40,424 nucleotides of DNA, taken from positions 1-40,424 of the forward strand of contig JYFJ02003531.1 in the NCBI GenBank assembly GCA_000934665.2, given 5' to 3'. Position 1 is the first letter of the stretch, and the number at the start of each line of letters is the position of its first letter. The notes beneath the pieces were generated by a model that was not told the DNA's origin, searched no databases, and was given only the letters and a program-made list of their open reading frames with translations. This stretch comes from Catajapyx aquilonaris. Lineage: Eukaryota. Below, piece after piece: positions 1-40,424 of this stretch. Both the position numbers and the translations under genes were made by a program.

Positions 1-1347
1 GGCCAAATCTCTCTCTCTTAGGGCCCGTTTAAACCCATTCCGGCCAAGGAAGCTAATGACGCAAAATTGGGTTGCAATAAAGCTAACCTCAATTACCGCC
101 ACCTTTAGCATGTGTCAACACCTGTGTATACCTGTGATGAAGTGGCCAAAGGGTTCATTGGTATTCCGGACTACACCTTCGACCTTTTTACCTGGATCAC
201 GACTGGAGAAAACGTGTGGAAAGAAGCGCCATATTATAAAATTTGCACCGACATATCCTGTCCTACAGGTATTTTTTTGTTGACTTAATGTCTTATTTTT
301 GCCAATTACTGGAAACAATCCGTTGCTCGTCAGCTTGTCAAAATTGATCGTCCTTATCACACCTGCAAAAAAAAAATGGTTTGGCAGGCAAATTTTTAGA
401 TTCCCATTAGTGTTGGGGTCTTCACGCTTGTCCTTTGAGTTGACCAGTTTCACAAGGTGAGAATAAACAGTTGTGACTGGTTTCTTGCCACATGTATCTC
501 AGAGGAACCTACACACCAATCTGTCGTGTGCAGATGCCAAATTGAAACACCAGGACTCGATAGTGTTAAACTATGATATTACCTGTGAGTAGGTCAGGCT
601 ATGTGATGATGTCAAAAGTCATTTTGAAGAAAAAAAATTTCAAACGACTGTCCAGATCAGTACGTATAAAACAAATCCCATTGTTGATCCCACATTATCT
701 CTAACACGACCCATCGTGGCAGACCAAATCCTGGGTATGGTCGAAGGCCATCCGATCTAATTCATGGACTCGATCCCGATCTTTGCTGCTTGGTCAACTC
801 CAGGGAGAGTCGATTAATTCAATCGAATCTCTCCCCTGACTGCGTTTACAAGTTTACACCAGCTATAATTGGAGTTGGTAGACCGGTAATTCTGGCAGTC
901 CACTGCTTGATTTCCATGCAAGGATCGAATTGCTTGTTCAGTCTTGTAGTGTATAGAGTTACCTCTTTTTTTATCTACACAGATTCTTTTCTTGCAGCCC
1001 AACTTTACCACCTCCACTCCTTTGCATAAATCTTCTCTTTCTGTACGTCCCTTGCCTTCTTAAGATGTCTCAGTCGGATTGGAATTTCCAGCTTCCATAT
1101 CCCCTGAATAAATCAGTTACTCTCAGACTTATTGAAAACTAGATATTGGATTCAGTTTTTTGATTATTTTTTTGGTGGGGGCGGGGGGGGCTGACCATGC
1201 ATGGTGTGAATTACTATTCTTTGAAAGGAATGCAGTTGTGCAGAATGATCCACATTTTGGTGTATATTGAGTACAATGCTGGACATTAATTTCGTCATAC
1301 TGCTAGTGACATTTTCCAATGTGGAAGACGTGCAAATTGAAGTGACA

Positions 1348-1470
1348 GAGCCGTGCGAGTCAGAAATGGTAGGCCTTGGGTGACGTCACTGGCTGGAGGA
1401 CAAGCCTTTTCTCCATTGTCCCCCAGCCGGTGACGTCACTTAGGCCTACCTCTTCTTACTCGCACGGCTC
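1348..1470. mobile_element. Palindromic MITE-like element carrying two TGACGTCA motifs
   Basis: Left arm GAGCCGTGCGAGTCAGAAATGGTAGGCCTTGGGTGACGTCACTGGCTGGAGGACAA matches the reverse complement of the right arm GAGCCGTGCGAGTAAGAAGAGGTAGGCCTAAGTGACGTCACCGGCTGGGGGACAA, with a short spacer. Confidence 0.7.
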
Positions 1471-3078
1471 ACTGCGGTTTGCACTGCGATGTCGCAAGCA
1501 GTAGGACCCGATTAATGTCCAACACTGTACATATCCTATTATTGTCTCTACGAAGAAGCCTCGACCAGCGGCCAGCGTCGCTACTAAACCAGAGAGATCA
1601 TTGTCGTTAAAGTTGTAGTTGCAGTGATCAGCATTGATAAGAACACTCATAAAAGTACCTCCCCCTAGATAATTCCAGGACCCACTGAGCGAAAATACAG
1701 TCCTGGGACACTCTTTACGACGATATCTTTTTTTTTTTTCAGAAAGGGGGGAGTTACCCTCACCCTTCATTCCTCCCCCGCTTTCCCCCTCTTCTGTAGA
1801 TATCAGTCCCAAAGAGAGTTTGGAAAGCACTTCTGCGGCTTGCCATAAAATCTGTCTTATCTACTCCATTTGCACACGAGGGCTCGTCTGTTATTTTTTT
1901 TATTACGAGTATTCCTTCCCACTAATTAAACGGCTGGGTGCCGAACAGTAGCCCTTACTTTAAAAAAAAACTGATTGCCCACCCACCCATTCCCTAAAAA
2001 TTCTCTACATATCCCGCGGAGATAACCACTGATGACATTCCTTCTGGTAGTAACCTCAAGTAATCTGGTCATCTGTACACTTGATCAATTTCTAACTTAA
2101 TTTATGCTTGCTGACTTAGTACTCCATGCACGCGACTGGGTGTGTGCTTTAAAAATGGTGTTCAGGATAGCACGGTCATATATTTGTAGGATATGCCATG
2201 TAGGTGTCGCTAACTTTAAAAGTTTTTTAAACATCAGATAAATCATGGAGGGAAGGAAATTGAAAATGTATGCTTAACTTTTTTTGCTATTTGATATTCA
2301 AAAAAATGTGTTTTTATGTCCTAACACTAACCGACTAAATATTTTATCAGTCGTTAATTCCTAACCGTGCAGAAATTAGTCACTGTCTAGTTACACCACC
2401 ATAAATCATCCCGATTTCAAGTAATCCCGGTTTTCTACTAGAAGGGTGGACACATCTTTTTATTCACACTACGCCCGCATTTTTATTAACAAATCTTTCT
2501 AAAGTCCAGTCCAGATAATAGTAACTTGACGGCTCCATTATCTTACTGATCCGATCATTAAATAAACTCTCTAGTTTAAAAACAACAACTCGGGAGTCAT
2601 TTCCTCGACCCAAGATTTGGGTTTAGTGCAAGGCTGGGATGTGACATTACTTTGTTGAAGAGGATAAGTGTCTCTGTGGGTATACTCATGGCCGGTCATT
2701 TGGACCATTTTAATAGCCAGCTGATCGACGCGTTATCGAGGACATTATTAACCCTGGAGCCCCGACTAAGTGTGTCGACCTGGTCTCAAATGACCCCTTC
2801 GTCTGACGCGACGCTAGATTAGTTTACAGTGTCTGCAGGTTTGGTATTCAAGCAGACGCATGCTGTCGCATACATTATTTTCTGCATAGTTTAAGGGACA
2901 CTTGACATTTTTAATGGCTAAGGCGGCTGGAGCCTTGTTATCCAGGGCGGGTTTGGCTAATTTGCGCAATTTGGGTTGAATCCGGATGAGTTTTAATGGA
3001 TCTGTTGATGCTTGGACTGGCTCGACCGTTTCACGACTCTCTACAAAAGAACCGGTGGTCCACACCCAGATATTTAGA

Positions 3079-3176
3079 GTGCAGCCATCTAGTGGTGCAG
3101 CCATCTAGTGATGCAGCCATCTAGTGGTGCAGCCATCTAGTGGGTGCTGCCATCTAGTGGGTGCAGCCAGCTAGTG
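3079..3176. repeat. Minisatellite, 6 x 16-17 bp unit GTGCAGCCATCTAGTG(G)
   Basis: Units start at 3079, 3095, 3111, 3127, 3144 and 3161, with single substitutions in three of them. Confidence 0.95.
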
Positions 3177-4446
3177 TTTATCGGTTGTGTCCACATTGAA
3201 TTTGGCTAATTCAAACCAGAACCTAGTTTTCTTTCTGGGACCACTTTAAATAGAGTTGTTGAATCTAGGCAGTGGGACTCTGTACAGCGTCTGCCTCAAA
3301 TAGAGCCATTTATTTCAACGAATTGGTTTCTTCCGGAGCTATTCCCAGTCTTCGAATTGCTCCAAGTGCTTGAATACCAGTAGTAAATTCCTTCCACACC
3401 AACTAAACCTCGCCTGTTTTGCGGATTAAAGGGACCTGGCGGGCTTATCCTGTGCGGGAGAATAAAGTCGAGGACAAAAGTCCCAGCAAGAATTTGCATT
3501 GAGTATATTCGGAGGCCTCGGCTACTGGTGTGGTAACTCCGCAATGGCCATTGCCCGGAGGAAACTTGCTCCACTTTACATCTCTTAGCAGAGGCAAAAT
3601 CAGACTCAGGAATTTTTTTCCATGGAATAAATTGTAGTTTGAGCAAAATATCTGGTTCTTCTGCCCTCAGGAAAAAGTCATAAACGGTTTATTTCGATTT
3701 TTAGTTGGAGACTTTTTGGCGTAATTCGCTGAGATAAACGTCATGTACACCTTCTATAAAACAGCATTTTTGCTACCGAGTGTGAATTTCCCACGAGTAT
3801 GACATCACAATCAGCACACTCCTGGAATACCTAACTGGTATTTTTCACTTACGTTTTCATTTGAGAGGTGTACCGTACAGGGGTAGACAAGAGAAAATGC
3901 CTGATCCTGGTTGGCGCCGACCTTGTCAGCGAAGAGTTACGAGGACCTGAAGCACAAGTTGCAATTCATGCTCCCCGCTTTTCCCTTCCTACCCAGCACC
4001 CTCCCTACCTCCCACTTCTTCTGACAACATAAGTCTAACAGCACCCCCACCTTACACCAGCGGCTTTAACTAATTGCCACCGCCAAGGCTAATGAACCGC
4101 CATGCTTTTAAAGCGCGCCACAAAAATGTTATGGAGAAGTCTCCTAGCTGGATAGCAAGAAGGAAATAAAAGTTTTCTTAGAGCATTGTGTGTTGGAGGC
4201 GCCTGGAGAAAGTAATCTGCTTTGTAGAGAGGAAGCCATCTATTTGCTTTTGGGCTCAGTCATCAGGCAGATGGCGGCTGCTTCGGACCCCTTTTGTCCT
4301 ATGGATATGAGTGAGAAGGGGAGGCGAGGCTAATTGCAATTAAAATTGTTCAGACTTACTTTCACACCATGCAATTTGTCTACATGTGAAGTCGAAATAA
4401 TGAAAGTGTCCTTACAAAGTCACGCTGATTTTCGACTTTTTTGTGA

Positions 4447-4474
4447 CCCCCCCCCCNCCCCCCCCCCCCCCCCC
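4447..4474. repeat. Poly-C tract containing an ambiguous base (N at 4457)
   Basis: Run of C read directly; the N indicates the length is uncertain in the assembly. Confidence 0.95.
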
Positions 4475-4569
4475 GCTATCCATGTCACGAGCAGTCACGT
4501 TGGCCCGATCCATCCTCCAAAAGGTCTCCCCCAATTCTCTGGCCCATTGTATTGCATTTTAAAAATTTC

Positions 4570-4950
4570 ATTTATTTAGTTATTCATTCATTTTTAGTTA
4601 TTTAGTTATTCATTCATTTATTTAGTTATTTAGTTATTCGTTCATTTATTTAGTTATTTAGTTATTCATTCATTTATTTAGTTATTTAGTTATTCATTCA
4701 TTTATTTAGTTATTTAGTTATTCATTCATTTATTTAGTTATTTATTTATTTACTTAGTTATTTAGTTATTTAGTTATTTACTTAGTTATTTAGTTATTTA
4801 GTTATTTATTTATTTACTTAGTTATTTAGTTATTTAGTTATTTACTTAGTTATTTACTTAGTTATTTAGTTATTTACTTAGTTATTTACTTAGTTATTTA
4901 GTTATTTAGTTATTTACTTAGTTATTTAGTTATTTATTCAGTTAGTTAGT
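4570..4950. repeat. Compound AT-rich satellite (TTATTTAG / TTATTCATTCAT / TTATTTACTTAG units)
   Basis: An approximately 28-bp unit TTTATTTAGTTATTTAGTTATTCATTCA is repeated to about 4740, then 8- and 12-bp units continue to 4950. Confidence 0.95.
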
Positions 4951-4957
4951 CCTCCCT

Positions 4958-5093
4958 CCCACCGGAGGCGCTGCATTCCCCCATTGCGCAGGCGCAGAAA
5001 GGGATCCAATCGGAAGCGTCGCGCATACAATATAATGTACGACGGGCTAATCAGAAGCCTCGGTCGTACAATGAATGATTTTAATAATATATA
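4958..5093 (+). repeat. Dispersed repeat family, copy A (possibly the 3' part of a non-autonomous Helitron/Helentron)
   Basis: CCCACCGGAGGCGCTGCATTCCCCCATTGCGCAGGCGCAGAAAGGGATCCAATCGGAAGCGTCGCG... aligns with 8111-8155 (+) and 18842-18975 (-). Confidence 0.75.
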
Positions 5094-5659
5094 ATTATTT
5101 ATTCAATTATGGACTTTTCAATACCGGTAGTCCAATAGCGGCCAGGTTCTCCAACCATGTATTAGTGCTGACTGAATATGGCGCTTAAACTACAGTTAGC
5201 TATTAACTGTCGGTTAAAAGGTTGCACAAACTGTACGGGGGGGTTGTATCTTGGTAGTCGGATGATGATAATGTAGTGGTTGGAGTGCCGCCCTGCTGGG
5301 CCTTAATTAGTGGTTGTTTCGTTAATCCCGGAGCAGTATTGAAGCTGGGAGTGGGAAGGGCCAAAGAGGCGATTTGTCTTCTTCATTCTCACCTCGACCA
5401 ACTTGCTCGTGTGAGTTACACGTAATTTCAGGTGTTTTATCCACGCCTCTCTATTCATGCTAAACTGCTTTTTTTTAACGTAGCGTGACGCAATGATCTC
5501 CGCCCTTTTCGGTTCATAAGGGAGTTAACGTGGGTCATGCGGTGTTATGCATTTTTAGGTGTATGACTGTAATTGAGGGTGTTATTGCGTCAGATTGAGG
5601 CGATTGTGTCAGGGAAATTGCGATCGTGCAGGCTCCTGATTTTATCTTCTCTAGATGTA

Positions 5660-5854
5660 CAGGGTGATTCACAGCCCAGGTTTCTAGCCTAGGTGGATAA
5701 TTTGCGAATTGTTGACTTCAGCAAATAGTTTGAAAACCTTTTACATATTGGAACAACGATTTACTTGTTACTGCTGGATGTTGAGTGAACAATCAGTGAT
5801 TACTGCCTCAAACTGCTTTTGAGCCTCTGGATGCTTGAACAGTGTACCGCCCTG
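5660..5854. mobile_element. Possible Tc1/mariner-type MITE
   Basis: TA|CAGGGTGATTCACAG at the left; the right end reads TA|CAGGGCGGTACACTG in reverse complement (13/17 identical including TA). TA flanks and CAGGG termini are typical of Tc1/mariner MITEs. Confidence 0.45.
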
Positions 5855-6814
5855 TACTTTCTGAATTTTTTGCTGCATGAAAGGCATGTAACAGCTACGA
5901 GTTAATTCAGATTTAATAGCATAATTCAGCCTCACTTTTCTCACAGTTAGAAGCACTTTTGCACTATACTCGTAGAACGATGGACAACAAAAAAAATCAT
6001 CAATTTACACTTATTTACTTAGGTATACATACCTATTTAATCATACGAAACGCTGTCCACTGTTCGACATGTCCGAAAGACAAATGATCCCCTTACTTCC
6101 CGTTGTACTTCATTATCCATTCAGTCGTATAACCAGTGGCTCTCTATGTACACCGCCAGATATCTCTTCTTAGGATCCCAAATGACTTCACCTCCCACTT
6201 CCTTTAGAGCCCTCACCGGCAACTGTAAAATGAAGTTATCAAAATGGATGCATTACCCTCGGTTGTCAATGCCATGATAAATGGCATGTGTGACTGATAG
6301 AGGGCCCTCCTGAGTCGCTCCTAGATGTTAACGCCACCTGTCACCCGGTATCACTCATCAAGAAAGAGGTTTATTACATCTACCCTCCTTGGCATGACGC
6401 AATGTTATTTTCCTCTGAGTGACTCTTGAACTGCCCATAAAAGTCGTTCAGAATGATATAATATCATTTAATATTCTTTGGATCCAGATGTCCATGGAAG
6501 ACTTTGCACGGACTGGATAGTGTCCTGTTGTGCCAGCGACACGCAGAGACTAAGATTCACGACACAACCCCGCTGTTCAAATTTTTTTGTCAACCTGAGC
6601 CAATGTCCAAGTAACAGGTTCTGGTGAATCCCGCTTCATTCACTACTGGTACATTGAGTCGCAATGTAGACAATTCATTCCGGAGGGCTTGGTTTATTGT
6701 TGGTGTAAAATAATGCAAGGGGTGTCACACTTTCTGTCTATTATGAACAGTTGTGTTGTCAAATTTGATATGTGGACAGGACTTTCTGTTGTCAGGACCA
6801 ACCCTTGACCTGAC

Positions 6815-6859
6815 CCCAGGCTAGCTCGCAGGGGTGGGTTGGCCCCACGTTGGGCGCCA
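6815..6859 (+). pseudogene. Internally deleted tRNA-Lys(CUU)-derived sequence ending in CCA
   Basis: CCCAGGCTAGCTC resembles the tRNA-Lys(CUU) 5' end GCCCGGCTAGCTC. CAGGGGTGGGTTGGCCCCACGTTGGGCGCCA resembles its 3' part CAGGGTCGTGGGTTCGAGCCCCACGTTGGGCG-CCA, and the last 18 nt are exact. The D and anticodon arms are missing, so it is not a functional tRNA. Confidence 0.6.
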
Positions 6860-6889
6860 AATGTGACATTTGGCGCCCAACGTGGGGCC
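6841..6889. repeat. Perfect 49-bp palindrome (24-bp arms, 1-nt centre) containing a tRNA-Lys primer-binding site TGGCGCCCAACGTGGGGC at 6871-6888
   Basis: GGCCCCACGTTGGGCGCCAAATGT-G-ACATTTGGCGCCCAACGTGGGGCC read directly. Confidence 0.95.
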
Positions 6890-7942
6890 CGACACTATTT
6901 AAAATTTTTGCCAATTTATAAGCTCGAAATTGATACTTTATAGGTTTTGTCAACAATACTGCACACTCGGTAGCCTAATCGCTAAACGACCATCTGAAAA
7001 TGAAAAAATGTCGCCCCATACCTAAAACGTGACGGTGCAACGCGTCGAGTCATTTTGTCCACAATCCACGGTGCCAAACACTTCTGCAGATGAAATACGT
7101 CGCTCCCATAAATCCTCATTTACGATTCGAATCGTATTTATGCACCGAAAACCCGGTGCCTTCCACTGCTGGAACTGTTTTTCCTCTTCTAGCTATATAC
7201 ACCTTCCAACTGGAAGATAGGTCCGATGGGACTTCCAACCAGATTTACGGGGCATCTTCAGTCCTCTGTGAATCTATGGTAGTAGCATGAATCAGCAAGC
7301 TTGACTCTTTTTTTTCTTTTATGTATAAAAAGGCGTGTCCCTAGTTTACGACCAGAGTCGTGCCAGGTATGGTCAGCATCCCCCTCAATTTAGTGCAGAC
7401 CATTTCATTTGGGATCCAAACCGTGGTCATCGCCATTTCCTTTTTTTTTTAAGGGGGACCATTCAGGGAATGACTTGAGATTTTTGGGATGATTACTATG
7501 GCAATTTCCTTGTTCTTATCACAACCAACGGTTAATAAAAATGGTCATTACTTTTTGGACACTGCGTTTTTTGGAGGAGCAAAGAACAACCTTCGTGCAT
7601 TCCATCCGCGACCTTGCCCACTTATGCATACATTAATTTCCTATTCCAAGCACACCACCCATCAGGTCTGACAAGGTTTATTGCACGGAGGAAGAACAAA
7701 AAAAAGGTGAGTTCCTCCACTCTCTGATGGGATCAATCCGGAATTACATTTGTGGTATCTGGTCTCTATCACATGCCATGAAGTGGTACCATTTTTGGGC
7801 AGGAACCTTCAGAAATTATGGTGAGAAAGGTTCACTTTGTTTTAAGAAAGAAAATGTGTATAACTTAGCCATTTTAGAATACCCGTTGATTGTGCCAGGC
7901 AGTCACTATAGTAGGCCTATATAAATATAGGGTATAATGTAG

Positions 7943-8101
7943 ATCGGGTCAGCACCATATGCCAACATCGGCCCAACATCGGATGACAACGTCGGCCCGA
8001 CGTGACAAAAAGTTAACCGTTTTACATTGGCCCGCCATCGCTCCCCAACATTGGCCCGGTGTCATTCGCCGACATCGGGCCGACGAAGTGTGCTACCTGG
8101 G
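7943..8101. mobile_element. One end of a non-autonomous DNA transposon with a CCCAG terminus (CMC/EnSpm-like) and subterminal repeats
   Basis: Ends TGTGCTACCTGGG|TA (8101), preceded by multiple ACATCGGCCC / ACATTGGCCC / ACGTCGGCCC motifs. The matching opposite terminus was not found. Confidence 0.5.
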
Positions 8102-8110
8102 TAGTTTCAT

Positions 8111-8155
8111 CCACCAGAGGCGCTGCCTTCCCCATTGCTCAGGCGCAGAACGGGC
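8111..8155 (+). repeat. Dispersed repeat family, copy B (truncated)
   Basis: CCACCAGAGGCGCTGCCTTCCCCATTGCTCAGGCGCAGAACGGGC, similar to 4959-5003 and to the reverse complement of 18928-18974. Confidence 0.75.
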
Positions 8156-8252
8156 TCGGTCATATAGTCTAAACTTGTAGGCTACCTTAATTTTGTTGAA
8201 GGAGCATATTTTAACAATGTTAAGTAGAGCCATTTAAACCATAATTATGTAT

Positions 8253-8835
8253 GGTGTTCCATATTTTGCAGGCCTGGTGCTATCCTCAGAGTCTCACTGT
8301 CCACAAAATGGATGTAGCTTTCTTATCAAAGATTCATCTCTCATTCCGTTTTTTAAAGGCCCTGTGGCGCTATCTGTCCTCCGTTGGGGGTCTTTTGTCC
8401 AGTAGTAAAGCGTGCTCTAGACTATCGTTCCAGACACATTAGTATACTGGGGGAACAGCAATTTTCTGTAATGTTCCATGTACAATCAGTGTCCTCTTAG
8501 TGACACAGAATTAACCTGGTGGTGTCCTGAACATGACTCATAACCCAATTCTCTGGACAACATGTCCTCCATTTTTCGTCCCCCCTATTTCCCTCGACCT
8601 CTGGCAACATTCTTACCGTCGACACGACGCATACGCAATTTATGTTCCCAATTTTCTTCCGCTCTTTTGAGGCTGGAAGGCTCCATAGCTGGCTGGTCTG
8701 GCTTGTGGAGGGAAGACTCGTGTCCTCTCCATTCTCATTCAAATATTTCTTTCCTCGTGCAGGATACGAGGCCTGAGAATGATCCGGATTCAAGCCAGCC
8801 GCCATTCAAATTCGGGACAAAATGACCCCCCCCAC
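8253..8835 (-). pseudogene. Decayed piggyBac-like transposase fragment
   Basis: Minus-strand translation with stops and frameshifts gives ...SILMCLER*SRAR/YYWTKDPQRRT...RDESLIR/SYIHFVDSET..., recalling the piggyBac/PGBD pattern ILMG...YWS.DP...MSR.RF..I...LHF.DN. A GGGACAAAATGACCCCCC motif at 8816-8833 resembles subterminal motifs of piggyBac-type elements. Recognised by eye only. Confidence 0.45.
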
Positions 8836-11651
8836 ATGCGATTGATTTCGGAGGCTCAGTTTTATGGCGTGAGTGTGCAAGTTTTGGTAGAGGTTATTCT
8901 GGAGGGGGGAATCCAAAAAAAAAGAGCTTAATTCTACCAAATTTGACAGCCAATGTCAAAAGTTTCGTCAAGAATGGGGCACTTTTATTCGGTTTGTTTC
9001 CTTTGTCGCAAATAGTTGGATCGATGCGTAATGGTTGGTAGTAAGAGGATAAAAAATGTTCATTAGCACGATTATGTGACAAATTTGCAAATTCAGCGAA
9101 TAATTCGCGACAAGAAATATGTACGTGCGTGAAATGTATTCGACGAACACGCTTTACGGGGTCAGGGTAATTTGGCGAATAAAAAATATTTCCGCGAATG
9201 TAGTTTGGCGAAAGTGTTCTTTAGTAACGGGGCAGTAAAAATTCGGAATGTTCAAGACGTAAAAAGGTAGGTTGGAAACGACATTGTCGGACAATCAGTC
9301 GAATCTCATCCATTTCTGTAGGAATTATCTGCTGGTTGGAAAATACATGTTAATTTTTCCATCGTTAAAATGACATTACTGAACCTTACTGAAGTTTATG
9401 TAATTTTTTACATGTAAGTGTCCTGGCGTTTTATTACCGCATCGGAAATGTAGTTCTGAGAATGGTCGTCGTGGCAGCCTCTTCTGAGAGTAGCAACGAC
9501 CCGTTTCCAAGGGACATCTACAGGAGTCTCCAGAAAGGTCTTCATGATCCGGCTTTGTTTGAAAGGGCGCCAAAATTCAGTGGTCGAAACCAGCTTCCAT
9601 CTGGCGGGGGTTCATCGCGATCCTTGGTCTCCCTTATACTCGGTAGATGGCAGTGAACCAGCCTCATTTAACCAGACTTGTTTGGACATGTGAAGAGTTG
9701 TCACACTAATGGACATCATACAGATACAACAATGTAACTGTTCTTAGGTTAACGATTAAGTACACAAATTGATATAGAGGATCAAATTTATATCGATATT
9801 AGCTACCAATTTGATAATTTGCTTAGTCACTTGTAGAGGGGAAAACTATTTTAGAAAACTATTTGTTGAGAGCCATTTTTTCGTGTATGGCCTTACAGTA
9901 TAAGGTAGCAGTAAACACAAACCCCCGGATGGGAGATGAGGTCAGGGATACTGGGAATAGCGTTCAACAAAATTGATGGCACCAGCCAGCTTCCACTTTA
10001 GCTTTGCACGAAAGGGGGCAAAAAAAGTGGATGCAGTTAAATTGTTTCATAGAAATAGTCTACCAGCAATGATCATATTTATTTCCGTAAAATGACGGTC
10101 ATTATTACTACAATCAGCGAGACTCTCATGCGACACTAAAAGTCCGGCTGAGTCACACTCTTTTCGTGACAGTCAATAAAAGTGTTTATGGTCAAGTTGG
10201 TCACGATGTCGAAATGGATGTACTTTTGTATGCTGAAAGGTTTTCTACGATGAAAAGAGGCGCACTTAAAGGCATTCTCATAAAAGCAATTCCACGGGTA
10301 CCCATCGCAAGACCGACGTTAAGAACCGGCATTGCAACTTGTTGGATTTTTTTACTCGTCTACAGGTGCGGACTGTGACCAATATTCACTCAAAAATTTA
10401 GCACTTAAATCTACTCATAACATGAAACTGCAAGGTAGTGTAACTGGACTTTTATGTCCTCCTTTTTTACTACAACATTGCAACTACTGTCAAGTGTAAA
10501 GTGCGTGAGCCCATCAAAGTAACGGTATTGCACAAGTACCTCTAACAATGCAATGAGAAAAAATTTATTTGTGTCAAAAAATAATGAAACAGTTGAAAAT
10601 TTCATTTTAGTTTGAAATTTTGCTGAAAATATTTTACGATACGTTACCCAAAATCACATTTGATAGGATCTATACACCTTGCATTCATAATTCCAAACAC
10701 GTGCCAACGAGCAAGTCGCATGGAAATCACGCTTTTCTTGTGGCCACCCACCTTCACAGTCTGGATGACATGACAGGTAATGAATACCGCGCTTCAGAAA
10801 TTACCCCGAATAATACCTGAATAGTAATCGAGTTTTGCATAATACATCACTGACACTTCCAATAACATTGTGTGCCGCTTGTTGCATAATCGCAAAGCAC
10901 TTTGCCCTATGTTTTTTTTTGAGTAATTTTGAATTGAATTTTGATCACTTTGGTGGATACTAATTAATAATTAAGGGTGATTCTCTATTTTAAAAATTGT
11001 TCAAAAATTGTCATACTTAGTAGCTTTTAGCCAGTGATCAGTAACAAGACGCCTTTTAGCCACAAAAAGGTGGTCATCACCCAGGGCAAAAATGATGTTT
11101 GTGTGAGGCACTTCCCATCCCCTACATTACAGGCCCTAAATTCTCCCGACTTGATGCAATTAGACCCTTTAAATTGCACCCGAAACATTGCAAATGGAGT
11201 TGTCCTCTACACGTATAATTGCCAGGAAAATATCAGAGGTTCAGGTGAGGAAAAACAAGGAAAGGAAAAATCAAGAGGCGAACCAGTTGGCAATAAATAC
11301 AAGACCGGAAAATGGATGATGGGTTACTTAGACCCCCCAGAGAAAAAAAAAAGTCAGAATGTAACTCGTAGTAATTACGCTGTTATTATGCATTGGTATG
11401 ATTGGTAGCTGCAAACGGAGGCGATGGTCCCCCACACGTGACTACACATGTAAAACGAAAGGGTGGGTGGTCTCTTTTGACATACAGCAAGTCATGCGTT
11501 ATTATGGTGTCCTGTTTTTTTATATGCTGGAGATACCTTTGTCGCTCCCTATCGACTACTGATATCTTATGAGCGCCAAGTCGTCATTAGGAAGTTCAGT
11601 TGGCAACACTTCATTTTTTTAATTCCCATTTTTATTCCCATTGTATGTTAC

Positions 11652-11767
11652 AGTATGTTAAACCAAAGAACGATATGACGTCACACGAGCCGTATTTTCT
11701 GAGCATGCGCAGTTGCTTGCAGGCGGGGCTGAACGTGACGTCAGATCATTCTTTTGTTTAACGGACT
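11652..11767. mobile_element. 116-bp MITE-like element with about 33-bp terminal inverted repeats
   Basis: Left AGTATGTTAAACCAAAGAACGATATGACGTCAC; right end in reverse complement AGTCCGTTAAACAAAAGAATGATCTGACGTCAC. Confidence 0.7.
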
Positions 11768-13489
11768 TTATGACACATACGCAGTGCGACGGAAAATAGT
11801 ACTATTTTTTGTCTCATCGCACTTTGATAGTTCCCTCCACACTATTCACAAACAATGGCGAAGAGAGTCAGTGCAAATGGTCGGATTATGTCTCGGTTGG
11901 CGCGTGTTTGTATAGTCTCTACGACAAAAGGCTTGGGAAGAAATCGTAGGCTATTTAAAATACGGGGCTGTTACCCTGGTGGAATTCCCAGCTTCAAAAC
12001 CGATTACTTTTCCATGATCCCCAGCCAGCTATTGGCTATGAGAGGAGGATAGAAAATAATCGTCTCTATAGTCGACCCTCCACCTAATAATTCATCCCCA
12101 TATTTTGACCCTTATCCATTTTTTCGAAAGATTTTTTTTTTTTGCAAACGCATTGGCAAACTTTGGTTTTAAGGCCCGACTTGGCAGATACCCAATCTTG
12201 TCCCACTTCTATGTAAACTGGACATGAAGGTTGGAGAATTCGAAGGAAAAAAAGGGCTGCAAATCATCTTCCTTAGATTGGATTATTGTGTCAACTATTC
12301 AGACGGTGAAGCAGTTACTTAGGAAACTTTAGAGTACTGAATTATAACCGGATTTAAATGTGACACTTACTGAAATTAATATTGGAAGTGTATGGAACAT
12401 TTTAAACAAGGACATGTTAATTATGGTTGAGTAAAGTGTACGTGTCAGTGTCACATTATCCGGAAAATGAGCCCCACACTCGAGATGGACACTTCAAGAA
12501 CTAGAATGGCAAAGAATCACGCACAGATCGGCTTATCCAGCTTCAACTTTTTTGCTTAAAACCAGATCCCTAAGTTTTGTCAGGCCCGAATTCTTTTAGC
12601 ACATTCCGTCCCAAGAATGCTACGAGAAAAATCCTATTGTAATACCCACCCTGACTTGATTTGTATTCTAAAATGGTGGTGAGGATGGACTGGACCCTTC
12701 ATCATTTGACGTTAGAACATCTTGAGCTGGACTCACGCCATTAGGGTGCATGTCTCAAGGCTTGTTGGCTCCATTGTTCTCTTCTCTCCTGATCCAAATA
12801 CCACCCTTGACAATGGAGGGATCTTGCTCTTAGAGATTATTACCACCCAGGATGATTTTTCATTTGATAAGAAGATCCGTCATGTCTCGTTGTTGCCTAA
12901 TGAAAATTGATTGCTGAGTTTTTTTAGTCTAAACAATTTTTTGAATATATGACCACCTTGCATGCCACATTGCCAGAATTTTGTGGATATTTCTTCTGAA
13001 AATGCATGCATGTTGTTGGCACCAGATTTCGGCGAAAAATTATTCGGCTGAATAAATTAACAAGATGTGAGTTGAGTGGACTGTTGGGGTTGGAATTGTG
13101 GACTGCACTGGAAAATGTCGTATTACTCTTGGAGCACTGCATGGTCATGACAGCCAATGGAGCAGCAAGTGCTGATGGAAGTACTCGATTAAAGTCACAA
13201 CCAGTCCATCGCCACAAAAAAGCATTTTAAAAAAAATTTTATGCTGACAAGTTCAATGATATTCAGTCATTACTACTGATACTCCATAACATGAAATTGG
13301 TCCTGAATTGTCCTGAGCACGAACACCGCCTGGGGGAATACCTTACCCCCATTCTTTACAACCATTTTTGCTAATCACCGCAACATCGATTAGCTCTCGC
13401 CTAATTAATTTCTCTCCTCCATGAAAATCGGCGAAACAATCTGAACAGTTTGCCAAAAACGTGCAACAAAATTCAGACGTCACCAGCCT

Positions 13490-13640
13490 TCCCCCCCACC
13501 CACTCCCTTTCCCCCCTCCCCAACTCCTTCCCCCACCTCCCCTCTCCATCCCGCCCTACTACTAGTAGGGGCTTTGGGCTGGATCTGAGGTCAGTTGTGT
13601 GCGGTGCGCGGCCCAACGTGCGGGGCTTGCACCCTCAAAG
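13490..13640 (+). promoter_or_regulatory. Candidate core promoter upstream of the SLC16-like exon
   Basis: C-rich tract (13490-13558) followed by TCAGTT at 13591-13596, matching the arthropod Initiator TCAKTY, then a CpG-rich stretch. It lies about 1.2 kb upstream of the ATG. No canonically spaced DPE was found. Confidence 0.3.
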
Positions 13641-14766
13641 GAAGACACATCGACAGGCCATGTGACCTCTCAGTTAGTGGTGACCCAACATATCTTCGGG
13701 GGGTTATTTTAGGCGGGAAGAGTGGAAACAGTGCGGTATCGATACAGGGTGCTTTGTGGCTGGAAAAGTTCACGTGTGTTCACAGTGTGCAATAATTGTT
13801 AATAGGATAGTTGTGGAAATTTTAAACAAAAAGGCATAATTAAGTGTGTGGATAATAGTGTAATTATGGCCGAAAATTACATGATATTAATTTGGAAAAG
13901 TTTTGCTCAAATTCTCCGAGATTATTTTCTGCATTACGGTAATAAGATATGCCAAAGAAATAATATTGCAGATGGTGATTATTCCATGTAACAATGGGGG
14001 CTATAAGCAATATTACATGACCTGTAACATGGGGTTCGTAAACTTGGTGTAATCATACAGCGCCGTAACATGCTGTAAATAAGTGAGAAGCATATCAAGA
14101 TAGTTTTTGGAGCATTTCGATTTACATCCAAAGCTATAAATGGAAATATTGCTGTCGCTACTTTTTTACAGCGCTGTAATTCCAGTGTAATTCGAACGAA
14201 GCAGGACAATAGTGCTCCGTGTGCACAATAGTATTGCTCTAGTATTCTACCGGAATAAATTGCCAAAACGCTATTGCCTCTAGATGGAATTAATTATTTC
14301 CACACCTACTGTAATAAACTGTAACCCACTTTCTTAACATTCTCGTTTGATGTAATTAGCCAATTTGATCATGTTACAGTCCATGGGATTAATCGGATTA
14401 TAAATTATGACAGTCGGGAATTGTAATAATCACGTCAGTATTTGTGACATGGTGCATCGTACACCAGGTGCAACCCAAATGATTGTTTGACATGCCTTTC
14501 CTAAGGCGCTGCTGACATATTTACAGTATGTTTTAATGACGTAACGGTCTTGTTTGTCCTTGGGGGCCATCGCCATTTGAGTCCAAGTTACTAACTGGAA
14601 GTGACGTCGTAACCCAGTTCATCGTCCGCGACATGCGTCAATACTATCCTCATATTCGGCCCACATTTGTATAGTCGAGCCAACATCTTGCTGGCTCGAC
14701 TGTACCACCGCCACTGGAGTACCCTGCATCGTTATACCGACACAGGTGCGAACGAGGGCAGTGGAA

Positions 14767-15349
14767 ATGCCCGGCGATCGAGGCTGCGTCCCGGGTGGGG
14801 AGGTGTCCACCATAGGTCCCTCCAACATCTACAGCCACCAGCCACCGCCAGAGGACATCTTCGGACACAATGCGCCCGAAGATGCGCCTCCTGGTGGCAA
14901 CCCAGCCGATGGTGACTGTGCTCCCCACAAGGCTCGTCGGATGTACCGGTCGAAAAGCCTACCTCCTGAGGACCTGGCCAAGAGCCTGGCTGTGAGACGG
15001 CACCAGCTGAGCAAACAGGAGAGCGTGGCCAGCGCTCAGAGCTCTCAGGCCAAAGACTCTGGGATCAGCAGCGAGCAGCCTAGTGGTGTAGGCAGTGACG
15101 AGCCTCAATCCCAGAGTGACAACCAGATCAACCCGAACGACATACAGGTCAATGGGAACTTCCACGAACTGAGACAAAGGGAACTCAGGACACTCAAGCA
15201 GCACTACTACCCTGAAGGAGGATGGGGCTGGGTTGTGGTCGTCTGTGGAGTGGTCAGCCAAGCACTCAGTCACGGGTTGCAGATGGCCCATGGGATTCTG
15301 CTCATAGAGATACTCAGAAGATTCGGGGACAACTGGTGGATTGCCACAG
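14767..15349 (+). CDS. Coding exon of an SLC16/monocarboxylate transporter-like (MFS) protein: about 148-aa low-complexity cytoplasmic N-terminus plus TM1; the gene continues beyond a long intron
   Basis: The ORF 14746..15441 contains HYYPEGGWGWVVVVCGVVSQALSHG (PEGGWGW at 15211-15231), the [D/E]GGWGW signature that precedes TM1 in SLC16 transporters, followed by a hydrophobic helix. First in-frame ATG is 14767. A donor CAG|GTACAG at 15349/15350 (phase 1) falls where the transporter-like sequence ends. The exact 5' end and orthologue are not determined. Confidence 0.85.
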
Positions 15350-15484
15350 GTACAGACAAATTTCATGTCTATGCGCAATGTGGGTGTTCCGATACGTGTG
15401 AATGTTACCGGTCATCATTGGTTGATGCTGACATATACTGAGTGTTCCTGCTCAATTACTGCCTTTCTGTCAGATAGAACAACC

Positions 15485-15535
15485 TTGTCATTCCTGGTGG
15501 TAAGGACGTTTTGTCCTTACCACTAGGAATGACAA
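15485..15535. repeat. Inverted repeat: 23-bp stem (one G-U), 5-nt loop
   Basis: TTGTCATTCCTGGTGGTAAGGAC-GTTTT-GTCCTTACCACTAGGAATGACAA. Confidence 0.9.
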
Positions 15536-16202
15536 TTAAGGTTCGAAGATCTGGCAAGATCTGGGCGAAGATATGGACTCGCGACGCCTTGTCACATTTT
15601 CCTGGAATCGTTCACATCACAAATCCAGATTAGGATGTAATTAGTTACCAATACTTGACTAGCCTGGCACACTCTTGAGAGCGGAATATAATCAGACATC
15701 AGTTACAGACGGGTACATTTGATCACCTAATAAAAGTCAGGCAAGGATGAGACGAGCCATTTCCTATCGTGAAAATTGAATTTTAAATGGCTTAACGACT
15801 TCTGCAGGGGATTATCGCCGCGTACATTGGTAGGCCATAACATTTTGACACGCCAACCATGCTTAAGCCCACGCCAGTGTTTCTTGACAATCAAAAACCA
15901 AGCCAGTGCTTTTACGAAATATTCTCCGGCAGTTACTCCGAGTGCACTTCATTTCATGAAGGGGGAAAAAAACAGCGTCTTGTCTAACGTCAAGACTGCT
16001 AACTCCAAAACTGCATTTCCGTTCCTCTAAGATAACGGCGACTATATAAGAAGGGCAAGAAAAGGAAATCAATGTTTCATTCAGAGCAAAACCTCAGTGT
16101 GTAATTTCACTGGCGGAGGTATATGAAATTGCATTAAAATCATGCTAAGTTACATATAGCAATGGGCAGGTCCGATGCGATTTTTCTGCATGTCCATGAT
16201 CC

Positions 16203-16285
16203 ATTTTGGAGCGAAAATCCTCCGGATGAACTCATTCCTCTAGGTCTCGATGAGTTCATCTGGAGGAATTTGTTAGCTCCAAAAT
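16203..16285. repeat. Imperfect 83-nt inverted repeat (hairpin)
   Basis: ATTTTGGAGC..AAATCCTCCGGATGAACTCAT [14-nt loop] ATGAGTTCATCTGGAGGAATTT..GCTCCAAAAT. Confidence 0.85.
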
Positions 16286-18417
16286 ATACCCAGAGTGCAT
16301 ATGGAGGGTGTACAAGTTAGGATGTCAAATGTGACTGGGAACCCACGGGCATTTATACACCTCTGTCGAGTTGTCCAGAGCAAGTTGGACGCCATGGGGT
16401 AGCAGCCACACTTGTCTCTGACTAGAATCATATGTCCTGAACCCCCTTTACACCTTGGGCCAGCCCCATTTTTTACTGTACCATATTTTTTTTTGTTGTA
16501 ACCCGTAATTACTTCAATGTTTCTGTTTGGACTTTGAACTGTTAAGGACCAATCCGGTCCCAAGATTGTCGTGGTCAGGTGGCCGCATTACTTCTTCCAA
16601 TCTCGTTTTTACGCCTTCTACCTTGGCCTGCTGTTGAGGGGGGTTTGGGTGTGGAAAAAAAGTGTCCACATGGTGTGGGAGTCGAGCCAGATTCAGAAGA
16701 AGGCTTATTGAATCAGACATGTACGCGTGTTGTTTCTAATTCAAGCGGAATCGGATTTGACGGGGAGTGATTTACGTGGAGGCCATTTTGGTATTTGGCA
16801 TCAAATTGGCGTGGTAATTAATGGAAAGTGTAGTTGACATGAAAGGAAGTAGCGATACACTTGGTCCTTCCCATTGAAGTCATTAAAAGTGATGTTGTGT
16901 ACATGCCTAATTTATGACCGCAATTAATCAAGCCAGTACCTGCTACTGCATTAATTTCACTCGGTTTAGCATGACATAAGGCTAATCGTTGATTACACAT
17001 AATTTGCATTCATACAACCAGACCCAAGTGAATCTTCGTCATATGTTGGTACTATGTTGGAAGTCACTTGATGTCGGTTTTGCTTGTGGTGGACGAGAGA
17101 CGTAATTGGATTCCCTGGTGGCAGAAGCCTCAAATTTCTGGTTGGCTTTAGCTCTCAATTATATTACAACAATAGAGTCTGGCGAAGGACAGGCGACAGT
17201 ATGGCGTTATTGGACACTGGTTGAAGATGTAATGAAATTTTAGTCACTTTTTTGAAGAGTCGTGTTTCAGAAAAGGATTTTTTAAAATATTTGATACGCC
17301 ACAAGTTACTTGCACACTTTTCATCCCTCAATCATACATGTCAACGAAATAACTCTGGAAAAAATTAAACACATAAAATACTATCGCTCGCAGATATAGT
17401 TGGCATCATTGCGAATGGATCCAGCAGCCAGATCGCGACATTCGGACGATAAATCCGAGGTAACAGACTAAAGAGTGGAATATTTTGCTGCTCCCTGTGG
17501 CGAGAGGAGAAAGGTGACTGGTTTCCTCGGGTTGCCCACAGCGACATTATTCATCTCGGCCCAACCACCAGCTCTATTCGCAACCTGTCAGCCATCGAAC
17601 CAGTTTGCGCTGTATTCATTGGCTTTATGACTACCGCCGTTTTGCTGTATATGTCTGCAGCAAGAATTTGGAGCTAGAAGAGGGCCAACCTAGACTCGAA
17701 CCAGGGACGCCCACACCCAAGACCAAATATTCGTCTTCCGACTCGTGGCATGTACAAATATCGAAGGAATTTTGGACAACTTCAATTTTATTTTTAACCA
17801 TAAATATGCAATAGATTACATTCAATATTTGCATTCCTTGCACAAACTGAATGCAATTTTTTGCGCATCTTCTCAACTATCTAAAGGAGACGAAAGGTTC
17901 TCAACTCATTTAATGCTTTTTAATGGGACGTTAGAGGAGGGCAGAGGTTACAGGCCGTGACCTGTTATGGTAATGAGCTTAGAATCATGGCATGGGGTGG
18001 TAAAGAACCTGAGGAATGGCTTATTACGTGCATGACACCTAAGTCGATTGAAAAAATGCTAATGACCATTTTCTTCAAGGCATTGCAGGATCCTTCTTTT
18101 TCCACCCATCAACTTGCTACGTTTTTTGGTACCTGCCACTCTCTGATGACAATACCGATTCAGCACGTACTGAGCATGAAGTTATATGTGGTAACCAAAT
18201 TACAAGCTAATTATGCCGCCAGAGATTAGACCGGACGCACCTCGCGTTTAAACGATCGAATTTTGAATATGAGTTGCACATGTTCAGCACGCAAAATTAC
18301 TCCAGCAGCATATGTTACAATAGTAACTCATGACGCCCACATGCATTGCACTTATCTCAAAATGTATGATTCCTTACATAATTTTGTATTATTTGATATT
18401 TTATTTAATTAAATATT

Positions 18418-18496
18418 TGAAGGGTCGCCCCGAATAATGTTGTAAGTGATTATTGTAACCCATGTCACTTACAACATTATTCGGGGCGACCCTTCA
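18418..18496. repeat. Perfect 32-bp inverted repeat with 15-nt spacer (mini-MITE-like)
   Basis: TGAAGGGTCGCCCCGAATAATGTTGTAAGTGA (18418-18449) and its exact reverse complement (18465-18496). Confidence 0.95.
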
Positions 18497-18621
18497 TTTA
18501 TTGAATTGAATGTTTATATTACATTTGCTATTTATTTCACTATATATGCCTTTGCTATTTATTTTTACTATGCATTGCTATTTATTTTACTATACCGTAT
18601 ATTTGCTTTTTGTTTTATTAA

Positions 18622-18800
18622 TAATTTAATATTTGTTTATTTAATATTTATTGATATTAATTTACTATTTGTTTATTTAATATTTATTGATATTAATTTA
18701 CTATTTGTTTATTTAATATTTATTGATATTAATTTACTATTTGTTTATTTAATATTTATTGATATTAATTTAATATTTGTTTATTTGATATTAGTTTAAT
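18622..18800. repeat. AT-rich 36-bp tandem repeat, about 5 units
   Basis: Unit ATTAATTTACTATTTGTTTATTTAATATTTATTGAT; it produces the spurious INLLFVYLIFID peptide repeat in ORF 18446..18799. Confidence 0.95.
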
Positions 18801-18841
18801 ATTCATGCATTGAACATTATTATAGTTGGGTTATTATTACC

Positions 18842-18975
18842 ATCTATAATATTAAAATCCTATGTTGTTTGGTAATGTCGTCTGATTGGTCTGCCTCATA
18901 TTGTTGTTACCGCGACTCTTCCGATTGGCCCGTTCTGTTCATGCGCAATGGGGTGGAGGCAGCGCCTCTGGTGGG
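18842..18975 (-). repeat. Dispersed repeat family, copy C
   Basis: Reverse complement reads CCCACCAGAGGCGCTGCCTCCACCCCATTGCGCATGAACAGAACGGGCCAATCGGAAGAGTCGCG...CCAATCAGA...GATTTTAATATTATAGAT, colinear with copy A. Confidence 0.75.
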
Positions 18976-20241
18976 TGGGAAGGGGAACTATCCATTCGAA
19001 CGCGGTCGGCTGTAGAGTGAACTTCGCCCCCCACCCCATTGTCCTGTATTTTTTTATTATTTAAAAAACAGCTATGACTTAAAAGGAGCGCCAAAACCGC
19101 AGAAGTGTGAGCCATCTGTAGTTCAAAATATTCAAACATTACCCTAGCCTCTACCCGGGCCAATCGATACATTTTAAAGCCTTTCCCTCCGCAATTACAG
19201 TATTTTAAAAGCCAATCCACGAGACGAGAATGGAATCCAGGGTGTAATCTACTGAAATCTTCCCAGACATTGGAGTTCCCCCCTTTTTTTTCTATCCAGT
19301 CTAAGGAAGTGCAGCGACTTTGAGACGTTTCCAGCCAATGACGGTGAAATTGGTTGGGTCTGAGGACGAATGTCCACCAACCATTTCCATCCCCTAATTC
19401 CTTCTTTGCTCTGACACTCCCTCGGCTTCATGGCTCCTCCAAGCGATAAATTTTCTTGTGGGAAACCATCGCACTTCCATATACAATTCAAGTCTTATTT
19501 TTCCTGCGTTTTGTTGGAGGGAGCCTGCAATTGTTGCGTAGGTGTGAAGAAAAGGGTTGTGATTACAACCAGAGTTCCTTCAGGCGTTAATGACACCTGA
19601 CGGACAAACTAATTAGGCTGCGAGTATAACCAGTCTGGAGGATCATAATATAAAAAAGTGGGACCAGGAATGTGGAGGAGTATAGTTAAAATGTCTTCAT
19701 GAGTAATAAGCATGTGACAGAAAAATGCAATTCAATAGCGAATATTTGACGCATTTTTGTCCAGATAATGCCAATTGCTACAGCGGGTCATACTTCCTAT
19801 TGCGGCATATTGTTACTGCAAAATTTTATCAAAACCTAACACCGCCTGTGCAGTAAATCTGAAAGAAAAATTTCCTCCCAGTATTGTACAGCATTTTAAG
19901 GGGCCAGTAAATTTGACAGATGACCCAGGTGTCAAAGGGCAAAGCGGGGCCTTCGATGAAATAAATTAATGGGCCTCTTTTTTGATCAAAAGACCCAGCA
20001 GCAGACCTAGTTGCAACACCAGGGTGTTAATACCCTCACCTCATCCACTTCATCACAGCAAAGAAGGTGCATTTACTCCTTAGTCACGAAGACACCGCAC
20101 CCTCTTTTTTTCCTTCAGGTGTTTCTGAGGAATATATTTCATTCAGGCACTTTGGTATGTCTCGGGTTACGGAAATCTTGAGCTGAGTTACAGGTGTAAG
20201 TTCATGTGTCCAATGAGGCTGCACCATTCGCACTTTTACAC

Positions 20242-20454
20242 GTTGCATCAACCCTGATTAAATCAGGGTTGAAAGATATTTTTTACCTTCTAAATTTTAG
20301 AAGGTAAAAAATATTTTTCACTGAAATTAATGGAAATTACCGTATACCAAGTAATACTGTCTAAAATTTAGAAAATATTTTATAATTTTGTCTTGCAGAT
20401 TTCTACACATTTTTTGTAGATTTTTCCTTAATTTGGGTCTGATGAAACCGGCCC
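20242..20454. mobile_element. PIF/Harbinger-like MITE with a degraded left end and internal palindromes
   Basis: The right end in reverse complement is GGGCCGGTTTCATCAGACCCAAATTAA, flanked by TAA; the left has the related GTTGCATCAACCCTGATTAA. Internal palindromes lie at 20248-20272 and 20270-20320. Confidence 0.5.
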
Positions 20455-22180
20455 TAAATGCAATGAAACAGTGTTTTGTCTTTAGAATATCCGTTCATGT
20501 GACTTTTTATACGCCATTAGCAAAGTAGATTCAGGAACTATTAATCCGGCTTTATGACAGGGCAATTTTATGTGACGGTCCATTAATCACTGCACTAAAG
20601 GATTATAGGCAGTATAAATTTTTACCAATTTCATTTTATCAGATTCATCAGCCAGACAGAGCTTATTGGAACTTTGTCTGATCTTACTGTTAGTGTAGCA
20701 TATGTGCCATAAACTGTATATGTGACTGAAAGGTTTTAGCAAAAATTTAGAACGATTTTCATTGGTAATACAATTAGTAGAAAATCGTTGCTGATTTAAA
20801 TTGAGCGACTTGTATTTTACTCAAAATATATAAAAATAATTTTAGGATAAGCTTCAGATTGAATAAAGAGTATCCCTATGGACGTAACATATACTGTACA
20901 GTATGTGCGTCCCATTGCGGCTCCAACAATTTGTTTTCTTTTACTGTTAGGCGTGAGTAAAATTGAGTAAGACCAGTGACCTGTTGGGGCGACAAGCACG
21001 TGAAGTGTACTCTGAAGGCACATGATTTATTGTCCTGTCACTTGATAATACGAGATGAAAGAAGAGTGAGAGGCAGAAGGGATGCCGCCCCCAACCATCT
21101 AACTTTCTCTCTCCAGACAGAAAACAGTAGCCTATACTCACACAACTCTTAAATTAGACCCCCCTACTCCGCTGAATGGGTCTCGAAAAGTGCTTTAAAA
21201 AAAATTAAGGAGGACACTATTTTTGCATGCTCATTAGGAGACGTGTACTTCAGAGCATGTGTCAAATGTCAGGTTGAATATTATGACATGGATAATAATT
21301 AGTGTTGGTATATAAGTCTAGAATTTGTCATTTATTAAAGAGCTGGCAATAATTTTCATGTATGTATTATTTAAAGTTTAGTAATTTATTACTAGAACTA
21401 TTGATTGAAATATTTGTTTAATAATATTGATGTAATCGTCCATTTTTTGAATAATTTATAGAAATATTCCTGCACATTATATAGACAATACTTATTTTTG
21501 AAATGTCATCCCAATTTACTTGCAATAAAGTATCAGCGATATGATCATCACCGGAAAAGAACGTTTGAAATAACTTTTGTGACTGTTTCAAAGGTATGGG
21601 CTTACGTTGTAAATAGGCGAAGGAGCCTCCTTCGAGCGGAGTTCAAAGTTTTCTTTTAAGATGAACAGTGGATTTTCATCCTTCCAGAAACTTTTCTGCA
21701 CGGCCGTTTCTTATATTACACCATATCTGAAGGAAATGTTACTGACCTCAATCCCTATTGATTATTGTAAAACCAAGTTTACTTTGCATACGCCTGCAAT
21801 AATGCTTTTGAAGATTTCCTGTTTCTGCTTAGTTTTTATGCGTAAGGCTTTTTTGCCATGATTTTTAATGACAATTTATTACAACCAGTGATAAGATTTT
21901 GGGTGTCACAGCATTGTTCAAGTGGACAAATGATATATGTGAGCTACTTCACCTCTTACAGTCTACTTCACGCCAGGACCCATTTTACCTTCATGGTAGG
22001 AGGCTGGGCGGATTGGATAGCGAAAGTCAATCATTCTATTCTCACTCAGTTAGTCATACGCAACAATAATCCGCCCTTTCATAAGTCACCCAGTCAAATC
22101 GTGACCACTTGCATCTTCGTCAAATCCACCTTAACTTCCATGGCCATCAGGCACGTTCTAGCATGAACATTAATAATAAA

Positions 22181-22275
22181 TAGGTGTGCATATGGGTGTA
22201 TAGGTGTGTATAGGGGTGTATAGGGGTGTATAGGTGTAAATAGGGATGTATAGGTGTAAATAGGGGTAAATAGGG
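22181..22275. repeat. 10-bp minisatellite (TAGGKGTGTA / TAGGTGTAAA), about 9.5 units
   Basis: Read directly. Confidence 0.9.
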
Positions 22276-23531
22276 CTGTGTCCTCAAGTAAGGAAGGTTA
22301 GGTTATATCACTAAGCAATATGCACCAATTCAGAATTGTTTGAATTAATAATATTCATCAAAGGCCTTTCCACACTTGAAGCTTTTGAAGGAAGCAGAAT
22401 ATTCTCTCACAACCGTAAAATGGGGGTGGTGGTACAGCAGGGGTCTAATCTTGATGGCTAAGAATGATTTTATGACGATGCTGGAAAGTCACCAAAGTTG
22501 GCGATCAGCGAATCGTTATGCCCCGTTTCACTTCGGCTCATTTCCAGGACAGTAACGTAACGTGACTCTTCCCCAGTATCGTGTAATGGCATAACTTTGA
22601 ATGGCGGGGGCCCTAATCCGATTTTCCATGCTTAACTACCATGCTCTTCCTCAGAGGGAGGGCCTTTGACTTAATCGTTCTGTAGACATTTTGAGGTTTA
22701 TTTCTAACCCTGCATTTTGTAATTAATTTTGCTCCTAGGTGAATTTGTGGCTACATGAACATACATGCATATTTTTTCGTATTTCACGTCGGACTTACCG
22801 GGTGTGCTAAAATTAATTTCGACACATTTTACACTCATAGTGTGGCACGAACTTAATGGAATGCCATAGCTTTTGACTTAAGTTTTTGCCACAGCGAAAG
22901 ACTTTTCCACCTTCAGTAAAAGAGGCGTCATTCAACTGTCGCAAAAATCTTTTAGGACACTTTTTCAATTTAGTTGTCGGACAGAGCTTGACGATAACTT
23001 TTTACTGGCAGACTTCATCTTTCTCTCAAACAAAATAAACCGAATGTCTCATAGCGCTCACTCTACTAAATGAGTATTTTTTTTTTCGTGCCATGTTATT
23101 GTTGCTAACTGAGGTGCTGACTGTGATAATAATCCTTGACCATACCCTACGTCTGACAAAAGGTCGAATTAGAAGTGGCGTAAAAGTTGCATCATGTGCA
23201 ATATATTTCTTTTCATTCGGATTCTTGAACCGGCTTCTCCACTTTTTTGTGTGTGTGTGAGTCGACGCCTTTTGTTAACACCAAACTTCTTGTCTGTGGC
23301 TCCAACTTGTATTGTGTGGGCCATCTTATTTTTTCCGCTAAAAATTGCAGGGTGGTTGTTGCATTATTTTGCCATCAAGTAAGGACATTATTGGTTTTTA
23401 GACCCCCCCCCCCCAAGTTGGGCGTTGGCTTGCACTTTATTAATGCTTCCAGATGAGACGATGTAACATGTGGGAACACAAGATGTTTGACCTGCATTGT
23501 TGGGACTATGGCTTTAGCAGTGATTTCTTAA

Positions 23532-24028
23532 AGGGACAATCCACTCAAAATGCAAGTTGGGCTCTAAATATCGGGCAAAAAATCTTGATTCCGAGTGTAT
23601 AAGCAGTTTTTTTGAGAGACGAACGGTAAGGCCAGGGCGAGCCGTCAAAGTTAGGCAATTCGCATCTGCCGCAAAACAGCAGCGCCTCCCCCGGGACTGG
23701 GCAGAAATTTGGATAATCTTGCGCCATCTTGATCCACGCCATGGTCCGCGCCATCTTTGGTCCGTCCCACAGGTTTATCCCGCCACCTCTTGACCCAACC
23801 CGACTTTCAGCCCTAAATCACTTTCGCCTAGTGCCCGGTGGCGGCGCTCACGGCGGTGGCGGACTGAGCTGGCGGGGAAGCTCATTAGCAGACGACGCAA
23901 ATTCTGAGTCTTTAACGCCTCGTCCTGGCTTTTCTGTTCCGCGTAGAAAAAAACCGATTGCACCTTCGGAATCAGGATTTTTTGCCCGATTTTTAGAGGC
24001 CAACTTGCATTTTGAGTGGAGTGTCCCT
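23532..24028. mobile_element. 497-bp non-autonomous Kolobok-type DNA transposon (MITE) with TTAA target-site duplication
   Basis: TTAA|AGGGACAATCCACTCAAAATGCAAGTTGGGCTCTAAATATCGGGCAAAAAATCTTGATTCCGA ... TCGGAATCAGGATTTTTTGCCCGATTTTTAGAGGCCAACTTGCATTTTGAGTGGAGTGTCCCT|TTAA. TIRs are 63 bp with 4 mismatches. AG...CT termini with TTAA fit Kolobok rather than piggyBac (CCC...GGG). Confidence 0.85.
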
Positions 24029-24172
24029 TTAACCTATTAGAAATTATTCAAAATATTGTTATTTACATGCAGTACCCATTTTCAAAAAAAAAAATGGGCA
24101 TGTCCTAAATATTTCGATCTGTACATTGTAGGGTTTCAAAACAGCATTTCTTTTGTAGCGCACTGTACCTAC

Positions 24173-24227
24173 CGATCTGATTGGTGGAGCAGTGGTCCCC
24201 CACCCTCTGCTCCCACCAATCAGATCG
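24173..24227. repeat. Inverted repeat with 20-bp arms containing opposed CCAAT boxes
   Basis: CGATCTGATTGGTGGAGCAG ... CTGCTCCCACCAATCAGATCG (one bulged base). Confidence 0.85.
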
Positions 24228-25196
24228 CTTGATGTCTGGTGTGGTGTGGTGTGGAGCGGGAGAGGTTTCTTATTTTCTGTATACCGCCATTAATGTCCAA
24301 CACCGTACAGTACATGCATGGTCATGTTGTGTAAGCAGTGTTTGAAACATTTTCACCTTCAGGAAAAGCTAGTCGAGCCAAGCAAACTTTTATGTTTCCA
24401 CTGCTTCCTTATCGCTGCCACCATGTTTATGTTTTTCCTTTTTCGTGCGTACAAATACTTTAACATGGTGGAGTCTCGATGTAATCTTTTCCGTCAGGTT
24501 GAAACCTACATCGGAGGCCTTCCCAAATCGCTTTACAAGTCAGATCCAGCTGATTTCAGCACGCGTCCCAGACACGCAAACAAAATTCATATCCCACGCT
24601 ATATTAGGAACGTGTTTGGAATTAGATTCGCATAGTATTTATAGCACGCTGTATTTAGAACCAGGTTTTGCTCGATTTCTTTAAGACAATTGATGCTATC
24701 ATTAGTCCAATCAGATTGGGGCTGATAAAAAAAAATTATGTTAATTATACCAGTCGGTCTCTCCGTGTACAGGGTACTGATAATTGGCCATTGCTGCCAT
24801 TGGAACAAATTCAGGTACAAGGAGCGAACGAATATAAATTGGCACGGTGATGATGGTCGCGTGCAACAATATAAATCTCGGGCCTTTAAAATTGCGAAGA
24901 AGCGGATCTGAACGACTTAATAACAACCCTCAGTCGCTGACGAGCACTTATCTCAATAAATAAACCTTACCTGTCCTAGAAGGTGAAAAAATTGGGACAA
25001 AAAGATGAAGTGGACAAAATGTAATCTACTTCCTTCACAAATTTTCGGCTGGAACATCGATTAAGTCGGCGGAGGAGACTTTCAGTGAAAAAAAAAGTAC
25101 CGGTCTTATAGAGTCGTTTAGCAGAGTAGGTTATCATTCTATTGGATTAGTGTCTCGTTAATAAAAGTGTCTTATTCCATGAGTGTATAGTAAGTA

Positions 25197-25343
25197 CACA
25201 GCAATTTTACTAGACGTCCAATGAATCGGTACATTGTGATGTACCATTTTCAAGTCAGTACATCTGAGCAATGGGCTGTCTACAAGTCAGTACCCTTTTG
25301 TTGATCACAAAGTACCGCTGGAATCGGTACATGAATTACAGTG
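25197..25343. mobile_element. 147-bp CACWG-terminated MITE (CMC/EnSpm-like) flanked by TA
   Basis: TA|CACAGCAATT ... AATTACAGTG|TA, with internal repeats GAATCGGTACAT (x2) and CAAGTCAGTAC (x2). Confidence 0.55.
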
Positions 25344-28300
25344 TATGTCTAGCTAAAACCGTCCGATTGGTATCAGTCCAAATAACTCGAATTTCACTCT
25401 AAACAGGAAACTTCGAACCTGCGCGACCAAAAACGACTTCCTGAATGTGTTTTCGTAGGTGTTTCTGCCGTAGGGGTGCACGTGGTGTTTGAATGGGGTG
25501 AAATCGTTCTCCACCGCACCAATTGCCAATCACTTTTCTTTACGTCCCTACTATACTCCCGAGTTTGTTCAACAATGTTGACTTTGGACAAGACTGGAAA
25601 ACCCCGCCTGGGAGACATTTTAACGGCTACTTCAAGCTTGAGAAAAAAGGGGGGTCCGAAAGTCGTGCCCCCGTCTTGCCCCCTTTTATAGTTGACGTCT
25701 TTCCAGGAATTGCAATGACGCCCCACTTATTTCCAGACAAACTGCACCGTTTCCAGGTAAATTAAATTTTAGTGTTAGAAGCCCTCGAATTGTACAGGAT
25801 ATAATAAACAGGAACTGTCAGCAATTCAAGCCTCGAGATGTCTTCCCATCAGACTTAATAATATGCATCAGCGCCATCTTTTTTTATTATCAGGCTGCTA
25901 TAGATGTCGCTTTTATTTGTTCTCAAAATGGCGTCGCCCACAAGAGGGAAAAAGGCAATAACTGCAAGGCGATTGAAATATCTTTTTCCCAAGACTGAGT
26001 TACGAGACCCTTAGGGTTTATGCCAGTTTGTGTGGCGACAGATGGCCGACGCTGACACGTGTTACTTCCCTGAGAAAAATTTCCGCTACGTGTCAGCACC
26101 AGAGGGTTTTATGGGACGCTGTAATTGGAGAAGGTTCATGACTACCACGAGGCACACGTTTCTAGACTGTCTATCATAGATTTTAGTAGACGTTTTGGTA
26201 GTTGTCATTAACGAATTAACAATGTCCAGAAGACAACCAATGTGAACCCATAGCCATCTGCCGGCAGGGCATTTCAGTTTGTTCAGTACTGTACATGTGT
26301 AGTTAGAAGGAAAATATCCGGCCATTGGTCGATTAGTGTGAGCCAATTTGCGGTTGGAAATAATCCGGGACGTGCGAAATGCAATCGGCTTCTTTGTCTT
26401 TCATCATGTGTTAATGACGAGGAAATGGCGGGGCCTGTGTGTCTACAGCCAAAAATAACATGGGGTTCTTCAAGACTGAGTTTTTCTTCATCCGAAACAT
26501 GTTTGACGTGGAGGATTGAAGCGTATATCGAGGGCGGCCATGTGTGGGTAGGCCATGTGTTAGCCTTTATGGGGGATATGCTACGATATTATTTATCGGG
26601 AAGGCCTTTGAGGGTTTAAAAATATGCTGAGGACAGGGTAAAATTGTACGATGTGACGATAACTCTGGGGGTATTAGTGCTAAATATATTTCCAATTTAG
26701 CATGTTTGTGAGAGGCGGTTTCTAGTATTTCAGGGCAGTTATGATGTGAGCCAGGTGATATCAGGTGAAGTATGCGACACTAAAAGAGTTTGGTCTCTAA
26801 ATCAGTTTTCGTTTGAGGCTATTAGTGTAACGCCATATTTCTTACGTGCAGGGAATGAACTCTAAGGAAGTATCTCCACTATTAGGCGCACTTATTGTCC
26901 AGTCTTTGTTACATGGGTTAAGTAGTATGTTCTATTCCTTACTGCGGCTTCTAAATGTCAGCTGCTACTCCATAGGCATATGTGCGTAGAATAATAATAG
27001 TCTATTTTATTAATGTTTGGCCAGTGTGGGGATGGAACGCTATTGCCCTCCCATAAATAACAATAGAGCGTGAAATTTCACGCAGAAACATGATAGTGTG
27101 TGAATTACTTATCTCACCAATTTTTCAATGGGATTAATAAATTTCTACCATAGTGTATGTAGCTGTAAAATTATTTTCATATTTTTAAATATTTTGTCCA
27201 CACTTTATTCGCCCATTCGAAATGTCATGCACCTACATGGTATGGGTTACATAAAGTAGCTTGATATTGGAAGGTGTGGCCAATAATAGACTCCCTGCGG
27301 GAAGCCTATCAAAAGGTACAGGTATTACTCTGACATTATTGGACATGTCATATGCCCGATTGCATAAGCTGTCATTAAACTCATATTTTGAAATTATAAG
27401 ACAGCAATGATTGTTGTCAACAATGAACTCTGCATATATCTGACATAGTGTCCTCAAAGCGTCAGCTGTTTTGACTCCACGGACCACTCGCTCAGAACGC
27501 ATTTTGAACTTAGCGATTTTTTTTCCTCCTCCCCACCCTATCACCCCCGCCTTCCCCCACCGGCGACTACGCGTCGCCCCAACTCAGCACTTGCGTTGAT
27601 GGAAGAGTCGAGAAAAGTTTCCCGTCATTGTCACCCTTGTTGGGTAATTGGGCGCACTCGGCCGCACTTGGGACCCACTCTCTAGCTCTTCTTCTTTTTG
27701 CCTTGCTCACGTGTCCGTTTTCCTATCTGAGGGTCCTTCCTGATGGAAGCCCAGGACGGAAGCGATGACGAGGAAATCGGAAGCTGTCCGCACCATCTCT
27801 CTCGCTCTGGTACATCAGTGTCCCTTCGCTCCTACTCCAATTCTCATACCATCTGCCGTGATTTCTGTCCTCTTTCTAGATACCAGAGGACTTGTCATGG
27901 AATCTAAGGGAGGTTTGGACGCTTTCAGGCTGAGATACGTCACTATGGAGGTGTCCAACTTCATAGGATTCACTGTAGATGCTAATTTCGCTAGTATTTT
28001 ACATTTAAAACATCAGATGTCCAAATGCTATTGGCAAATAGCAATTAGACACCTGCTAATCACACAAATGACACATTTTGAAAATTAATTCGAGCCTGAG
28101 TTTTAAAAGGTTCCCCCCCTTATTATTTTTACGACTTAACCAACCTGTCCTGCGTACAATGGTTGCCAACCCCTCTCCAAAAAATGGCGTCATCCGAGTC
28201 GACCTCATTAGTCCAGATGGTAAGCAATAAACAAGACACGAAATCTGAGAGGTGGCGAGGCCTCTAACGACCAAAAGCCAGACAGACTAATAAATACATG

Positions 28301-30504
28301 TGGCTTGAATGATCCAGAGTGACCAATGGCCCCTGTCCATTTTTGTCCCCTCTTGAGGTTCTCCAGCTCAGCGTTTTGGGATTCCAGACATCGGGTTCCA
28401 TCTTGATGGGAAAGTCAGAGTATATTTGGTGGCAATCGGAGGCAGAAATGAAGGAGGCGGGCTACAATTCGAACCAGTTGGCCTGCTAATCAAGGAGGGC
28501 GAGGCTCATGGGAAATAGCCCCGGCAATCAAAAGAGGTCGACGCCTCCGCTTGGCTCACACCAACACCTAGGACCAGATATATATCTGGGCACCAACAGA
28601 CTCCAAAAACTGCCCCGTAGTTATGATTAGAAGAAATTGAGGGCTTCAGACACTGTTCAAATAGGTTATGGGCTAGTAATAGCGCCTTTTAGTGCTATAA
28701 ATCCACTAGTGTTTACAATGATGAGCACTGACCCTGATTCGGATTTTTTAAAATCGAGTAGTAGGGCCAGATGAGGACACACTTTGAGGCTGGACAATAG
28801 ATGGCAGTGTAATATATTTTTAAAATTTAATCAATTAAATTAACTGAGTTTGTCACCACAATTTAACCCACCCTGTTGAACCGTTTCCCGAAAGCTTCAC
28901 CACAAGCCCACACTGTTGGTGCATAACTTATCGAACTCCTCCACTGTTTGCATTTTAAATAGTGTTGCGGGTGCAGTGCATGTGAAACCAAAGCGATATG
29001 CAAATACCGGTGTAATCTGCTGGCCATGTAATTCAGAAGCAGTACAAAACAGATTCAGGTACATCCCTAGGAGAAGAGAATAAAAAAAACACATGTTAAT
29101 GGGGCTGTTTTCACATCAGGTCTCACACCTGTACGTGACACTATAAATTCCTGAAAGTTTGCGAGCTCGTGACGTGCCTTTGCAGACCGCTTAATGGAGT
29201 CCGCCGATTCAATAAAAGCCGCAATTATTTATTGCTACACTTGAGATGCGGAGTGAATTTGATGCCCTTTCTCTGACTGGGTGTAACTTCATTCCGATGA
29301 GGTGGATGCCACCACGTCAAAATAATTGTTGTTACAGCAGAAAATAATTTTTGGCGGGGAAATTATTTGCAAATAACAAGTATTTTCTATAAAACTCGCG
29401 AAAAAATGGGTATGACCAGGTTGTGCCTGCCTCTAGCGGAATTTCCGGAACTAATGAACCATGAAATCTGCCGCATGATTCAAACATGCAATACGTTAAT
29501 TATCAATATTAATTACTACAGGCGACATACACAATTTTGATTGATCTTTAGTTGAATATAAAGTTGAGTAGACCTCCATTTTTGGGCTGTTTCCACAAGT
29601 AGTGATATAAAGCTATCTGACGAGGAAGAGCCAACAAAAATAGTTCCTTTCTCTTGAGTGGCTCCTTCTAGTCGGACATTGTGTAAAACTATGTCCAGAG
29701 CAGAATCCCTCACATTTCTTGGCGTATCCCCAGTGCTGTAGCCAGAAAACTTATTACCAACGACCACTAGATATGGTTGCCAAAGACTTTATCTTTGGAC
29801 CGCGAACGATTCGAAACGGCTCATTAAGCGACGACGGTAAATCAAAATAACGTCACGGATACGGAATTAATTAAGCCTAGCGTGAATTAGGCTACTTGAC
29901 TTGATAGGTTATTATGGGAATATTCTGGCGTTTGCAGGTTTAAAATTTCTATCGCTAATTAGGCGTTTTAATATTCCCTTTTAGCGTTAAAAAAAACTGC
30001 AGTTTATTGAGTGCATCTTAGCTCCGAGCAGTTTTTATGTGGTACTATTGTGTAACTAATTGTGGCTGTAGTCGTTCCTCAAGCTCTAAGTGGGGAGGCT
30101 ATAAAAATGCGCAAGTGGGTCATATTCTTGCCCGATAATTGCACTAGGGGTCTAGTAGGAGGATTAAGTGAGCTATGGGAGTTGGAAATATGCAAAGTGA
30201 TGTGAGTAACTGTGGGTGGTTGAAGATGTGTTAAGGATGCGGGGCACTGGGAAAAGCCTGATGATAAATGCTGACATTTGAAGATTTCTAATGCCAAAGT
30301 CATTACTCCTCACCACCATGGTTACTCCACCAATTGGTGGCATGAACGCAAAAAAAAGAGTAACTAATTACCCCCTTTGGAGGCAAATGGCAGCCTCATT
30401 CATTAACACTCTGTTATTAATGTTGAACTGTACAGTACGATAGCTGTTGTGGAGTTGCTCTTGAGCTGAAAAATTCGTATTGTTAGAAATTTGTTGACTG
30501 ATAG

Positions 30505-30507
<3 letters not shown>

Positions 30508-30552
<45 letters not shown>
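30508..30552. repeat. (AAT)15 microsatellite
   Basis: Read directly; source of the poly-I/L/Y ORFs. Confidence 0.98.
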
Positions 30553-33110
30553 TTGGCAAAAATTTGGCAAAAGTGCGAAAGTGGAGAGAGAGACAGCAGC
30601 ATCGAAGCGACATCCGACGGTGAAGTGCATAAGTCAGCGACTCGCCACCCAGGAGATGGCGCCCGGAACGGCGGAAATGGGAATTCCGTGGAACGGCCGC
30701 GGTCGGCATTTTTTTTACGTTTTACAAAGTCCCTCGGCAAAAAACAAAAGGGGTTTCCATATATAGAAAACACGGGAAAAATTTTTATACTACGCCCAAA
30801 GCTGTAGGCCGTACAGTGCGGGAGGAGTTATGGGAACAGTCAGCTTTTAATCATATAGAGAATCGTGTTTGACCTTCCTTGGATGCTACGTTATTTATTT
30901 ATTTATTTATTTCTGTAAAATGTGGTATAGCTGCAGTTACTGAAATACTATAGACATATTCCAGCGATATGTCCACATCGTGACACTTCCAGATATGGAT
31001 CAGACACCTTGACGTTCTTCTGTCTTAAAATCTGGACCGGACATCTTACATATAATTGTATCGCCCTTTTTCTACATATCTCTCCCTGTGCCATGTCAGC
31101 TTCCGTCCCACATAGGTCCACGAAATCCCATTCCGACAGCTCCATTCCAGACGTCCCAGTTGGTGCAAGTCCAGTTGGGCATCGCAAAGTGCCTTCCTCC
31201 GGAAACTCACTCATAAGGAAAAGTTAACGAAAAGAAAAAGAAGACGAAGAAATGTGAGGGACCTCCGTCCCCACTGTGGTCATTTTGCAAGTCTCCACTT
31301 ATGACACTCCCAAGATCTTCCTCTTCGATAAAAATGGATGGAGTGATATCTCCTACCATTGCCCTCCTTTTGTCCGTTTTATTACTAGTCCGACCCCCAG
31401 GACGAACGATTTGTTTACTGTTCCTTGGATCTATGTGTGTGTTTTTTTTGAACGGCAGTGTACACGTGTTATTATCCGGGCGTCAACATGACATTGACTT
31501 CTGCGGTACTTGTAGAAATCCTGGATGTGTTCCAGGCTTGCCAGACTACCATCACGCAAGCATTTATCTCAACTGTTGCAACTGGTTGGGCCAGAAATTC
31601 TCCAGATTTCTTGCACCCCAAACCATTTGATATGACTTGTTCAGCCGATGCACACATTCGGCCGAACGCGATTGGCGGGCATGGAACCGTTCGAGGGGCA
31701 TTGACACTCCTGCCCTCTAGCAAACCCCAAACAATAGAGAAAAACCCTTACGAAGTATCAGGTAACTTCCAAAAAGTTGCATGGCAATCAGTTTACGAGA
31801 ATCTAAACGATGGTGTCTTAGCCTTGTCCTCACGTAGCTTTAGGTGAAAAATGTCTTCGCCAGTACCAGTGTATGACAGTTTTATGGGTCACGGCTGTCG
31901 TTTCGTGTGGCGCCATTACTCCAGCAGCTTGGAAGAAAGGGAAAAATCTGTGGAACCCTTTTTTTATATAAGTGGTTCCAACTTCAAAATCAGTCCATAG
32001 AAAAATGATATTTGTTATGTGAGATCTGAAGCAATAGTATGAAGTTACTTTATTATAGCCTGGGTGTGGAGCTTGAAATTGGCTGGATAATAAGCTGGGT
32101 TACTGACCTCCTCACAATTGGTCGTATACTAGTGATTTCGGGTTTTATAGACACATTCGTAGGGACACTGTTGCAGTGCACCCTAGAGACACTATACGAA
32201 ACATCGACGTGTAAGGAAATGATAAAATATTAAAATAATTTAGCACCACAAAAACCATGGACATCTAGACATATTTATGAATCGCAATCTCAGTCCTATC
32301 AGGATGTAGCAAATTAATCTTGACCGGTGTCGTGGGATAAACCGCTGTGGGTGCAAATTAATATTCAATTCAGGGCCTTAGTGTGACGTGAACTCATGCA
32401 AAATGAATTATTTACTACTCGCATATTGATATTGAGGGTGGAGTCAACCTCATTCATCTCAGGAGATACATATCCGCCTTTTTTCTGATTCGTGTCCATT
32501 TTAGTGCGGCTCACGTCCATTCTGTTTGCACGCCAATTTTCTCATAGTGACGATTGAGTTCCTATATGTATATTTGAGAGAGTGCGTGACCGGCGTGTGA
32601 GCCTCGAGGGCATAAGATTCGAAAGAGGCCATGGATGCTGGCCCCTTCCTCCATCCCAATTGATCTCCGTGGCGCTCCTTGTAGCTTCCTCTTTCACCTC
32701 ACCGCTACCTGTCCTGAATCTTGACCACCTTTCTGGAATGTGCGCAGGACTCTTATTCAGACCTGACTGACGACCATCCAGGCCATATGTATGGTAATGG
32801 AAGGTGTTGCCCAATGTTGGAGGCTTCCAGTGGTGACGCAGTAAGGATGTGCTGCAGAGATCCAAAAAGATGCCGTGGTCCAAAGAATTCGCATGAAAAG
32901 ATCTAGAGATGTTTTAAAAATATGCATTTAAATTTTTAATAACCTAACATTATCCTGAATAGAGAGCTAATTAATGGTCAGCAAATTAGTATCGTACTAC
33001 AACAGTAGCCAAAACCCGAATTGGTACCTGGATATTTAATTTTTAACAACAATAATATTGCTGTCACGATGTTTAAATTAAATTGAAAACGTTTATTTAG
33101 GCATAGGACC

Positions 33111-33172
33111 AATAAATTAAATCAAACGTAAAATATTGAAACCGCGTCTCTATATGATGCTGGGGCACATTA
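33111..33172 (+). repeat. 62-bp direct repeat, copy 1
   Basis: AATAAATTAAATCAAACGTAAAATATTGAAACCGCGTCTCTATATGATGCTGGGGCACATTA; 4 mismatches to 34370-34431. Confidence 0.9.
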
Positions 33173-34369
33173 GCTTTGGAAAACGTAAAACAGCGTCTTT
33201 GGAGCCGAGACACCTAGCGATAGTCCGATGAACTTGCAGCAATGATTGTCTTCATCTCTCGGTCCGCAATAGTAGCCAATGCACTAAGGTGTACTATCCC
33301 AAAAGCACCCAGCGTAATTGGCCCATTTCCTGCTATCCACTAGGGAAGACTATATTTTAGCATGCATACCCTATCACAAAAATAATAGCCCAATAAGCCT
33401 TACCGATCGTCACGAAGAACGATAACATCTTGCCATGAGAAAGCACTTATAAAGAATCACGACTCATTCCCCCAAAGTTTACTGCCAGCCCATTTCATCA
33501 AAAGCGGCCCTGCAACTCCATATTACTGTGACTCTGCAAAAACACCCGGTTTTTTCATCATTTTAATTTCAATTAATATTTCGCCAGCACGTGGATACAT
33601 ACACTCTTATTAGCACTAGGTATGTTGGGAGAAATCTACTTATTCAGTGAAAGGTAAATACTTTTGTTCACCTGAGCAATTCTCATTTGCCACTCATTCA
33701 TTTTTCATCTATTTATTGGAGAAGTTAAGTTGTGAATGAATTTAAGTAGAAATGGCGATTTCAATGGAATATGCATGTAAAGTGCTTCGGTTTTAATTAT
33801 AAAATTTTAAGTGGAAGAAAATGCTCAATTCTTTTCCCCTCCATTAGGTGGAAAATTGTACAGCCCTGAAAACAGGTCCGAAAATATTTCCCTTTGAACT
33901 ACCGAGGGTAGACCCAATCCTGGCTACAAAAACAACCGCCAAGAAATGATGTGTGGACTGTAATGGCGGTTAAAAGTGGGGCCGGGAGCCTGGCTCTAAA
34001 TCCGGGCCAGTAAACAAGAAGATTACTTACGACACCTTCACCTGCTTCAGTAATCCGAGTTATGTCAGGGTTGGATTGGAGGCAAATCCCTTTTGGCAGC
34101 CAAAATTGATGGGGACGTTGAGCATTATGCAAGTTTGAGGTGGTGTAAAAATTAGTGGAAGGTTCTTTTGGCGTGCTCACGTGTGCACCTGGAGACGGTC
34201 GCAATTGGGTTATAAAAGGTAGGGTCATAAAACTCATTGGCACCTTAGGCGAATAAAAAAAATAAATAAAAAGTGGGGGAGATATATCTGATAAAACTCT
34301 GGGCGTTAGCACTACCAAGGGATAAGACAAAGTTTGAAACAAATTTTATGACAATTTGAATTTGAACCG

Positions 34370-34431
34370 AATAAATAAAATCAAACGTAAAATATTGAAA
34401 CAGCGTCTCTGTATGATGCTGCGGCACATTA
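34370..34431 (+). repeat. 62-bp direct repeat, copy 2
   Basis: AATAAATAAAATCAAACGTAAAATATTGAAACAGCGTCTCTGTATGATGCTGCGGCACATTA. Confidence 0.9.
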
Positions 34432-37400
34432 ACATATGAAGAACTGGAACAATATATATAGTTTTTAAATTCAATAATTTCAATAATTCACCTTGATAGA
34501 GGTGGTTGCATAGACTTTTCTTGATATACTATTCTTCCCAGACTATCTACCGTTTTTTTGTTCAATTCAATAGATTGATACTGTCGTCCAACCACGAGCC
34601 AACTACTTTACGAGTTACGGTTCATGGAATTTCTCCGTTTTCCGGGGAAGACTTTTCAATCTGCAAGATTGAAGGCACTTTTCCCTTTTTATTCCGCCAA
34701 TGAATGCTTTTTATGCATCGTAGTTATTTGTCATATTGAGAATATAACACAACTTTCATACATAATGTGTCCATAGAGTACAAACAGACTCGTAAATATC
34801 GGATGATGGCTGCGATGGATGAAAACTGCTGCAGTGTGACTGTCCATCATAGAGGGCGCATCCGTCCTCTCATACCACTACTGCCACTCTCAGGTCGTGC
34901 CAGGTACAGCTCAGACAAACAAACGGAAAGAGAGACAGAGGCGATTACATTGTGTGATGACATTGACCACAAATAATTCTGGCAATGTCAGTTCCTAATT
35001 TTATACCTTGCTAGAGTGCTGATGGTCGCCTGAGTCCTTTTTACCATACATGTATCAACTAGTTTCTAAGTGAATTGAAAGCAAAATTCTCTCTGGCTTG
35101 ACTTCCTTCTTCCTGACAATCGATCCTCCCTGGTGGAGAGACAATTGAGCTGAAGAATGCGGGGGAGAGGAACGTTGTGGTTGGCTGAAGGAACCGGAGG
35201 TTAAAAGAAGAAGAGGGTTTAAAAAATGACAATGCCGACAGGTACTTCTGCCACCCCTGGATGAATAATTACCACCAGGTTTTCCACCCGCATTCCTAAA
35301 CTCCAAGACATTCCAAGTTGCAATTAGATATATCTTTTTTTACATTATTTTCTTCTTGGTAAGATAGAGACGTCATATCGTGGTCCTTGCGACCCTGCAG
35401 CACAATTTGTCAGTAGGAGTATAGCCGTCGTTCTCCTGATGTCTCCTGCCGATAGTTCAACCATCATAAGTTACCCGTAGTACGTGTGGGTGTCATCGAT
35501 AAGAAAAATTCCGGTTCTTCAAGACTCAACAACACAACAGTTTATTCCCCAACGACTTTCGATAGTTAAAAAAAACTTGGCCAAAATAGTCAAAATGTGT
35601 ATCGTCAGGTAATTGACCCGGACCACCCCCAAAAAGGACAACGACTTATTGGCAAGGAAGGTCATGTCCCCCCGATTTATACTGCTCTTTTTCAACTGGT
35701 CCTCACACACTTTAGTCCTGAAGATATTCTAGGCTGATAAATGTTTCTGGATCCTGACAATGGAGACCTAGCGCTTTAACTTGTTTGTTAGAAGCGTTTG
35801 GGTCAGTCGGTTTCAAACGGATTAGGAGAATTGATAGGTTGCGGTTTTTTGTGTGGTGTCCTATTATGTTTTTATAGCCCGATGAATTGCTTTCGGTTGT
35901 AAGAAAAATTACCGTTTGGTTATTACTGCGGTGGTAAGCTTAGTAGTTGGTTGACCCCAGTTCGTTACCAGTGAAGCCAAGACATTTGAAAAGTGTAGCC
36001 ATTTTGGCTACAGAAAAAAAATCGCGGCAATGTGACCTATATTCAGTCACGGCTTAATATCATATAATTAATTTTAATTTCCTTTAATCGTTGCAGTAAT
36101 TCTGATTGCAATATTAGGTGGCATATCTAGTTCAGTAATATAAATTAATACAGCCTTAATCGTCTCACCAAAACGCAAACCAGGCTCTATATCTAAAACC
36201 CTCCCATAAATAATATTCTTATTGACCCAACTTTCCCATTATATCAGGAAAAGATCCCATGTAGCGCGAGAACCCTGCACAAATCAGCCACTTATAAAAA
36301 AATATACCAGCCAAAACTTATCGTCGCCGAGACAGCATGAATAAAAAATGAAGCTTATTCAAGAAGTTCAGCCAAGTTGTGCAAGTCTGGGGCGGTATAT
36401 GGCTCACTATATACAGTCTTTCGTTGGCTCTGGTCATGGTCGGAGGAAGGGAAAAGGATGTTTGATTTTAATGGGCGAGGATGCCACTGATATTGTTGGT
36501 AGTGAATATGAACTTTGAATGAATCGACGTATCGATGCAACATGCTTTTCTGCTCTTTCGCCTCCTGCGGAAAAGGATGACCTCGGAGGTCAATATTTAG
36601 TCCAATGTGCTAAAAACCTTCCCCGTTAAAAACTACCCCTAATGATCACCCTGGCTCATACGTCGAGGCCTCCGTATTGATTTGCATCGGGAACAAGGGG
36701 ACATACGTTGTGAAATATGTATAAAAATGTGATGTTCTTAAACAGCCCTATGGGCAATGGGGAGTTAATGTAGTTTGAAAACAATAAAAGTTCATTATCT
36801 CATCTGAGGAGGCCAATCACGCCTCGGCTAGCAGGGTCGACTGGTTGTCAATTTAATTGAACTTTTTGTTGTTTTAAATTTATTTATTGGTTACTTATGC
36901 GTGTGTAATTTTTCTACACGAATTTAATTTCTACGTGTTTTGGATTTATTTACGTTCCTAAATTTATTTAAAATTGTGCAACCACTTTTTACCAAATCAT
37001 CGATTGAATAATGATGCATGGTCTTCATTAACACCGGAAACACCCTTCTGTACCGATAAGAAGGTGGGCTAAAAAAAAACAATCTTCCTTGGAGTAATAA
37101 GTGGCCGTAGCATTCCAATGCACGCCTGGAGGCCCGGTTGTAAGACCGAGATTGGGCGGAACACTTCTCTGAATGCTCTACGGTGCTAATGAGACCTCCA
37201 GAAACACTTTATTTCCAACCCAACGGGTTTCTCTGTATGCCATATTTCATTAAGTATTACCTCCCATTTTCCAACCCAGGTGTCACTTAGCTGGATTTGA
37301 TCTCTGACCTTGCGGACTTATACCATCATAATTGCGACGCTGCACATATCTACGAGGAAGGAAAACCCTTTTTGGACTGGCTGGAGGAACAAGTCGGACC

Positions 37401-38107
37401 GGTTCAAAAGGCATTTTTGTGTGCAAGGAGACGGTTTTACGACCCGTTGGGGACCCTGCTCAAAATGTGTAGGAATAAATGACATATGAATTTTATCAAG
37501 TGCGTGGAGTTGCAATTTTTTTTGTGTGTGGACCACGAGTGTTAAATATCGTCTCTTCCTCTTTATGAGACCGATTCAATGGCTTCTCTCGCAATTTCAC
37601 ACAACTCTCGCGTGCCATCATCTTCCACGCCTGGGAGAAATTCAACTGCGTCTTGAGATATATAGGGTTGGAAGAAAATGGCCACAAAAGTATCCCCCCC
37701 AAACCAAAAGAATTTGATATACTGTACGTTGAAATGGGCCAACTTTGAACAAATTTATTTTTAAAATTAATTTCTTGGATATATAGTATCGATTATGTTA
37801 TTAATGTAATGGGTGTTTTGGCACCGGTTTTAATTTCGGATAAAGTGTAGATTGGGAATGCGATGGTTGATTAATGTGCGCTTAGTGATGTCCACTGTGG
37901 TCTGATGAAAGGCAGGACATTTTTCTTCCTGTCATCTCAGTATGTACCGGGTACCTACGTGGATCGGAGTAAAAAATAGCTAAGGAGATGGACTTGCATC
38001 AATCATTAGCCAATTATGACAAGTGAATGATGATGGAAGGGCTTCATGAAGCAGGGGTCTCCTCTTGGTGCTTTATGATGTCCCCGTTTCGCAATTATGA
38101 TATTAAG

Positions 38108-38178
38108 TTCATATGAATTAATGTCCATTTTTCTGATCTTTTCAGGTAAGCGCCATCTCTGAATCATCTTTCGTAAGT
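38108..38178 (+). promoter_or_regulatory. Candidate recursive splice site (3'SS/5'SS fusion CAG|GTAAGC at 38145/38146) with a downstream cryptic donor GTAAGT at 38173
   Basis: AG-free zone 38108-38143, pyrimidine tract TCCATTTTTCTGATCTTTTCAG, then immediately GTAAGC; same strand as the SLC16-like exon. Confidence 0.55.
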
Positions 38179-40363
38179 AGACCCCCAGTGTTTATTTTTG
38201 ATCAACCGTTTGTGATGTAACGTGGCGTTTGTATCGCGGTGAATGGCCTGGATACCGATACCCTCAGGGCCACTCTCTCTCAGAAGTCTTGCTATGAATG
38301 AATCTAATCCAGGATCGATGTGAGAGAGCTACGTCACTAAGGGAAAAAAGTGGTGGCTTCTGGCAACACTCGGAAGATGGCCCACGAAGCTCAAGCCTTG
38401 TTCGAAAAGACTCTGTTCCGGCCACGAGATGGCAGGCCGGCTCCGTTATACAATCATGGACACTGTCGACACTAATCATTGTTAGTCATTATTAGATGGG
38501 AAGAAATTGTTTTAATTTTTTAATTTTTTTTACGTTACCCCATGATAGGGCCAGAGGCCCTTATAGGGGGGTGGAATACCACCAAAATTAGTTTTAATTT
38601 ATTAAATTCGATTGAACAGTATTACTTGGTGATATGTATACATTTCTTAGGCGGTTTTTAATTATTTATATTATAATATTGCAACTTCATGCTATAAAGC
38701 TTGACAATGCAGAGTGACGTGGGATGCTTCATGACATCGTCAAATATTGTCATCTGCGGCAATTAGACTTGCACAATTGACATTAATATCAACACTCATG
38801 TATTTATTCAAAATTGCTCAAAATTCTCAAAATATTTAAATTCTTGACTATATGCACTGGTTGTTGTTGCAAAACAAACAGTTTCCACGTGAGTCTTTCA
38901 TCGAATACCATGTAGAAGCTCCACCACACCATGTTTTACGTCACTTGGCATTTGAGCACCACAATAAAAGACCCTGGAAAAAAAAGCCCCAGGGTTGTGT
39001 CGAAGCTCAATGATCTTTCCAGGCACTTGGAGAGAGCACAGCAGTTAGGAACGACTTTAGTTGAGCAGAAAACTTCTCAGATAACACGAGCTTCATCGGA
39101 ACCGATTGTGTTCACCAGTTCGAAATAAAAGGGGCCTTCCAAGACCCAAACTTTTTTTTTTTTTTCCTCCGCCATCTATATTCTAGGACAGCTCCTATTT
39201 TTACAGATCTGACTGTGTAATTCGACACTCAAAATGGCGAAATAGGACTGATCAGGATGCAGGCAACATATTCATTAAATCCTACTGCTGATTGGAATTC
39301 CAATTCCGTAGAAGTCCCCGCCCTTTTGATTACTTGATACTGTCTAGAGCTCCAGGAATTTATTCACGATAGAGCCTATAAGAAAAGAATGATGTAATTT
39401 GTACAAAAAAATAGGTTTAAAAAATTCGCCATAACGTTTCTTAAAAGGCGAAGAAGCTTGTAATTTATCTACGATTTATGCAGTGACATGCCCTATTGTC
39501 GCCACAATCATGCCACAATGGCCTGCAGACCCCCCGCTTTTCTTCACTCGTCCCAATATTTATCACTCGTGTCGTGAAAGGCCCATCTGATAACAGAGTA
39601 GCTAACTGAAGGACCACACCGCACAGAAAATATACTCGTACATAAAATTTATTCGGCGTTAATCCATGAATTATATCAAATCCGGTTGATTCGCTCGTAA
39701 TTTAAGTGACATTGAAGTTAAAGAGGGATTGGTAGCAAACACACCAGTTTGTCTCAATGGGGATTCCAATGGCTTCGCAGGAAATTACCTTCGAATCATT
39801 TAAACAAAAAAACATAGAAAAACGTAAGTAAAAGTAATTGGACCTCATGGTGGGAACAGTCCACACTGAATTAGCCAATTGTCACAACACGACTCCGGAA
39901 ACCCATAAAAAGAAGTCTTACATAGCTGGAAGCCACGCAATTCCGGTGTTCGAACGTAGGGTACCTTCCATCTTCATCATACGGTACATTTAGGTCCGAC
40001 TGAAAGGTTTGTGTGGTTGAGATCGGGAACGGTCCAACTTTGGACGGGTTCATTAAAGACTAATTGGATCACTCCTCTAGCTGGATAGTGGGGATGAGAC
40101 CGGTTCTGGGCCAATGATGATGATGATGATGAGACCTGGAGTCACATGGTGGGAATATCTAGGACTGTTCAAGTAGCAGGTAGGAGCTACAAATGGGTGA
40201 TAAAGGAAGCTGTAAATAAAGGCGTTGGTCCAAAGTGTATGTTGGTAAATGGTAAGTTAAAAATATATAAATAAATTGCGTATATGTTGCTAACAAACGT
40301 AACGAATCTGAAGCGCCCTCGCGGCGAATGGCCCTAGTGGCCCTAGCGGCGAATGGGGTTAAA

Positions 40364-40410
40364 CTAACCTAACCTAACCTAATCTAACCTTAACCTATAA
40401 CCTAACCTAA
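40364..40410. repeat. Degenerate (TAACC)n / (TTAGG)n array, probably internal to a repeat element running off the window
   Basis: CTAACCTAACCTAACCTAATCTAACCTTAACCTATAACCTAACCTAA. Confidence 0.85.
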
Positions 40411-40424
40411 TATGTTTAGCCCCA

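What the first reader, a model, noticed from the sequence alone, without database searches (positions are those of the whole stretch)
6815..6889. tRNA-Lys remnant with CCA fused head-to-head with its own primer-binding site: possible fossil of a reverse-transcription priming event
Seen: a perfect palindrome arranged as GCCCCACGTTGGGCGCCA (6842-6859), AA, TGTGACA, TT, TGGCGCCCAACGTGGGGC (6871-6888). The left side extends into further tRNA-Lys(CUU)-like sequence (GGCTAGCTC; CAGGG-GTGGGTT). Known: TGGCGCCCAACGTGGGGC is the 18-nt tRNA-Lys1,2 PBS of many retroviruses and Ty3/gypsy elements. CCA is added post-transcriptionally in eukaryotes, and LTRs run TG...CA followed by a short spacer and the PBS. 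Inference: this looks like a tRNA primer extended by a few bases (AATGT) and folded back, or a two-sided PBS cassette around a 7-bp TG...CA mini-LTR. Such a cassette could be primed on either strand, or yield a hairpin RNA complementary to 3' tRNA fragments. If multicopy, it may be an undescribed class of tiny tRNA-primed element.
Basis: partly seen in the sequence, partly recalled or inferred. Interest (0 to 1): 0.7.

Follow-up and report, generated by a model that had tools for sequence, protein, structure and literature searches.

The report
Inverted pair of tRNA-Lys primer sites
A 49-base perfect palindrome in non-coding DNA is made of two mirror-image copies of the spot where a lysine tRNA starts retroelement copying, and it is most likely a dead by-product of reverse transcription, not a new kind of mobile element.

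Summary
Positions 6841-6889 form a perfect palindrome with 24-nt arms around G6865. It holds the 18-nt tRNA-Lys1,2 primer-binding site (PBS) once on each strand.

It is not an assembler fold-back. Contigs built separately from three runs of one sample span both arms without any difference.

The left arm runs on into a tRNA-Lys(CUU)-like remnant. Of the next 28 letters, 26 match a real tRNA-Lys gene; the D-loop and anticodon arm are missing. The right arm does not run on in this way.

The cassette itself looks single-copy, but two parts of it recur on other contigs of the same genome. These are a 33-nt core (6801-6833) and a 31-nt unit, TGACATT+PBS+CCGACA (6864-6894). One other contig carries a second palindrome, with the two units facing each other.

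No LTR, gag/pol or further symmetry lies nearby. None of 151 PBS-Lys1,2 sites in other organisms and viruses has an inverted partner.

My reading: an inert 3'-to-3' joined pair of tRNA-primed reverse-transcript junctions. A template switch by reverse transcriptase is somewhat more likely than a later DNA rearrangement. The "tiny mobile element" idea is not supported.

The parts
6801..6833 (+). Left repeated core. It runs from non-tRNA letters (6801-6813) into the 5' part of the tRNA-like remnant. It also occurs on other contigs of the same genome, which continue differently after 6833.
   Evidence: tables 4, 7 and 8: records 2, 3, 9, 10 and 16 carry it, some with an extra A behind 6819.
6814..6859 (+). 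tRNA-Lys(CUU)-like remnant ending in CCA (6857-6859). The acceptor 5' side and D stem, the variable loop, the T arm and the acceptor 3' side are present. About 26 nt (D loop to anticodon arm) and a few single bases are absent.
   Evidence: 26 of 28 letters beyond the 18-mer match the L055 tRNA-Lys gene; 3 of 4972 random window 60-mers and 53 of 5000 shuffles score as well. ARAGORN and Rfam do not call it a tRNA.
6841..6864 (+). Left arm of the palindrome: tRNA 3' end (G + 18-mer with CCA) + AATGT.
6865..6865 (.). Centre base G. It belongs to the TGACA of the right-hand unit.
   Evidence: (other copies match from 6864 on).
6866..6889 (+). Right arm: ACA + TT + PBS-Lys1,2 (6871-6888) + C.
6864..6894 (+). 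31-nt unit TGACATT + PBS + CCGACA. It also stands on several other contigs, with other flanks on both sides. On one contig it occurs twice in convergent inverted order, 5 nt apart.
   Evidence: tables 7 and 8: records 4 and 18 (twice each), and 5, 7, 10-12, 14, 17, 19, 21.

Best explanation
This is an inert retro-derived fossil, not a gene or a mobile element. Two copies of the junction 'tRNA-Lys 3' end with CCA | AA | TGT(CA)' are joined 3'-end to 3'-end.

That junction exists only in nucleic acid made by tRNA-primed reverse transcription. It is the start of minus-strand strong-stop DNA. Read on the other strand it is LTR end-TT-PBS.

The top-strand copy (6814-6864) is a tRNA-Lys-like remnant + CCA + 5 nt (AATGT). 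The bottom-strand copy (6894 back to 6864) is a short 3' piece of the same tRNA-like sequence + CCA + 7 nt (AATGTCA). They overlap by the single pair T6864:A. The shared 24 nt therefore read as a perfect palindrome around G6865.

Both copies belong to short units that lie at a few other places in this genome in other arrangements.

Mechanism I commit to, as inference: a reverse transcriptase that had just begun DNA synthesis from a tRNA-Lys(-like) primer left its template after 5-7 nt. It went on copying a second such nascent product, by mutual priming or end-to-end template switch with 1 nt of overlap. The double-stranded product was then captured in the chromosome.

Shown: the anatomy, the tRNA similarity, read support, single-copy state of the cassette, recurrence of its parts, and absence of LTR and coding parts.
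Inferred: that an RT made the join (about 45%) and not a later DNA-level event (about 35%), and that the thing has no function.
For: - The palindrome and the two PBS copies are exact. The 18-mer is the published PBS-Lys1,2.
- The left arm continues into tRNA-Lys. 26 of 28 letters are identical to the L055 gene, and it ranks 5th of 120 PBS flanks; the two top-ranked (L062, L055) are long tRNA-complement copies and L117 and L052 read by eye as tRNA copies with an internal deletion. CCA is not encoded in the L055 gene, so the copy passed through a mature tRNA or a tRNA-primed product.
- Contigs of three runs span both arms with no difference.
- The 31-nt unit and the 33-nt core recur on other contigs with other flanks. 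Records 4 and 18 hold the unit twice in convergent inverted order, 5 nt apart, and their two outward flanks agree at 0.82. Record 10 holds both units 21 nt apart in yet another order. Two palindromes among a handful of copies argue for a cause tied to the element's own replication.
- Both axes lie where strong-stop DNAs begin or end: 6 nt past the CCA here, and about 8 nt past the 18-mer in record 4.
- No symmetry beyond 49 bp (score 14 against shuffles 12.5 +/- 1.2, maximum 16). This fits a join of two short molecules better than a large chromosomal fold-back.
- Copies where the PBS runs on into tRNA complement exist elsewhere: L062 (about 39 further letters, one differing from the L055 gene), L052 and L117.
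Against: - No RT-specific mark separates this from a DNA-level join. A 1-nt overlap fits end-joining or a replication template switch equally well.
- The left copy is not a plain tRNA. Its 33-nt core, including 13 non-tRNA letters, is shared with other loci that continue differently after 6833. The left partner was therefore a genomic family member or its transcript, which makes the RT story more complex.
- The C after the 18-mer (the tRNA complement has T) and CCGACA are shared by several copies. They are inherited family traits, not fresh signatures of this event.
- The tRNA similarity beyond the 18-mer is significant but not overwhelming (53 of 5000 shuffles).
- The right arm's flank is not tRNA-like by score (rank 73 of 120).
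- All read evidence comes from one sample, as contigs and not raw reads. The link to the right flank rests on the assembly alone.
- I could not see the other copies beyond 30 loose letters each.
Confidence: 0.5

Rival explanations
1. DNA-level rearrangement. Two copies of the family once lay close together in inverted order, or one copy was broken and repaired by fold-back or template switch during replication. End-joining with 1 nt of microhomology left the 49-bp palindrome. Reverse transcription made the parts but not the join.
For: - The parts are members of genomic repeat units.
- The left core carries non-tRNA family letters.
- A 1-nt overlap is typical of end-joining (established knowledge, recalled).
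- Record 10 shows that the two units do lie near each other elsewhere.
Against: - Two separate palindromes centred on the same 31-nt unit among few copies would need two independent accidents at nearly the same spot.
- There is no remnant of longer arms.
- The breakpoints lie 5 and 7 nt from the CCA, exactly at the primer-cDNA junction.
Confidence: 0.33
2. A functional or mobile two-sided PBS cassette. Either it is a tiny tRNA-primed element that can be primed on either strand, or it is a hairpin RNA gene whose arms mimic and bind the 3' fragment of tRNA-Lys.
For: - A 24-bp perfect stem.
- 3'-tRFs are reported to act on PBS sequences of LTR elements (abstracts of PMC7472051 and PMC12853362, listing).
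Against: - The cassette is not seen on any other listed contig piece.
- No TSD, terminal repeats or coding part.
- Rfam gives only generic hairpin matches far below threshold; the best is 30.3 bits against a gathering score of 72.
- 0 of 151 PBS-Lys1,2 sites elsewhere carry an inverted partner, so it is not a conserved design.
Confidence: 0.05
3. Artefact: a chimeric fold-back made in library preparation or assembly.
For: - Perfect palindromes are a known artefact type (recalled).
- All runs are from one sample.
Against: - Three runs, each assembled on its own by another assembler, give one contig across both arms at the same mean depth as unique flanks (33.9, 26.2, 21.8).
- No competing path from the unique left flank was listed.
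Confidence: 0.05

Closest known systems
5' LTR-PBS junction of retroviruses and LTR retrotransposons primed by tRNA-Lys1,2 (for example the SERV-2 PBS, PMC8775094, passage seen)
   Same: It has the identical 18-nt PBS. The PBS is preceded by ...ACA + TT, as at 6 of 151 sites (ACATT) and in many similar forms in other organisms and viruses.
   Different: Only 3-5 LTR-like letters are present. There is no LTR, no gag/pol and no second LTR. The site is present twice in mirror image, which none of the 151 comparison sites shows.
PBS sites that run on into tRNA complement ('primer read-through' type), found here in metagenome loci L062, L052 and L117
   Same: On the minus strand the left arm reads ACATT + PBS + further tRNA-Lys complement. 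L062 reads CCACATT + PBS + about 39 further letters of tRNA complement, one differing. L052 and L117 also carry internal deletions.
   Different: Those loci have ordinary upstream sequence and no inverted partner. L062 is followed by a 332-aa open frame, with no Pfam family above cut-off. That they arise by read-through of plus-strand strong-stop DNA past m1A58 is recalled knowledge, not tested here.
CCA-bearing tRNA-Lys-derived SINEs and the strong-stop-DNA model of their origin (Ohshima, Koishi, Matsuo, Okada 1993, PNAS 90:6260). I saw only the title, in reference lists. The paper is not held, so its content is recalled.
   Same: A tRNA-Lys-like head with CCA is followed directly by the complement of an LTR U5 end. 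This is the structure of a tRNA primer joined to nascent minus-strand DNA.
   Different: Here only 5-7 nt follow the CCA before the mirror copy begins. I saw no SINE body, tail or TSD. The copy number of the parts appears low.
Self-priming (snap-back) of minus-strand strong-stop DNA and end-to-end template switching by reverse transcriptases (recalled biochemistry)
   Same: Both give inverted repeats at the 3' end of a nascent cDNA with little or no overlap.
   Different: They are described in vitro or in infected cells at the R/TAR end, not 5-7 nt after the primer. I know of no report of such products fixed in a genome. My searches found none, but they were not aimed at that exact question.
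2-LTR circle junction palindrome (recalled)
   Same: It is a short palindrome made of LTR ends.
   Different: The circle junction reads ...ACA(TT)|(AA)TGT..., with the LTRs outside. Here the order is the reverse (AATGT G ACATT), with the tRNA and PBS outside.

Membership tests
LTR retrotransposon / endogenous retrovirus (5' end) | 18-nt PBS complementary to the 3' end of a host tRNA including CCA | tested here: met
   Exact PBS-Lys1,2 on both strands.
LTR retrotransposon / endogenous retrovirus (5' end) | An LTR of at least 100 bp ending in CA just upstream of the PBS, repeated at the other end of the element | tested here: not met
   Only ACA/TGACA stands before each PBS. No direct repeat of 40 nt or more involves the region. 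Best direct match of the flanks scores 12, at chance level.
LTR retrotransposon / endogenous retrovirus (5' end) | gag/pol coding interior downstream of the PBS | tested here: not met
   0 Pfam families in 27 open frames of 59 aa or more at 5203-9693, and 0 in the 11 longest of the 12 frames of 120 aa or more in the window.
tRNA gene | Complete cloverleaf recognised by tRNA models | tested here: not met
   ARAGORN finds 0 genes. Rfam finds no tRNA match even at E up to 10. About 31 of the 58 tRNA letters upstream of the 18-mer are absent.
tRNA-derived SINE | tRNA-related head | tested here: met
   26 of 28 letters match tRNA-Lys(CTT) in register. The head is internally deleted.
tRNA-derived SINE | Many dispersed copies sharing head, body and tail, flanked by target-site duplications | tested here: inconclusive
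   Only a 33-nt and a 31-nt piece recur on other contigs. The rest of 6300-7500 is covered by the window's own contigs alone. The whole genome was not available.
Foldback element / MITE | Terminal inverted repeats with TSD, multicopy | tested here: not met
   Symmetry ends at 49 bp. The 16-nt inverted pair 6170/7405 is at chance level. The cassette was not seen on other contigs.
miRNA-like hairpin RNA gene | Match to a curated family, or evidence of processing or expression | tested here: not met
   Best Rfam score is 30.3 bits against a gathering score of 72, and many unrelated miRNA models match alike. Expression is not testable: no RNA run is listed.

The most novel reading that the evidence does not exclude
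This genome fixes a class of by-products of LTR-element replication that has not been described: 3'-to-3' inverted dimers of strong-stop DNAs.

The window would hold a dimer of two just-initiated minus-strand products (tRNA-like primer +5 and +7 nt). The contig of records 4 and 18 would hold a dimer of two plus-strand strong-stop ends (U5-PBS + about 6 nt).

Such fossils would preserve the primer-cDNA junction. They might also record how RT read the modified T loop: a C instead of T after the 18-mer, opposite the position of m1A58. Their perfect hairpins could feed tRF-like small RNAs.
Probability: 0.2. Interest if true: 0.6.

Novelty: new variant of a known kind. Interest (0 to 1): 0.35.

Why it matters
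If reverse transcriptase made the join, this is a rare genomic snapshot of the first few nucleotides of tRNA-primed DNA synthesis, and of template switching at that stage. A second palindrome in the same genome would make it a recurrent product. That would give a sequence-level handle on aberrant strong-stop intermediates in an invertebrate-like genome. It also touches the old proposal that CCA-bearing tRNA-Lys SINEs arose from strong-stop DNA. If it is only a DNA-level rearrangement of two retro-fragments, it is an ordinary curiosity. A 49-bp perfect palindrome is still a potential fragile or hairpin-forming site in an intergenic region.

Tried and rejected
- Whole-genome search: no genome is held for this window.
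- Earlier findings of the scan: nothing by sequence, place or words.
- Expression: no RNA holder is listed. Run X5, from another sample, laid nothing. Neither says anything about expression or absence.
- tRNA and RNA-family calls: none. The low-scoring miRNA-type Rfam matches merely reflect a long perfect stem.
- The 24-nt arm in viral contigs: 0 matches.
- A larger element around the palindrome: the 16-nt inverted pair 6170-6185 / 7405-7420 is the best inverted match of the 1-kb flanks, but at chance level. Self-BLAST of 6500-7400 against the window finds no other copy.
- Retroelement proteins nearby: none.
- L062 as a proven LTR element: its 332-aa frame has only a sub-threshold TRCF match, so I call it only a PBS site with tRNA extension.
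- The right arm's CCGACAC as a deleted T-arm complement: it is possible by eye but not supported by score (rank 73 of 120).
- The Ohshima 1993 paper could not be read. The 2013 review PMC3747384 does not mention strong-stop DNA.
- Organism: only leads. CpG o/e is 0.77 and GC 41.7%. There is an MFS-transporter-like N-terminal motif in the 278-aa frame, but the atlas scores of 0.79-0.86 are below the level that counts.

Full report
**What is there.** The window is non-coding at this place. Positions 6841-6864 and 6866-6889 are perfectly complementary 24-nt arms around one base, G6865. Each arm holds the 18-mer TGGCGCCCAACGTGGGGC or its complement, at 6871-6888 (+) and 6842-6859 (-). With up to three mismatches allowed, these are the only two matches in 40,424 bases. 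The expectation is 0.03, and 0 of 100 shuffles gave two. Four papers in the library contain this 18-mer. In PMC8775094 the passage I read names it the PBS complementary to tRNA-Lys1,2. As single-stranded DNA, 6800-6900 folds at -40.5 kcal/mol, z = -8.4.

**Is it real DNA?** No whole genome is held. One search for sequencing runs gave four runs of one sample, which may be the source of the assembly, and one small run of another sample. I laid X1, X2, X4 and X5. In each of X1, X2 and X4, one Logan contig of about 2 kb (records 1, 8, 15) covers 6300-6893 with no differing letter and no gap, so both arms and the centre stand on one independently built contig. A second contig covers 6865-7500. X5 laid nothing, which shows nothing either way.

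There are three limits. All support comes from one sample. These are contigs and not raw reads. The passage from the palindrome to the right flank goes through a 30-mer that occurs elsewhere in the genome, so that link rests on the original assembly.

**The tRNA remnant.** ARAGORN and Rfam call no tRNA here. To test the similarity without relying on memory, I took a real tRNA-Lys(CTT) gene that ARAGORN found in metagenome locus L055. Local alignment joins window 6825-6856 to tRNA positions 38-73.

I then anchored the alignment at the 18-mer and read the minus strand. Of the next 28 window letters (6841 back to 6814), 26 are identical to the tRNA complement, one is extra and one differs. tRNA letters are missing in blocks of 1, 1, 2, 26 and 1. 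So the acceptor 5' side and D stem, the variable loop and the T arm are present, while the D loop and anticodon arm are gone.

This score is reached by 3 of 4972 random 60-mers of the window and by 53 of 5000 shuffles. Among 120 PBS flanks it ranks 5th, behind four loci; L062 and L055 carry long tRNA complement and L117 and L052 read by eye as tRNA copies with an internal deletion. The flank of the right arm ranks 73rd, so it is not tRNA-like by this measure. The L055 gene is not followed by CCA, so the CCA at 6857-6859 points to a copy made from a mature tRNA or a tRNA-primed product.

**Copy number and relatives inside the genome.** Outside 6801-6894, only the window's own contigs cover 6300-7500. 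Two short stretches also stand on other contigs.

- *The core 6801-6833.* It includes 13 letters that are not tRNA-like. It occurs on records 2, 3, 9, 10 and 16, some with an extra A behind 6819. After 6833 these copies continue with CGTGGG... and then letters unlike the window, not into the 18-mer.
- *The 31-nt unit 6864-6894 (TGACATT + PBS + CCGACA).* It occurs on records 4, 5, 7, 11, 12, 14, 17, 18, 19 and 21, and in part (6870-6892) on record 10. At least two other continuations follow on the right, and another sequence precedes it on the left (table 7).

Records 4 (X1) and 18 (X4) hold the unit twice, + at 2062-2092 and - at 2098-2128. That is a second palindrome, with the PBS copies pointing towards each other 5 nt apart. 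Their two outward flanks agree at 0.82 over 30 letters. Record 10 holds the reverse complement of 6816-6833 and, 21 nt further on, 6870-6892. By eye, the latter is followed by about ten letters of T-arm complement.

None of the listed pieces other than the window's own covers 6834-6863; five pieces were not shown. So the cassette looks single-copy, while its parts belong to a small family of tRNA-Lys/PBS-bearing retro-fragments found in several arrangements.

**Surroundings.** No direct or inverted repeat of 40 nt or more involves the region. Self-BLAST finds no other copy in the window. The best inverted match between the 1-kb flanks scores 14, against 12.5 +/- 1.2 for shuffles with a maximum of 16. 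None of 27 open frames at 5203-9693 has a Pfam match, nor do the 11 longest of the 12 frames of 120 aa or more in the window. There is therefore no LTR, no gag/pol and no larger foldback.

**Comparison outside the genome.** It also occurs in 32 viral contigs, once each. Many of the sites show the usual ...ACA + 0-3 nt + PBS; ACATT stands before 6 of 151. None of the 151 has an inverted 10-mer or longer of the PBS within 150 nt, while the window served as a positive control. L025 has two PBS copies 444 nt apart behind different upstream sequences.

Some sites run on into tRNA complement. L062 reads CCACATT + PBS + about 39 further letters of tRNA complement, one differing from the L055 gene. 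L052 and L117 are tRNA copies with internal deletions. L055 also holds a CCA-bearing tRNA-like copy near a true tRNA-Lys gene. After the PBS, TCGA follows in 34 sites, CCGA in 6, ACGA in 5 and GCGA in 2 of 151. The window's right arm has CCGA.

**How the join reads.** Other copies match the window from T6864 rightwards, so the right-hand unit is TGACATT + PBS. On the bottom strand this is CCA + AATGTCA. The top-strand copy is CCA + AATGT and then departs. The two copies thus end 5 and 7 nt beyond the CCA and share only the pair at 6864. The common 24 nt make the palindrome, and G6865 is the sixth letter of the longer copy. This is a 3'-to-3' join with 1 nt of overlap.

**Explanation.** The junction CCA|AA|TGT is the junction between a tRNA primer and nascent minus-strand DNA; on the other strand it is LTR end-spacer-PBS. 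This is established retroelement biology, recalled. I conclude with good confidence, about 0.85, that both halves descend from tRNA-Lys-primed reverse transcripts, and that the cassette is an inert fossil.

For the join I favour, at about 0.45, a reverse transcriptase that left its template a few nucleotides after initiation and copied a second such product. The reasons are these:
- The breakpoints sit at the very start of strong-stop DNA.
- The second palindrome has its axis just past the PBS, where plus-strand strong-stop DNA ends.
- Two palindromes among few copies are unlikely as independent chromosomal accidents.
- There are no longer arms.

Several points count against it:
- Nothing marks the join as RT-made.
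- The left partner carries family letters that are not tRNA.
- The C after the 18-mer and CCGACA are family traits, not fresh signatures.
- All read evidence is from one sample.

A DNA-level join of two neighbouring inverted copies stands at about 0.33. A functional or mobile cassette stands at about 0.05, and an artefact at about 0.05.

**Known relatives and novelty.** The parts are known kinds: the PBS-Lys1,2 junction, PBS sites extended by tRNA copy, and CCA-bearing tRNA-Lys retroposons. For the last, Ohshima et al. 1993 proposed an origin from strong-stop DNA. I saw only the title, in the reference lists of PMC9223172 and PMC3531059. The paper is not held, so its content is recalled. The mirror-image pairing is not seen at 151 other sites. 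My paper searches turned up no description of it, though they were not exhaustive. I rate it a new variant of a known kind and of moderate interest.

Noticed in passing
L062:1440-1560 (minus strand): In a metagenome contig, an LTR-like end CCACATT is followed by the PBS-Lys1,2 and then about 39 further letters of tRNA-Lys(CTT) complement, one differing from the L055 gene. A 332-aa open frame with no Pfam family above cut-off starts upstream of the LTR-like end and reads through the PBS and tRNA part.
   Followed up: partly
L052:140-330 and L117:1-110: Two related metagenome contigs carry CACAAAT + PBS + a tRNA-Lys complement that lacks the T-stem and variable region. Just before the PBS there is a 10-bp hairpin. 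Read on the other strand, this looks like a CCA-bearing tRNA-Lys SINE-like head.
   Followed up: no
L055:1079-1152 and 1501-1570: A true tRNA-Lys(CTT) gene lies about 350 nt from an inverted, CCA-bearing, diverged tRNA-like copy that has no LTR-like end before it.
   Followed up: no
151 PBS-Lys1,2 sites in L001-L150: After the 18-mer, 47 of 151 sites have NCGA: T 34, C 6, A 5, G 2. The base opposite tRNA position 58 varies while the next three follow the tRNA. This could reflect misreading of m1A58 (recalled) or simply lack of constraint.
   Followed up: partly
window 4509-4960: A long compound short-period repeat with start spacings of 8, 8 and 12 nt (34 overlapping 176-nt copies reported). 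The window's single N lies upstream of it (about 4450-4470, judged from the X in the frames).
   Followed up: no
window 18403-18511 and 18583-18813: A 47-nt inverted repeat (91%, 15 nt apart) lies next to an AT-rich tandem array with alternating 15 and 21 nt spacing.
   Followed up: no
window 23528-24032: An inverted repeat with 162-nt arms (75% complementary) 181 nt apart. It is a possible old foldback or MITE-like element.
   Followed up: no
window 33111-33192 and 34370-34451: An 82-nt direct repeat at 84% identity, 1259 nt apart.
   Followed up: no
window 14605-15441 (+): A 278-aa open frame whose C-terminal part (…YYPEGGWGWVVV…) looks by eye like the N-terminus of an MFS or monocarboxylate transporter. 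Pfam finds nothing. Atlas hits (Nodulin-like, OATP) score 0.79-0.86, which are leads only.
   Followed up: partly
window 7121-7136: A 16-nt perfect palindrome, E 0.03 in the self-BLAST. It is probably chance.
   Followed up: no
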